Shown: one piece after another, positions 1 to 64,000 of the stretch
Layout: every line of letters begins with the position of its first letter
Numbering within the stretch: the stretch's first letter is position 1
From: Picochlorum sp. SENEW3
Taxonomy: Eukaryota
Assembly (NCBI GenBank): GCA_034226945.1
Contig: CP120454.1
Span: 1,302,001-1,366,000 of the forward strand
Length of the DNA: 64,000 bases
Direction of reading: 5' to 3'
The notes under the pieces: model-generated
Databases searched by the model: none
What the model saw: the letters and a program-made list of their open reading frames with translations, nothing else
What the model was told of the DNA's origin: nothing
Translations under genes and position numbers: made by a program

Positions 1-1650
1 TTTTCTTCTCGTTCTCTTCTCTTTGTATTTCTTCACAGCTTCCAATCTGGCCAGCTGGGATCTGGTCGTGTCTGACATGGAAGGGGACGCCATCTGTCTC
101 GATCCAGATGCATCAGAAAACGTTGGTTTTTGATACTTGGCTGGTATACCAGGCGCTGCCCATCCACCGTACGAATATGGAACATTCATCGGTGGCCAGT
201 TCCCGGCAAACGGCCTCTGTGCACCTTGCATTGCATAGTTCATTTGCATTGCATGGTACTGCTGCTGCCAATTAAACCATGCTTGTTGGAAGTCCATTGC
301 TTGTCTCTGAGCTTTCCCTTCCTCGGTATTTTGTTTTGAAACATCAGTACCAGGCCAAGGGAATGGATATTGTCGATAATTCACGACAGGATGACCTGGC
401 ATAAATGGCATGGACATTAAATTCTGCATCCCAAATTGAGTGGATCCTCCAGAGCCATCCTCTGTCTTGAGAGTCTTTTGCTGTCCAGTGGCCGTATTTG
501 CTGCATCCTTTGGTGTCATGTGTTTATCATCTGAAGACTCGTTTGAACGATGGCTTCGCATAGACGTAAGTGCTGCAGCAACCTCTGCATCCATGGGGTC
601 TGCTGCAGCAGACTTGACGGATGGATTTGATGATTCATTCTTCTTGATAGGAGGCTTGGCCGCACCCGCAGCAGACTTTTTCGTGAGAACAGTGCCAGAC
701 TGTTTTCCAGAGCTGCCATTTCCGGGCGTCATCTCCTCATCGGGCACCCCTGCAAGGGCCTTGCTTGCACGAGGTGGTTCTTCTTCCTCCTCCTCCTCTT
801 GTTTTCTATGATGATGATATCTCCTATGATGATGATGACGGTGATGGTGATGGTGGACATCTCCATCAGGAATTGAAGGAGTATCCTCAAACACTGGCTT
901 ATTTTCAGCAAGTCTCATTGCAGAGCTGGCATCTGCCCCTCGCTCCTTCTCAGCCATGCCACCCGCATTCTTGGCCGACAGTTGCCCCGCATGCTTCTGT
1001 TGCCACACTCGAGTCCAAATGTTACACACTTCATTCCTTCGCAAAGGCTTGACCCACCAATCCACAGCTCCAAGAGACAAACATTCAGCCATTGCATCCC
1101 TATCATCACACCTGTCCGAGTACACAATCACCAAAATATTGGTATATTCTTTGTGAGAACTCCGCAGGCGCTTCAAAAACTCGACAGCACTTGATACTGG
1201 TGGTTCGTGCGCTTTCAATATCACATCAACCGAGACGCCCTTGTCGAACTCTCGCACCAGCATTTCAAATGCAGCAGATCCCCGCGAGCAAATCAACACC
1301 TTGTATCCACACTCCTGCAACAACCCAACAGTCTTCAAGCGAGACTGCCTATCAGAATCAACAACAAGCACATGCATTTGACCTAATTCAGGAATATCCA
1401 TATCATGACGATGATCCGACGCCGTCGACACATGACCAGCAAGACCATTAGGCATGTGCTTTGAGCCAGGTGTTCCAGCCATCAACACAACATCATGCTC
1501 GTCAGCCATCGCATCCGTACTAACCCGTCGTTTCTTGGTAGTATCATTGTATTCATTCGTATCATCTTGTCGAGTCTCTGGTACTGGTTCTATCGCCGCC
1601 CCATTGCCAGGGGCGGCATCATCATCTGTACCCAATCTTCTCTTGTTCAT
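1..1650 (-). CDS. Pseudo-response regulator (TOC1/PRR-like circadian clock protein), 3' end runs off the window
   Basis: Translated by hand; absent from the ORF track because there is no stop inside the window. ATG at 1650, open to base 1. Receiver-like region MHVLVVDSDRQSR...LLQECGYKV...VDVILKAHEPP...NILVIVYSDRCDDRDAMAECLSLGAVDWWVKPLRRNEVCNIWTRVW, then a His/Glu-rich linker. The frame ends in ARLEAVKKYKEKRTRRK, the start of a CCT motif. Confidence 0.88.
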   Translation of the reverse strand, partial: MNKRRLGTDDDAAPGNGAAIEPVPETRQDDTNEYNDTTKKRRVSTDAMADEHDVVLMAGTPGSKHMPNGLAGHVSTASDHRHDMDIPELGQMHVLVVDSDRQSRLKTVGLLQECGYKVLICSRGSAAFEMLVREFDKGVSVDVILKAHEPPVSSAVEFLKRLRSSHKEYTNILVIVYSDRCDDRDAMAECLSLGAVDWWVKPLRRNEVCNIWTRVWQQKHAGQLSAKNAGGMAEKERGADASSAMRLAENKPVFEDTPSIPDGDVHHHHHRHHHHRRYHHHRKQEEEEEEEPPRASKALAGVPDEEMTPGNGSSGKQSGTVLTKKSAAGAAKPPIKKNESSNPSVKSAAADPMDAEVAAALTSMRSHRSNESSDDKHMTPKDAANTATGQQKTLKTEDGSGGSTQFGMQNLMSMPFMPGHPVVNYRQYPFPWPGTDVSKQNTEEGKAQRQAMDFQQAWFNWQQQYHAMQMNYAMQGAQRPFAGNWPPMNVPYSYGGWAAPGIPAKYQKPTFSDASGSRQMASPSMSDTTRSQLARLEAVKKYKEKRTRRK

Positions 1651-2297
1651 TCAGATATATATCGTCAGATTCAATGCCAACACAAACCGTGTCGTCCAAT
1701 CACATGTCTACACTGAGCATGGTATACGTGCTTTCAAAGATCCACGAGACTATCAATACTGCAGGTATATAGAGTACCAAGGGCGAAATCGTTTCCCTGA
1801 GAAATTCCTTTGGACTACGCAAGCCGTCAGCCACCACGTTTTCTCGCGTACAATAGTACTTTATATATTTATAGCACTAGTTTCTACCCTGTATTCTGTT
1901 CAAGACACGTGCTGCTGCTCCCTAGAACAATTGTTCCATCCACGGGCTGCGTCACGTGGTTTCCGTCGCTCTCGAAAAGACCTCTAGGTCGATAACTGTA
2001 TACGTTGCAACGCTATTTAAACGTAATAGTATATATTACTGGTCACTCTTAATATATAAAATGATTGCTTTATGTGTGTGGTTGAACACGGATCCGTTTC
2101 ATATCTGATACAACCAGGCATGCACCAGGATATGCAAGCGCGCCTAGTTGCCATGGCGCTGCCCATCAACGATACGCTTGGATGGGAAGATATCGTGTTT
2201 TCAACGTAGATATCCTCGTTTGTGGCTATAAAGCAACGTATCTCTTTTAATGGCTCTAGAGCGTGCCGGAGTGGCGCCACACGTGGTGGAGAGCTGT

Positions 2298-4674
2298 TTA
2301 CAATGCTGCTGATAAATGATCCATGTATTCTTTTCTAGAGATTGTAGAAATGTGATGTACCTTGTCAACGTCACCCTGCCATGGAGTTTTGCGGACTCTC
2401 TTCCGAGGAATCTTTGCTGTTGCTGAGGGTTTGGTGAGCTTTGGAGGGAATGTGTTGGGAATCTGCGCCATGCTTTCTGAATACGGTCGCCAGATGGGGG
2501 GTATCCATTGTGAGCTGATGACATTGGTGGTGGTGGAGGATTGATGGGATTTGTGGAGATGGTATGGGTTCTTCTCAGGAGTGTCAGAGGAGGGGATGAA
2601 GATGTTCCAGGCTGAGGGCAATGCTTGGGCGAGGCCAAGGGCTTTCTCTGAATCCAATCCAGCAGATGATGTCCACAATACGCTTTTACTGTCAACTGAT
2701 ACGGCCCAGGTGATGAATGCGTCCATGGATGGGCACCAGAATCGTACAGAGTCTTGCGAGAGATCTATGCATCCTGTCATCTGATGCGGAGCATCAAGGA
2801 CTGACCAGGATAGAATCCTGCCTTTCGGCACAGACACATGTGCAACCTGAATATGTCTCGCTCCAACAGGATATGATAGACATAATCGCGCCTTCCAAAG
2901 GCACGTTTCTTGATCTGTGATGCACTCTCGGTCCGGTTCTGGTAAATACTCTGGTTTGATGGAGAGCACTGATGGCACATTGCCGTCAATACACACGAGA
3001 GCATGGCTTCGTAGTATGATATATGTGCCACTCTTACTGTGCTTCCATAAACAGTATGCTGTCTGTCGCTGTGCATTGGTCATGGAATTGGAAAGCACAG
3101 CATACTTTTGGAGCCTTGTTTGCTTCTCCCTCATCGTCATACTTTTTGGCATCAGAGGTTTGTGTAGATATATAGTATCTACTTTTTCTGTTTTTGAGTC
3201 CCTTACTACTGAGGAGTATGGAATTTCTATATCGCGCCGTGTGTGTGACCAATCAGATGCCATGAGAGATTGGAATACACCTGCTGTGGCAACCAGTATC
3301 ATGGTGGCATCCTTGAACAGATGCCCCTCGTTCGCGAGTATATCCTCAATGATTGGATCTGTATCTATTTCTTCGCATTCCTTCTTTTTATACACTCCCC
3401 TTGTTCTATTATACGAGTCAATAGCTGGCATGTAATGCTTGTCTCCAGGTAATGGTGTTCCAGGATCCAGTGGTTGCATGCCCAGAGGGCCACCTTGTGT
3501 TCTCAGAACAGCAACAAACTCGAATACTCCAGACGCATCCTTCCCAGTATTGATACGCTTTTTTGGTATTGATATTGTATCCTTTTGCTCCAATACAGGG
3601 GGCAATCGTGTAAAAATACGTTGACGCTGACGGTCATCATCTGCATGAAGCTGCCCAATCTGGCGTTCAGTAATATGATCATACCTCCATGTATGGCACT
3701 CTGCATTTGCATCAAGCTCTTGTGTATACCTCATCTGTTCATCGAGTACCCTACTCTCGAGATTCTTGAAGCGGGCCGCATCCTGCCCAGTGCACCTTTG
3801 ATGCTGATGAGTCAAAAACCAAGAATGCTCCTCTGCACTCAGATCTGACCAGGACTGTATCAGGGTACTATGTTTCTGTAACTTTTCTATACTGTCTAAT
3901 TCAATCGCATGCTTTCGTAAAGACTGTCGCAAGTTCTGGTACGCACGTGCAAACCCTGCATGATAAAATGGACTGTGTCCATTGAGCACATGCGACAGTG
4001 TCACGTCAGACTTGTCCTTTCCCTTTGGCAATTTTTTCGCCATGAGAAATATCGTTTCAACTAAATGGCTCCATGAGCTAAAACCTGTTTTCTGAAGCGC
4101 TAAATAAATAGTCTGATCTTTGGCAGAATCTGCACCAATGTGTTGTTTCTTCTGCTTTGCCGTCTTCTTTGCAGGCATGCCTGTCACTGTGTTGTCTTCT
4201 TCATCTTTATTGTTTTTCAGAGTATCCATCAGGAGTTCTTCCAGAGAATCTGATCCTTCAGCAGCAGGAGACTGTGGGTGGGTTTTCTTGTCTCCTTTAG
4301 AAGGAAGAGCGTGAGCCATCAGCAACCCCTCATCGGAAGGACTCTCCAAAAGAGGACCAGGAACCTTGACACGAGGATTCCAATACGGCCAATTCACTAC
4401 CGTATGTCCATTCGACCCATCGCCTGGAACCACAAACTCCTTCAAACTTGGCAACAGTGGTGGCAACAGGTCAAAAGCCTCATCGGGTTGCCCAGAACAG
4501 TCTCGAGCACCATCAACCCTTCTGCATTATGCAAAACAAGGTGAAAATAGTCATATAGACACACATACTGAAACACTTATGCACGCACTTTTTCGATGAG
4601 ACCAACTTCGACTCAACTTCTGCCGTGATAGGCAGCGTTGCTGCCTTCTGCTTTCTAGCCCTCGTAGATACCAT
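2298..4674 (-). CDS. Protein with an ICE2/NARG2 C-terminal-like region (little elongation complex subunit 2-like)
   Basis: The 722-aa ORF extends by a first exon (ATG 4674, MVSTRARKQK...) through a GT-AG intron at 4522-4588 that keeps the frame. IYLHKPLMPKSMTMREKQ, YCLWK...IILRS and LSIKPEYLPEPDRECIT resemble NARG2_C. The gene is solid; the family is tentative. Confidence 0.55.
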
Positions 4675-4912
4675 ACCAAATCATGATATCTTTTTTAATA
4701 ATGGGCACATGCGTATTAAAGATGAAAAGAAGAGAATACTGGCGTACGTATTTACAACATGTAGGATGCAGCCCATCTGGATTGATGGCGACAGTCTTCA
4801 TGATCTAGCTGCATGATGATCACGTTGCTTGGAAACGCCAAGGAATAATAATCAATTTCATATTTGATTGTTGGTGGTATTTGATTGTTGGTTGTGAAGA
4901 AACGGGCAGAAC

Positions 4913-6448
4913 ATGCTTCGCAAAGTTGCTTCTACCCTTCTGTCCCAGTCTGGGCAGAATGCCATTAAGAGTACTCTGCTGAACGATATTTCATTTCTGT
5001 ACGTACTTATATAGTCAGATCTATGGTTGTTATGGATCCTGTCCATTGCGAATCGTCGAATTCAATCATCTGCTGCAGCCAGCTGCGGCAGGGACGTCTC
5101 TTGGATTCACATGGCCATATAGTAGTATTCGATTATTAGCAATGTAATTGCTATTCAATTGGTAATGATTAACCAGGGATTTCGATCTTGCTGCAGGAGT
5201 CAGTCACAGAAAGGAGGGTGTCTCAGTTCGTCCGTCTTGCAGACCCTTCGCTGTTACAGCGACTACGATATTAATACTCGATCAAAGCCACATTTGAATG
5301 TAGGAACGATTGGTCACGTTGATCATGGTAAAACAACGTTGACTGCGGCTATTACAAAGGTTCTTGCAGAGGCTGGTAGCTCAAAGGCTGTGGCTTTTGA
5401 CGAAATTGACAAGGCGCCAGAGGAGAAGGCGAGAGGTATTACAATTGCCACGGCTCATGTTGAATATGAGACTGAGAAGAGGCATTATGCTCACGTGGAC
5501 TGCCCGGGTCACGCTGATTATGTGAAGAATATGATTACTGGAGCAGCCCAGATGGATGGAGCCATCCTTGTGGTGTCTGCAACAGATGGGCCAATGCCTC
5601 AGACACGAGAGCATATCTTGCTTGCTCGTCAGGTCGGTGTGCCATCTATTGTATGCTTCCTGAACAAGGTAGATGCAGTAGACGATGAAGAACTCGTTGA
5701 ACTTGTGGAGATGGAATTGAGGGAATTGTTGAGCTTTTACAAGTTCCCAGGGGATGAGATTCCAGTGGTTCGTGGGTCTGCTCTCTGTGCATTGAAAGGC
5801 GAAAAGCCAGAAATTGGAAAGGATGCGATTCTGAAGCTTATGGAAGAGGTTGATGCGTATGTGCCTGATCCTGTGCGTGCTCTGGACAAGCCATTTGCCA
5901 TGCCTGTGGAGGATGTCTTTTCCATTCAAGGAAGAGGTACTGTTGTGACTGGCCGTGTTGAGCAGGGTATTGTGAAGACTGGCGATGAGGTTGAGATTCT
6001 TGGAATTCGTCCAAATCAAAAGACGACTGTGACTGGTGTGGAAATGTTTAAGAAGATGCTCAATGAAGGACAAGCAGGAGACAATGTCGGTCTTCTTCTC
6101 AGAGGTATCAAGCGTACTGATGTCGAAAGAGGCCAGGTCATCTGTCAGCCAGGAAGCATTAAACCGTATAAGAAGTTCAAGGGTGAAATTTATGCTTTGA
6201 GCAAGGAAGAAGGGGGTCGCCACACACCATTCTTCACAAACTACAAACCTCAATTCTTCTTCCGTACTGCTGATATCACAGGAAGTGTCATCCTCCCAGA
6301 GGGAACGGAGATGGTGATGCCAGGTGATAATGTGACAGCTACGTTTGAGCTTCTCCATCCAGTAGCAATGGAGCCAGGTCTTCGCTTTGCAATCAGAGAG
6401 GGAGGACGCACAGTTGGAGCAGGGGTTGTTGGTGAGGTTCTCGAATGA
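4913..6448 (+). CDS. TUFM: Elongation factor Tu, mitochondrial
   Basis: [45 protein letters not shown] and [10 protein letters not shown] motifs. Probable first exon from ATG 4913 ([12 protein letters not shown]..., presequence-like) with an intron at about 4999-5196; the 5' splicing is uncertain. Confidence 0.95.
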
Positions 6449-6499
6449 TTTATTGAATGATTTAAATCTTTTCACTATTCTTTCATGAAAACAAAACAT

Positions 6500-7769
6500 T
6501 TATTTGGTTTCTATAATGAGAGAAATGTCTAATGCTGTCACTGAATGAGTTATAGCCCCAGTAGAGATGAACTGTACCCCTGTCTTTGCAATTTGCCGAA
6601 CAGATGCCATGGTGACGTTGCCCGAGGCTTCCGTCTCTATATTGCGATCCCCTATCAAATCGAGCGCTTCCTCCAACATACTCACGTCTACAGAGCTATC
6701 GTCTTCTTTTTTGACCATGTTATCGAGCATGATCCTCGTCACCATGGAATCCTTTGCAGAATCAATCACCTCGAGAGCTTCTTTGACTTCATCAATGGTG
6801 CGAGTCTCCACCTCCACTGGCCTCTTGACACCCTTCTCCCTCATATATTTCTCAACAGCATGCACAGATTCAGCAAGACCTCCAGCTGCTGCAATGTGAT
6901 TATCTTTAATCATCACCATATCGTACAACCCAATTCTATGATTCTCTCCCCCACCAATTTTCACAGCCCATTTATCCAACAGCCTCAACCCAGGAACAGT
7001 CTTTCTTGTATCCAAAAGCTTTGCACGTGTACAACATCCAATCGCTTTCACCATTGATGCCGTCTGAGTCGCAATACCACTCATTCTCTGCATGTAATTT
7101 AATGCTATGCGTTCTCCAATGAGTATTCCCCTGGCAGGTCCTGTTGCTATTCCCAGTGTCTGCCCAGGCTTTACAAAATCTCCATCATTCACCATCCATG
7201 TAACCTTGACATGAGGATCCACTTGGCTGAAAACCACATCAGCTACATACAGCCCAGCAACAACACCATCGCTCTTTGCCACAAAAGAAGCTGTTGCTGT
7301 TGTTGACTCTGGAACTCTGCAACGAAATATTGTTATATTACATGGCATACAACACGTGACATTATTACATGGCACATTTCCAAAACGCACGTTGATAGTG
7401 TGGTTATATCTCCATAATCCCCAGCATCTTCTTTCAACGCATCAGCAACAACCTGATACAAATCATATGTAGGATGAGGAGGTGGGTCTATGAGAGCATA
7501 CCCATGATCCCTTGTCCGCCTGCACAACACCAAAAGAATACACACGTGTTCACATTCCATCTCCACCCATCATTCGTACTACAACACGACAGTTTTTTCT
7601 TGCTAGGAAGCCTTCTTCTTCCTTTAGTATTTACATAAAGGACAACCAAGAGAGCATTCAGAATTCCAAGCCATATGGACGTACCAATCGTCACGCCACT
7701 GCATTTATATATAAATACCGAGTATATATCAATTGAAACAAAGGAATCCACGGTGCCACCGTCAGCCAT
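6500..7769 (-). CDS. nadC: Quinolinate phosphoribosyltransferase (nicotinate-nucleotide pyrophosphorylase)
   Basis: ALKEDAGDYGDITT, ERIALNYMQRMSGIAT, LLDTRKTVPGLR, HRIGLYDMVMIKDNH, IMLDNM and EASGNVT motifs. Intron 7317-7390. The 5' exon and the start at 7769 are uncertain. Confidence 0.93.
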
Positions 7770-7938
7770 GATGGGTCATCTCTCCCTACATCAGGAATCC
7801 GCATATCGGTCAATAAAGATGTTTGACCGAAGCAAATGAGAGGAACAAAAAGGGATCCAGTTTTTTCCAATGCCATCTGATAGACGGTGCATGGCATGCG
7901 TTCCATGTATTATTTTTACTTGATATATACCTAGAATC

Positions 7939-9019
7939 ATGTCTATAGGTGCAGCTGGTGGTAGAATCACCGCAGGAGCAGGAGCTAATTTACTTAGTGC
8001 TCAAACGTCAGATAGAAACCAAGATGCGACGTGTTTCGTCGGGAGTATTGATTTAGCAGTATCAGAAGAAATTTTATGGGAGCTTTTTACCCAAGTAGCG
8101 CCAGTAGGTGCGTAAAACATCGGTGAATGAATGTCGAGTGTAGTTGCGTGGAAATCATTTGTCCCTTACACGTATTATTCCGTATTATGCAGTTCACGTC
8201 TACCTTCCTAAAGATCGAGTGACTGGAGAACACCAAGGGTATGGGTTTGTAGAGCTCAAGAGTGAAGAGGATGCAGCGTATGCCATCAAGGTGCTGAATA
8301 TGGTCAAGCTATATGGCAAGCCAATTCGAGTCGCCCCAGCGTCGCAGGATAAAGATAGCGGGGATGTTGGTGCAAATTTATTTATAGGAAATTTGGATCC
8401 AGACGTGGACGAGACATTGTTGCACACCACATTTAGTGCCTTTGGGGAAGTTGTGAACAACCCAAAAGTCATGCGAGATCCAGAGACTGGAGCATCCAAA
8501 GGATTTGGTTTTGTCAGTTTTGCTGATTTTGAAGCTTCTGATGCGGCCATTGATGTCATGGATGGTCAGTATTTGGGAGGAAGGCCCATCTCTGTTGGAT
8601 ATGCATTCAAGAAGGATGCCAAGGGGGAGCGGCACGGGACTCCTGCAGAGAGGTTGTTGGCAGCTCAGAAGAAGATGAACAATCCCGCATCCATCAGACC
8701 CCATACAATGTTTGCTTCGGGACCAAAACAGGCCCCTCAGCCAGGAATTGACGTGCAGATGCCTCAGCAGCCAGCTGTGTATGGCTATGCACAGCAACAG
8801 CAGGCTCCATGGGGTTGGGGTGGGATGGCAGGAGGATACATGTATGGGGCAGGATATGTGCCACCACCGCCGGGTGCGCCTGCTGGTGTACAGGATATTC
8901 CACCACCGCCGCCGCCCGCAGGGATGATTCCTCCACCACCTCCAGCTGCATCAGCGGATGTTCCTCCTCCTCCTCCTCCAGTACATGATGTTCCACCACC
9001 ACCACCACCACCCGCGTGA
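7939..9019 (+). CDS. SF3B4: Splicing factor 3B subunit 4 (SAP49): two RRMs and a Pro-rich tail
   Basis: First exon from ATG 7939 (...[11 protein letters not shown]...LWELFTQ), intron 8108-8192, then [31 protein letters not shown] and [22 protein letters not shown]. Confidence 0.95.
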
Positions 9020-9058
9020 TCAAGCAGTGTGTCACAGTATTGTAATACAATATATATA

Positions 9059-10222
9059 CTATATAACATCTTTGGATTCTTTTCGAACAGGAATCATCTT
9101 TACTCCAGGACTGAGTGCACTTGAATTCTTCATGGTTCTTGTCAACAGGCCACTGATGACGAAAAGTGTCCCAATCCTGCACACACAATGAGGGATGGAA
9201 TATCTACGTCTTTTTGTATTGAAGAACCAAAATAACAAAAACCGTACCACTGCAGGATTGTCAACTCGTGCTTGAAAATCACGCATGACAAGACAATGGA
9301 CAAAAACTGCCTCACAGTCATCATCAAGGCAAAGTTGAGAGCCCCATACTGCTTGATGGTAAAAGAAATAAATAACTGCACCGTCGTAGATACACACGAC
9401 TGTAGCATCATGAGCTGCAAGCTTTCCGGATGCCGACTCACAAATTCTAATGCAGGCTTCATCTGTCCCGAGGTCAGTAGAAACCCTGCACTCAGCAGGG
9501 CAGACCACGAAGACACATACAACAGCTGATTGCAACTATGCATATCAAAAGATCCGAACAATTTATCTTGAACCGTACATGTCAGACCATCAAACACAAT
9601 AAATATTGACAGGAGGACCAGTCCTGTTGTTGTAAACACAATCATGGACGATTTGGCAGCATCCTCCCCAGACAATGTTGGAGACGATATGTCACCAGTC
9701 AGCACAAACATTGCACAACCAAACGTCACTACCCCGGCTGCTATATAATCCATGAGATAGTATTTTCGAGCCCGCGTAATCCAACTCCACACCATCACAG
9801 GTACCTGAAGACCAACACAATCATCACACAGTGAGTAGAGTAGAGTACAAGATGCCATCACATCCCAAACAAACACGTACCGACTTGGCACATTTCGCCA
9901 AAGCCTGTAGAGGAAAACTGACATACTTCAACGCCTCATACTGCGCTGCTGATCCAATCACATTCGCCACAGAGGGCACCCCAAATAAGAGCAAGGGAGC
10001 AGAGGGTGTCAACGGAAGTCCCAACGCCACCAACACCCCAGCAGATGTCAAGATCGTCACTATTCTATTCACCAGTACAATAAATACACTATATCTAAAA
10101 ATCTCCTCATCCTCCCCAAAACCAACCGTCATGAGCCTTTCTTGAATGAGCGAGTACAGAGAAAAACATGCCGTAATTCCCACAAAATACAGACCAATTC
10201 GTATCTTATCAAATTCAACCAT
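9059..10222 (-). CDS. SLC35B/UAA-family nucleotide-sugar or PAPS transporter (PAPST/UTr5-like)
   Basis: YSLIQERLM, AQYEALKYVSFPLQALAKCAK, DGLTCTVQDKLF and MTVRQFLSIVLSC motifs. Introns 9805-9880 and 9177-9247 join three ORF pieces in frame. Confidence 0.88.
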
Positions 10223-10376
10223 GACTCAATCATGCATTTGTTCTACGCAAGCCTGGATGTGTTTGTTTTCAACAAGGGATTGGATTGGTCGTTGTCGTTT
10301 GGTAACCAAACGTATCATTTATCGATCCATCGCATCGCTTTCCACCTCCTTACACATATCTACACGTATTTAATAA

Positions 10377-11983
10377 TTATCTAGCAGTGCCGCGTCGTCC
10401 ACGGACGACTCTCTTCTTCTTTTGGACTCCCCCTCGAGGTGGCACATGCGTCCCTCTGCCTCGTCCCAAAGGCACGGCTGCCGCCCTGTGGGCATCTCTT
10501 GGGACAGCGACCCTCCTCACTGCAGTCCCTGCACCCCGAGCGCCTCGAGCAGGGATCATTAGCTTCACTGCGGGAGGAGGAGGGGGCACAGGGCCACCGC
10601 CCAATCCAGGAATGACCTGTGGGGCATGGACAACAGGAGCTCGAATTGGTTGAGCAACTGGCCTTGGAGGCTCCACCACCCCCTCCATTCCAATCTCTTC
10701 CATCTGCGCAGCTTGCTGTTGTTCAAAGAATGGATCTCCAGGCCTACATCGACACCAAAATTTGGTGCACGCGTCGGCAGCTCCGGTAGTGAGCACGTGT
10801 CCAGATGGATTCCATGCAAAGGTCCAGATGGATCCCTCATGTGCCATGGGCACCTTGTCCAGCATGGTCTGCCGGCCTGCCAACCAAAAGGCCATTGATC
10901 CATCATGGCCTCCACTCACAAACAAATCTTCTTGAAGCGGATGCCACGCTGCTTGCGTGAGATCCGTACCATGCCCAACATACGTGGCCAGCTCTGCTTG
11001 CATTCTAATATCATATATTCTACATGTTTGATCCCTACTTGCTGACAATATCCAATTCCCATTCATTTCATTCCATTTCGTTGTCGTTATTGTTCCTTTA
11101 TGACCATGCATCGTTGCGACGGATGCACCAGACCGAGCACACCAGACCTTGACCAACCCATCCTTGCTTCCAGACACCAGCAGGGATGACTGGGGATGCC
11201 AATCCACAGTCTTCACATCCCCGCCATGCCCAGCCAACACATGCTCAGACGTCACTCGCGCAAAGTCCCACACCCTCACAGTACTATCATCAGATGCGGT
11301 AGCAAATTTTAGATCCGTCCTCGAAAAGCTCACCTGCCTCACAGACTCTTTATGCACCTGCGTGCTCTTGACAAGCTCCAAGTTTGTCTTCCAATACCTC
11401 ACATGACCCGCATCATCCCCGCTCACGAGGAAATTCCCATTCCGAGTAAACACAATAGTTCGTATAGGAGTCTCATGTGCCTGAATAATCGTCTCAAACT
11501 GAAAAGTCTGCCCACCCCACATACAAAACTCCCCTGCCTGCGTGGCTGTCAGGCATCGCCTGCCATCTGGAGTCCACACAGACGCATTCACACTACTCCT
11601 CGTCTTACTAGGTGCTATAGACGCAAACGTGCTTGCGACATTCGAGGCAGGCAGATGAATATACGCCCATGGAGGCAGCATGTGCAACCGAGACACGCCA
11701 GTGCCTCGCAACTGAGGAATGTGCTGCATTGGCCTGTCCACCAATCGAGACACCTGCGAAGAATATCGCCACGGGTCAATCACGCCATCATGCAATCGAA
11801 TCGAATACCATCACATACCTCTTTCCATTCTAGAAGGGATCCATTCAAATCCACTGTTCGACGTAACACTGACTTTTGTTCTCGCTTTTCCCCTTCGACT
11901 TGGCCTGCAATGGTGTCCCCTTCCCCCGCCGTCTCTGGCCGTAAGGCCAGTTGACGGGCGTAATAACTGGTATAGAGAGCCAT
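10377..11983 (-). CDS. WDR33: Polyadenylation factor WDR33/Pfs2/FY (WD40 repeats)
   Basis: KSVLRRTVD in exon 1 (ATG 11983), intron 11754-11818, then WTPDGRRCLT, FETIIQAHE, GHGGDVKTVDWHP and TKFWCRCRPGD. Confidence 0.92.
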
Positions 11984-12820
11984 ATATACATCTATATCAC
12001 CTAGTCGATGCTCCACTGCGTTTTATGGGGTTCCTTCTCGACGGAAATTCCTTACTTTGATAGTATAAAAAGTTCCTTGATACGAACAATAGAGTATGGA
12101 TATTATGTTACACGTGTTCGGTGAATCAAGGGCACGTACCGTTGATTCATTCAGAGTCGAGGCTGACCACCATTCGCCTCATCCTGAGTCAGGTATACCC
12201 GTTGCCATTGCCCTTCATTGCTACAATATCAAATAATAATAGTGACAGTATCTGTGCCAGAAGTATAGACGACGCGTACAACGTGCCGTGTGTAATCTGT
12301 GGCAAACGAGGTCTTGGATCACCGTTATTGGGATATACAAGAGACGAGGCATATCTATATATGAATTTGAATTAATTAGTGTTACTTAGAATACATTATG
12401 AAGGTGGGTTTATCTGTTTGAATATAGTTCATGATGTTGTGCCGCCTTTGGTGGGCGGTTCGCCTCTGAGTTTGCCCTCGAGGGTTGAGTTGAGTACGCG
12501 AGCTCAAAGGAATGCGCGTGTGTTTGTAGGGAGTTCGTAGAGCAAAGTCAACCTGGGTGTGGAATCAAAAGTATCCTTCTCAGTTAGAAATTCGTTAGAC
12601 TGTTCCTGGGATTTTGACAGGTATCTGGGAGTAGTAGGTACACACACAGAGGAGTGTTTATTATTGTGTGTTGAGTCATATATAGCGTGTGGACATTTTG
12701 GTATCTATACAGAAAGAAGACGGTTTTTGTCTTGCTGGTGTTGTTAGTTTTATTTGTGCTCTGTACTGGTCCACATTGATTTGTTGTTTTTGAGGTGGAA
12801 GAAGAAAGAAAGAAAGAAGA

Positions 12821-14779
12821 ATGATGACGAGTATTGGAAATGTTTCTAGAACACTGCATGCCCCAGGCATGCATAGTGGAGTGCAAAGAATGACGTATAA
12901 TGGTGCTCACGGTGTAAGAGTACCACCATCAAGGAATGGATGCAGCGTGGTCTGCACTGGGCAGAGAAGATGGGCGTACAGGAACATGTCCTGTGGTGCT
13001 CAGCAGGGTGCTGGATTCGATGATGCGGGGATGCATACGTGGGACGAGACCCCTGAAATTGTATCTGTTGATTTTTTGGTCTTGGGAAGTGGAATTGCCG
13101 GCCTCTCGTATGCCCTCAAGGTGGCAGAGTTTGGAACTGTGGCGATTGTGACAAAAGGAAAAGCCAAGGAAGGGTGTACGAGGTATGCTCAGGGTGGAAT
13201 TAGCGCTGTGCTGGATGCAAATGATTGCGTGGAAAGTCATATCAAAGATACACTTATTGCTGGAGCGTATTTGAATGATTTGGAAGCAGTTCGTACTGTG
13301 TGTGGAGAGGGTCCTGCCAGGGTGCTGGAATTGGCAGAGCTGGGTGCCTCGTTTACCAAGGGAGAGACGGGAGCGTTGCACTTGACAAAAGAAGGTGGGC
13401 ATTCTGCACGACGTGTGGTGCATGCTGCCGATGCGACTGGGGAAGAGATTGAAAGAGCATTGCTGTTTCAGGCTCGCAAACACCCTAATATTACCTTTTA
13501 TGAGCATCAATTGGCTGTGGATCTGGTGACTGGAGAGGATGCGCAGGGACAGACGGTGGCCCTTGGAGCCGATGCGTTGTGTTTACAGTCAGAAAAGTTG
13601 TCCAGATTCGTGGCTCCTACGACTCTGCTGGCGACTGGTGGGGCAGGTCAGGTGTATCCTTTGACCACAAATCCTTTGGTTTCTACTGGCGATGGAATTG
13701 CCATGGCTCATCGAGCAAAGGCTGCCGTGGCAAATATGGAGTTTGTGCAGTTCCATCCAACAGCATTGCATGCGGGTTCCTGTCCATATCCAAGTGGATT
13801 GGAGCCTGGAAGGGCATTCCTCATCTCAGAGGCAGTTCGTGGTGAGGGGGGTATCCTCCTGTCTGCGGATGGGACAAGGCGATTTATGGACGGCCTGGAT
13901 CCAAGGAAAGAACTAGCGCCACGAGATATTGTGGCAAGGGCGATACAGTCAGAGATGCAATGTTCTGGGTCGGATCATGTCTTGCTGGATGTGTGTCACC
14001 TGCCACGAGAGACAGTTTTGAGCCATTTCCCCAATATTGCCAATCAATGCAAGAAGATGGGAGTTGATATTACCACATCTCCTATTCCTGTGATTCCCGC
14101 GCAGCATTATTTGTGTGGAGGAGTCAAGGCAGGATTGAATGGAGAAACAACAATCCCAGGCCTTTTTGCATGCGGAGAGGTTGCATGTAGTGGGCTCCAT
14201 GGGGCCAACAGGTTGGCCTCCAACTCGCTGTTGGAAGGATTGGTGTTTGGGACAAGGGCTGTACAATCTGCTGTCGATCACAAGGAGCACACGGAATCGA
14301 CGATACGGGATGCGCTGCATCGCGTGAAGAATTCTGATGACATTGCAGCAAAGTGGAGACGACCTCCGAATGGCATGAGTTCTGCTGCTCATGCATGGGT
14401 TCAGGCAAAGCGCCAGAGGCTTCAATCCATCATGTGGGAAGCGGCAGGTATTGTGAGAGACTATGAGAGGATGAGGAGAGCGTTGGGAGAAATTGGTGAG
14501 TTGTATATTGAGTCTCGAGCAATCTGTGAGAGTTATGGTATCAACAAAGAACTCGTCGAGCTGAGGAATCTGGTGACGGTGGGGGAGTTGATCCTTTCAT
14601 CGGCACTGCAGAGAAAAGAGTCGCGAGGAGGTCATTACCGAGTGGATTATCCCAAGTCTATTCCAAAGGAAGCACGTGCTACAATAATCAGCACCAGTGC
14701 AAAGACAAGATTAAGGCTCAAGCTGATTCCCTCATCCGACGCAAGGCAGTCAACAGTTGTGAATGTGTTTTCCAAGTAA
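12821..14779 (+). CDS. nadB: L-aspartate oxidase, plastid-targeted
   Basis: DFLVLGSGIAGL, YAQGGI, EGGHSARRVVHAADATG, EFVQFHPT, LISEAVRGEGG, GLHGANRLASNSLLEG and RKESRGGH motifs; N-terminal transit-like extension. Confidence 0.95.
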   Translation: MMTSIGNVSRTLHAPGMHSGVQRMTYNGAHGVRVPPSRNGCSVVCTGQRRWAYRNMSCGAQQGAGFDDAGMHTWDETPEIVSVDFLVLGSGIAGLSYALKVAEFGTVAIVTKGKAKEGCTRYAQGGISAVLDANDCVESHIKDTLIAGAYLNDLEAVRTVCGEGPARVLELAELGASFTKGETGALHLTKEGGHSARRVVHAADATGEEIERALLFQARKHPNITFYEHQLAVDLVTGEDAQGQTVALGADALCLQSEKLSRFVAPTTLLATGGAGQVYPLTTNPLVSTGDGIAMAHRAKAAVANMEFVQFHPTALHAGSCPYPSGLEPGRAFLISEAVRGEGGILLSADGTRRFMDGLDPRKELAPRDIVARAIQSEMQCSGSDHVLLDVCHLPRETVLSHFPNIANQCKKMGVDITTSPIPVIPAQHYLCGGVKAGLNGETTIPGLFACGEVACSGLHGANRLASNSLLEGLVFGTRAVQSAVDHKEHTESTIRDALHRVKNSDDIAAKWRRPPNGMSSAAHAWVQAKRQRLQSIMWEAAGIVRDYERMRRALGEIGELYIESRAICESYGINKELVELRNLVTVGELILSSALQRKESRGGHYRVDYPKSIPKEARATIISTSAKTRLRLKLIPSSDARQSTVVNVFSK

Positions 14780-14829
14780 ATTTGTTTCTCGTGCATCTTT
14801 AAAAAAGGTTACAAATCATTCCTAACGAT

Positions 14830-17472
14830 TTAAAAAGTATGTCTTTTCAATTGTTTCTTTTCCGAGTCATATTCTCCAATTTCATTGACATCTTCTTCCT
14901 CTTCGTCTTCCTCTTCCTCCTCTTCTTCCTGTTTATCCTGGGAATCTTCCGTCTCAATACCATCATCTTCCTCATCCACTGTATCATCTTCTTCCCAGCC
15001 AGCTGCCGCAAGATTGCCTTCGAGCCAATCCTGCCTCATTCTTTCAGGCATCTGATCCCGAGTCTGTTGGCGAATGGCCTTGAGTTCATCTATCTTCCAT
15101 CCTGGAAGCTTGGGTATGCCAGCAGCTTCCATGGCCACGTCAATAAATGCTCCAAGATGATTCATGTCGGCATATGTATTTGCATATAGCCACGCTGGGT
15201 GGATGTTCTCTGGATCTGGTCTGGACCATGCACTGCCCTCTTCAGAGGATGGATGCATGACAAATCCACCATCCTTGAAATCTTTTCTCCTAAAGAATGA
15301 GAATTCTGCGTGTGGATTGACCCAGTCCAAGTGCGATCCGCGGCGAAGATGTACAGTGTTTTGTACGTCTCCTCCTCTAAAGAGACTGTCATCCTCATTT
15401 CTCCATCCATAAGGGAGGAGTTGCAATGTGACAGCTCCAGACTTGAGGAAAATCGAGTGCATCCATCCGGGTTCGTGGCTGCCAATTAAGACATCAGTCT
15501 CTGAGAAAATACTAGCTACTGCATCCACGTGTTCTGACAGGTCAGTCACACGAAGTCGAACCTCATAGTTCCAATAAATATAGCGTAATACATGCCTCTC
15601 ATTGAGGATGGCTCGATTCAAATTCTTGACCCTCGTGATAAACGTGACGACTGGAAGCTCTTGTCTCCATCCATGATTTTCAAATGGAATTGGAGGTGGC
15701 GACAGATATTTTCTGGCCTCCTCTTTCACTCTGTCATACTCGGACTTCAACGTCTTGTGCCGCTTCTGATAGGCAAAGACCCAGGGATGATGAATCATGG
15801 CCATTTTATCATCCTGCATCGTTTTATCCAGTCCCCACACATACGGAGAATCCCAAACAGTCTTTGGAATCGATGGATAAACTCTATCAATCAGGCCACC
15901 CTGGCCCAGATGTATTCCTTTCCGAAGTTTCTCTGCATTCAAATCTGGGTACCCTAGAAACTCTATTGCATTGTTCATGACTAAACGCTGCTGCGCAGAT
16001 CGTGTAAATTGGACAAAATCATCTAAATCACTTGAAAGGGAATCAAATGCTCCTAATTCCGAGTCATCCACTCCTTCTATTGCTTCCTCAAATGAGAATG
16101 ATTTGGTGGACCCAACAATGAGATTTCTGAGGCAGGATCCATCAATTGCATCGAGCGATCTGACCTTGCTCGACATGGCAGAATATAATGCAGACCACTC
16201 GGTAGAAACAACACTTTCGTCACTATAAATGATTGCTGGACCTTCCTTTTTAAACTTCAACTCTGGATTCCCTGGCCATACACCAGGCTGACAGCATGTA
16301 TCTTCAACATTACAGCGTTTGCGGAATGAAGATCCTTTCTTCCGATTTACACAATCTGACGCAGGTTTCACGGACCCAGTCAAAAGGTCCGCAACAATGG
16401 GACACTCGTCACCTGAGAGCCCAGTCCCAAGTTTTGTTGTGACTCCCTCCTGATCAATTTTGAACAGATCCAAATAGCCCAGCTCTCTCGCGGTCTGAAA
16501 TGTTCCGAGCAGACCATCTGTCCAAGCATGCCACATATTCTCAGGATACCTGGAATGAGTCAAAAAGGCTGGCTCCTCAATCCAAGACGAACATGCATTT
16601 GGCGGCCTTTGCTCGGCAACGTATTCAACATCTATAAATTGCCGAAACTCTTTTCTCTTTGTCCGAACTAGCAAAGTCGTTGGAGCCTTTGGAACAGTTG
16701 AATTTGCGGTCGTCACATCATACCACATACTCTTTGGTTGCTTCATCTCTGTGCCACCATAAAATACCACCCTTCCATGTTCTAATTTGACATTGGTAAA
16801 CCTATAAAAATGGTTCGGCTTCGAATCTGTTGTCCCACCAGTCGTAGGATGAGCATACAAACCCGACGTAAGAGAATCTTTGGGAAATAGAGTAATCTCG
16901 GCATCATCATTTTCAGCCAGCAAGGCATCAGCCAAAAGCTGCAACTTGCTCTTCTGATCATCTGATATGCCACCGTGGACCCTTTTCAAGTTTATTATAT
17001 CTCTCACATTTATTTCCTCTTCATCTCCATCCTCATACACCTCTTCAGCCGTCGGGCTATGGATCACAGAATCCTCGCCACCAGGCACTTGGGGAGGCAC
17101 CCATGAGTCATCAATCTGGGCGCTGTGCTTCATGATTGTCGCCAACTGCTTCACTCCTAGAAACACAAAGCATATTGCTACGATTATTTGCATCGCAAAC
17201 AACGCTTTCCTCCGCTTCACTCGATTCTGAGAATGCCTTGGTGTCCCCATCCGTGGCGTCCCCATCCGTGGTGTCCCCATCCTTGGCGTTCCGCTTCCAC
17301 TTCCAGGAAGCGATGAAGACTGCCCCAGACGAGAAGGCACCCTAATAGGCACCGGAAGGGTAACACCTTCAACAGATCTATTCGTCTGAGCAGGTCTCCT
17401 CTGCATATGCCCCATGGACCCTTGGGCTGAGGATGCCCGGGGCGATCGCGAATCTCCATGCCCATGGTCCAT
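14830..17472 (-). CDS. Type II membrane glycosyltransferase, GT61/DUF563-like
   Basis: One N-terminal TM segment after a basic patch. YPENMWHAWTDGL, RAILNE and TDVLIGSHEPGWMHSIFLKSGAVTLQLLPYG resemble GT61 motifs. Acidic C-terminus. Confidence 0.7.
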   Translation of the reverse strand: MDHGHGDSRSPRASSAQGSMGHMQRRPAQTNRSVEGVTLPVPIRVPSRLGQSSSLPGSGSGTPRMGTPRMGTPRMGTPRHSQNRVKRRKALFAMQIIVAICFVFLGVKQLATIMKHSAQIDDSWVPPQVPGGEDSVIHSPTAEEVYEDGDEEEINVRDIINLKRVHGGISDDQKSKLQLLADALLAENDDAEITLFPKDSLTSGLYAHPTTGGTTDSKPNHFYRFTNVKLEHGRVVFYGGTEMKQPKSMWYDVTTANSTVPKAPTTLLVRTKRKEFRQFIDVEYVAEQRPPNACSSWIEEPAFLTHSRYPENMWHAWTDGLLGTFQTARELGYLDLFKIDQEGVTTKLGTGLSGDECPIVADLLTGSVKPASDCVNRKKGSSFRKRCNVEDTCCQPGVWPGNPELKFKKEGPAIIYSDESVVSTEWSALYSAMSSKVRSLDAIDGSCLRNLIVGSTKSFSFEEAIEGVDDSELGAFDSLSSDLDDFVQFTRSAQQRLVMNNAIEFLGYPDLNAEKLRKGIHLGQGGLIDRVYPSIPKTVWDSPYVWGLDKTMQDDKMAMIHHPWVFAYQKRHKTLKSEYDRVKEEARKYLSPPPIPFENHGWRQELPVVTFITRVKNLNRAILNERHVLRYIYWNYEVRLRVTDLSEHVDAVASIFSETDVLIGSHEPGWMHSIFLKSGAVTLQLLPYGWRNEDDSLFRGGDVQNTVHLRRGSHLDWVNPHAEFSFFRRKDFKDGGFVMHPSSEEGSAWSRPDPENIHPAWLYANTYADMNHLGAFIDVAMEAAGIPKLPGWKIDELKAIRQQTRDQMPERMRQDWLEGNLAAAGWEEDDTVDEEDDGIETEDSQDKQEEEEEEEDEEEEDVNEIGEYDSEKKQLKRHTF
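17236..17292 (-). repeat. 15-bp coding tandem repeat, about 3.8 copies, encoding (GTPRM)n
   Basis: Plus-strand units ccttggtgtccccat / ccgtggcgtccccat / ccgtggtgtccccat / ccttggcgttcc. Confidence 0.9.
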
Positions 17473-18224
17473 ATCTCAAACTATCCTTCAAATACTACGA
17501 CTAGACTATCTACTGGACCCTGATATTGGCAAAATCTTGTCAGAACAGAATACAGTGTATTGGAATTCGGCCTGCAACGCACAACCCGAACAATCAGATG
17601 CAATAACCCCCCAAAGAGACTAACTTTATGCATTACAGACAATTACAGAGGCATGTGCCGCTTCTTGGAACATCATTTGCTGACGCCAGCACATGACAAG
17701 GCAAACCACCTAACGACGTTGCCCCTCGAAGACACTCCATACACGCCATATCGCACCAACATACCTCCCATATATTTTTTCATCATTAAATATGTATCAT
17801 ACACCATCCATATCGGTCTGTTAAGAAAGCGAGAGTAGAAACACACACATGGAGCACACCCTGCCTTGCTGACACGACTGACTTGTGTGCTGTGCCCGTC
17901 TCCCTTCCTACTATGAACTATTAAATGATTTAATAATGCAAAAGATGGATTCTTACTGCACTATTGACTCAGGATCGCCCTGCGATGCGAATCCTGCAGA
18001 AACTTCCAGCTCTGGTTGTTGCAGACATCCCATCCATGACAAACATGCCCAGAATCCCGCGCATTTTGGGTGAACACGCATTCCACACCTTTGAATGACT
18101 TTATGCATGCTATTTCGACCATAATGAGGATATAATGCTCCAATGAAGGCGGTCTAAAGACGTCTCACTTGTAAGATAGATACAAGGTCTCATCAAATGT
18201 CTTGTTCGATAGGACATGGTGTCT

Positions 18225-18277
18225 CGAAGTTTCCAGAACTTTCGAGAACCATCCGACACGTCAGCAATGATATAAAA
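18225..18277 (+). promoter_or_regulatory. Heat-shock element (five alternating nGAAn units) and TATA box of HSP101
   Basis: cGAAg tTTCc aGAAc tTTCg aGAAc at 18225-18249 and TATAAAA at 18271-18277, about 130-180 nt upstream of the HSP101 ATG. Confidence 0.9.
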
Positions 18278-18402
18278 GCAGGATGTCGAACGTTCTCGTA
18301 TCAGATGCAAATGTAATTACAACCTTATTTGTTGCCGTCGTAATTTTTATCCGAGTACGATTATTTTATAGAGTATAGATATCTAGAAGAAGAAAGAGCA
18401 GT

Positions 18403-21093
18403 ATGGATCCAAACAAGTTGACCCAGAAGACTGCAGAAGTAGTGAATAATGCCAGGGATTTGGCGTTGGAAGAGCAGCACCAAGAGCTTCACCCTGTTCA
18501 TGTGGCTATAGTGATGGTAGAAGATCCAGAAGGGATTGCAAAGCATGCCATATTGAAGCAAGGGGGTGATGCTGCGTACAAGAGCCTGATGCGACTGTTG
18601 AGGAAAAGGTTGGTGGTGTTGCCCAAAATGGAGCCTGCTCCTACGGACGTGTATCTTGGAAACGATTTGAAAAAGGTCTTTCAGGCTGCAAACAAGATGA
18701 TGAAGAAAAAGGAGGATTCCTTCATGGGAGTGGATGTGTTGTTCCTTGCGCTGATGGAGGCGTCAAAGGATGTAGCCAAAGCCATGGAGGAGGCAGGTTT
18801 GGGGAGAGGGCAAGTGGCGTCGGCGATAGAGACGACACGGGGAGCGCATCGTGTAAACTCTGCGAGTGCGGATGATCAGTTTGATGCATTGACAAAGTAT
18901 GGGACGGATTTGACTGCTCGAGCTGCAGAGTTGGATCCTGTGATTGGTCGAGACGAGGAAATCCGCCGAGTTATTCGTGTCTTGTGTCGAAGGACGAAGA
19001 ACAATCCTGTTTTGATTGGAGAGCCCGGAGTAGGAAAGACTGCCATTGTAGAAGGGTTGGCACAACGGATTGTGAAGAATGATGTCCCAAACACACTGCA
19101 GAATGTCAGGCTGATTGCACTAGATATTGGTGCACTGATCGCGGGTGCAAAATATCGCGGAGAATTCGAAGAGCGTTTGAAAGCTGTGATCAAGGAAGTG
19201 CAAGAGGCGCAAGGTGGAGTTATTATGTTTATTGATGAGATGCACCTCATTTTGGGTGCTGGGAAGACTGATGGTGCCATGGACGCTGCCAATTTGCTTA
19301 AACCAATGCTTGCTCGAGGTGAGCTCCGCATGATTGGAGCAACAACGTTGGAGGAGTATAGAGAGCATGTAGAGAAGGACGCTGCATTTGAAAGGCGATT
19401 CCAGCAGGTGTTGGTCGGAGAGCCATCCGTTCAAGATACTGTCCAGATCTTGCGTGGTTTGAAAGAGCGATATGCATCGCATCATGGAGTTCAAATCTCG
19501 GACAAGGCTCTGGTCGTTGCAGCCGAGTTATCCGATAGATATATCACCAATAGATTTTTGCCAGACAAGGCAATTGATCTCGTAGATGAGGCCTGTAGTA
19601 ATTTGCAAGTTCAGTTGGAGAGCAAGCCTGAACAGATTGATGTGCTTGAGAGGCAGATGATTCGCCTTCAAGTCGAAGAGAAAGCGTTGGAAAAAGAAAA
19701 GGATAAGGTCTCTCAAGAACGGGTTGCAGAAGTCCGAAAAGAAATTGGATCGATCCAGGATGCTCTGAAGCCATTGCAGATGCGATACCAGTCGGAGAAG
19801 GGTAGACTTGATGAAATCAAAGCTTTGCAAAAGAAAAAGGAGGAACTTCAAATTCGACTGGAGCAGGCCGAAAATAGAATGGACTTGGCAATGGTTGCTG
19901 ATATTCGCTATGGTGCTTTGGCAGAAGTATCAGAGGCTCTTGCAAAGCGACAGGCAGAGGTTCAGGAAGCTGATCACATGCTCAGCGAGATGGTCGGTCC
20001 AGAGGACGTTGCCACAGTAGTGGCAAAATGGACTGGTATTCCTGTGAATAAGCTCCAAGAGACGGATAAAGAGCGACTGATGCATTTGGAAGATTTCCTG
20101 CATCAGAGAGTGATAGGCCAAAATGATGCTGTGAGGGCCGTTTCTGATGCAGTCCTGCGCTCAAGAGCGGGATTGGGTTCCCGGGCAAGAGGGTCATCCT
20201 TCCTTTTCTTAGGACCAACTGGTGTTGGTAAGACAGAGTTGGCCAAGGCTTTGGCCGCAATGCTTTTTGATAGCGAGAAACAGTTGGTTAGGATTGATAT
20301 GTCTGAGTATATGGAAAAACACAGTGTGTCAAGAATGATTGGGGCACCACCAGGATATATTGGCCATGAGGAGGGAGGACAACTTACAGAGGCAGTTCGT
20401 CGTAGACCTTATAGTGTAGTTCTGTTTGATGAGGTGGAAAAAGCCCATCCTGATGTGATGAATTTGCTGCTCGGTGTGCTTGATGATGGAAGGTTGACAG
20501 ATTCAAAAGGTAGAACAGTATCATTTGCCAACACAATCATCATCATGACCTCAAACTTGGGATCCAAGATTTTGCTTGATGAAGGAAATAGTGCCTCAGC
20601 TAAAGAAGCTGTCCTTAGCGTGGTCCGTCAGAACTTTAGACCAGAGTTCTTGAATAGGCTGGATGAGATGGTGATTTTCGATCCTCTTGGACCAGAGCAG
20701 TTGAGAGAGGTTGCCCGACTGCAGACCATAGAGCTGAACCAACGGCTTGTAGAAAGATCAATCACTCTGTCTATGACAGATAAAGCTCTTGATTATGCTG
20801 CGAAAGAAAGTTATGATCATTTGTATGGAGCAAGACCTCTGCGCAGATGGCTGGAGCATAATATCATCACAGCGCTGTCCAGAATGATTATTAGCGACGA
20901 GCTCCCTGATGACTCGAAAGTTACTGTGGATAAGAACGAGAGCGGGTTGACATTTTCGGTCAGGCCGGATGAGGAAGCAGCAGCAGCCAGAGCAGCCCTT
21001 GCAGGAGCTAGTGTAAAAAGGGCAAGGCTGGACAACATGATCAATAACACTGAATGGGATCAGGATGAGGATGACATGATGGATGATGAATAA
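18403..21093 (+). CDS. HSP101: Cytosolic ClpB/Hsp101 disaggregase
   Basis: Two AAA+ modules ([17 protein letters not shown]), [23 protein letters not shown], coiled-coil middle domain, GARPLRR; no transit peptide. Confidence 0.97.
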
Positions 21094-21138
21094 ATTAATT
21101 AAAGTAATGTAATTCAACATATTGATTATTTGTTTTCT

Positions 21139-24100
21139 TCAATTCAGGAGTGCTGTCACTTCACCCAAACTCAAATGATGTTTGCTTTTCATTCCGTCAC
21201 TCAATTTCTTCTGCTCGCTGATGCGTGCTACATTCTCTTCTATACTTTCACGTACTATATACTTGTGGACAAATGTTTGCTTTTTCTGGCCCATACGGTC
21301 TACTCTCCCAATGGCTTGTGCTTCCTCCCCGGGATCCAGCACAGGTTCTACGAATACCACATGCTGAAGCTGTTGCAAATTCAATCCATTCCCCCCTTGC
21401 TTGAGAAGCAAGAGCAAAACCCGAGGACTGTCATGAACGCTTGAATTTCGGAACACTGATACTGCCTGATCAAACTTTTTACCCGTCTTAGGGTACAAGT
21501 GATGGACTCCATTCTGCTCCAATGCAAATGCAACAATATCCAAAGCATCTTTCCAACTCGAGAAGATGATCATTTTATCCTCAGGCAATGATTCTGAGAT
21601 GATTTTCACACGGCGTACGATAGATTCGATTTTAGAACCAAACGATCCATTGACTTGTATCTTTTCTTCCCCTTCCCATGCGCCATCCACCAGTGTTCTG
21701 CCTTCTGGCACAGTACTAGTGACAACAGCTGTTTCTGAGGCTGCTGACACAGCTCGACATGTTGGACACTTCATTGTTCTCTCATTTCTGCTTTTACTCT
21801 CCTTCTCAACAATGATATCATTGCATGGAATACACAAAACATGGCCACAAGGAGGCATAGCCAGGTCATGACCGACCACATCGTGACATACTGGACATAT
21901 TTGCTCTTTCACAGGAGCATCCCCATTTGATGTCCCATGCGTTGAATTCAACTTTTCCAAACTTTTGAGATATTTCCATGTTCCAAGAGCATTCTGTAAG
22001 TCATTTTGTGCGATCGCATGCTCCGTTTGAAATTCAACAAGTCTCTCTGGGATCTCAAATGGATGCACTGTATATCTCTCTTCTTCTGCTGAAAGTGCAT
22101 GTTCAGTTGATAGACGCAACCTCATTCGCATTCTGCACATATTCAGCTCGTCTAAAGAGTATAGTACTTGTCTCTGAGCAACAGCTAAAGCCCTGACTTT
22201 GATAAATTCCCTGCGCCTAAGTTCCATTAAATCTAAATGATACTTTGCTGCTTTAAGCAGAAATTGACGCTTCTCATCCGAGTCCTCCTTACGGAGCGAA
22301 ATGCTTTTGATAAAATTCGCAAGATATTTGAGGACTTTTTCGGTCTGGCTAGGTCCCCTGATGACTTTAGAATCTGCAACTTTGTTATCAGAACGCTTCC
22401 ATTGAACCCCGTCACCCTGCAAACTTGACTTTTCGCCCACACCACCAATACCAACCCTATACAATGATTGTTTATGTGCTGCCTCTGCGATATTCTCTGC
22501 TGAAAGGGTTCCTTTACCTCTTGCTGAAGCAACAAGAGTGAATAATCTCACTTCCCAGCCAATCATCTTCCTGTCAAAGTGGCAATGTTCGCACACTATT
22601 CCACCTGTTGCATTGAATGATCGACATGTTCCACAATGAGCTGCTGCATCGATCAACCCTTGATCTTCTTCTGAAACACGCTTTCCTAAATACTCTAAGA
22701 GTGCAACTACCTCAGATCTCATTTCATCCTGGGCGCTCAACTCTTGTCCAAGCAAAACTTGAAGCCCGAATATATCACTGAATCTTGAGGCAATATTACT
22801 TGCATTTTTAGAAGCGGCATGCCTATATACTTCATCTTGCGTCAGATATTCTTTTAGATCCTGGACAAACTCCTCGTGTTTGTCCGCCTCTTTGAGCAGC
22901 AACAAGGCCTCAGCCCACCAATAACTCATTACATCCTTGGCAGCTGAGCACTCCTGACTGAATTTTTTGTGAATTGCTTTGGAATCTCTGGAGAGATCTT
23001 TCAACTCATTCTCTGCTAGAGCTAATTTAGTTTTTGGCTCTGCCATGTATCCTTTTTGTAATGATGCGATGGAGCTTTTCAGGTTGTCATCTTGCAATGA
23101 TCGTCCTACACCTGGCTTGTCCAAAATTTGCACTAGGTTGTATACTGTATGCAGTATCTGTAGTTTATCAGCCTTGATGAACTGCTCATTTTCCTGAGAC
23201 ACTTTAAGGACTTCTCTATAATGTGTTGCTGCATCAGCAAAGTTTTCTTGCAAGATTTTCAAACCTGCTAGGCCATTGTGAGTTGACAGAAAGAGCCTCT
23301 GCGCATCTTCTGCTTCTATCTTAGCTTTATTGAGCATGGTCTCAAGTACTTGGATCATAGACATTGGTGTTTTTATATGTGCCAGAGACTTCAATCCTCC
23401 AGCACCTACCTGAGGATGAACACATGCCTGACGAAGCCTCAAGAGTGGATGTAGAAGCTTTCTCTCTTCCTTCTTTGTCAGAAACCTGTCCTTTATGCGA
23501 GCATTCGCCGGAGCGTTTGTGTCCCCCAATGTATGTGCCTTTTTAGGACCACCTACTGATTTGGGTAGGGTTTTTTGAGCAGCACCACAGCAGGCTTGGT
23601 GCTGCCGTTGATAGAAATGACGCTCAATGCGTGACAAATCTAGGCGGTGAAGGCATTCTCTCTGAGGGGGGATTTGCAGCTCTGTCGAGACATCTTTCTT
23701 GGATGACCTCCACATGAGACCTCCTAATGACGGTTTCAAAAGTTTGACGAGCCTTGTGAGCGCCTCCTGATATGACTGGCCATGCTCCACTGACTCCAAA
23801 GGAGATTGAATCAGCCTTGCCCACCACCCTTTCTGAGCATATGGATCTACTCGTAGAAAGGAAAACAGCCCATAAAGATCTTCTAATCCTCTAGATATCG
23901 GGGTTCCAGTGACACACCACAAGTTGGTCGCTGCAATCTTCATCACCATCTCTGTGGCTTTTGCAGTACTACTCTCAACCATTTGAGCTTCATCTACCAC
24001 CACTCTCCAAAACTTCACACGTGTCAAAGGGGTTGGCATGATATGGTACCTCTTCTCATACCTCAGCCTACGTCCTTCTGTTCTATCCGGATTTCTGTAC

Positions 24101-25743
24101 AAATCCTGCCTGAGAACATCATATGTAGTCAAGACAATATCTGCAACTGCCAAATCTTGTGGGCTGACGATAGCAGACTCTTTTGAACTCCACGGTTGTT
24201 CCTGACCAAGATATTTCATCACCTTGAGGGATCCAGGGATCACGTGCTTTTCTATCTCACCTTCCCACTGCGATAAGATGGATGCTGGGCAGACAACAAG
24301 TGTTGCATTGCTTTCAAGTATCTCCGTCTCCATCAATTCCTCGGATCGACATTTATTGCATACCCATTGCTGCTGCGCAACAATATCTCTCATTCCAACG
24401 CACGCAGCGTGGCTCCATACATTGCATCTATTGCACTCCACCAGAGGAGGAGCATTCACATCAAAACCAACCATGGTCTCAAACACCCCACACATACAGA
24501 AAATTTCCTTGATATCATCTTCCTCTTTCTTTTCAAAAACGGACGGATACGCTTCCTCAATATTTGTATTATTTTTCGGGGCAGGGTTTGCGGCAATCAG
24601 TGCGAGCATTTCGACCGTCTTACCCAAGCCCATTTCATCACAGGCAATACCACCTCGAGGCCCAACCTGATTGACCATTGGCTCCATGCGAAGCATCCCA
24701 GTAAACGCATTCACCCAAAACGCTGCCCCCTCGTCTTTCACAAACGTTCGTTGTTCACCCGCAATTTTCAAACACGGTACAGATTTCCAGAGAACATGCT
24801 CCCCATCATGTGACAGCGCCCCACAAAAGCTCCCTGGACTTTTCTCTCTCTGAATCATCCAATGCAATACTCGCTTTTGATATCCATGCAGCGTTGGTTT
24901 TAAAACAGGAATTGGATTCGGATACTCTATTTCATCTCCCCGAGGCTTGATGAGATCAAACAGCCCAGAGGCATCCAACTCTGCTCCTTCTGTACTGTTG
25001 GAGGAAGCCACAATTATTGGGTCACGAAACCCATCCTCACCTACAGTACCATCTTGAGTAGTATCTGAAACGCAATTCATTCCCCGAAGCACATCCAACA
25101 TTGCATGCGACTTTGGTTTGCCTCTTGCATCACCTGGATACGTTGAAAGGCCTTGAAATGCTTTTTGAGTGACACTAATCCCCAACCGACAAGCACCACA
25201 CCCCGTCGCTCCACCCGGAACCATCATGATTGGACCCAAAGAAATATAATCAGACTTTATCAATCGCAGTAAAGACTCCGAGCAAAAACACTGACGTTCA
25301 TGAGACATTGTGAGACGACATGAATTGCTTCCTATGTCTGTCTCCATCACAAGGCTACCCTTGCTAGTCTTTTGATCCGCAGAAGCATCCAACCGCACAT
25401 TCCAAACACGATCACAAGTACCTAGTCCATACACATCGGCATCTTGTATCGAAGAGACGCCCATATCCATCTCCAGAAGAGCAAAAAGGAATGGAAAATC
25501 ACCACCAATACTTTCATGAACACAGCACTTGTGCCACTCCCCGCCATTCTGAACCACATCTTTCACAACCTTTGTTTTCTTCAATCCCTTTTCATACTCT
25601 TGCTCATCCATTTGCGCAGCTTCCCATATAGAATCCACCAGCCCCTTCTTCCTCTGCTGTGGACTTGACTCACCACCGAGAGCAAAACCTCCTTCCAACA
25701 CTCTCTTCTTTGACACTGGCTTGGCTTGTTTCTTACGTACCAT
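21139..25743 (-). CDS. SHPRH: SHPRH-like SNF2 helicase / PHD / RING E3 ligase
   Basis: GGIACDEMGLGKTVE, PHD finger (CMC...CNRC...HAAC...CNKC), VVDEAQMV, LLRLRQACVHPQ, RING (CPVC...CGHVLC...CPTCR) and QAIGRVDRMGQ. Confidence 0.92.
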   Translation of the reverse strand: MVRKKQAKPVSKKRVLEGGFALGGESSPQQRKKGLVDSIWEAAQMDEQEYEKGLKKTKVVKDVVQNGGEWHKCCVHESIGGDFPFLFALLEMDMGVSSIQDADVYGLGTCDRVWNVRLDASADQKTSKGSLVMETDIGSNSCRLTMSHERQCFCSESLLRLIKSDYISLGPIMMVPGGATGCGACRLGISVTQKAFQGLSTYPGDARGKPKSHAMLDVLRGMNCVSDTTQDGTVGEDGFRDPIIVASSNSTEGAELDASGLFDLIKPRGDEIEYPNPIPVLKPTLHGYQKRVLHWMIQREKSPGSFCGALSHDGEHVLWKSVPCLKIAGEQRTFVKDEGAAFWVNAFTGMLRMEPMVNQVGPRGGIACDEMGLGKTVEMLALIAANPAPKNNTNIEEAYPSVFEKKEEDDIKEIFCMCGVFETMVGFDVNAPPLVECNRCNVWSHAACVGMRDIVAQQQWVCNKCRSEELMETEILESNATLVVCPASILSQWEGEIEKHVIPGSLKVMKYLGQEQPWSSKESAIVSPQDLAVADIVLTTYDVLRQDLYRNPDRTEGRRLRYEKRYHIMPTPLTRVKFWRVVVDEAQMVESSTAKATEMVMKIAATNLWCVTGTPISRGLEDLYGLFSFLRVDPYAQKGWWARLIQSPLESVEHGQSYQEALTRLVKLLKPSLGGLMWRSSKKDVSTELQIPPQRECLHRLDLSRIERHFYQRQHQACCGAAQKTLPKSVGGPKKAHTLGDTNAPANARIKDRFLTKKEERKLLHPLLRLRQACVHPQVGAGGLKSLAHIKTPMSMIQVLETMLNKAKIEAEDAQRLFLSTHNGLAGLKILQENFADAATHYREVLKVSQENEQFIKADKLQILHTVYNLVQILDKPGVGRSLQDDNLKSSIASLQKGYMAEPKTKLALAENELKDLSRDSKAIHKKFSQECSAAKDVMSYWWAEALLLLKEADKHEEFVQDLKEYLTQDEVYRHAASKNASNIASRFSDIFGLQVLLGQELSAQDEMRSEVVALLEYLGKRVSEEDQGLIDAAAHCGTCRSFNATGGIVCEHCHFDRKMIGWEVRLFTLVASARGKGTLSAENIAEAAHKQSLYRVGIGGVGEKSSLQGDGVQWKRSDNKVADSKVIRGPSQTEKVLKYLANFIKSISLRKEDSDEKRQFLLKAAKYHLDLMELRRREFIKVRALAVAQRQVLYSLDELNMCRMRMRLRLSTEHALSAEEERYTVHPFEIPERLVEFQTEHAIAQNDLQNALGTWKYLKSLEKLNSTHGTSNGDAPVKEQICPVCHDVVGHDLAMPPCGHVLCIPCNDIIVEKESKSRNERTMKCPTCRAVSAASETAVVTSTVPEGRTLVDGAWEGEEKIQVNGSFGSKIESIVRRVKIISESLPEDKMIIFSSWKDALDIVAFALEQNGVHHLYPKTGKKFDQAVSVFRNSSVHDSPRVLLLLLKQGGNGLNLQQLQHVVFVEPVLDPGEEAQAIGRVDRMGQKKQTFVHKYIVRESIEENVARISEQKKLSDGMKSKHHLSLGEVTALLN

Positions 25744-26137
25744 ATTTTCCTAGCTATACCGATACCGTATGCATAGTGTCGCTTCAAATTCTCTCTCAAC
25801 AACCGCAGAAAAGTTGTCTACATGGAACTGTCCTTCTTCTTTTGATTCATTCAGGCATGTTTTAGTGGGATATATGGGATTTATGAACAATATAATAATA
25901 GTATAGACGTACTTGGTCAACATAAGACTGCCTGGGAAAGAACAAACAAAAAAGTGTTCAAAGTATCGAATCAAGGAACTGAAGAGTCCTCATACCTGGC
26001 AATCACAGCACAAATGCATCCATACCGATCTATACAAAGATATAAACAACTACAAAGACCACTGAAGGGTACCAGGTGGTCAATCGGTTCACAAGGATAG
26101 TGGGCGTTGACGACACTGTTTCAATTTCAATCGAAGC

Positions 26138-27869
26138 ATGGTCGCTGAAAACAGGCAAACTGACCCCTGGGGACAGGTATGAAGTCAAAATTTATTGTTT
26201 TTATTTGGAATATATGCATGGATAGGCTTTAATCTGAGTAAGCCCTGATAAAGAAGGATGCGTTGACCAAGTTGCACTCCGTGGGTCTGACGTACGCCAT
26301 ATATGCGTGCAGATAGAGGATCTGGAAGGTAGAGCTCTATATGATGCCCTTCATGTGGAACCACGGGCGACAACGGCTGACATTCGCAAGGCATATAGAC
26401 AGCTGGCACGGGTACACCATCCAGATAAAGGGGGAGATGGGCGGGTGTTTTCAACAATTCGGCATGCCTATGAGGTTCTCACGGACCCTACCCGGCGGTC
26501 AGTATATGACCGATGGGCGAGAGAGTTGGAGTTTAGATACGTGCGACACACCACATCTGCTGCAGCGACAGCGCAAGGGGGTGAGGATGTTCTCTTGGAT
26601 GAATTCGAAGGCCTTGGTCTGTCATGTGACCCAGCAACCCAACTTGTCGTGACCTGTGAAGTATGTCGAAGGCCAGCGACGAAAGAGTGTTGGACCTGTA
26701 AAATGCAGATTTGCGAGTTTTGTACGCTGAAAAGGCATTGGAAAGATGGATATCCCTTGCATTGGCCTCTCATCAACTCTGACCACATGAGGGAGAAGTT
26801 GGCCATGAAGGAACTGGAACATAAAAAGAAGGAAGATGCTCGCCTCACGGATCAAGCAAATCCAAATTTCAGATCCGAAGCAGAGCTGAAGGATATTCGA
26901 GCATTCAAGGAAGCAGCCTATGAAATACTGGAACAGCACCCTGATACAGTCAAGAGATCACAGGTATATGATTTAAGACTCGCGAAATTTTACATGTGGG
27001 CTCAAACACCATCTCACATCATCATTGCGTGCAAAATCCCCACAGGGTATAGTGACACAGAGCTTGTGATTGAAATCAATGGCCATGTATTGGTCATCCA
27101 GGCTGAGAATTCTCCTCCTCTGATTGAAAGAGCTTTTGCAGAGCCTATCGACACGACACAGCCTATTGAAACTTTCAAGACGACAGATAACACCACATGT
27201 ATCCTATTAATTCAGAAACATGAATGGAATCATCACTGGCCCAAGCTGTTTGAAGGAGATAGTGATGGCAGCAGGTGCCTTGTTCCTGCATATGACATGT
27301 ACGAAGGTGAGGATGACGTCATTCTACAGATTGAACTACCATTCTGGATTGAACCAGAAGACGTTGCCGTAGATATTACAGAGCATGGTATTGATGTCAT
27401 GGTAAAGAATTGTGCACATGTTGCTAGACAGTTTTGGAGACATGCAGAGGAAGAAAGCAAACGAGATGACTATCGAGTAGTCAATGTCGAAGAATGCTCA
27501 TGGCATTTGGAAGACGATATCGACGCCTCTGGAGGAAAATGCAAGATTCTGTGCATCACGCTCATCCGTCCAGAACTCACTGACGATGAAATCAAATGGA
27601 AGAAGAGAGTGAGGCAAGATAATCGACAGGGCAAACGACGTGGTGGTGCCATCGATCGAAAAGGGTGGAGATTTTTCGCTGATGATGAAGATGAGTACGA
27701 TTTGGAAGACTACTTGCAGGCTCTCTGCCTGGTCAAAGGTGGCAAGACATTTGTTCCTGTCAAGCCATGGGATCATCAGGACAATCTGGAATCGAGATGG
27801 ACAACCAGCATGTATGAAATATCACCCCGTGCTCGTGAATTTGTATCAAAAATTCAAGATGAATCATAA
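26138..27869 (+). CDS. J-domain protein with a Cys-rich zinc finger and two CS/HSP20-like modules
   Basis: Exon 1 MVAENRQTDPWGQ (ATG 26138), intron 26177-26312. J domain with HPDK; CEVC...CWTC...CEFC...H; FYMWAQT and EGEDDVILQIELP resemble the starts of CS/p23 domains. Confidence 0.8.
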
Positions 27870-28000
27870 AGACCATGTAAAAAGACATGATGCGTCGATA
27901 TTATAGTACTCTTTCATACCCTATGCAATAGCACAGAAGCTTTGGTCGTTGTCAACCAACGACAAAGTACAAAGTGATATTTTGAGGGATTCTGATCGCC

Positions 28001-31000
28001 ATGGGGGATATACAGCAGACTAAAAATAATAAAAATACTCCAGCTCTGTCAGATATAATATGGAATGGCGAGGTGTTCGCAAAAGGAGTCGATCCCAATC
28101 GTCAGTGGCTGAATTTAAACATGGTGCCTCCAAAGATAAATGCAGCTGGGATGCATTTGAAAAGACTATGTGCATGTTCAAATGACTATTTCAGTGGGTT
28201 TCAGAGGGGAGAGGGGTGCTCTTGCTTTGGGCCCAAAGGGGTATTGTTGGCTAAGACGAAAACCTTGTACCTGTCCATGAACGACTTTGATAGCGTTGAG
28301 GGTATCGAGCGGTTTCGACAGCTCCGCTCGCTTTCTCTGTCGGATAATCTTCTTCGACGGGTTCCTCGAGGGTTGCGACTGCTCGTCGATCTGCGACGGT
28401 TGAACATGGCTGGTAATCCTTTTGAAGAGTGGTATTGGAGGGAAAAGGTGCTCTTCCTATGTCCACGTTTGGTGGAGTTGGATGGTACACGTATCACAGA
28501 CAAGGATAGAAAAGTTGCTATACGTCAATATAGGCAAGCATGTATGCTTTGGAGTGTACTGGGTTTGGTCAAGGCGTTGGCAGGAATACTGAGCAGAACA
28601 TCTTTTGAAATGCATGTTGCTGTTGGGTCGCTTTTTGAACTCAAAAGAGATGTATATCAATCTATTGGCCTAGATGATGAACACGTGGGAGAGGAAGATG
28701 ATACGCTCGAATTCTTTTATTGTGCGCTGAAACGGGCGACGGATGGTTGTCTGGCCATTGTACATGTTGGAGAGGATGATGAGTATCCATGTGTGTCTTC
28801 TTCTTGTGCTGATATGGTTGTATCGTGCGTGGATACGTGGAAGAAAATTGGATGGCATCCGTGGGAGGATGAGTTTACTTTGTTAGAATTGGTAGAAAGA
28901 TTGCGGAATGCATGGGAAGATGGAGATATGGGTGAGGTGGAAAGGGTTGTTTTTGACATGTGGTCAGAATTTTATGTGTTTGCATGCCATGTGAGGATAC
29001 ATTCAGACACAAATACAGACTCTATAGGCGGTGACACCACCATGCAGCATGAGCTGGAATGTCAAGATGATGTGGACGATATCGAAGAAGAAGAACAGCA
29101 GAGAGAAGAAGATTCTGAGAAGCGCAAGATTGAACAATGCATTGCTGAATATGCAAGGCTTCTGGACGAAAAAGATGCTATTGTCGCGCAAATGAAGATG
29201 GAAAAGGAATCTATGGAGGTCCAGAATAGTACATTGAAGACAGAGCTTGAGGCAGAGCGTGAAGCGGCGCACAAGCTGTGCATGGACAAACAGGAAATTT
29301 CTGTTGTTGTGCGTTCCATCCAGCAGAGTCTTGAAGAGAGCAACCAGGATCGAGAGAGGCTTCAGCAGACCATCAAACGTATGCAATGTGAGTTCAACAA
29401 ACAATTGGAAGAGAAAGAAAAACTGCAAGAAAAGTATCAGGAGCTGAAGCGGTTGCACATGGTTGTATCTGATGAAGCCGTGCACCGTTTGGAAGAGCAA
29501 AGGAGAAGCATGCTGGCCATGGAAAAAGAGATACATTTGCTCAAAAAGCAGCCTATTGCCCCAGTCAAAATTTCTATAGTATCACCGGATGTTACAGATG
29601 CACTGGAATCCAAAGATCGGCGTATATCTCTGTTACAAGGGCGCGTAGATGATTTGGAGATGTGGCAGACGCAGTTGGAGCAGGCACAAGCCTTCCGCAG
29701 TTCATGGGATGACGCTTCCTGGCAGAGGGGTCTTCAGCAATCTTTTGGTGCATGGAGAAAGCATTGCTATAGGAAATCAATCGTTGACAAGTTTGAAAAG
29801 CGCCTGTCCGCACTCTACTCCCTCATGAATAAGAAGTGCATCTTTGATGCTCTTTTGCTTTCCAGCACAAGATCCAAGCGCATCGATGGTATAGAAACAC
29901 AAAGGGAGCAGCATATACTTTACCGAATGATGATGGCTTGGAGATCACACGTGTCTACAAGCCGAGCGGTGAGAGAGCACGTTGAAAAGAGGGTAGCAAG
30001 GACGAAGAGGTTTGCTCTTGATGCCATGCATGTCAACCATCTAGAGTGGAAGCACAGGCTGCGTCAAAGTTTAGACAAAGCGATACAATTTCACAATACA
30101 TTGAATCAAAAGAGAGCTTTCTTGTCATGGGTGTCGGAGTGGAACGCATCAAAGCTCCAGAACTCTGCCAAACTCTACCAGCATGCCGCAGGCAATGCCA
30201 GTAAGACATCGAGGCAATGCCTGCTCGCGTGGAAAGACTCGGTAAAAGAGAGCAGATTGAATGAGCGAGCAATTCAAATGGATAGATATAGGACGCTGAA
30301 GAATAGCCTCAGGATACTGCGGGAATATGCATCATATCAGCTGCATTTGAGAGATGCATGCACCATACTGCAGAAGCATTGCGTTACCAATGCTCTTTCC
30401 AGACTCTGGAGTCACTGGAGACATGCTGTACATATATCTCGCGAAGAAATTCTAGAGTCGCGTCGACAAGACCTGAGTCGAATACTATGTTTATGGCGCA
30501 GCGAAACAAAAAAGTCAAAACAGAGCCTCACAATCCAATGGCAGTGCCTCAACCACTGGAGAGTCCAGGCATGGAATCACCTGAGGTCCACATACGCTAC
30601 CCAGAATCAAAACTATCACAGACTATTGTTGTACCATTACTTTATGCGTTGGAAACTCGCCAGGATACATACGCATCTGGAGCATGCCAATGCAACACTC
30701 CAGGCCAAGGATGTGCAACTTGGACAACTCACATCCCTCTGCAACTCATCTTTAGTGATGCACAGGACACGAGAGCGAACTATGAAAAAGCAAATGATAA
30801 AACTGAAGAAAGAACTGGCACATGCGCGTACAGACCTCGCCTTGAAGACAACAGAAGCAGAAGAAACAATGAGAAGACACAAGGCACTCGAGTCTCAACT
30901 GACACTCAGGTTGCGGGCAGCAGAGAGCATTAAGACATCCGCATTAACACGTGCCCAACTCTCCCAACATGAAAATATCGTTCTACATTCATTGATGACA

Positions 31001-31006
31001 GCATGA
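28001..31006 (+). CDS. Protein with leucine-rich repeats, coiled coil and Sfi1-like Trp repeats
   Basis: LRRs (LYLSMNDF, LSLSDNLL, LNMAGNPF) with an LRR cap (LVELDG), a long coiled coil, and repeats such as SFGAWRK, MMMAWRS, AFLSWVS, CLLAWKD and LWSHWRH. Confidence 0.65.
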   Translation: MGDIQQTKNNKNTPALSDIIWNGEVFAKGVDPNRQWLNLNMVPPKINAAGMHLKRLCACSNDYFSGFQRGEGCSCFGPKGVLLAKTKTLYLSMNDFDSVEGIERFRQLRSLSLSDNLLRRVPRGLRLLVDLRRLNMAGNPFEEWYWREKVLFLCPRLVELDGTRITDKDRKVAIRQYRQACMLWSVLGLVKALAGILSRTSFEMHVAVGSLFELKRDVYQSIGLDDEHVGEEDDTLEFFYCALKRATDGCLAIVHVGEDDEYPCVSSSCADMVVSCVDTWKKIGWHPWEDEFTLLELVERLRNAWEDGDMGEVERVVFDMWSEFYVFACHVRIHSDTNTDSIGGDTTMQHELECQDDVDDIEEEEQQREEDSEKRKIEQCIAEYARLLDEKDAIVAQMKMEKESMEVQNSTLKTELEAEREAAHKLCMDKQEISVVVRSIQQSLEESNQDRERLQQTIKRMQCEFNKQLEEKEKLQEKYQELKRLHMVVSDEAVHRLEEQRRSMLAMEKEIHLLKKQPIAPVKISIVSPDVTDALESKDRRISLLQGRVDDLEMWQTQLEQAQAFRSSWDDASWQRGLQQSFGAWRKHCYRKSIVDKFEKRLSALYSLMNKKCIFDALLLSSTRSKRIDGIETQREQHILYRMMMAWRSHVSTSRAVREHVEKRVARTKRFALDAMHVNHLEWKHRLRQSLDKAIQFHNTLNQKRAFLSWVSEWNASKLQNSAKLYQHAAGNASKTSRQCLLAWKDSVKESRLNERAIQMDRYRTLKNSLRILREYASYQLHLRDACTILQKHCVTNALSRLWSHWRHAVHISREEILESRRQDLSRILCLWRSETKKSKQSLTIQWQCLNHWRVQAWNHLRSTYATQNQNYHRLLLYHYFMRWKLARIHTHLEHANATLQAKDVQLGQLTSLCNSSLVMHRTRERTMKKQMIKLKKELAHARTDLALKTTEAEETMRRHKALESQLTLRLRAAESIKTSALTRAQLSQHENIVLHSLMTA

Positions 31007-31070
31007 ATTTACAGGGTTTAAAAAATTAGAAAGCATAAATTGTTCAAAATTCCTGGATGATGTGCATCAT

Positions 31071-32261
31071 CTACAGTGCCAATCGAGCCTTTTGCTTCTC
31101 AGAGGGCAGCTTGATGTTCGTTGCAAGACCACACGCTTCAAGGGCTTTAATCACCATCCACGTCATATCAAACTGCCACCATTCAAGCCCATGCCGAGCA
31201 GAAAACTCAAACGCATGATGGTTGTTATGCCATCCCTCTCCAAACGCAAGAATACCAACCCACCAGTTATTTCGCGACAAATCACCGGTATTATATGTCT
31301 GATTACCCCAGACATGTGCTGCAGAGTTCACAAACCATGTAATATGGTACACCCATACAATGCGGAGTGCACCTCCCCACACAACAGCAGGGAGCCCTCC
31401 AAGCGCATACAGCACTGCAAACTGAGCAGCCACGTGCCACGCATAATACTTTTCCAAATGTCTGTAGAATGGATCTTTGTACATATCCGATGCATTGGTT
31501 CTGTCATGCACTCGCTCCAGCGTTGTCTCGTGATCCAACAACCATCCCATATGAGACCACCAGAACCCTTCATATGGAGAATGTGGATCCAATGGCGTAT
31601 CGCAATGAAGATGATGATATCTATGGCTGGACACCCACTCGGCAGGATCTCCCTGCACTGCCAACACACCACAGTATGCAAGAACATACTCCAACCACTT
31701 TGGTGTCTGGAATGATCTGTGAGACAGCTGCCTATGGAACGAGAGGGTAATACCAAGGCATCCAGACACGAAATAGGACCCAAAGAACAGCCACACCATT
31801 GGCCAAGAGAAGGTCATTGGCGCCAGGCACGCCAACCCGTGCATGCCAAGCATGAACCCAACATAAATCAAATCATTCGTATTATACTCTCTGTTGAAGA
31901 AAAGATTCTTCTTCGGTAATCCATACACATCAGACATGAACACCTTCTTCGCCCCATCCTCATCCGCCTGAGCTTCCATCACAGGCTTTGGCACAGCCTT
32001 TCTCAGGTTCAACCCCTCTGTTGAATTGAACAACTGCTCATACTGCTTATTGTATGACAACTCTGACATCTGAGGTGGCTGAACATCATCCTCTTGAATC
32101 ACAGGAGTCTCTTCCAACCGCTGAGGAGACGCCACGCGCACTCTCGTCCTCCTCAACGCCCCCATACGCTGTCGAATGCTGGTCACGTGACCCTTCTCCA
32201 CCGCAACCGGTCTGGCAACCAGACTCCCCAGAGCCACAGTACGTGTCTGAACCAACGCCAT
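31071..32261 (-). CDS. Plastid acyl-lipid delta-7/delta-9 desaturase (FAD5/ADS-like)
   Basis: Histidine boxes HRQLSH, HRYHH and HNNHH; WFVNSAAH; transit-like N-terminus. Confidence 0.92.
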   Translation of the reverse strand: MALVQTRTVALGSLVARPVAVEKGHVTSIRQRMGALRRTRVRVASPQRLEETPVIQEDDVQPPQMSELSYNKQYEQLFNSTEGLNLRKAVPKPVMEAQADEDGAKKVFMSDVYGLPKKNLFFNREYNTNDLIYVGFMLGMHGLACLAPMTFSWPMVWLFFGSYFVSGCLGITLSFHRQLSHRSFQTPKWLEYVLAYCGVLAVQGDPAEWVSSHRYHHLHCDTPLDPHSPYEGFWWSHMGWLLDHETTLERVHDRTNASDMYKDPFYRHLEKYYAWHVAAQFAVLYALGGLPAVVWGGALRIVWVYHITWFVNSAAHVWGNQTYNTGDLSRNNWWVGILAFGEGWHNNHHAFEFSARHGLEWWQFDMTWMVIKALEACGLATNIKLPSEKQKARLAL

Positions 32262-32842
32262 AATTCCTTTTCAAGCTTTCAGAGAATTGTTCGTTTGTTT
32301 GGATAAATAAATGCGCCGACAGAATCAAAAACCCGCGTCTGTGGCGTCAAACTATCCTCAGAATCCGTAGATAACGTTCAGATAGACTCGACTGCACAAC
32401 ACCATACACGATCAATTCCAGATATAACTACCTCATGGTTACATATTTCCAATCAGACACCCACAGCCGCCCCTTTGGTTCAATTGAAGAAAAGGGATGG
32501 GCGAGACCGATGGATGACGACGCACTGACCCACCTTTCAGTATGCTTTCGAATCAATTAATGGTCCATATACCTCTTAATAGTCTCTTATAATGGTATAT
32601 GAAATGAATAAAATTATAAAATGCTGCTGTGGCTGGGATGCGAGGTGATACATTCGCTCCGTAGAGACACGTGCATGCAGAATTCTGCACCAGCACATGT
32701 GCTGTGTGTACAGGAGCCATGTGACATGGCAGTCATCATCTCAGCATGTGGGGTTGCCTTCCTGGAAGGGACAGACAACCTTTTGTATGCCACATAGTCG
32801 TTCTGGTTACATCATTATTCGGTTTGTGTGAAAATTTCATTA

Positions 32843-34570
32843 TTATGCAGGCATGACTTGAATGTGGAATGTCTTTTGTGTGGCATGATCCTTTGTGGAT
32901 GATGATGTGGCGTCGTCGTCGGATTGTGGTTGCTCCAACACGTTTTCTTCTTCATGGTGAACACCACCAGCGATGAGTACAATCCATGCCGCCAATTTCA
33001 TGGCGGCAATGTGCAGCCAGAGTCTCCATCGCTTCATCCTTGATTTCATCACACCAACATACTCTACTCGCTTGTTGCTCTGTGTCTTCACCTTGAGTCC
33101 TTTCAACGCTTCGACGGCATTGACACGTAATCTATCCGCAATGTTCGTGCCAAGTCTGGAGCACGTGTGTCTGACAATTGTCATGGCTCTCAGGCAGTCT
33201 GCAAGGTCCTGAGGGCAGGATTTCATGGCATTTCTGATATCCTGCATCCCACCGAATCCTACCTTGTTTCTAGCTTTCAGTCGTTCTTCTGGAGTCATCG
33301 TATCCCAGTCTCGAGGTTTCAGCATGGCAGGGAGCACTCTACCTGTCGTCTCCCCTGCCAATTGAATTGCAGCTGTAGTGGCTGTGGCAGCATCATTCAG
33401 CACAAATGCACACCACATCATACAGTATAATAATCGCATATCAGATGGTAAGTTAAAGTACAGTCCATGATCGATAAGGACCAATTGAGGGCGTGGGTGT
33501 CGGCGCCATGGTGTCAAAATATTTGATGATGGGGGCAATGCTCTGACAAAGACATTTCCTGGGTGCATATCTCCATGAACAAAACCATGGGAACACATCA
33601 TCTCAGCTGCAACACCCTGAAACAGTAACGCAACTTGTCGTGGAGATAACCCTGCTTTCTTCAACTCTTCTTTATCGCTCACTTTAATACCCTGTATCCA
33701 TTCCATGCATAAAAGGCGCTTTGAAGACCACCTAGGAAACAACCTAGGCACCACAATATCATCTCTGTCTGCGAAGCAAATAGCCAATCGAGCAGCATTA
33801 TCTGCTTCATTTCTAAAATCTAATTCTTCGGATAACTTCTCTCGAATCTCTTTCAAAAACCAACGCCAATCACTGACTCTGAACACAAGTGTTGCAAACC
33901 CAGCAAGCAGTGTCATTGCTGCCAAATCAGCGTGTAGTGCGCTCTCCAAACCAGGATACTGAATTTTCACAGCAACATCTGTTCCATCCTTCAGTCGAGC
34001 TTTATGAACCTGTGCCAACGACGCCGCCGCAGTGGCTTTTGACTCAAACGCTTCAAATACCTCTTCCACCTTGTGACCCAACTCAACCTCCAAAGCTTTC
34101 TTAATCGCTACAAATGGCCGCGGCGGAACACTGTCTTCCAACTTTTCCAACATCTCTCTATACTCTGGAGGAAGCGTGGTCAGGGATGCCGCCGTCTGAC
34201 CCGCCTTGACATACACACCTCCATTCTTTTGACACACCCGCAGCAATCCATGTGCCACCTGTCGATGCATCTTGCTCATAGCGTCTTGATACATCTCCTG
34301 AAACGAAGGATGAGAAGAATACTTCCATGTATAATATAATGTAAACCGTTTATATCGATATGCAGACCGAATCCCCCACAAGACCATTCTCACAATACGA
34401 GGACCAGCTTTCACAATCTCAAACCTAGACCCATACGCCACCACAAGCCCAACCACCACCACTACCAGCATGGCGATATCAAACACTGCCATCCCATCAA
34501 TGATGATGGGATCCAGATGCACATGCTGGGTGTTGCCAGTAAAGGCAATGTCACTCAAGCCCCATGCCAT
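32843..34570 (-). CDS. ABC1/UbiB atypical kinase (ADCK-like)
   Basis: NGGVYVKAGQ, AAASLAQVHKA, VAVKIQYP, EELDFRNE, HGDMHPGN and LIDHGLY motifs. Confidence 0.93.
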   Translation of the reverse strand: MAWGLSDIAFTGNTQHVHLDPIIIDGMAVFDIAMLVVVVVGLVVAYGSRFEIVKAGPRIVRMVLWGIRSAYRYKRFTLYYTWKYSSHPSFQEMYQDAMSKMHRQVAHGLLRVCQKNGGVYVKAGQTAASLTTLPPEYREMLEKLEDSVPPRPFVAIKKALEVELGHKVEEVFEAFESKATAAASLAQVHKARLKDGTDVAVKIQYPGLESALHADLAAMTLLAGFATLVFRVSDWRWFLKEIREKLSEELDFRNEADNAARLAICFADRDDIVVPRLFPRWSSKRLLCMEWIQGIKVSDKEELKKAGLSPRQVALLFQGVAAEMMCSHGFVHGDMHPGNVFVRALPPSSNILTPWRRHPRPQLVLIDHGLYFNLPSDMRLLYCMMWCAFVLNDAATATTAAIQLAGETTGRVLPAMLKPRDWDTMTPEERLKARNKVGFGGMQDIRNAMKSCPQDLADCLRAMTIVRHTCSRLGTNIADRLRVNAVEALKGLKVKTQSNKRVEYVGVMKSRMKRWRLWLHIAAMKLAAWIVLIAGGVHHEEENVLEQPQSDDDATSSSTKDHATQKTFHIQVMPA

Positions 34571-35064
34571 GTCTGTTCACTATGCCACCTTTCTATGAGG
34601 GTATTTCCTTTGTCATCCACGTGTTCTTCTGTAATTAGTTAATTTACAATCTGATTGAAAGATCAGTGGATCATAACCATGCTAGTTTGTGCGTGTTGAC
34701 CCGAGTTCGACAGGGACAGCTCCTGAGTTGGACATGGGACGTTCGATGTCCCGAGTGTGACCATGCCACGTCGACAGGTACAGTAAATAAATTTACAATT
34801 GAAAATAGGCACCATCATGGGGGTGGTAGGATGTCGAGGTGGCATATCGCGCATCTGGAGTACCGGTATCGTCGTTGGTAGTGGACATACTATTTCGGGA
34901 GTATTCCCGAAATACTGTGTCTATTCCAATCCAGATAGAACAGGAGATGGGAGTCCATCGCCATCGACAATCAGGGTCGAAGAAATATTTTGTATTTGTT
35001 TCGATATCATCATCATCAAGAGAGGAAAAAGACGGTATCGTCGAAAGAGGAGAGATACGAGCAA

Positions 35065-35406
35065 ATGGTGAGAGTACTGCGTGTCGTCGCGACAGGAAGT
35101 GCGCCTCCTGCTGGAGCACAAGTGCGCGTGATCAAGCCAGTTCAGGTGTATCATGTTGGTAAATTTAAGGATGGGTTGAATTTGGAGGGGCGAGTGGGGA
35201 CCGTGGTGCAGGATGTCTCGTCGTATGAGGGCAAGGTGTTGTCTGCTACACTGCCTTACAAGGTGGAGTTTTCTGTGGATGGGGAGGGTGATAAGCCTGT
35301 CAAGGTGCTGGCTCATGTAGAAGCAGATGAGATTGAGCTTGCGGATCCTCTGGAGCAGTTCTGCGAGGAGGATCCTTCAGCTGATGAATGTAGAGTGTAC
35401 GAGTGA
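35065..35406 (+). CDS. Ferredoxin-thioredoxin reductase variable subunit with a C-terminal CP12-like tail
   Basis: GAQVRV...VQVYHV...LEGRVGTV...YEGKVLSATLPYKVEF...AHVEADEIEL matches the FTR variable chain; it continues directly into DPLEQFCEEDPSADECRVYE*. First in-frame ATG is 35065; the true 5' end is uncertain. Confidence 0.85.
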   Translation: MVRVLRVVATGSAPPAGAQVRVIKPVQVYHVGKFKDGLNLEGRVGTVVQDVSSYEGKVLSATLPYKVEFSVDGEGDKPVKVLAHVEADEIELADPLEQFCEEDPSADECRVYE

Positions 35407-35550
35407 TTGATTCTCTCCAAAATGTTCCATTATTGTTCTTGTACATGGTCGCATAGTTTTCGTAGAAGATATTTAAGAAATATTACTGATTTATGAAAAC
35501 AATCAATAAAAACGCATCAATGAAATGATCAAAATTCTTTGGTTGGTATG

Positions 35551-38334
35551 TTATTGGTAGGAGACATGATGAGATGCCTTTTCAGGGTGCGCCAGTTGGC
35601 TCTGGCGTTTGTATTCTTTCTGTGCCCTCATGACGGCAAGCACATCGTAGACTCTCCATGCATGTTCTGGATCGCTGTTGCAGCTTGCTTCAAGGTAAGC
35701 AAGGGCAAGATAACTTAGCTTTGGCTGCTTTTTGCTTGTTGTTGCTTCCCCTGTGCCACTATAGAGTCGAGGGTGCTGTTTGAGAGGGATCTGGGGTGAA
35801 CTTGAAAAGGTTGTGACTCGCGAGCTCGCTGCCTTCCAATCATCAAAGACGGTTAGCGCCCGTTTGAGGTTTTTATCTCGGCAGTACCCTTCTATGAGAG
35901 CTTCAAACATTCGTCTGTGTCCTAGAGTTGCTCGCTCAAGACTCTTGGTTTTTCGACGGAGTTGAAGATAGTATTTCCATGATTGCTGCATGAGTCTCTG
36001 AGATGCGTGGACGTGAGCGAGAGAGGCCAGTGCTGCTCCATTTGGCTCATGTGCTCTTTTAGGGAGAGGAGAACGCCCTGTGCCATTGGATCCTCTCCAA
36101 GCCATGGCCATCATTCGATCATACACTTCAACGGCATCGTCAACATTCTGCGCAGAGCATAGACATTCGATGAGGGCAGATCCTGACGGTCCGTCCAACT
36201 CAATATTGTTTGAACGCAATGCTCTGTACATGCCGAGAGCCTCCACCACATCTCCTGCCATGGCACATTGCTTCAAGACTTCGAGACGAGTACTCCGAGA
36301 TGGCTGCATATTCATCGCTTGCATGAGGCTGATCATTCTGTATGCACGTGTTGGGGACTCCACGGACAAGGCTCTTGTCAAAGAATTCATGGCATGCTGC
36401 TGAATGTTGGAATTCTTCCGTGCCATGGATTTCACCAGGTCCAGTGCTTCGTCCAATTTTCCACACCGTGTGCATACAGATATGAGTATATTATGCATCT
36501 GATCGGAAGGCGTCACTCCCTCGGTGCATGCTTTCTGATACAATGTGAATGCCTTGGCAACATCTCCTTGCTTCTCGCAGGCAACCAAGAGGCAACCATA
36601 TGTCACATCTGTCAATGGCACATGTCGCGTATTCATTTCATTCGCCAGACTGAATGCAAGCATGAGCGATTTTTGGTCCCCATGCCTGACAGCGGCATGT
36701 ATGAAACTCGTGTACAAGATGGAATTTGGAGCAATGTTGGAGTCTGCCAGACTGTCAAAAATCTTCTTTGCTGCATCTGCATTACCCACAGTGGCAAATG
36801 TGTGAAGAAGGGAGCCAAACGTCCTCTCTGTTGCCTGAATATTGTTCGACGTCATCTCCCAGTACAAGTCAAGAGCTGCATCCACATTTTTGGAGCATCC
36901 AGTGATGTGGAGCATTGTGTTGTACGTCACAATATCTGGGAAAGGACCATTAGACTTCATCGACTCGAATATCAAAGATGCAATATCCAACTGCTTGTGT
37001 TCGCCTAAAAAGTGCAGAAATGCATTATATGCTGCTAGAGAATCCCGCTCTACATGTTTTGGCATTCGTTTTGGATCTTGGTCAAGGTACCAGGAACTAA
37101 ATTCATCAAAAGCATCAAATGCCATATTATACAATGCCTCCGAGGAGGATTCTTTAGCACACGCTGAAAAGAGAGACGAAAAAAAGTGCGGTGACAACAG
37201 AATCTCGTCCTGCCGTGCGGCATCCCACACATCGACAGCCCTATCGGGCATATCCTGCCTTGCCAAAAACGTCATGAAGGATGTGTACGTGACATCATTC
37301 AAAGCCCCCTGGCTTCGAGAGTTCTGCAACAACTCAAAAACGACGTCAATTTGGTCTCTAGATGATGTCGTATGTGACATGGCTGAGAAAAAGCTCGACA
37401 GAATATAGTCATTTGGTTGAAGATGCATGCCTGTATACACCTCGATCAGCCAATCTGCCGAGGCTGCTGCTCTACAGTTTGCAGCTGCGCTAAAAACAGC
37501 AGTATACGTCCACGACGTCGGCTTCAACCCTGAAGACTTGATATCCTCATACAGCTTTTTGACATACTCAAAATCATTTCGAGCACCCGTAACTTTAATC
37601 ATAGCATTGTATGTGACTATATCTGGTTTGACTACATGGGACTTCTTCACCAGGTTCCATACATATTCTGCACCACCCCAATCCTGCGACCTTTCACACG
37701 CACTAATGGCGGCATTATAGAGCTCTATTCTATCACATGAAGGATCTTGAAGCGCCGTGTGGAGCTGGGCAAGAGCCGCAACAGGCTGCTTTGCAACCCC
37801 TAGGGCAGAAATTCTGGCTGAATGAGAGTATACATCCGGCCGATACCCCGCCTTTTCGCGCTCATAGAGCACTTTATCTAACATTTTCACATCCCCGCGA
37901 GTCAGACATTCCTTCAGAATAATGGAGAAATGCTTTGGACTCTGTTTCGTCAACGAGCAAATAATTGCCAAACCTTTCTCTGGAGTACCTCGAGCATAGC
38001 ACGTGTTCACCACCTTTTTCAATAATTTCGAGTCCAGCGTGATATTGTAACGATATTTTTCATGATTTAATAAATAAATACATGTATCAATATCCCCAAA
38101 CGCAGCCGCTTGCTCCAGTTGGCTCTGCACGTCAGATACCTCAGAGGACGTTGTCCTCATCATCTCGTCATCCTGTGGCACAGCGACCCGGCACACTAAC
38201 ACATTGTCCCTTTTATCCGCTCGAAAAGATTTTCTCAGAGTGCCAGAGGCGCATGTACCAAGATACTGAGGAAAGCTCTGTCGTCGTTGAAACACAGGTG
38301 CGCATCCACGACAATGAGCGCTTACAGCACTCAT
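35551..38334 (-). CDS. P-type pentatricopeptide repeat protein, probably plastid-targeted
   Basis: Many 35-aa repeats (PDIVTYNAMIK, PTSWTYTAVF, TFGSLLHTF, VTYGCLLVAC); transit-like N-terminus from ATG 38334. Confidence 0.9.
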   Translation of the reverse strand: MSAVSAHCRGCAPVFQRRQSFPQYLGTCASGTLRKSFRADKRDNVLVCRVAVPQDDEMMRTTSSEVSDVQSQLEQAAAFGDIDTCIYLLNHEKYRYNITLDSKLLKKVVNTCYARGTPEKGLAIICSLTKQSPKHFSIILKECLTRGDVKMLDKVLYEREKAGYRPDVYSHSARISALGVAKQPVAALAQLHTALQDPSCDRIELYNAAISACERSQDWGGAEYVWNLVKKSHVVKPDIVTYNAMIKVTGARNDFEYVKKLYEDIKSSGLKPTSWTYTAVFSAAANCRAAASADWLIEVYTGMHLQPNDYILSSFFSAMSHTTSSRDQIDVVFELLQNSRSQGALNDVTYTSFMTFLARQDMPDRAVDVWDAARQDEILLSPHFFSSLFSACAKESSSEALYNMAFDAFDEFSSWYLDQDPKRMPKHVERDSLAAYNAFLHFLGEHKQLDIASLIFESMKSNGPFPDIVTYNTMLHITGCSKNVDAALDLYWEMTSNNIQATERTFGSLLHTFATVGNADAAKKIFDSLADSNIAPNSILYTSFIHAAVRHGDQKSLMLAFSLANEMNTRHVPLTDVTYGCLLVACEKQGDVAKAFTLYQKACTEGVTPSDQMHNILISVCTRCGKLDEALDLVKSMARKNSNIQQHAMNSLTRALSVESPTRAYRMISLMQAMNMQPSRSTRLEVLKQCAMAGDVVEALGMYRALRSNNIELDGPSGSALIECLCSAQNVDDAVEVYDRMMAMAWRGSNGTGRSPLPKRAHEPNGAALASLAHVHASQRLMQQSWKYYLQLRRKTKSLERATLGHRRMFEALIEGYCRDKNLKRALTVFDDWKAASSRVTTFSSSPQIPLKQHPRLYSGTGEATTSKKQPKLSYLALAYLEASCNSDPEHAWRVYDVLAVMRAQKEYKRQSQLAHPEKASHHVSYQ

Positions 38335-38517
38335 GTGAGTCAAATTTGCTTTCTTAACAAACAAAAATATGTAATTAATGACCGTGGATGCCACTATACA
38401 CAATTCACATGAGCGTCATGGTTGCAATAAAATGGTTTCAGCAGATGACATTGTCGTGAACACCACAATTCAAACAACAGGGTGCTCATGCCAGAGCAAA
38501 ACCATTAAATAGTTTCC

Positions 38518-40128
38518 ATGGTGACAGAAATCACAGAAGACTCGCTGTTCGGTGTCCTTGGGGGCGCATTGGGCGTCGAACCCGACCAACCAGACTATCG
38601 GATGCATGTGTTGAAAAAGGCTTGTGAAGCATTGCTGCTCCAAAATGATACTGACGATGCCGATGATGATATATATGATGCAATTATGAGATCAGAGGAT
38701 GATATGGATGATGATTCTGTGGGATATGAGCCAGTGGAAATGCTGGTGCCATCCAAACCACCTGTGAATACCAGCATGCTGGCTGATGATTGTCATGACG
38801 GGACTGCTGCAGTAGAATGGCTTATTCATCCAAAGCAGGTGGACTCATTCATGGAAAATAACGAAATGAAACCTCTGTTCATATCACGGGTGAAATATAG
38901 GAGCATGTATTCTGGTTTGTTTGACTCTGGGGGCATTGTGGAGGCTCTGAAAAGGAAAAGGCTTCGATATGGCCTAGACATTGACGTCACTCGAGTCGAT
39001 GACGGTGTCCGAAAAAATTTCAACTACAATAAGCATGAAGAGTATGCAGAGAAGCATGATGTCGCGGATGCCAAAGTCGCTCTGAGACGTTTCACCCATG
39101 ACAAGTGTTCTCTCAGAGTGCTGCACCCTCAACGGTTTACAGAGCCACTGTGGCATTTGATGTACATGCTAGAATCCTACTGGGGATCTTGTGTCGGCTG
39201 CAATGTGTATTGGACACCAAAGCATTCCCAAGGGTTTGCACCACACTTTGATGATATAGATGCATATATCTTGCAAATTCAGGGTACAAAACGATGGAGA
39301 TTGTTCAATAGTGTGGACACACAGACGGTTTTACCGCGGTACTCATCACGGGATTTCCATAAAAGTGAGTTGGGTGCTCCTGTATTTGATCAGGTGATCG
39401 AACCTGGTGATTTGCTATACTTACCACGTGGTTGCATTCATGAAGCAGAATGCTTGGATGAAGATTCATTGCATTTGACAATCTCCACAAACCAAAGGAA
39501 CAGTATATTTGAATTTTGCAATGTTTTGCTTCCATCAGAAATAGAAATACAAGCAATGTCAAACATACGGATCAGACGGACGCTTCCGCCAGGATTTGTC
39601 CATCATGCCAACTCGTTAGCAGGTGACAGCACACAAGGCATCAACATTCAAACAGAAATCTCCGATATCATTCAGCAAATCACACGCCAGGCTGATATAG
39701 CGTCGGGAGTTGATCGATGGTTTATGAATTTCATGCTGCACCGCTTGCCTCCTCCTACACAAGCAAAGATCCCACCAGAGAGCTGCAGCAATAGCAAGTT
39801 GAAGAAAAAATCATCTGTTGGTCTAACGTATTACGATTCTGCATACCCAATTCTGGACTCGAGAGAAGAACAGGATACATTATTTATATGCCACTGTCTC
39901 TCCAACCCGAGAGAACAGCATCAGACAGGTGAAGGACGAGAAGATGAAGAATGCTCTGTGCCTCCCCAGCTGGAATTGCCAGTCAGTTGTCTGGAGACAG
40001 CCGTGTCGCTGTTGAACCAGGAACCAATAAATTTGAGCGACGTTCCTGAGACACATGATTACTCGATTACGAAATTACAAGTAGCTCAAGCTTTAGTCGA
40101 TGCTGGAATCCTAACAGTCTACTCATAA
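38518..40128 (+). CDS. JmjC ribosomal oxygenase, NO66/MINA (RIOX) family
   Basis: CSLRVLHPQ, GCNVYWTP, QGFAPHFDDID, GDLLYLPRGCIHEA and SLHLTIS motifs. Confidence 0.9.
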   Translation: MVTEITEDSLFGVLGGALGVEPDQPDYRMHVLKKACEALLLQNDTDDADDDIYDAIMRSEDDMDDDSVGYEPVEMLVPSKPPVNTSMLADDCHDGTAAVEWLIHPKQVDSFMENNEMKPLFISRVKYRSMYSGLFDSGGIVEALKRKRLRYGLDIDVTRVDDGVRKNFNYNKHEEYAEKHDVADAKVALRRFTHDKCSLRVLHPQRFTEPLWHLMYMLESYWGSCVGCNVYWTPKHSQGFAPHFDDIDAYILQIQGTKRWRLFNSVDTQTVLPRYSSRDFHKSELGAPVFDQVIEPGDLLYLPRGCIHEAECLDEDSLHLTISTNQRNSIFEFCNVLLPSEIEIQAMSNIRIRRTLPPGFVHHANSLAGDSTQGINIQTEISDIIQQITRQADIASGVDRWFMNFMLHRLPPPTQAKIPPESCSNSKLKKKSSVGLTYYDSAYPILDSREEQDTLFICHCLSNPREQHQTGEGREDEECSVPPQLELPVSCLETAVSLLNQEPINLSDVPETHDYSITKLQVAQALVDAGILTVYS

Positions 40129-40257
40129 TCATGACTGGACAATGCTTTTTCTTCCAACCCAACATTTGGATCATGGCAATCCATCTTCTAGTGTGATTGA
40201 AGATCCAACAATCGAGGAATCAAATGGTAAGAGATCAAAGATGGAGGAGCCTGTCAT

Positions 40258-40482
40258 ATGTCTGATTTTACATCATGGGAGCCTGGGACGATGACACGGT
40301 TGCTGGTGTTGGAGTGCTGTCAAGACCCTGGGAATCTGGGGACATTGTTGAGGAGTGCAGTTGCCTTTGGCTTTGACGGGGTCTTCCTGCTTCCTGGGTG
40401 CGCTGATCCTTTCAATGATAAGAGTATACGGGCAAGTAGGGGAGGCCCATCGCGAGATATCTTGGGAAGGTCGTATCCATAA
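40258..40482 (+). pseudogene. Truncated SpoU/TrmH (SPOUT) RNA methyltransferase fragment
   Basis: LLVLECCQDPGNLGTLLRSAVAFGFDGVFLLPGCADPFNDKSIRASRG is SpoU motif 1. A stop follows 12 codons later, and I see no SAM-binding motifs 2 or 3 before the next gene. Confidence 0.7.
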
Positions 40483-40866
40483 TTGCAATATCCATTCTAT
40501 ACACCCATCCATGTCAATAGAGATATAAATTGTTTAATTTTACGACTATAAGACTTAAGTGGACATTTAAGTCGATATTCAACCAAAAGTACGAGTTTTT
40601 ACAGATTGGCTCGAGTGTCGGCAGAGGACCAAGTTGCACACAAGTTTTTTGCCTAATTACTCCAGATCGTCATTAGGTACGACTCTAAAGGAAATTTAAA
40701 TATCTTTGAACTCGATAAATCCCTATTTCCTGGCATAATCGCTTTTGTCTGAATGGACATGCCAGTTCATGTTCTCACTCGGTTGTCTCTCGTTTGTGTC
40801 TATAGGTCGCGCTGAAGCGTTAATTTTCATATTTAGATAATACTTTTTCATTTCGTCCTTCTAAGA

Positions 40867-42682
40867 ATGAACTGTGGAAGGGCATTTATCAAAGAGGGTG
40901 GCGTCCCAACGAGTGCTTTGAGCAGAGGCAGGCGATTGACGCTAGATAGTCATAGGAAGGATGGATACAGCCAAAAATTGCAATATAAATTCCTGCATCG
41001 GGGCATTGGTGGGCTGGGCAGGCCTTTGAGACGCAGGTCTGTTGACACAAACTTGACGCCGGCATACGACCCAAGTGTCCAAGATGGGCAGGACTCTGGT
41101 TCACAGGAAGGGTCAGATGTGCAGCCGATTGCGCCACGATGGATGGGAGTTGTTCCTGATGTTCCTTTCACGGGAGATGATCAGGGTAGCACGATTTACT
41201 CTGCCCTGGCAAACCTGCACGTGTTGGGGTCCTTTGATGAGTCTCAGTTTGAGGCTGAGACATATGTTCGAGAGGCGACGGGCAAGTCTGAGGATAAAAA
41301 ATCGGAGACTGTGCCAGAAGTAAGCAGTGCTGCTGTGGAAGAGCCGACGCCTGTTGAACCACAGGGAGGTATTCCACATCGATGGCAGATTGTCCTCATG
41401 ATGGCCCTGGCATTTGTCCTCTGCAATATGGATAAGGTCAACATGTCTGTCGCAGTGATTCCCATGGCAAAAGAGTTAGGTTGGTCTGCGACAGAGAGGG
41501 GTTTGGTCTCCTCCTCCTTCTTCTGGGGATACTCATTGACCCAGATTCCAGCTGGATGGGTGTCAACATCCATTGGAGGATCCAAAGTGCTGATGGCAGG
41601 AGTTGCACTATGGTCGATTGGAACTTTAGTGGCGCCTCCAGCTGCAAACATGAGTCTGTTTGCGCTGTGTGCGACTCGTGTCTTTGTTGGTCTTGGGGAG
41701 GGTCTTGCTCCATCATCAGCCACAAATGTATTAGCTCGCGTCATTCCAGAGTGCGTTGTCATATTATTGTGCTTCAATTTTTGATCTTCTCGTAACTGTT
41801 TATTGTATGTGTAGGGGGGAGAGAGCCCGAGCAGTCACCGCAGTGTTTGGTGGATTAGATGTGGGAAGTGCTTTGGGGCTGACACTTTGTGGACCATTGA
41901 TCCATTGGTTTGGCTGGCAATCGGTTTTTTATCTATTTGCCGTTCTCGGCCTAGTGTGGTGCCTTGCATGGCCTCTAGTCAAGCCTGAAACTAGGGAGCC
42001 AGGGGAAGTAAAGCCAGCCCAAAAGGCCCCCAAAGCCCCAACAAATGTTCCTTGGAGAAAATTTTTACGTTCGCCCCCAGTGTGGGCAGTGATTGTAGCA
42101 CATTTTTGCTACAATTGGGGATATTATACTCTTTTAGCATGGCTTCCATCATACTTTGAGATGGCCCTGGGACTTAACGTAGAGAAGAGTTCCCTTCTGA
42201 CATTGATTCCATACATTGCAATGACATTCATGACTCCATTCGTTGGCCCAGTCGCAGACGGTCTTGCAGCTAGAGGATGGTCTGTGACCACAGTTAGAAA
42301 ACTCTCACAGGGTATAGCTTTTGCAGGACCGGCGTTATGTATGCTGGCCATGTCCATTTTGACTCCAGCAGCACCGGGAGGAGGAAACACAATTTTGCTC
42401 GTCTCAATCATGTCCCTAGCGTTTGCTCTTGGTGCATGGGCGAGAGCCGGACTTTATTGCAATCATCAAGACTTGTCTCCAAAGTATGCTGCTGCGCTTT
42501 TAGGATTAACAAACACAGCTGGAGCACTCCCTGGTGTCCTTGGTGTCACAGCTGCAGGGTACCTTCTTGATGCCACTGGCTCCTGGTCGTATGCATTATT
42601 TTATCCAACGATCTTATGTCAGGTATTTGGGCTGGTAATCTATAGCATTTTCGCGAGCAGCGAGAGACAAGGATGGGATTGA
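40867..42682 (+). CDS. Plastid anion/phosphate transporter, PHT4/ANTR (SLC17, MFS) family
   Basis: AFVLCNMDKVNMSVA, SSFFWGY, NWGYYTLLAWLPSYF and GLYCNHQDLSPKYA motifs; intron 41751-41814 joins the two ORFs. Confidence 0.92.
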
Positions 42683-42971
42683 AATGACATGGCTTGTTTT
42701 GCATGAAAGAATACAAAACGGTATCTAGCGATGCTACCGATGGATGTAGATTAATAACAATAACTTATTGAGATGGAGAGAACATAGTATCAATTGATAT
42801 TTTGTAACTGCGTTACTATTACAAATGACACGTCGTTGCATGGAAGGAACAGATTCCTTCATGCAACTCTGATGCCATGATTCATCTTCTTCCCTTGGAC
42901 AACTCCGTTGTCATGGCAATATACAATTCATTTCTAAATATAAATAAGGTAGTATTATTCTGGTTTGTACG

Positions 42972-45900
42972 ATGCAGAATAATATCGGTAGAGATCTAGG
43001 AGGAAGAAGCATGGTTCAACGAGACGGTCTTGGCGAAGAGTATGGGCCCATGTCCGTCTCCGGCTCGCTTCCTCGATGCTTTCAGAACGTATTCAATTTT
43101 AGATATTTCAATTCTGTTCAATCAGAATGCTTTGATGTGCTGTATCACTCGCGCAAGAATACCATGGTGTCGTCACCGACTGGCTCGGGAAAGGTACGAG
43201 ATGCACGGCTAATGATGATCATGATGCATGGGAACTACCAGAGTATTCAATCTATCTGTAGACAAGTTTGTTCGAGCTAGCCATACTGGGGATGCTGAGG
43301 GATTATGTGATGGTTCATGGAAATGGGCAGGAGGAGTTCCAAGGAGCTATGGGTCAGAGCAAGGCGATCTACATTGCTCCGACAAGGTCCTTGGTTCAGG
43401 AGAAGGCTAGAGAGTGGAGGGAAAGATTTGGAACAAGCTTGCATCTTCGGGTAGAGGAGTTCACGGGTGATGTCGATAATGGCAAGGATGCATTGCAAGA
43501 ATCTGATATAATTTGCATCACACCCGAGAGGTTTGATTCGATGACGAGGAGAGATAAACATGGGGGCATGGGTTTCTTTTCTCAGGTTAAATTAGTACTG
43601 CTCGATGAAATTCATTTGTTGAGCGACTCTCGCGGCTCCTGTTTGGAAGCTGGTGTTGTGTCTCGTCTCAAGATGGCACAGCAGAATATGGTTAGAGAGC
43701 AGCATGAATATGCAAACGACGTGCATTTTCGATTTATTGCATGTTCAGCTACGTTTTCGAATTTAGAAGACGTGGCAGAGTGGCTTCGTGTTCCTGAGGA
43801 GGCAATTTTCAAGTTTGGAAATGAGATGCGACCAGTGCCACTGCAGATTGTGGTCAAAGGCTACCAGAGCTCTAAAAATGATTTTCTGTTCGACAGATAT
43901 CTTACAGGTCAGGTCTATGATCTTGTTTCCAAGTTTTCGAATGGAAAACCAGTGCTTTGCTTCTGTCCTTCTAGACAGGGCAGTGTGAATACTGCAACAT
44001 CACTCAGAAGGCAGTCAACAGACCACCAGGGCAGAAGTTTATTTGTCACGAGTCCGGAACAGCAGTCCTTTCTAGACGAACAAGCCCGGTCGATTAGAAA
44101 TAGTACATTACGAGAATGTGTTCGATCTGGATTAGGATTCCATCATGGAGCGTTGGAGCCAGGTGACAGGGCAAAGGTGGAGGAGCTCTTCTCTGCAAAG
44201 ATGCTTCGCGTGGTGAGTACAACATCAACGTTGGCTGTTGGTGTGAACTTGCCAGCTTATCTTGTGATTATTAAGGGAACTAAGAGATATGGAGGAGCTG
44301 GTCATGGGTATGTCCAGTACGACTACTCGCAAATCTTGCAAATGATTGGACGAGCTGGAAGAGTGAATTTTGACACAGAGGGTGCAGCAGTCATCATGAC
44401 GGAGAAAAAGGTATGAGAAAATGTGTGCTCATCTTTTGATATACCCACATGTATTGTTTATTACCTTTCAATGATGCATGCAGTATGAGAATGATTTGCT
44501 CAAGGTGTCTTCCCTTTCAGAAACAATAGAGTCCCGCCTTCATGAGAATATTGCCGAGTATTTGAATGCTGAAATTGCAAATAGGACAATTCGTGATATT
44601 CCTGGCGCTCTGGATTGGTTGAAATCAACCTTTTTATACATAAGAGCGCTGAAGAATCCAACGCATTATCACATTCCTGCTGCAACATTGGCATCAACAT
44701 TGGAGATGGACAAATGGCTGAGGACCCATGTGTTGCTGTCCCATGCAAACAAGCTCGTAAAGAGCGGCATGGCCTATACTGATGAGGAGGAATACACATT
44801 GTGCCCTAGTCAATCTGGTATCATCATGGCAGAGCATTATATGAGGCTTTCAACCATGTCTGCAATTTGCAAACTCAAATCATCCTCGAGCATGGAAGAT
44901 TTGATGTGGGTTATTGCCAACAGTGATGAGCTCTCTCCTACTATCGTCCGAAGGAATGAAAAGAAGGTGTTGAATGCCATCAATAAGTCAGGTATGCTGC
45001 GTTACACTGTGAAAGACTTGAGAAAGTCGCCAGCAAAAATATTGGATAGAGTTCAGCTCCCCAGCCAGAAGAATTTTCTTCTCATGATGCACGCCCTCTC
45101 CTCCAAAGCCAGAAAGGAATATACCATCGAATACTCTTTGAAACAAGAAGGAGATTCCATCATATCAGTGGGCTTGCGTATAATACGATGTATGGTACGA
45201 TATTTTGGCCATGTTGCAAATCAGCCAAAAGCACTTGCAGATGCACTGCTTTTGCAAAAGGTTTTGACCCAGCGTATGTGGCCAGATGATCCGATGCTGC
45301 TGACTCAAGTTCAGACAATTGGTGATATTATAGCAAACCGATTGATAGCATCAAATGTCCGAACAATGAGGCAGATGATTGGCACAGATCCAAGGGAATT
45401 GGAAAATTTTGCCCAGAAGAATTATCCATGGGGCTCAAATGTCAGAAATTTGGTGTTGCGGATCTGTCCTCCGCCCATCAGCATTCAAATCGTGCTCGAA
45501 CCAGATCCTTCGCAAGAATCGAAGCTTTCATGCAATGTACAAATCTCCTGCACGGATGAATGCAATGATGCCCAAAAGTCTCTCAGCCGAAACTGCTCTC
45601 TGGTCATATTCACACAAAATGGTTCAGCAATGCTGTGTTATAGAAATCTTCAATACTCGGCATTCTCTAAAGGAGGACTCTCTGTTCAAATAGACCAAGA
45701 ATTGATCCAAAATTCTCAGGATCGAATCATAGTCAAAGTGATTGATGGTGCCATCGTTGGATCAGATGTACGTACTCGTAATCATGCATGAAGATTCTGT
45801 CTACATCCATCACAAGCACGACTATGTATTGCAGGTGACCGCATCCACAGATATTACTCCATCCAAGACCACATCAGACCATCTGAATCATCCAACCCCA

Positions 45901-46158
45901 ACATCACCATCATCGGTCCAGCCCAAGCAGCAGCAGCAGAAGAAGAAGCAAAAGATGGCAAGTGACGCTCCTCCATCAACCCCAGTGGATGCTCTCCAAA
46001 TGCACAAAATCGTTGATTTAACAACGACGCCTTTGAATCAAACCTCAGCTCCCAAGCAAGAGGAGAAACGTTTGGCTACACGAGAGCACGTGGAAGAGTT
46101 CAAGAAGAAATACTCAAATCTCGTCAAATTCCTCATGGATGAGGATGATGGGCATTAG
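42972..46158 (+). CDS. MER3: Meiotic DExH helicase MER3/HFM1/RCK
   Basis: FNSVQSECF, SPTGSGK, DEIH, SAT, FGNEMRPV, NDFLFD, TSTLAVGVNLPA, QMIGRAGR and a Sec63-like region. Introns 43194-43261, 44411-44483 and 45768-45834. Confidence 0.9.
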
Positions 46159-46179
46159 CGATACAACACTGGCATTATA

Positions 46180-47046
46180 TCATGTAGTTTCTTTTTCATC
46201 TGCATCAAGAGAATCCATAAATTTTATTATAACGTCCGAAGCCTCCTCTGCATGATCCTTCAGATCATGAACACCGCCCTCTATGACTGCCAATGTGGCA
46301 GATGGTGCCATGGCTTCCACAAGCCTCTTCCCAATGGCCTCCGGATCAACGCCAAAGGGCACCTGGCACTCATCAGCACCACTCATCATCACAAGCGTCG
46401 GCACATCCCTCAGAGCCTCCAACTCACGCTGTAACCGCTCATCAGAAAAATCGGAACTGAACATGTCATCCTCCCCTCCAGCAGCAGAACAATCTGCAAG
46501 ACTCAACCACCTCTTTGCTGTTATTGGAGTTCCCCCAAATTCCGCAAATCGAAACGCAATCTCATCTTCCCTTCCATCCTCCACCATTTTCCTGCACAGA
46601 TCTATACGCTCAGCTGTATTGGGAAATGCCCCCATCAAATACTCTCGATCTGACACTGGCCCTTGTAATATGATGCCATTCAACTCCTTGCCAAACCGAC
46701 GAGCACACATCACAGCATCCTGACATCCCGTTGAATGACCAAGTAACACAGCCTTTTCCATCCCATATGTATCTCGAAGCATCATCAAGAGTGAATGCAG
46801 TTCCTCACTATCCTCACCAACACTGCCAGTTCCCCAGCCATCATGTGATGACGTCAGCAAAGGCTGAACGAGAGTCCACCCAATCCTATCGAGCTTTGAG
46901 CATAGTGGCTTGAGGTACTCTGCAAACATGAAGCCACATGACAGCCCACCCACAGCCACAAAAAAGTGCCTATTCTTATTCTCCACTTGAGATATGAAAG
47001 CAACATTGGCAGGTTTCTGCCCATACCGGACCAGGGTACCATTCAT
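46180..47046 (-). CDS. DUF1749/UPF0613 alpha/beta hydrolase
   Basis: GGL, GHSTGCQD, QGPVSDREY and DDMFSSD motifs; start probably 47046 (alternative 47091). Confidence 0.88.
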   Translation of the reverse strand: MNGTLVRYGQKPANVAFISQVENKNRHFFVAVGGLSCGFMFAEYLKPLCSKLDRIGWTLVQPLLTSSHDGWGTGSVGEDSEELHSLLMMLRDTYGMEKAVLLGHSTGCQDAVMCARRFGKELNGIILQGPVSDREYLMGAFPNTAERIDLCRKMVEDGREDEIAFRFAEFGGTPITAKRWLSLADCSAAGGEDDMFSSDFSDERLQRELEALRDVPTLVMMSGADECQVPFGVDPEAIGKRLVEAMAPSATLAVIEGGVHDLKDHAEEASDVIIKFMDSLDADEKETT

Positions 47047-47358
47047 GATGGAAACGTTTGATTTGTATTGAAAATATGTAAAACATGGCATCGCGGACGT
47101 CCATCTAGAGATCTGCTCTAGAGTCCTGTCTCAGATTTAATTTTAAATCTAGGAAATCTAGGAAGAAACGTGGCCCAATCGTGCCTTTCAACGCACACAA
47201 AAGAACAATTAAAGCACATATTGACCCATTTGATATATATAAATCGATTAGTAATACACAAAACGCGGGTAACTTGGTGCATTCTCCGCATGCCATGCAC
47301 GTGTGAATTTCTACGCTATACTTACACTATTGGGCATAATACTATTCAATAACATAGC

Positions 47359-48468
47359 ATGGTAGAAAATATAAAGGAGAGAGAGACGAAGAAGAAGAAG
47401 AAAGTGGCCAAGAGGAAAGTATCTGCTGCCAGTCAGGAACAGCAGGAACTGACTGGCTGGGAATTCGCAGATGGCGATCAGGATGTCCTTGAACAGTACA
47501 TTCAAGGAGAAATTGATGCATCGAAAGGGACATTAGAGAAGAAGACGCAACAGCATTTGACGAAACACCAGAAGAAGGCCAATAAAAAGAGGAAGGAACA
47601 GCATATACGGGAAATAGAAGCTCGAAGGAGGGGTGGATTCATAGCACCTACGAATGCGGCAGAGTTTGAGCAAATGGTGATGTCGTCACCGAATAGTTCC
47701 TACGTCTGGATCCAATACATGGCTTACTTGATCGCCCAAGGAGAGGTGGACAAGGCCAGAGGTATTGCACAACGGGCCATCAATACCATATCATTCAGGG
47801 AGCAGCACGAGAAGTTCAACGTCTGGTTGGCATGGATAAACACTGAGAATATGTATGGCGATGAGGAGACTCTCGATGAGGTGTTTCAGAAGGCCATGTC
47901 GCATTGCAGTCAGAGCAATCTTCTCAAGTCAGTCCTCGATATTTTCCAGCAGACAAACAAGATAGATCGGGCAGAAAAGGTAGCGCGCCAGCTGTGTAAA
48001 TTATATAGTGATAATCCAGAATCATGGATCCGGTGTATGAAGTTTTGGTTGATGCAAGACAACCCAGAGGAGGCAAGGAGGGCATTTGACAAGTCCATGC
48101 AAGCCCTGCCTGCTCGCCATCACATTCACATGTCATCCCAAGCAGCCCTCGTAGAATTCAAGTTTGGTGATGCTGAAAAAGGTAGAAGTATTATGGAGCG
48201 TGTATTGCAGGAAAATCCGCGTAGAACAGACTTGTGGAGCGTGTATTTGGACCAAGAGGTTGCCCACGGAGACCAACATAGAGCGCGAGCGCTCTTTGAG
48301 CGTTGCATTCACCTCACGCTTCCACCTAAAAAGATGAAATTTCTATTCAAAAAGTATCTCGACTATGAAAAGAAGCATGGCGATGACGCACACGTGGAAT
48401 CTGTGAAGAAGAAAGCCATGGAGTATGTGGAGCGAGCTCTGCAAACAACAGAACCTGCCACCTCCTGA
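47359..48468 (+). CDS. Rrp5-like protein, C-terminal HAT/TPR domain only
   Basis: SSPNSSYVWIQYMA, RAINTISFRE..EKFNVWLA, EFKFGDAEKGRS, RTDLWSVYLDQE and KKMKFLFKKYLDYEK match the Rrp5 C-terminus. No S1 repeats are present. Confidence 0.85.
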   Translation: MVENIKERETKKKKKVAKRKVSAASQEQQELTGWEFADGDQDVLEQYIQGEIDASKGTLEKKTQQHLTKHQKKANKKRKEQHIREIEARRRGGFIAPTNAAEFEQMVMSSPNSSYVWIQYMAYLIAQGEVDKARGIAQRAINTISFREQHEKFNVWLAWINTENMYGDEETLDEVFQKAMSHCSQSNLLKSVLDIFQQTNKIDRAEKVARQLCKLYSDNPESWIRCMKFWLMQDNPEEARRAFDKSMQALPARHHIHMSSQAALVEFKFGDAEKGRSIMERVLQENPRRTDLWSVYLDQEVAHGDQHRARALFERCIHLTLPPKKMKFLFKKYLDYEKKHGDDAHVESVKKKAMEYVERALQTTEPATS

Positions 48469-48612
48469 GCGTCATTGTTACACACATGTATGTATATATA
48501 TATATACGAAAGAATAATTTAATTTAACAAGGTATCATACGCTATCATTCAAAAAGAAAAGAGAGAATCAATCCATCCCCAAGGAAGTTTGCTGTTGGGT
48601 CATCTTCCTTGT

Positions 48613-48984
48613 CTAAAACATCATATCCATCAGACAACAGCAACACATGGCCGCTAAACACGCCGCACATATATCAGGTCCAGGAGACATATTCTGATTT
48701 TGCTGCTGCTGCTGATAATACACTGGCTGACCACTCGGTGGAGGATAATACCCAGGTGGCGCTGCCCCATACCCATTGGCATACTGCTGATTATTTGCCC
48801 CCGGATAGCCCGCCGGAGGAGGTGCTCCATACCCCGCCTGCCCATATCCATACGCTGGAGGAGGAGGATACTGATTGCCTCCATACGCACCACCACCTCC
48901 CTGCGTAGCACCTACTGGCTGTCCATATACCACCTCCTGCTCCTGTTTCGTCGGATATTCGTAGTTGAATGTTGACTTGCCCAT
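48613..48984 (-). CDS. CYSTM tail-anchored Cys-rich protein
   Basis: P/G/Y/Q-rich body ending in CAACLAAMCCCCLMDMMF; ATG at 48984. Confidence 0.88.
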   Translation of the reverse strand: MGKSTFNYEYPTKQEQEVVYGQPVGATQGGGGAYGGNQYPPPPAYGYGQAGYGAPPPAGYPGANNQQYANGYGAAPPGYYPPPSGQPVYYQQQQQNQNMSPGPDICAACLAAMCCCCLMDMMF

Positions 48985-49542
48985 TCCTATCGCAGTATTT
49001 TCTATCACGACTACAAATGCAGACTCTTCCCCGGCAGGAAACAGATGAATTCAACGGATACAGAAAAGACACAAACGTGTTGTCAAACTCTCTTGAATAC
49101 TTGGGCACCAGTGATGGCAAAGGCCCTTTGTACTGGTGTTTAATGACACGTATCAAATTATATATGAATAAATGGGCAACTAAGAGAGCTACAGTATCCT
49201 TGAATGGGCAAGGGTGTTTGTAATTCGATACATTAAAACACATTGGCGCAAGTATTCCACACGCAATGCTCGCTCATCCTAGTGGGACAAATCTCTGCCA
49301 ATTTCATCATAAATAACTGATTTTCGATATATGTTTTGAAACAAAGCCATCAGAAGTAGGTATATTTCAGTCAGGAGCGTCTTTGTATCTTCTGTGGCAG
49401 TTTGTGTGGTTTTGAAGCATTCCCCACCTTTTGGCCTCTGTTTCGACTACTTCTTCGATTCTTTACTCTATATTGGCATTATTAACAATACTTATATTAC
49501 ATAAGCTCCAAAGACGCTTGAATACCACAGAATAGTAGAAAC

Positions 49543-50475
49543 ATGTTTGGAAAGTGTCCCATGGGAACTCGAGCGAGAGCCTCTCCCTGCTCTCGGGGTA
49601 TCCTGAAGCAGCAGCAACACGCAATGCATGGCCGATGTTACATATCGTCGACTCCTATGGATGAAGAATCACGTGGATGGCGCGTATCAGCTTCCAAAAA
49701 GAGTAATACGAATGACTCTGGTGATGATAAATCATTTGGAGAATCTCTTGGGGAGTCTGTGAGGGATCTGTTCGACTTTGCAAAGTGGGCTCCTCGATCG
49801 AGCCAGGCGTGGCGCCTTGGGCAAGATCCAGGAAATTCTAGATCGTCAGATGATGAGGATGGAGGCCCTTCTCCAGCAGAAATGACACAGGATGATGTGG
49901 ATGTGTTGAACAAGAGGTTGGCTGAGCAGCAGCGATCGGGGTCTGTGGAGTACGATGATGGTAGTGATTTTATGAATAATGGAAAGTTTGGTGAGGAGGA
50001 CCCATCCTTTCTTCGGTCGACGGATGAGGAGTTTGCAGAGGCATTGAATGCCCGCATCACAGAGGTGGCCTCCGATGCATCATCCAATGGATCAGATGAC
50101 GACGGTGAGGAGGATGCATATCAGCAACTGACTGGTGATGATTTGGTTTCTCTGATTAAGAGTAAATATGGGAAGAAGCATGACGTAGCATTTGTGAGGA
50201 GGGATATTCCTGGCAAGACACTTGTGTGCCTGAATATCTATCATGCGCATCTGGGACAGAAATCCTTCCCCATGACGGTGGAAGACTTTGAAGAAAAGAT
50301 GGATGCTGTGGCACTATCCTTGCAGATGTGGGATCAGGTGGAACGTGTGGTGTCCTTTTTAAAGAGTCCAGTGGCCCCTCGAAGGGGGCTTCCATCCAGA
50401 CCTATTGTGGGCAATGCTGTCAGTATACCGCTCGAGCTGACACCCGATCAAATCTTAGAGTGGTTTGGACGGTAA
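49543..50475 (+). CDS. DUF3067-family protein, probably plastid-targeted
   Basis: C-terminal LIKSKYGKKHDV...LNIYHAHLGQKSFPMT...GNAVSIPL resembles DUF3067. Confidence 0.75.
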   Translation: MFGKCPMGTRARASPCSRGILKQQQHAMHGRCYISSTPMDEESRGWRVSASKKSNTNDSGDDKSFGESLGESVRDLFDFAKWAPRSSQAWRLGQDPGNSRSSDDEDGGPSPAEMTQDDVDVLNKRLAEQQRSGSVEYDDGSDFMNNGKFGEEDPSFLRSTDEEFAEALNARITEVASDASSNGSDDDGEEDAYQQLTGDDLVSLIKSKYGKKHDVAFVRRDIPGKTLVCLNIYHAHLGQKSFPMTVEDFEEKMDAVALSLQMWDQVERVVSFLKSPVAPRRGLPSRPIVGNAVSIPLELTPDQILEWFGR

Positions 50476-50786
50476 TCCGTATTCATGTCTTCCTCCTGTA
50501 TGTGTAACACTGAGAGACTTGTCTCATGTATCGACCCAGGCTGAAATCGCATCTCACACCCGGTCAAATAGACGATAGAATGGGGGATAGTGTTCTGTGT
50601 CGATCACTGTATAGCATCTCGGTCGGATACCCCCTTCAATGGGACTTGATCTAGGAGATCCTCATCCAGCGTCAATCGGATCGCGTCTTATCAAAACAAG
50701 GGTGGATGCCGATTTTCGTAGATACGCCCGAGGTCCTCGCAACAGAAGAATATCCTACTCAATACACTTGGAACAAATACATAACA

Positions 50787-51642
50787 ATGCAGATCCAACT
50801 CCAAAGGTACGAATGATGGTGTACAAGAGACGCAGAGGAATAATCAGCAGAGTGTTTTCTGATGGCAACAACAACACTCGTGGCTGATTGCGGTCTATCT
50901 GCGTATCCATCTAATCACAAAACTGTTTTATTTGGTACAAGGATGGGGATGGGTATGTAATTTGGATGTTTTTGTGTGCAGAACCACATTCGCCCCAAAG
51001 GTGGCCAGTGCCAAGCGCACCGCCGTGACCAACAAGGTCGTTTGCTCTGCTGAGAAGACTGGAGCTGAAAAGTTGGGAAAGGCTGCCGCTGCCGCTGCCC
51101 TCTCTGCTGTCTTGGGTCTCACCGCTGTGGACGCTGCCATGGCTGATGTTGCTGGATTGACTCCATGCTCCGAGTCCAAGGCTTTTGCCAAGCGCAAAAA
51201 GCAGGAGGTGAAGGGTCTTACCAAGCGTATGAAGCAGTATGAGGCTGGATCTGCTCCAGCAATCGCTCTCCAGGCCACCATTGAGAAGACTGAGAAGAGA
51301 TTTGACAAGTATGCTAGCCAGGGGCTTCTCTGCGGAACCGACGGACTCCCACATTTGATCGCTGACCCAGGATTGGCTCTTCGTTATGGACATGCTGGAG
51401 ATGTGTTGCTTCCAACCATTGGTTTCATCTATGTTGCCGGATGGATTGGATACTCTGGAACCAAGTATGTTCAGGAGGTCAAGAAGGACAAGAAGCCAAC
51501 TGAGAAGGAGATTATCATTGATGTGCCACTTGCCTGGAAGCTTCTTTGGGGTGGACTCGCTTGGCCAGTTGCCGCTGCTGCTGAGTTCAAGAACGGAACG
51601 TTGCTGGAGGATGACAGCAACATTACAGTGTCCCCACGCTAA
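50787..51642 (+). CDS. PSAF: Photosystem I subunit III (PsaF)
   Basis: Exon 1 MQIQLQR (ATG 50787), intron 50807-50981; DVAGLTPCSESKAF, LLCGTDGLPHLI, EIIIDVPLA and ITVSPR motifs; bipartite transit peptide. Confidence 0.97.
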
Positions 51643-51754
51643 ATTCTGGTGGGTTAGAGAAATGGGGAGGTGATGCATCACATGTGTTAGAACGAATTGC
51701 ATAGCTTCTTCCAAGTAGACGTGTTTCTATTTTACGAAACTATAATCCTTTTCT

Positions 51755-51768
51755 TGTAATTGATTACA
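51755..51768. terminator. Paired TGTAA poly(A) signals, one per strand, between convergent PSAF and CTF18
   Basis: TGTAA at 51755-51759 and TTACA at 51764-51768. The same chlorophyte signal lies near other gene ends (9041, 14809, 21108, 27876, 31009, 42803, 57004, 62693). Confidence 0.7.
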
Positions 51769-51781
51769 CATCATTGACATG

Positions 51782-54646
51782 TTATAGTAATTGGGCAATT
51801 TTGATGGGTTTCTTCACTGCATTTGTGTATCCTTCATGGAACTTGTACAGCACAGGCATGTCCTCTGCTCTCATTTTCTTGCTGTGTGTCTGTCCCTGTG
51901 AGTTTTGTTCCGAACGGCCTCGTGTTGTCTGTTTACTCTTTAATTTGTCTAGCCAAGTCCGCTTTCGTGTCGATGTCTTCTTTTTGGACTGGGTTGATGC
52001 CTTGTTCTCTTCCAATCTCTGTGCTAGACTCACAGGAATATGTGCTGCGGTGGGTTTAGGCACCTGTGAGGGTGTACTCTGCGTCTGATGACCTTCCTGA
52101 CTTGTTTTTGTACTGCGCCGGATGCGTTCCATGTCAAGCTCGTGAGCAACCATCTGTTGTGTTGGGGCTGGTATGTCTCGAGGAGGGCATGTTTGGCCAA
52201 GCGTCTTGTTAGGGAAATTCCAGAATGTGTGGATCGGAGGGTTGAATTTGACGGCTGTATTTGACTCATCTGAATCTGGATCATCTTCCAAAGAATAGGA
52301 CACCCCAAGTGCCAGCATGGCATCTACAAGTCTTTCCAATGTCTTCTTTTCTTCCTTTGAATACAGATGCCTGGAGACCGGCCGTAAACTAGGGCTCAGA
52401 AGCCATGGAAGAAGAGGAATCGTTTCAGCTACAGCCGCTGTTTTACCAAGAGTCGCATAGGTGCTAGGGTTCATCCCCAACATCCACCTGTGCAGCATTG
52501 CTTTTCTTTCACCAAGTTCTCTTCTGGTAGCTGGAAGTGTTCTTGGCCACCTGACGGATGGATTTTCAGGTCCTGATAGGATATTGGCTATTCGCAACGT
52601 CATTGCTGGAATATATTTTCCTAGTGAGAAGTCTGCCGTCTGGGATAGCTTGCGCTGTAGCATATCAGCCATCTGCATGTTGTCTAGCACTGTTGAGGTT
52701 CTCAAGAGTGCCATATCAAAATGAATAATGGAAGGAAGGCTCTCATAGAATCCTCCAATGACAAGATCATGATCGCCAAAGTCCAGAATAGTGTTGAATA
52801 GCCTTGAACAGCGTTGGGATTCTGATTCTGGCACCTGACCAATGACTGCTGGGCCCTTCTGCATACGTAGATATACTCACAGTGATGACAATCGCGTCCC
52901 ATCCCATACAAATACATCCATACATACCTTTTGGTGCAGTAAATCTTTCCAGAGTCTAAAAGCACCAATGGTGATATCTTTCTGACCACTGCCTACTGAA
53001 GAAATGTCACTCAATCTCAACATCTTTTGCTTCTTTCCAATAAATTGCATGGTATTCAAGCATGACCGAATATCGCATTCTGTCTTCTCGATAAGAGCTC
53101 TCAATGTTGATTTTTCTGCTTTCAATTTCTCCCGCTTGCAAATGAACTGTAATCTCTCCACCAGTTTCTCTGCCGATGGGGGCCTCACATGAAATACGCG
53201 AGCCACATCCCTGAGGGGTCGCAACACAGGCGCATACAAATCATTACATATGCAAATGACGGGCCTCGTCAATGGCTTATCCTTCTTCTTCTTCCTTGAC
53301 GGCTTTCCACCTGCATCCTCCTCTTGGTGCTTGCTCCTCTTTTCCACCTTTGCTTGTGCAAGTTTTATCAGAGCAGAAACTGCACTTTTCCCCTCTCCGC
53401 CTGCAGCTACTCCATCAATTTCATCGATAATAATGCAATTAGGACGATTTTCACCGATAACAGATGTCATTTCCATGGCATTAATGACTCTAGACATCAA
53501 CTCTGGGCCACTCCTCTCATCACTGGCATTAATCTCCACAGCCTTGTACCCACAATGCCTTGCCACAATATGCGCCAAGGTTGTCTTCCCAAGACCAGGT
53601 GGACCCGCAAGGAGAATAAGCTTCTGTTCAGGCCTGAAATATGGATCCGTGTTCTCTGATGTCTTGGAAGCATCTACTGTGCCAAACACACATCTATCCC
53701 ATTGCTTCATCCACTTGACGACATCCCGATTGATCAACTCATCACTCAACAAATCCATAAAATGACGAGGAGCATATTTATCTACCCAAAGCCCAGATGT
53801 GCCAGCAGCAGACGCCTTCTGATCCTTCTTCTTCTTGTTCGTCTTCCTAGTAGTATCCTGCCCTCTACCTTGTGTTTCAGCCAACACCCGTTCAAAGTGA
53901 TCCTTTTCCACTGCGGAGAGCAACGCATCAATTTTCGTCGACAAAAGAGAGCCTTTGCTCCGCCGAAGAGCACGAGCCAGTAGACCACCTTCAGAAGTAT
54001 CATCCACATGCAATGGAGCATACACCCGCTCTCCTGACGGAGATGTCACAGTGACGTATTGTTCTGTGGCATTCATCGCATCCCTTTGAGGAGGAAGGCA
54101 CTCTCTATCCTTGATAACATCCTCCTTGACTGTTTCTGTTGTCCCAATATCCCCGTCACTCTTAGGTTCTGGTGGGAGAGGAGGAGCCTCATGCGTCGAC
54201 TCGTCTGCAGTGTTGAGGACATTTCCCGTATCATGATGAACGACATCATCATTACCATTCGCATTCGTCTCAGCTTCCCCCAAGAATCCAACATATCCAT
54301 CAACATTGCCCACATCACCGCCAATATCATCATCATCATCATCCAGCCCAATCCCATCCACCGGCTCCTCCATATCCAACAACATGTCAATATCATCCAT
54401 CTCATCAAGAGAAGGCTTCCCCTTCCCTCCTGCCACCTTGCCCGCATCCTGAGACTGTTGTTGCGAATACAAGGGCATACCGGCCACCATATCAAGCAAT
54501 TCTTCATCAACATTCTCCTTCTCTTCTTCCAGCCCCCTTCCATCACCAGTAAACCTGGGAGCAACAAGACCACCTATACCAGGAACAGCATCCAAATCCG
54601 GTCGGACATTGCCCCTCGCATTCACATCAAGACTGTCCCCGTCCAT
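51782..54646 (-). CDS. CTF18: Chromosome transmission fidelity protein 18 (RFC-like clamp loader subunit)
   Basis: LWVDKYAP, WMKQWD, GPPGLGKTTLAH, EINASDER, IDEIDG, RPVICICNDLYAP and C-terminal YKFHEGYTNAVK; intron 52859-52927. Confidence 0.93.
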
Positions 54647-55408
54647 GTCTTTTTCTTTTTCTCTCACTCTCTTTCTGCGTGTGTGATAACAACACGTCTA
54701 GAAAACCAGAAATGCCTGCTTCAAACCAACCAGTCTATGTATGTCTGTATGAGTAGACAACAGCAATTGGCTGTTGTTGTCTATCGACAGCGTCTCTGCT
54801 ACTAATGCACCACCAATACAGTAGTAAAGCCAAGGCAAATCAATAGCTTCTCAATGAATTAGCTCCACAGGACTGAGATTGCCGTTGTTGCGATACAAGC
54901 AGCTTGAATTTCAAATTCCTCCCCTTCTCAAACGCATATAGCAGTCACAATACTTTTATATACAAATGAACGTCATTCCTGAGCATTATATTTGTTAAAA
55001 GAGTGCGATCATTCAGAAGAAACAACCGATGTCTGTACTTGAAGAAATTTGAATCTGACTGGACAGAGTATTTCGGGGATGGAGTCTCATGACAACCAAA
55101 GATACGGATATATGTGTACCAATGCATCCTATTTGCCAGAGTACTGTACACATTATTGGTCTCATCAGTAGAACAATCGTTATAGCCCACCAGGGTCGTC
55201 GTCAACGGGCACGTGTCCTTTTCTTGCCCTTCTTTGGGATAAAGACACGTCACAGCCGCAGTGTGGGAGAAGAATTGATTTTTCAAGAGATAATTTATTA
55301 GATTAACGCAACGGGATAGACTGCGGTGTCATACTGGTGTAGAAACACGCTTTCCGACAAGAAGACGAAGAAGGGATTAGTCGAGAAACCTCTGGATTTG
55401 ATCGTGAG

Positions 55409-55597
55409 ATGAGTGGATACCACGGCGACGAGTATACATTGTTTGGTTATGAGATTCCATTTCCAAGAAAGGACTTGTTTATTGCTTTGGCAGCTGTGAT
55501 TGGCTTTTTACCCATAACAGTGATTTTGCATACTCTTGTGACAACTGTGTACAGATTGATTGCTGGTGATCGCCGAACGAAGAAGCACGAGGAATAG
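55409..55597 (+). CDS. 62-aa predicted single-pass membrane microprotein, unknown family
   Basis: ATG start, hydrophobic LFIALAAVIGFLPITVIL segment and charged tail RRTKKHEE; it fills otherwise gene-free space. Confidence 0.55.
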   Translation: MSGYHGDEYTLFGYEIPFPRKDLFIALAAVIGFLPITVILHTLVTTVYRLIAGDRRTKKHEE

Positions 55598-55610
55598 GAA
55601 TTTTGAATAG

Positions 55611-56987
55611 ATGATTTCTCAATTGATGGTGTTGTCACCTCGTGGTGATGTGATTATTTTGAAGGATTTCAAGGGGAATGTGTGCAAGACGTCTCCAGAA
55701 ATTCTGTTTCGAAGAATTACATTGAAAGACGCGCCTCCCGTGTTTTGCGTGGATGGAACGCAGTATCTATACATCAAAGCTGGTTCGTTGTATTGGGGTG
55801 CGACGACGAGGGAGAATGTGTCCCCATCTCTTGTATTAGAGATGCTGAATCGGCTGTTTTGGATTACCAATGATTATGTGGGGCATGTGTCCGAGGAGTC
55901 TGTTCGGAAGAATTTCGTGCTCGTTTATGAGTTATTAGATGAGATTATGGATTATGGGTTTCCGCAGAATTCGTCGACGGAGAGGCTGAAGGAGTTTATT
56001 GCCATGGAGCCTGCTGTGTCACGGCCCAAGGCTCCGCTGGCATCCATTGGGTCTGGACCAAAGGAGGTTGTCAAGTCTGTGCTGAGCACGTCGAGAACGG
56101 GAGCCAAGGAGGAAATTTTTGTAGACATTGTAGAAAAATTGACGGCGATTTTCGATGTGTCTGGACGTCTGAGGACGTCCTTTATTGTCGGGTCTGTACA
56201 GGTCAAGTCCTATCTGCATGGAAATCCAATGATTCGCCTTGGTTTATCAGAAAACTTGCTTCTTCTTTCAGATGATGTTTCGAATGATGATGGTATGCCT
56301 TTGAATTATGGATCGTTAGACGATGGGCTTGGACCAGTCGTGCTGGATACGTATTCTCTGCATGAGAGTGCTGATCAGCAGGTGTTTGCCCAGGACAGGA
56401 TACTAGAGCTGGTGCCACCAGAAGGGCATTTTTCTCTCCTGACGTATCGTAGTTCAAAGTCATTCCGTCCTCCATTTAGAATTTATCCGGCTGTTGAAGA
56501 CGATATGAATTCGGATGAGAAGATGACGCTCTACATCCGACTCTTGGCTGAATATGAACCCCGCAAGACAGCATCAGGGGTCGAGATTGTGCTACCACTT
56601 CCACCGACCGTGTCTCGAGCTCATGTAGATACGGATACACAGGATAATGAAGGTCCATTATTGTCAAAATTGACTGGTAAATCCTTCCAACAGAGCGCCG
56701 AATGGTATCCGAGAGATTCAAAATTGGTCTGGGTGTTGAGAAACCTACCAGGTGGCAGGGAACACACCCTTCGAGTACGACTCACCATTGAGCCTGGACA
56801 GGCCCACATGGTTCGACATGAAATGGGACCAATCATGGCCCATTTTGTATTGCCAGGAAAGCCGACAATGAGCGGGTTGGATGTGAAATACTTGAAAATC
56901 ATGAAGGATACATCACGGGGACAGGCCCCCTCCAGATGGTTTCGAGCTGTTGCTGTGGCAAATACGTATCTCGTTCGGACGGACTAA
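55611..56987 (+). CDS. AP4M1: Adaptor protein complex AP-4 mu subunit
   Basis: MISQLMVLSPRGD, RKNFVLVYELLDEIMDYGFPQ, EEIFVDIVE, VPPEGHF and SGLDVKYLKI motifs. Confidence 0.88.
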   Translation: MISQLMVLSPRGDVIILKDFKGNVCKTSPEILFRRITLKDAPPVFCVDGTQYLYIKAGSLYWGATTRENVSPSLVLEMLNRLFWITNDYVGHVSEESVRKNFVLVYELLDEIMDYGFPQNSSTERLKEFIAMEPAVSRPKAPLASIGSGPKEVVKSVLSTSRTGAKEEIFVDIVEKLTAIFDVSGRLRTSFIVGSVQVKSYLHGNPMIRLGLSENLLLLSDDVSNDDGMPLNYGSLDDGLGPVVLDTYSLHESADQQVFAQDRILELVPPEGHFSLLTYRSSKSFRPPFRIYPAVEDDMNSDEKMTLYIRLLAEYEPRKTASGVEIVLPLPPTVSRAHVDTDTQDNEGPLLSKLTGKSFQQSAEWYPRDSKLVWVLRNLPGGREHTLRVRLTIEPGQAHMVRHEMGPIMAHFVLPGKPTMSGLDVKYLKIMKDTSRGQAPSRWFRAVAVANTYLVRTD

Positions 56988-57037
56988 GAATCTACATATA
57001 TCATGTAAAATGTATAATAATAAATAAATGTGTGTGA

Positions 57038-57466
57038 TCATGCATCATCTCCACCTGAGAAGAATTGCTCAGTGTGCTCTGGATGCTTCTCCAAGCACTT
57101 TTGAAACTTTTCAAAATGCTCTATGCAATCGTATCCTTTGACTTCAGGATGCGTGCTCTTCATAAAACAACTAAACGAATCTACGAATGAATCTTTACAC
57201 GGTCCTTGCATCATATCCTCTGCATCATAGAGTCATGTGTCATAGGACATGGAACAAGAGGAGACAGCATGCCATCATGATGATGGTTGTTTCCTTTCAT
57301 CATGCAATGCAGTAACATTACTCCGAATCGTACCCACACAAGGACACTCCAGAGCCATTTCAATCTGTTTATCTATATCATGTGGGTGTGCTTCTGCCGC
57401 CTTGTCAATTTCTTCTGCAAGGCTGTCAAAAACCCCACCCTCTTGTTCTTCTTGTTCTGAAGCCAT
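57038..57466 (-). CDS. MIA40: Mitochondrial intermembrane-space import oxidoreductase Mia40
   Basis: ALECPCV, intron 57220-57333, then EDMMQGPCKDSFVDSFSCFMKS...GYDCIEHFEKFQKCLEKHP: a CPC motif plus twin CX9C. Confidence 0.92.
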
Positions 57467-57687
57467 GATCGTTGTCACTGATCACACAGACGTCCAGAAT
57501 TCTACTGGATCATCATATTACATAAAGTATACTGCGAATTACAATTGCGGAAAAGCATTGCACAATACTGAATTTTAGGCCTACTCAAAAAACGTCTCAA
57601 TTAAGAAACTTTTCAACCAATGCGATCCACTTGTTGTTATTACATGAACTGCGCACATGTCTCATCACAATAAAAAATTGTATCAAA

Positions 57688-58716
57688 ATGCAGCAAACTA
57701 GAGGAGTATCGCCGGCAAGTGCGTGCCAGCCCAGGTTGCAAAGTGTGGCTGTCCGTCACAATTGGCCTTCAGGTGCACGTCGACAGTGGAGAATACAGTC
57801 ATCGGACCTCGATGAGATTGATCCTATGACTGGAGAAGTCATCGAAGGGACTGCTCGTGCGAGAACTGCCTCGAATACAGTATCCACTGGACGTTTCACC
57901 CATGCTTACAGAGGAAGTGCTGACAGCAATGCTTCATTGCCAGTGGTGTGCGCTCATGGTGTCGGTTCTTCCAGTTACTCGTTTAGAAAGACTGTCAACT
58001 TGTTAGAAAAGGATGGTGTTCAGGCAATGGCGTTTGATTTCCTCGGGCATGGTGCATCAGATCACCCGTCATCATCAGAGTTCTCATACACACAGCATGC
58101 GTACATTTCAGAACTACAGAAACTCATGGAAACGTTATACGGCGATACACCCGTAGTACTTATTACTCATGGATATATCCTAGGGCAATATGCCATGTTG
58201 TACGCAGCGAGGAATCCCGATAGAATTGCCAAACTGGTGACACTGAATGTCCCACTTGGCCTCAAATCAAAGCTACGACCAGAATTGGCTCAGTACAAGA
58301 GTCCAATACCGTTTTTAAAACCAAAACAAAACTCTCCTTTCGATGGACGATTCTATAATGCTGCCGGTGGACCGTACGCACTGGCTGCGACAGATGCAGA
58401 TGCATATAATGCTCCATACGAGCAGTCACCAAACAATGCCTCTGCCGCCATTTGGCACACCATGGAGAACTGCGATTGGGAGGCTTTAAAAAAGCAGGTA
58501 GATGAAGAATTCGCGTCATTTCAAAAGCCGACATTATTGATTCATGGGAATTCTGATTCCTTCTTGGATGTCAAGGGTACTCTGGATTGGTTGGAGGAGA
58601 AGCGGACCAATATGAAAATGTGCTATGGAATAGAAGCAAAGCTCGGCCACATGCCACAGGAAGACTATCCAGAGGCCATCCACCCAGTGATACTTGAATA
58701 CATTACGTCAACGTAA
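57688..58716 (+). CDS. Alpha/beta hydrolase-fold protein (haloalkane dehalogenase-like), probably plastid-targeted
   Basis: HGVGSSSYSFR, FDFLGHGASDHP and GHMPQEDYPE motifs; transit-like N-terminus. Confidence 0.85.
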   Translation: MQQTRGVSPASACQPRLQSVAVRHNWPSGARRQWRIQSSDLDEIDPMTGEVIEGTARARTASNTVSTGRFTHAYRGSADSNASLPVVCAHGVGSSSYSFRKTVNLLEKDGVQAMAFDFLGHGASDHPSSSEFSYTQHAYISELQKLMETLYGDTPVVLITHGYILGQYAMLYAARNPDRIAKLVTLNVPLGLKSKLRPELAQYKSPIPFLKPKQNSPFDGRFYNAAGGPYALAATDADAYNAPYEQSPNNASAAIWHTMENCDWEALKKQVDEEFASFQKPTLLIHGNSDSFLDVKGTLDWLEEKRTNMKMCYGIEAKLGHMPQEDYPEAIHPVILEYITST

Positions 58717-58726
58717 TGTCAATATC

Positions 58727-60022
58727 TTACATGTGAACTCGTTTTCCCGAATGATGTGTAACAATCAGCGGATCATATCTCAGCCGAGATGGATCAATTT
58801 CTATATTCTTCTCCGAGGATATCGTCCTCAGATGTTCATCAATAATCTTCTGTGTCACAGAAATAATATGATCTCCTTTCCAATACTTGATCAAAGACAG
58901 CCCTTCCAACGTCTTGACAATATCTTCCGTCCGTATGGACGTCCTATCTGAAATATCTTTAATACTCATACTATGCTTGCAGTCTCGAAGCGTCTCCAGT
59001 ATCACCCTCGTCCAGTACGAGCGATACGACACAGCTCCTAAATCAGACAAGGGCCTCTCTGGACTCCCCACTCGACCCTCCTTTTTGGACAATTCATAGG
59101 AAAAGGCAATCAAAAATCGACCATACCCCTTCCTCTGATACGGCGGCAGAATCAAAATACACGCCAAATTATTCCCTTCCGCTGAATCCTTCTCCTTTGA
59201 AAAATACCCAACCACATGATGCCCATCCTTATCCACCTCACACAAGACATAAAACAGGAATGGATCCACATCATAATACAGCGTCTTGTGGTCCAAAAAC
59301 AGCTTGGACAACAGGCACAAATTCTGACAGTACACCTTTGCCTTCTTCCCATCTACTTCAAACATGGATATCTGAGGATTCGTATACGTCCCAGCAAGCG
59401 CCGTCCCTGCCCTCGCAGGAGACCTATAAATCTCATCCCCAGGAGGACACTTGAGCGTGCACTTTGCCATGTGCCGCAACAGCGTCTTCTTCTTCCTGAA
59501 ATACTTCAACGTATACTCACATATATATAACTTCTGACAAGACGCATGCGGCTCTGGATACGGAGAAAAATACCACGTATCAATCTCATGCCTCCCAAGC
59601 TCAATCACCTGAACATTCTTCACCTTGGTCTTCTCCTGATGCTCCTTCTCCAAGTACTGATCCAGAGGAGGCAGCTCCTCCACCGACGGACTCAGATGAT
59701 TAATCTCAGCATACTGTCGCTTCTGTCGACGTGTCATCTTCTGATTCTGCATGCTCGTATCCTCCAACCCAGACGCCGATCCCCCCGAACCCACCCTCGG
59801 AAGACTCTTCGCCACAGACACAACATTCGACGCTGTAATCCACTCATCCAACCGCTTATCCAACTCATTGTAATGAATATAGTACATAACACCGTACTTT
59901 GAGTCCATCCGTTGCTCAATAATCTCGCCGAGGTGCTCTTGATTATCAAACGTCGCTGTACACATCACAGACGTCCCAATCTCCAAGGTACCCTCAGGAA
60001 CAACCTGCACAGAATCCACCAT
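58727..60022 (-). CDS. MYST histone acetyltransferase (HAM1/Esa1/Tip60 type)
   Basis: Tudor-knot (YYIHY...KRLDEW), TWYFSPYP, LFLDHKTLYYDV, LACILILPPYQRKGYG and GSPERPLSDLG motifs. Confidence 0.95.
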   Translation of the reverse strand: MVDSVQVVPEGTLEIGTSVMCTATFDNQEHLGEIIEQRMDSKYGVMYYIHYNELDKRLDEWITASNVVSVAKSLPRVGSGGSASGLEDTSMQNQKMTRRQKRQYAEINHLSPSVEELPPLDQYLEKEHQEKTKVKNVQVIELGRHEIDTWYFSPYPEPHASCQKLYICEYTLKYFRKKKTLLRHMAKCTLKCPPGDEIYRSPARAGTALAGTYTNPQISMFEVDGKKAKVYCQNLCLLSKLFLDHKTLYYDVDPFLFYVLCEVDKDGHHVVGYFSKEKDSAEGNNLACILILPPYQRKGYGRFLIAFSYELSKKEGRVGSPERPLSDLGAVSYRSYWTRVILETLRDCKHSMSIKDISDRTSIRTEDIVKTLEGLSLIKYWKGDHIISVTQKIIDEHLRTISSEKNIEIDPSRLRYDPLIVTHHSGKRVHM

Positions 60023-60206
60023 AATAATACTGTACTGTTGTTAAAATATCCACCATACCATGAATCAAACATACCTGTCGCTGAGACGCTGATTCCGTCG
60101 ATGTGAGTGTCGTGCCATTAGTATGAATCACGCCCTCTTCCTCCTGTCCTTTCCTTTGTTGAACCATATTTTTATTACTATGTACTAAAAAGTATTATTC
60201 GATTCA

Positions 60207-61364
60207 TTAAGAAGTATGGTGCTTCTTCATCCTGACCTGACTGTGTTTGTACAGGCTACTAGAAATCAGTCCTGAAAAGACGAGAAACACGGCAATCCAC
60301 TGCTGCCATAACAGCGCATGTCCACTCCAGACGACGCTTGCTAATATAGAGAAAAACTTCCTTGTGGTCGTCACGAGGGTATTCGTTAACGATCCAAAGG
60401 ATTTTATTGTATAGAAAATGAACAATTGGCCAACAGCACCACAGATGCAAAAGCTGAGAATGTCATATCCTGCTTCTGGATGTGCCATGCAGAATTGAAT
60501 CACATCACGGCCTGCATGGCTAAACACAAACATCATGGGAATATAGAATACACCAGTCCAGAAATTCATCCAGCACATCATGTGGAGGGCAGTGCTGTGC
60601 TTGTATTTTTTATTAATGGCATCCTGGGTCACATTGGTGTATCCATCCAGCATGAGGTTTGAAAAGCATAAAAAGTATCCGAGAGGGGCATTGGGATAGG
60701 CTACGCCATGCCCTCTTCTCCCGGAGAATCCAGCAAACATGGACACGCCGGCTGTGACGAGAGAACAGCACAAGTACTCAATGACAGAGTAGCGCTGGTG
60801 GTGCAACAGGGTGCCAAGCACCATGACTGGTATCATCTTGGAGCTCTTGGCCAATACTTGAGCAGGGTATGGTATATAATATAATGCTTGGTATCCACAT
60901 GCTGGGCCAAAGCAGTTTGTAAACCCAGCCTTCCAATACGCAGACATGGGCGGATGATCAGAAGAAGACGCATTCTCCTCCTCTCCATTGCTCATCCTAG
61001 AAGAAGAAGAACCCCATTGGAACATCTTCTCCGTGATAAGGATCAATAGAAATGACCAGATGAAACAGGCCCATGACTGAAATGAATTCAATGTCGCTAA
61101 ATGAGGAAATCGCTCCTTCTCCGCACCAAACTGCTTTGTGGACAACACCTCCTGGAACAGTCCCTGCGTAATGTAGGCTCCATAGGTCCCGCACACACAG
61201 ATTATTAATTTGAATACCTGCCATGCTATATGTGGACTAGGTTTCATATCAATCACCTGTGCGTGGATGCCATTCGTGCCTTGTTTTTCCTTTGGCGGTG
61301 GAGCAGTGTGATCACCTGGATCTGTCCCCCGCCTCTTTGATGCACCTCGAGTGGTCACAGCCAT
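60207..61364 (-). CDS. UDP-galactose/UDP-glucose transporter (SLC35B1/UTr3-like)
   Basis: YITQGLFQE, YPAQVLAKSSKMIPVM, DGYTNVTQD, CGAVGQLFIF and TTTRKFFSIL motifs. Confidence 0.92.
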   Translation of the reverse strand: MAVTTRGASKRRGTDPGDHTAPPPKEKQGTNGIHAQVIDMKPSPHIAWQVFKLIICVCGTYGAYITQGLFQEVLSTKQFGAEKERFPHLATLNSFQSWACFIWSFLLILITEKMFQWGSSSSRMSNGEEENASSSDHPPMSAYWKAGFTNCFGPACGYQALYYIPYPAQVLAKSSKMIPVMVLGTLLHHQRYSVIEYLCCSLVTAGVSMFAGFSGRRGHGVAYPNAPLGYFLCFSNLMLDGYTNVTQDAINKKYKHSTALHMMCWMNFWTGVFYIPMMFVFSHAGRDVIQFCMAHPEAGYDILSFCICGAVGQLFIFYTIKSFGSLTNTLVTTTRKFFSILASVVWSGHALLWQQWIAVFLVFSGLISSSLYKHSQVRMKKHHTS

Positions 61365-61667
61365 CCTGCAATATCAATTCTATACAACGAGCAGTGTGTC
61401 AAGATGTTGTGACCAAACAATGAAGGGGACATCAGCGCCATGGTGGATCCATCCGCCGGATGGCCATCTCTTGGCAAAAATCTCATCGGAGGGGGGTTCT
61501 TCTTTCGTGTTTCTTCCTTCTTCTTTCCGACACCAGTCAGTAGTACCGATTGACACAGTAAAAACAGTACTCTGTATATTTATTTAGATTTTGAGAGGGA
61601 GAAGATTGGTGACGAGACGATATAGGAACCTGGAAAGTGTCTTCTCATGCTCCGAATCTAAAAAGAC

Positions 61668-62654
61668 ATGGCAGAAGACAATGTGCAGCACCATGATATC
61701 GAGAAAGAACGACCTCAAAGACGAAAGCTTCATTTGAAACCTAGAGATCCAGAAGCTGCTGCTCGGATAGAGGCGGAGCGGTTGCGGGAGAGTTATCAGC
61801 ATGGTGTGTTTGGGGACGCCAAGCCCCGTGAGGTTGTGATTGCGGATAGAGTTGGGAAGAGTGAGGAGGATATATTGAAGGAGGAGGTGCAGAAGGAAAA
61901 GTTGCATGTATGTGTTGTGGTTGTAAGAACGACAGGTAGTATTGAGGGTTCTCACTTGTACATTGTTGGATTGCAGTTGAGGTTGACTCCAGCGCAGCAT
62001 GAGGAGAAGAAGTCTCATGAGGCTGCTGTGAAGGAGATTGAGGATCAGATTGAGAAGGAGTCTGATGAGAAGAAGAAGGATTTGTTGCGGGTAGAGTTGC
62101 GGGCGCGTGTAGAAACATTGGATGTGTTGATGGAGAGGTTTGTGGCAATGACGTTGGAGAATGCCAAGTCTGGAGATGTGCCACGGGTGTCTCAGTTGAG
62201 AAAGGTGCAGCATGAGGTGCATCAGCATGAGAGAGGGGGGCCGGCTGGGGTGGTGCATCAGCATCGGTATAAGCCAACGCAGCAGTATACTAGCAGACAT
62301 CCTGGGCAGCAGTATACGGGTAGAGGTGGGGGTCATCCGCCACGGGGTGGAGGTGGGGGTCGGTCTGGATATGTGCCTACGCCAGTGGATGGTGGGAGGT
62401 ATGGTCGAGGTGGGGTTGCAGAATGGGCGCATCCACCGTATCATCAGCCTGGAAGAGGAGGAGGAGGAGGAGGAGGAGGAGGGGTTGATGCAGGAGCTGT
62501 CATGTATCCAGAGTACTCGGCGCATCGAGGTGGTCGAGGAGGAGGACGGCAGCAGTTGCCTCCGAGGGATGTATTTTATCAGGGGCCTTTCCCTGGGAGA
62601 GGTGTGGGAGGGGAAATTGAATTTGACTCCTTTTCGGATCAGGACAGATATTAA
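61668..62654 (+). CDS. eIF4B-like RGG-rich protein
   Basis: RRKLHLKPR and FGDAKPREVV resemble plant eIF4B motifs; coiled coil and RGG tail; probable intron 61908-61976. Confidence 0.6.
   Translation: MAEDNVQHHDIEKERPQRRKLHLKPRDPEAAARIEAERLRESYQHGVFGDAKPREVVIADRVGKSEEDILKEEVQKEKLHVCVVVVRTTGSIEGSHLYIVGLQLRLTPAQHEEKKSHEAAVKEIEDQIEKESDEKKKDLLRVELRARVETLDVLMERFVAMTLENAKSGDVPRVSQLRKVQHEVHQHERGGPAGVVHQHRYKPTQQYTSRHPGQQYTGRGGGHPPRGGGGGRSGYVPTPVDGGRYGRGGVAEWAHPPYHQPGRGGGGGGGGGVDAGAVMYPEYSAHRGGRGGGRQQLPPRDVFYQGPFPGRGVGGEIEFDSFSDQDRY
62455..62482 (+). repeat. (GGA)n coding microsatellite (poly-Gly)
   Basis: About nine GAG/GGA units in the eIF4B-like tail. Confidence 0.85.
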
Positions 62655-62724
62655 CTACGTAATAACAAGGAGATGTATTATGATGATGACAATGTAACAT
62701 TAGTATTATTCAAGAGAAAAAGTA

Positions 62725-64000
62725 TCAGAATTCTCTATCAGGAAGTATGATCGGAGCAACAAGTGTCCACATGTACAGGGCTGCAGCAATCCATTGGGAT
62801 GTGATTTTCACAGCAACGCTTGTCCAGCCAACATCAATCAAATCCTTTTCGATTCGACCGCTCCCCCATCCGGTCATTAACATTCCCGTGTACATGGACG
62901 CTAATGCAAAGATGATGTAAAATTGGACGTAATTGTACGAGACTGCTTCTCTATCCTGGTCCTTGTGAGCAGGGGATGTAGCATCTCTCGTCATGCCTGC
63001 ATCACTAGACGGCGCCATGTCTACTCCACTGGATGTCATCTCTGCTTCTTCTAAAAGTGAATCTTCTGCATCTGTTTGGAACGTTCTGGTGTTGGAGCCA
63101 GCTCGGAAAGCTGCCCACACAGTACTGGCAAGGGTCAACACCATGCCCATGGCCAATGTTGTGCTGGATGCTGCATTCAACCTCTGCCCCAACATATTGC
63201 ATTCGTAGTCTCTCGGTTCAGATTGCAGTGCCGAAAATCCTAAATATGATACATAAAGCGTGATTGCAGACGCAACAAAAATGGAGGCTCCTGGATTGAC
63301 GCGTCTGACTGATGGATGCAGGGTCAGAATGCTCAATACCACGCATGCAATCAGCCCAATAGTGATCAGAGACATATTGAGAGAGCAATCTGGTCCAGAT
63401 GGCGAGAACCAGACATATGATAAAACAATCATGACACAGGACGCGCCATAGGCCCCCACTGTTGCAACCAGCAATGCATACAAGTATCTCTCATCCTCCT
63501 CTCCTTCAAACACCCAGGCTTCATTCCACGCATTTGTCGCATCAATGATGATGAGAGTCTGAATTGCCAGGAAGAGAGGAGAAACAACCTTTGATACTGC
63601 AGCGTATACTGTAATAACACCATTGGAGAAGAAAAATGGGACAATATTACACACAAGCCAGAGCATCGCCTTCACAAGGTATCCACCATGATGAATGTAC
63701 GCATCTCTCCAGTCATCCTTGTATTTTACTGGAGCAGGAAATGACATGACCAGTGCCAACCCAGAGAAGAGGATACAGTTCCCCAGAGACAGTCGAAACA
63801 CTGCCTGTTCTCCAAACCATTCGTCAGGTGGTTGGTCTCCATCCTTGCCAAATTGCTTGATAATCCCTACATACATATAACTGAATCGATACATGGTTCG
63901 TCCGAGGGATATATGATACAAAAACAACGCACATGGAATGTGAGAAATGACTGGCTTGGCAAAGTCACGAAGCATCCACGCAAACAGCATAGAAAACATG
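62725..64000 (-). CDS. Serinc/TMS1 serine incorporator family protein, 5' end outside the window
   Basis: GEQAVFRLSLGN, HHGGYLVK, SALQSEP, IFALASMY, DVGWTS and WTLVAPIILPDREF motifs; probable in-frame intron 63867-63932. Confidence 0.92.
   Translation of the reverse strand, partial: MFSMLFAWMLRDFAKPVISHIPCALFLYHISLGRTMYRFSYMYVGIIKQFGKDGDQPPDEWFGEQAVFRLSLGNCILFSGLALVMSFPAPVKYKDDWRDAYIHHGGYLVKAMLWLVCNIVPFFFSNGVITVYAAVSKVVSPLFLAIQTLIIIDATNAWNEAWVFEGEEDERYLYALLVATVGAYGASCVMIVLSYVWFSPSGPDCSLNMSLITIGLIACVVLSILTLHPSVRRVNPGASIFVASAITLYVSYLGFSALQSEPRDYECNMLGQRLNAASSTTLAMGMVLTLASTVWAAFRAGSNTRTFQTDAEDSLLEEAEMTSSGVDMAPSSDAGMTRDATSPAHKDQDREAVSYNYVQFYIIFALASMYTGMLMTGWGSGRIEKDLIDVGWTSVAVKITSQWIAAALYMWTLVAPIILPDREF

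Follow-up and report, generated by a model that had tools for sequence, protein, structure and literature searches.

We found that a gene in the window, by which we mean the whole 64-kb stretch of DNA analysed here, encodes a ferredoxin-thioredoxin reductase variable chain (FTRV) that continues directly into a CP12-type C-terminal extension. FTRV is apparently a further, unexpected carrier of this extension, and the fusion appears to be both conserved and undescribed. The best explanation of the sequence is that the gene product is a non-catalytic FTR subunit whose C-terminus acquired the GAPDH-binding half of CP12, as a 20-residue acidic tail of the pattern CxxxPxxxxC-R-x-Y-E. Light signals enter the chloroplast thioredoxin (Trx) system through FTR. 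By analogy with other proteins that carry CP12-type tails, we propose, with about even confidence, that in its oxidised state the tail anchors FTR to A4-GAPDH and leaves PRK unrecruited, and that FTR-reduced Trx releases FTR. If true, this would provide the first case of the reductase being physically linked to one of its targets in the Calvin cycle, and the CP12 module would be working independently of PRK in a lineage that reportedly has no GapB (PMC13491260).

The gene and its two parts

The coding sequence is a complete single exon on the forward strand (35065-35406), with an ATG at 35065 and a TGA stop at 35404-35406. Its translation gives 113 residues without internal stops, and the C-terminal end reads ...HVEADEIELADPLEQFCEEDPSADECRVYE*. 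An in-frame stop at 34936-34938 precedes the ATG, no in-frame ATG lies between the two, and the stop-to-stop frame opens at 34939. An identical protein is recorded in NCBI, and the names in its 90% cluster are Picochlorum sp. BPE23 and Picochlorum renovo. The same cluster holds P0013, a 113-aa transcript-derived model from a Picochlorum that is labelled 'type:complete'. This places the window in the nuclear genome of a Picochlorum (Trebouxiophyceae).

The original prediction held that an FTR variable chain runs, without intron or stop, into the C-terminal CX8C module of CP12 at 35344-35406, and suggested a check with the FeThRed_A and CP12 profiles. The coordinates proved correct, and both Pfam domains scored above cutoff. 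FeThRed_A (PF02941) covers residues 17-89 (35113-35331, forward strand) with 68.6 bits (cutoff 25, E 5e-19), a full-length match to profile positions 2-67 of 67. CP12 (PF02672) covers residues 88-113 with 29.7 bits (cutoff 22.7, E 1.1e-6), and only profile positions 45-70 of 70 are matched, that is, the last 26 positions of canonical CP12. The 16 residues ahead of FeThRed_A (MVRVLRVVATGSAPPA, 35065-35112, forward strand) are rich in V, R, A and S and contain no acidic residue, and sequence comparison showed similar presequences in the relatives. Given this composition and their position before the Pfam domain, they presumably form a short chloroplast transit peptide that targets the protein to the plastid.

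We read the stretch upstream of the ATG (34895-35064, forward strand) as a non-coding leader (5'UTR), and one public contig starts at 34895. GenBank holds models of 194 aa from a relative that begin at an ATG further upstream ('MGVVGC...'), but the same frame is broken or out of frame in the window. Public contigs of relatives carry 3-nt and 2-nt indels in the leader, at 35006 and 35050-35052, and P0002, from another relative, translates the stretch in yet other frames. The broken upstream frame, the indels and these other frames show the stretch to be leader and not coding sequence. In the overlapping frames and on the opposite strand, no Pfam family scored above its curated cutoff, the one match listed being Ycf1 with 9.9 bits (cutoff 29.4; frame 34830-35162, forward strand), and Rfam gave no matches over 34000-36500. 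The window has a GC content of 45-49% and is dense in long uninterrupted ORFs of ordinary eukaryotic and plastid-related proteins (for example PsaF, ClpB, PPR and ABC1 kinase). One FTRV and one CP12-type tail are all that its 64 kb contain of either kind.

In the PDB, the domain matched the Arabidopsis FTR variable chain 7c2b_B (E 2.2e-13), in an alignment that reaches the last residues of that chain (...EDEFELIDP), as well as the Synechocystis chains 1dj7_B and 2pu9_B (E about 5e-4). The Picochlorum protein has the full FeThRed_A domain in common with canonical FTRV/FTRA (7c2b_B, 1dj7_B). However, the canonical chains end at the close of the domain, whereas the Picochlorum protein continues into the CP12-like tail. 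All 12 columns that are invariant in an alignment of 20 FTRVs, tailed and tail-less, are retained (G17, V20, V22, K33, G37, G45, S60, A61, P64, F69, H84 and E89). Since every family-wide invariant residue is kept, the tailed domain probably still pairs with the catalytic subunit FTRC. Ferredoxin (Fd) and Trx touch FTRC alone, and the role proposed for FTRV is to shield the Fe-S cluster (PMC9025218); apart from this protection, the subunit is not known to have an assigned role.

The CP12-type extension, DPLEQFCEEDPSADECRVYE, comprises residues 94-113 (35344-35403, or to 35406 with the stop, forward strand). Specifically, it carries a CxxxPxxxxC pair made of Cys100 (35362-35364) and Cys109 (35389-35391), both on the forward strand and both invariant in 13/13 tailed proteins, and then [RK]-x-Y-[ED] at the chain end (C100-EEDP-SADE-C109-RVYE*). 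These are the only two Cys of the protein, and the N-terminal Cys pair of CP12 is absent. The PRK-binding AWD_VEEL motif is absent as well, with positions 1-44 of the CP12 profile unmatched and the FTRV domain occupying the upstream sequence. Eight of the 20 tail residues are acidic and one is basic. EIELA, with which the FTRV part closes, is followed by DPLE with virtually no linker. The C-terminal half of CP12 sits at the extreme C-terminus of an otherwise complete FTRV, and tail-less FTRVs end where the tail starts.

When the last 33 residues alone were searched against the PDB, 10 distinct sequences were matched, and all of them were CP12, GapB or CBS-CP12. The best match was A. thaliana CP12-2 (DPLEEYCKDNPETNECRTYD, 7.6e-5), aligned to the last residue of both chains. 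The alignment to the C-terminal extension (CTE) of GapB also reaches the chain ends, with C, P, C, R/K and Y conserved. Both CP12-2 and the GapB CTE are present here as chains of solved structures of GAPDH complexes. A search of the ESM Atlas with the whole protein returned only streptophyte FTRV clusters (scores <=0.82), and the tail alone gave no usable match there.

Conservation and rarity of the fusion

A word-based search identified nine relatives with 59-96% identity, and 9/9 carry the tail. Across 13 aligned tailed proteins, C100, E102, D103, P104, A106, D107, E108, C109, R110, V111 and Y112 are invariant, so that residues 108-112 read ECRVY in every one of these FTRVs. GC-rich relatives have GGYL[DE]E in place of DPLE, and the tail of P0007 scored 17.4 bits, under the CP12 cutoff of 22.7. 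A metagenome scan gave seven loci, of which five (L001-L005) encode the tailed protein in a contiguous ORF; their GC content is 43% in L001, 63-64% in L002-L004 and 60% in L005. Another of the seven, L007, matched at 32% identity (E 4e-5). Among prokaryote genome contigs, 18 pattern matches contained no relatives.

We used the two neighbouring genes as synteny anchors. The divergent neighbour encodes an ABC1 atypical kinase (32843-34576, reverse strand; Pfam ABC1, 236 bits) and is taken as an anchor only, not as a functional partner. The convergent neighbour encodes a PPR protein (35551-38415, reverse strand; Pfam PPR families). An ABC1 kinase orthologue lies divergently upstream of the tailed FTRV in L001, L002, L003 and L005, the four loci that are long enough, and a PPR orthologue lies convergently downstream in all five tailed loci. 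The neighbouring genes are 57-75% identical between the window and the tailed metagenome loci. The fusion occupies one conserved locus (ABC1K / FTRV / PPR) across lineages of 43-64% GC. An assignment of the GC-rich relatives to Mamiellales was rejected, because their conserved synteny with the window argues for closer kin.

Comparing the window with L001, we counted 14 synonymous and no non-synonymous differences over the 20 codons of the tail, and for the domain we obtained a pN of 0.135 against a pS of 0.70. These codon differences showed that purifying selection acts on both the domain and the tail, and the fusion is old within the group. The coding sequences of close strains differ at 8 substituted sites; 7 of these are synonymous, the remaining one is Y54F, and indels are confined to the sequence before the ATG. 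Contigs of four out of four public runs from four studies carry the fused ORF in one piece, without joints across the domain/tail junction; the runs count for DNA contiguity only, as no listed run is recorded as RNA. The same tail in all nine relatives, together with this contiguity and the five metagenome loci, demonstrates that the fusion of domain and tail is not a product of chance.

Ordinary FTRVs had been predicted to end at an EIEL-like motif, and this agrees with the E-[ILV]-E-like ending that we observed. An exhaustive HMMER scan of 1.84 billion representatives gave 276 matches at E <= 0.001, and the best 150 of these 276 were classified. In 69 of the 150, the protein ends within 8 residues of the motif H-x-x-E-[DE]-E-[ILV]. 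A CP12-like tail was present in two (P0006, standing for the Picochlorum-like cluster, and P0056). A further 61 continue past 'HLV', probably read into an intron, so their true ends are undefined, and 18 are unclear. Among the best 150 FTRVs, a CP12-like tail is rare, and it may range more widely in intron-rich chlorophytes.

P0056, which the domain tree places with an FTRV from Pedinophyceae, has a CX10C tail that lacks the central Pro, and pedinophyte CP12 is likewise described as CX10C without central Pro (PMC13491260). With this shared peculiarity, the FTRV tail follows the CP12 form of its own lineage, as would fit either a separate grafting event or co-evolution of the tail with a common partner.

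The best tail-less match was the P0054 cluster, 63% identical over 79 residues. One of its members, P0207, bears the name Picochlorum soloecismus and is a tail-less FTRV of 102 aa that ends in ...EDDELDQA. At the tail-less locus L006 (GC 47%), a TAG stop comes right after the motif, and no tail remnant was found in the 120 AT-rich bases downstream of it. Here too, a convergent orthologue of the window's PPR gene adjoins the FTRV. Over the C-terminal 275 residues, the identity of this PPR protein to that of the window is 55% in L006, 56-59% in the GC-rich tailed lineages and 69% in L001. In the domain tree, the nine Picochlorum-type tailed proteins group together with support 83/93, apart from the tail-less cluster, whose support is 95/93, and the names in the clusters do not overlap, with BPE23 and P. 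renovo on the tailed side and P. soloecismus on the tail-less side. In view of the synteny given by the shared PPR neighbour, we prefer orthology of the tail-less FTRV to paralogy within the same genome. Tailed and tail-less FTRVs would then be orthologous genes of sister lineages, and a single gain or loss of the tail would separate them, which we consider probable. Judged from the sequences, the tail is dispensable for FTR as such, since a tail-less FTRV occurs in a named Picochlorum.

The same tail on other proteins

We also searched for other carriers of the tail with a word-based search that used residues 73-113 as query. The carriers share the near-identical pattern DP[LM]Ex[FY]CxxDPSADECRVY[ED], and this near-identity is partly an artefact of ascertainment, since they were found through words in common with the window's tail. 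Carriers of similar length were P0205, a fragment of Redoxin (peroxiredoxin), and P0203, a fragment of ascorbate peroxidase. Longer carriers were the PAP/fibrillin P0221, two GMC oxidoreductases, two ascorbate peroxidases and a PfkB kinase. The C-terminal CP12 match exceeded the Pfam cutoff in each carrier tested (P0221, P0230, P0222, P0225, P0226 and P0205; 23.6-27.9 bits). The cluster mates of the fibrillin are Picochlorum sp. BPE23, SENEW3, P. oklahomense and P. renovo, and it is the only non-FTRV carrier tied by name to Picochlorum.

The search also returned a canonical free CP12 of green-algal type, P0204, of 107 aa, with the N-terminal Cys pair, AWDAVEEV and both Cys pairs in place. The window's tail is identical to that of P0204 at 17 of 19 positions. 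P0204 is filed under a ciliate transcriptome, and we infer that it stems from algal material in the ciliate culture.

The fusion does not stand alone as a link of FTR to its target, as the same tail occurs on at least five protein families besides FTRV, namely fibrillin, ascorbate peroxidase (APX), GMC oxidoreductase, PfkB kinase and peroxiredoxin. With the same tail on unrelated proteins, its role appears not to be specific to FTR. Near-identical tails on five unrelated families mean that the tail is best seen as a putative portable, redox-gated docking tag, of which FTRV is one carrier. With these five plastid protein families, the carriers known so far (GapB, ADK3, argininosuccinate lyase) gain new members. 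The new carriers suggest a set of GAPDH-docked proteins that could be tested in transformable, fast-growing Picochlorum strains.

Docking on GAPDH and its alternatives

By homology, we infer that the FTRV tail docks on GAPDH. Oxidised CP12 binds A4-GAPDH via the coenzyme and catalytic site, and for green algae A4 is described as the only plastid GAPDH and CP12 as its only known light/dark control (PMC3838966). Trebouxiophyceae are reported to have kept CP12 and to lack GapB (PMC13491260). In GapB, the CTE disulfide produces a hairpin near the coenzyme site, where negative charges pull Arg77 off the 2'-phosphate of NADPH; this disulfide has an Em of about -353 mV and is reduced by Trx (PMC3838966). 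In addition, the CTE of ADK3 binds GAPDH (PMC13491260, PMC9406205).

In the dark, under oxidising conditions, a disulfide between Cys100 and Cys109 would fold the FTRV tail into a hairpin like that of CP12 or the GapB extension. With this hairpin, FTRV would dock on A4-GAPDH, the sole plastid GAPDH reported from trebouxiophytes, where the coenzyme and catalytic site lies. The original prediction also considered a tether to the GAPDH-PRK complex. Canonical CP12 has an N-terminal Cys pair and an AWD_VEEL PRK-binding core; the FTRV tail has neither, and by the cited CP12 model it should therefore occupy the GAPDH site without recruiting PRK and could not bridge the two enzymes. In the light, Trx reduced by FTR would open the tail disulfide, and FTR would be released. 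Overall, FTR would be parked, under redox control, on a Calvin-cycle enzyme that is abundant. Because GAPDH far outnumbers FTR, any inhibition of GAPDH by the FTRV-tail protein would be small.

Some observations count against docking. With no linker between EIELA and DPLE, the steric fit on GAPDH is only presumed, and in GC-rich relatives the tail falls below the CP12 cutoff, as noted for P0007. The tail-less FTRV in a named Picochlorum, which makes the tail dispensable for FTR, also counts against it, as does the occurrence of the tail on unrelated proteins.

Known systems resemble the proposed arrangement in part. Like the FTRV tail, the GapB CTE of A2B2-GAPDH is the C-terminal half of CP12 at the C-terminus of another protein, acidic and with CxxxPxxxxC-[KR]-x-Y-E at the chain end, and it is Trx-regulated (PMC3838966). 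In GapB, however, the carrier is GAPDH itself and the tail auto-inhibits in cis, whereas the FTRV carrier is a subunit of the Trx-reducing enzyme. Since this carrier is not GAPDH, any action on GAPDH would be in trans. For a tag that acts in trans, the closest precedent is Chlamydomonas ADK3, a non-GAPDH chloroplast carrier of the CP12 CTE that binds GAPDH and inhibits its NADPH-dependent activity (PMC13491260, PMC9406205). The carriers differ, the biochemistry is on the ADK3 side only, and the two are likened by description rather than by sequence.

In the diatom Asterionella formosa, ferredoxin-NADP reductase (FNR) is associated with GAPDH and a CP12-like protein (PMC9406205). This complex may serve as a precedent for coupling Fd-linked enzymes to GAPDH via CP12-type elements. 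Unlike the FTRV fusion, it is a non-covalent assembly without gene fusion, it contains FNR and not FTR, and the sequence of its CP12-like protein is not known. Cyanobacterial CBS-CP12, a weak PDB match (5nmu_A, E 0.78), is similar to the FTRV tail in that CP12 is fused to another domain. It is prokaryotic, its CBS domains are N-terminal, and it is reported not to form a GAPDH/PRK complex (PMC9406205).

The fusion could in principle be an artefact of misassembly, of a missed intron or stop, or of annotation. Errors do exist in the public records, with the 194-aa models wrong at their 5' end and the public contig P0051 chimeric at its 3' end. However, misassembly, which the original prediction named as a way in which it might fail, was not seen, the ORF being contiguous in the window, in the contigs of all four runs and in the five metagenome loci. 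A complete 113-aa transcript-derived ORF exists, and synonymous-only divergence of the tail cannot arise in non-coding DNA. We regard the artefact reading as effectively refuted and leave it next to no probability. The tailed protein could also be a neofunctionalised paralogue that has left FTR; the subunit of FTR would then be another FTRV without a tail, and the barrel would be a carrier for a PRK-independent, CP12-like regulator of GAPDH. A tail-less FTRV, 63% identical over the domain, indeed occurs under a Picochlorum name, and the tailed and tail-less proteins are separate groups in the domain tree. This reading is unlikely in our view, because the PPR gene adjoining the tail-less gene has diverged (55%) about as much as in the GC-rich tailed lineages (56-59%), which fits orthologues of sister lineages. 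Moreover, the names in the tailed and tail-less clusters do not overlap, the tailed domain keeps the family-invariant residues and a low pN/pS, and there is a single FTRV within the 64-kb window.

Another explanation, also raised in the original prediction, places the switch on FTR itself. The oxidised tail would fold back on the heterodimer, for instance close to the Trx-docking face or the redox-active FTRC disulfide, and gate its activity, or the tail would be reduced directly by FTRC. The tail is covalently attached to FTR, its 20-25 residues could span the small heterodimer, and Cys-bearing acidic auto-inhibitory C-terminal extensions are known from NADP-MDH and Rubisco activase alpha (PMC3838966). 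The near-identical tail on six unrelated carriers and on free CP12 argues instead for a common external partner. Fd and Trx contact the catalytic subunit only (PMC9025218), and a tail-less FTRV exists. A switch of this kind therefore seems distinctly unlikely. The same carriers bear on the idea of a generic tag whose role on all of them lies away from GAPDH, such as Cu/Ni binding, oxidative protection, stabilisation or turnover control. The carriers are functionally diverse, and the tail of ADK3 stabilises ADK3. In addition, CP12 binds Cu2+ and Ni2+ (PMC9406205). However, what the tails conserve is the GAPDH-binding motif, down to the R-x-Y-[ED] with which the chain closes, just as CP12 and GapB do, and GAPDH is also what the published carriers GapB and ADK3 act through (PMC13491260, PMC9406205), which makes a role apart from GAPDH distinctly unlikely.

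Docking of the FTRV tail on GAPDH is the reading that we prefer, and we extend it only tentatively to the other carriers. In the Picochlorum lineage, the CP12 C-terminal module could possibly be a redox-gated address tag on a set of plastid proteins (FTRV, fibrillin, APX, GMC oxidoreductase, PfkB, peroxiredoxin), with A4-GAPDH as a dark docking hub and FTR freeing itself via its own Trx at first light. Such a hub would amount to a built-in fast-start circuit, and it may be relevant to the way in which fluctuating light is handled by these algae.

The original prediction named GapB and a Chlamydomonas adenylate kinase as carriers of the module, and published work names both GapB and ADK3 (PMC13491260, PMC9406205). 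Carriers of the tail given in the 2022 CP12 review are GapB, ADK3, argininosuccinate lyase and proteins of cyanophages (PMC9406205), and the 2026 GapB paper names only ADK3 as a further carrier (PMC13491260). The prediction that the fusion is undescribed was supported by a full-text literature search, with most subscription journals outside its scope, in which we found no description of an FTRV-CP12 fusion and no paper with CP12 together with 'variable chain'. The papers that contain both CP12 and FTRV were cyanobacterial, and the fusion is absent from the FTRV passages of PMC9025218. Text matches to 'CP12' in Picochlorum papers were set aside as GenBank accession numbers. Proteins with both Pfam domains are already precomputed in sequence databases, under names such as 'hypothetical protein'.

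Variant and absent tails in relatives

The CP12-type tail of the ferredoxin-thioredoxin reductase variable chain (FTRV) differs among relatives of the window gene (35065..35406, + strand). In the GC-rich relatives of cluster P0009, the tail starts with a Gly-rich linker, GGAGGYL[DE]E, in place of DPLE. We also found that the near-invariant His of VYHVGKF is missing at about codon 31 in the metagenome loci L002-L004 of this cluster, which have VKVF-VGKF instead. A 543 bp ENA contig (P0056) encodes an FTRV with a variant tail, C-x10-C-KVYED, from which the central proline is missing. This FTRV clusters with a pedinophyte FTRV, and PMC13491260 gives pedinophyte CP12 the same two-residue insertion and proline loss.

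A tail-less FTRV of the P0054/P0207 cluster, recorded under a Picochlorum name, was identified on a metagenome contig (L006, 1-700). Its domain is 63% identical to that of the window FTRV, and it adjoins an orthologue of the convergent PPR gene of the window (35551..38415, - strand). A search for a tail remnant 3' of this FTRV found none; the TAG stop is followed by an AT-rich 3' region. The L006 gene may be an orthologue or a paralogue of the window FTRV.

Public models of the tailed gene

The public 144-aa ORF of P0051, a 1732 bp JGI contig, is a chimera. It follows FTRV-CP12 through 'CRVYD' and then switches to the C-terminal 28 residues of the PPR protein encoded by the convergent neighbour. 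Because about 11 nt (CGCGTCTACGA) are common to the FTRV-CP12 and PPR genes (P0051; L002 5400-5800), the junction looks like an inverted mis-join during assembly. The 194-aa models from a related strain (P0011, P0012, P0017) start at an upstream ATG (window equivalent 34787-35064). This upstream frame is not intact in the window, and relatives differ in it by 2-nt and 3-nt indels; the 194-aa models reach too far 5' and take in part of the 5'UTR.

CP12-type tails on other protein families

A near-identical tail, DPxExFCxxDPSADECRVY[ED], forms the C-terminal end of five further plastid-type families, in proteins outside the window: fibrillin (P0221, P0230), GMC oxidoreductase (P0222, P0223), ascorbate peroxidase (P0224, P0225, P0206), PfkB kinase (P0226) and Redoxin (P0205). 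The Pfam CP12 score exceeded the cutoff in every non-FTRV carrier tested, and four Picochlorum names fall within the tailed fibrillin cluster. All five families are absent from the tail carriers named in the reviews consulted.

Contig ends and split ORFs in the window

Contigs end at 35434 in two runs, in one of which the next contig begins at 35436. This break, about 30 nt past the FTRV stop codon and between two convergent genes, may mark transcript ends or mere assembly breaks. Farther along the + strand, the halves of an MFS_1 transporter lie in two overlapping ORFs in different frames (40837-41784 and 41735-42682; profile positions 2-116 and 117-346), split by either an intron or a frameshift. 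DEAD/Helicase_C and Sec63/wHTH domains occupy two adjacent + strand ORFs (43262-44416 and 44475-45791), probably a single Brr2/ASCC3-like helicase gene split by an intron.

Follow-up and report, generated by a model that had tools for sequence, protein, structure and literature searches.

The window, as we call the whole 64,000-nt stretch of the Picochlorum sp. SENEW3 genome analysed here (contig CP120454.1, positions 1,302,001 to 1,366,000), contains a short open reading frame (ORF1) immediately upstream of the gene for the AP-4 complex subunit mu (AP4M). Judged by sequence comparison, ORF1 is a real, conserved protein-coding gene, whose product belongs to a family of single-pass membrane proteins of 55–62 aa, and its linkage to AP4M is old. 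The microprotein family is undescribed; sharing an mRNA, as ORF1 probably does with AP4M, is a known algal arrangement. In the explanation that we favour, by a modest degree of confidence, AP4M would be produced mainly from a two-ORF mRNA via leaky scanning. ORF1 would be the first ORF of a Chlorellales transcription unit that extends through AP4M and terminates downstream; some of the scanning ribosomes would initiate at ORF1, while those passing it would meet almost no AUG before initiating at AP4M. The ORF1 protein would be a small subunit or regulator of an ER or cis-Golgi membrane complex, with its N-terminus in the lumen and its C-terminus in the cytosol. Single mRNA molecules carrying both ORFs, translation of both, leaky scanning and the localisation are what we infer from the evidence given below. 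The features of the locus are collected in Table 1.

Table 1. Features of the ORF1-AP4M locus and its surroundings (positions in the window)
Feature	Position	Strand	Remarks
Divergent RFC1-like AAA ATPase, CTF18 by synteny, first long exon	52877..54646	-	
Probable 5' leader	55146..55408	+	No ATG; start approximate; RNA-type contigs of three studies start at 55146-55206
Donor-like GTGAG just 5' of the ORF1 start	55404..55408	+	Possible 207-nt leader intron with AG 55609-55610; not observed
ORF1, 62-aa single-pass membrane microprotein	55409..55597	+	LFGY-x-IPFP motif, one helix, basic tail
Single internal ATG of ORF1, opening a 16-codon out-of-frame ORF, weak context	55449..55499	+	Absent in L003, L004 and L008
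Transmembrane segment, residues 23-41, predicted N-lumen/C-cytosol	55475..55531	+	Hydropathy, charge
C-terminal KKHEE, the Lys(-3) family tail shifted by one residue	55580..55594	+	
Inter-ORF gap, 13 nt	55598..55610	+	31, 30 and 5 nt in relatives; frame not kept
ORF2, AP-4 complex subunit mu (AP4M), 458 aa, intronless here	55611..56987	+	Pfam, homologs
TGTAA polyadenylation-signal motif, the only one of the unit	57004..57008	+	

The original prediction placed the stop of a 62-codon ORF 13 nt before the AP-4 mu start on the same strand, with a single hydrophobic segment in the small ORF and an AG immediately 5' of the AP4M ATG, and all of this was confirmed; the mean hydropathy of the segment is 2.46. 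The AP4M product matches the Pfam family Adap_comp_sub (E 1e-43), and its nearest proteins are those of Chlorellales. It lacks a short WDG-x-G segment that is present in most relatives (around 55720-55730, residues 37–39). The gap was also correctly described as free of TGTAA, the sole plus-strand copy of this motif in 54601-57300 lying past the AP4M stop; its absence is weak evidence, because TGTAA is present within 300 nt of the stop in only 55 of the 110 long ORFs. The spacing of at least about 130 nt that had been claimed for other tandem genes agrees with gaps of 131 and 154 nt; the smaller gaps present, of 12–79 nt, look like those between exon pieces. The claim that there is no room for a promoter overlooked a possible promoter within ORF1. 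The geometry as such is not rare: across 264 kb of the genome, 20 ATG-started ORFs of 40–150 aa end at most 40 nt from where one of 110 long ORFs has its first ATG; of these 20 small ORFs, just two contain no more than one internal ATG. ORF1 stands above chance because it is conserved. An arrangement of like geometry was noticed elsewhere in the window, where 8 nt separate the end of a 50-codon ORF devoid of internal ATGs (17481-17633, minus strand) from the 880-aa ORF that follows it.

A word-seeded protein search yielded one relative of ORF1 only, a profile search gave 40 matches, and a full HMMER scan gave 36, of which 35 were genuine (P0131 was dropped as a spurious repeat protein). The family set was built from 94 candidates, 92 of which match the profile (P0196 was dropped), and comprises 57 members after dereplication at 85%. 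The window's own genome (13.85 Mb, 14 contigs) contains one match. Residues G13, P17 and P35 are invariant in the 35 aligned members. In all six pairs formed by the window and three relatives, pN (0.29–0.39) was below pS (0.64–0.86), and third codon positions were the least conserved. Comparison of dN/dS and synteny, proposed earlier as a check, came out in favour of purifying selection on ORF1, with adjacency to AP4M kept in Chlorellales. The AlphaFold model of ORF1 has a helix at residues 20–52, and the net charge is -1 before and +2 after the transmembrane segment, a pattern common to all seven members scored. Pfam assigned no family to the ORF1 of the window and gave only eight weak matches, each confined to a single member, among the 35. 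A PDB sequence search returned chance matches of the helix only (best E 0.037), two ESM Atlas queries reached 0.83 at best with no family, and a fold search with the 62-residue model gave no Foldseek match and a best Z of 4.0, which is uninformative for a single helix. Scanning P0132 and P0045 against viral contigs produced no match.

Several variants were seen within the family. In 19 of the 57 members (P0124, P0127, P0129, P0130, P0132, P0141-P0145 and others) PMP replaces PFP, which introduces a conserved internal Met. PFP is found in every AP4M-linked copy seen, and in a rough tree the PMP members cluster apart from the AP4M-linked ones; they may not be first ORFs. An internal in-frame Met is present in Chlorella ORF1, which counts against the explanation that we favour. 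In P0001 and P0205, from related strains, an upstream in-frame ATG gives a 90-aa form. Such an N-terminally longer ORF1 was rejected for the window, where the corresponding sequence lacks an ATG and is not in frame, and was taken as leader.

Among 13 metagenome AP4M loci, ORF1 was found just 5' of AP4M in seven, that is, in all those with at least 450 nt of upstream sequence; the other six have short upstream sequence, start inside the gene or encode distant mu subunits. The seven linked loci represent three lineages, with ORF1-AP4M gaps of 31, 30 and 5 nt. Moreover, ORF1 is fused onto AP4M in GenBank models of 3/120 AP4M homologs and 2/7 further ones (P0021, P0213, P0041, P0215 and P0044), which come from Chlorella ohadii, C. 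sorokiniana, Auxenochlorella protothecoides and Prototheca wickerhamii. The source name of P0215 is AP-2 mu. As the fusion junctions vary by model, removing either the ORF1 tail or the conserved AP4M start, and as the curated Auxenochlorella AP4M4 (P0214) begins at its own AP4M Met, the fused models are probably annotation errors, in which gene finders recorded the adjacency. A real fusion, with ORF1 spliced in frame to yield a membrane-anchored AP-4 mu, would account for the five fused database entries, which come from four species; we nevertheless consider it hardly credible, given that, besides the differing junctions and the curated start, gaps of 13, 31, 30 and 5 nt keep no frame, no joint appears in the sequencing runs considered below, and the conserved Lys(-3) tail requires a free C-terminus. 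A fusion by stop read-through or frameshift was likewise tried and ruled out, as the gaps keep no frame. The Chlamydomonas AP4M4 gene, listed as monocistronic, has a 229-nt leader that contains no AUG, so the arrangement apparently does not reach Chlamydomonas.

A wider block of genes surrounds the pair, consisting of the CTF18-like gene, ORF1, AP4M, a small Cys-motif gene, an alpha/beta-hydrolase-like gene and an acetyltransferase-like gene (52877-60022). By eye, from ORF starts, this block from CTF18 to the acetyltransferase recurs wholly or partly in the metagenome loci L003, L004 and L008. The Auxenochlorella gene-id order in the available portion of the genome paper is CTF18, AP4M4, the unnamed 28580 and HAT5, where UTEX250_A10.28580 may be either ORF1 or a downstream gene.

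Transcription across the locus was assessed with four of the 19 listed runs, all of which are contigs and none of which is recorded as RNA; contig depths were not counted as evidence. The loose end of an X1 contig at 57220 matches 57335-57363, on the other side of a 114-nt GT-AG intron in a neighbouring gene, and for this reason X1 is regarded as spliced RNA of a close relative; the RNA status of X1 comes from this splice junction only, and that of X5 and X9 is a guess. The neighbouring gene has two exons and a CPC motif (57038-57466, minus strand; the intron spliced in X1 is at 57220-57333), and we take it to be Mia40-like. Contigs of X1 tile 55166-56998, one of them (55449-56998) spanning the gap unspliced, and a contig of X9 (55146-55805) bridges ORF1 and AP4M. 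Depth in the probable DNA run X2 extends further upstream than the starts of the RNA-type contigs, which is a weak hint. P0169 (complete ORF1) and P0211 (complete AP4M) match the two halves of the fused C. sorokiniana model exactly and are each recorded on a JGI contig of 2,421 nt; we take these records to be the same, so that both proteins are probably encoded on one spliced contig. That a two-ORF mRNA exists is highly probable, the contigs showing unspliced RNA across ORF1, the gap and AP4M rather than single molecules.

The runs also bear on splicing of the leader. It had been suggested that removal of ORF1 as a 5' UTR intron would speak against a bicistron, and no splice joint across ORF1 or the gap was present in any of the four runs, with the reservation that rare isoforms may drop out of contigs. 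If ORF1 lay in an alternatively spliced leader intron, its retention would give the microprotein and its removal AP4M; the GTGAG at 55404 together with the AG at 55609-55610 would excise the whole of ORF1, and the short leader of Auxenochlorella AP4M4 could be a spliced one. However, X1 is unbroken over both sites, position 55610 is A in X1 and X9, which thus lack the acceptor AG of the window, and none of the three relatives has an AG directly 5' of the ATG, though other AGs are nearby. Alternative splicing is improbable on these grounds.

The sequence between the two starts is strongly depleted in AUG, with one observed and 12.7 expected (768 nt, four loci), and in 264 kb of the genome only 5 of 110 long ORFs have as few ATGs in their first 201 nt. 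The nearest ATG 5' of the ORF1 start is 287 nt away. Such depletion agrees with what leaky scanning predicts (PMC11892635, in excerpt), but a shorter AP4M mRNA that uses ORF1 as its leader would predict it just as well. Start contexts fit leaky scanning less well. The ORF1 start has a purine at -3 in 4/4 loci and G at +4 in 2/4 and is not consistently weak, while the AP4M start of the window is mediocre, with T at -3; in a crude matrix derived from this genome, the ORF1 start scored at the 6th percentile and the AP4M start at the 19th, whereas in relatives the ORF1 start is as strong as or stronger than that of AP4M by the -3/+4 rule. RNA folding of the leader is not unusual (z 0.12), and an Rfam search gave two sub-threshold chance matches only. 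The leader here is apparently at least 200 nt long, whereas the bicistrons of Auxenochlorella have a median leader of 54 nt in the excerpted text of PMC11892635, and Auxenochlorella AP4M4 (UTEX250_A10.28575.1), placed in the monocistronic set, has a 44-nt leader with no AUG. The earlier claim that both proteins come from one mRNA by leaky scanning is thus supported in part, in that ORF1 is conserved, syntenic, AUG-depleted and bridged to AP4M by RNA-type contigs; it is weakened by the purine at -3 of all four ORF1 starts, the T at -3 of AP4M and the Auxenochlorella leader.

A second transcription start inside ORF1 would explain both the 44-nt leader and the AUG depletion. Under this alternative, that of an incompletely bicistronic locus, a long mRNA would give mainly the microprotein, and a shorter one, transcribed from a promoter inside ORF1, would give AP4M. 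It would suit the IsoSeq-based Auxenochlorella model, the absence of the locus from lists of exclusively bicistronic genes and the fairly strong ORF1 contexts, and the genome paper, in the portion available, describes internal promoters as frequent in Auxenochlorella. On the other hand, the RNA-type contigs of close relatives run unbroken from well 5' of ORF1 (X9 from 55146 to 55805, X1 from 55166 to 56998), albeit contigs cannot show starts, and the 44-nt leader may come from a model shortened at its 5' end. We regard two starts as unlikely, yet as the strongest of the alternatives. Whether the bicistron is the exclusive source of AP4M is in doubt, and in Auxenochlorella the short leader argues against exclusivity.

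Within a single mRNA, AP4M could also be made by reinitiation after ORF1 termination, aided by the gap of 5–31 nt. The very short gaps and the non-weak ORF1 contexts accord with this, as does the lack of unusual RNA structure hinting at internal entry, and reinitiation was not fully excluded by the authors of PMC11892635 in the passages available. The AUG depletion, however, covers all of ORF1 and not just its end, reinitiation is most efficient after ORFs only a few codons long, and reporter experiments in Auxenochlorella spoke for leaky scanning (same excerpts). The chance that reinitiation is the main route is accordingly small, and leaky scanning from a two-ORF mRNA is retained as the preferred reading.

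AP-4 acts at the trans-Golgi network, and its cargo or accessory proteins would be expected to carry a conserved tyrosine sorting motif on the cytosolic side. No such motif was found in the 35-member alignment: YTLF of the window is predicted to face the lumen, and other members do not conserve its Tyr. It is therefore gene position that ties the microprotein to AP-4. The tails of the family suggest another compartment. Lys occurs at -3 in 44 of the 57 members, at -5 in 31, and at -4 and -2 in three each, and 38/57 tails are of the KxKxx, KKxx or KxD/E type; the members are related, so these counts are not independent, and several of the 13 members without Lys at -3, which by eye resemble read-through into an intron, were left in the count. 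In the window the tail KKHEE has His at -3 and Lys only at -5 and -4 and thus falls outside the dilysine/KxD/E rule; it is one residue longer than KKxx and identical in all six members of the window's cluster. Key determinants of COPI binding are Lys at -3 and a free C-terminus, and a KKxxx peptide similar to the window tail did not bind beta'-COP (PMC3521961, in excerpt). In plants, KxD/E is a COPI-binding Golgi signal (PMC8946003, in excerpt).

The dilysine and KxD/E tails point to an ER or cis-Golgi protein rather than a partner of AP-4, and residence of the family in one of these compartments is likely, as far as tails can tell. The suggestion that the microprotein is an unrecognised trafficking factor was half right at best: the tail is suggestive of a COPI-retrieved ER/cis-Golgi membrane protein, either cargo or subunit, but the tie to AP-4 is one of gene position only. 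The two proteins are probably co-expressed without being partners. More speculatively, and with rather little confidence, the microprotein could be a secretory-pathway factor whose dose is tied to that of AP-4 mu through one mRNA and which is kept across Chlorellales for a shared route, for instance as a COPI-recycled escort or complex subunit for AP-4 cargo, the family perhaps also supplying the first ORF of a different Chlamydomonas bicistron. Small ER subunits of the OST4 type resemble the family in being tiny and single-pass, in their lysine tail and in a His close to where the helix ends. None of 35 family members matched Pfam Ost4 at E<=1, and this genome's best Ost4 match, itself weak, is on another contig.

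These results define a family of small membrane proteins with a clear and testable sorting signal, and a conserved gene that has been missed or fused to AP4M by annotation in at least four Chlorellales species. Because ORF1 is fused in gene models, several AP4M entries in databases bear what is probably a spurious membrane anchor. With a first start that is not weak, the locus is a naturally occurring candidate bicistron on which the generality of leaky scanning can be tested, and it is useful for relating two-start loci to true bicistrons. Since targeted editing works in Auxenochlorella, the microprotein gene is open to knockout there.

Full-text literature searches, covering few subscription journals, found no description of the locus or the microprotein. 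Nuclear bicistrons of green algae have been described (Gallaher 2021, PMC7896298; Duenas 2025, PMC11892635; both in excerpt). The AP4M4 ids are absent from both bicistron lists in the accessible part of Duenas 2025 (PMC11892635), including the 43 Auxenochlorella bicistronic loci, and no AP-4 or adaptin entry was found in the accessible part of Gallaher 2021 (PMC7896298); the remaining supplement parts of these papers may list the locus by an id alone. Compared with bicistrons as portrayed in these excerpts, ORF1-AP4M shares a short first ORF and a short gap (the medians in Auxenochlorella are 291 nt for the first ORF and 40 nt for the gap; PMC11892635), few AUGs before the second ORF, conserved colinearity and misannotation by gene finders, and several of the first ORFs listed there encode small membrane proteins. 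It differs in the context of ORF1, which is not consistently weak, in an apparently long leader, and in that AP4M of Auxenochlorella and of Chlamydomonas is listed as monocistronic in the same excerpts. With COPI cargo of the dilysine or KxD/E type the family shares a single helix and a cytosolic basic tail with Lys fixed at -3 and often Lys at -5 or an acid at -1; unlike such cargo, it has no Pfam, PDB or Atlas family match, and its member in the window has Lys at -5 and -4 only. Similar in predicted architecture is the Chlamydomonas bicistronic first ORF Cre01.g800042, which, in the excerpted text of PMC11892635, is 59 aa long, predicted to be ER-located and to have residues 1–19 outside, 20–45 in the membrane and 46–59 in the cytosol, and its start-context strings suggest a similar Gly/His-rich N-terminus. 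Its partner is Cre01.g013200 and not AP4M; by predicted topology and location, Cre01.g800042 is a possible homolog of ORF1.
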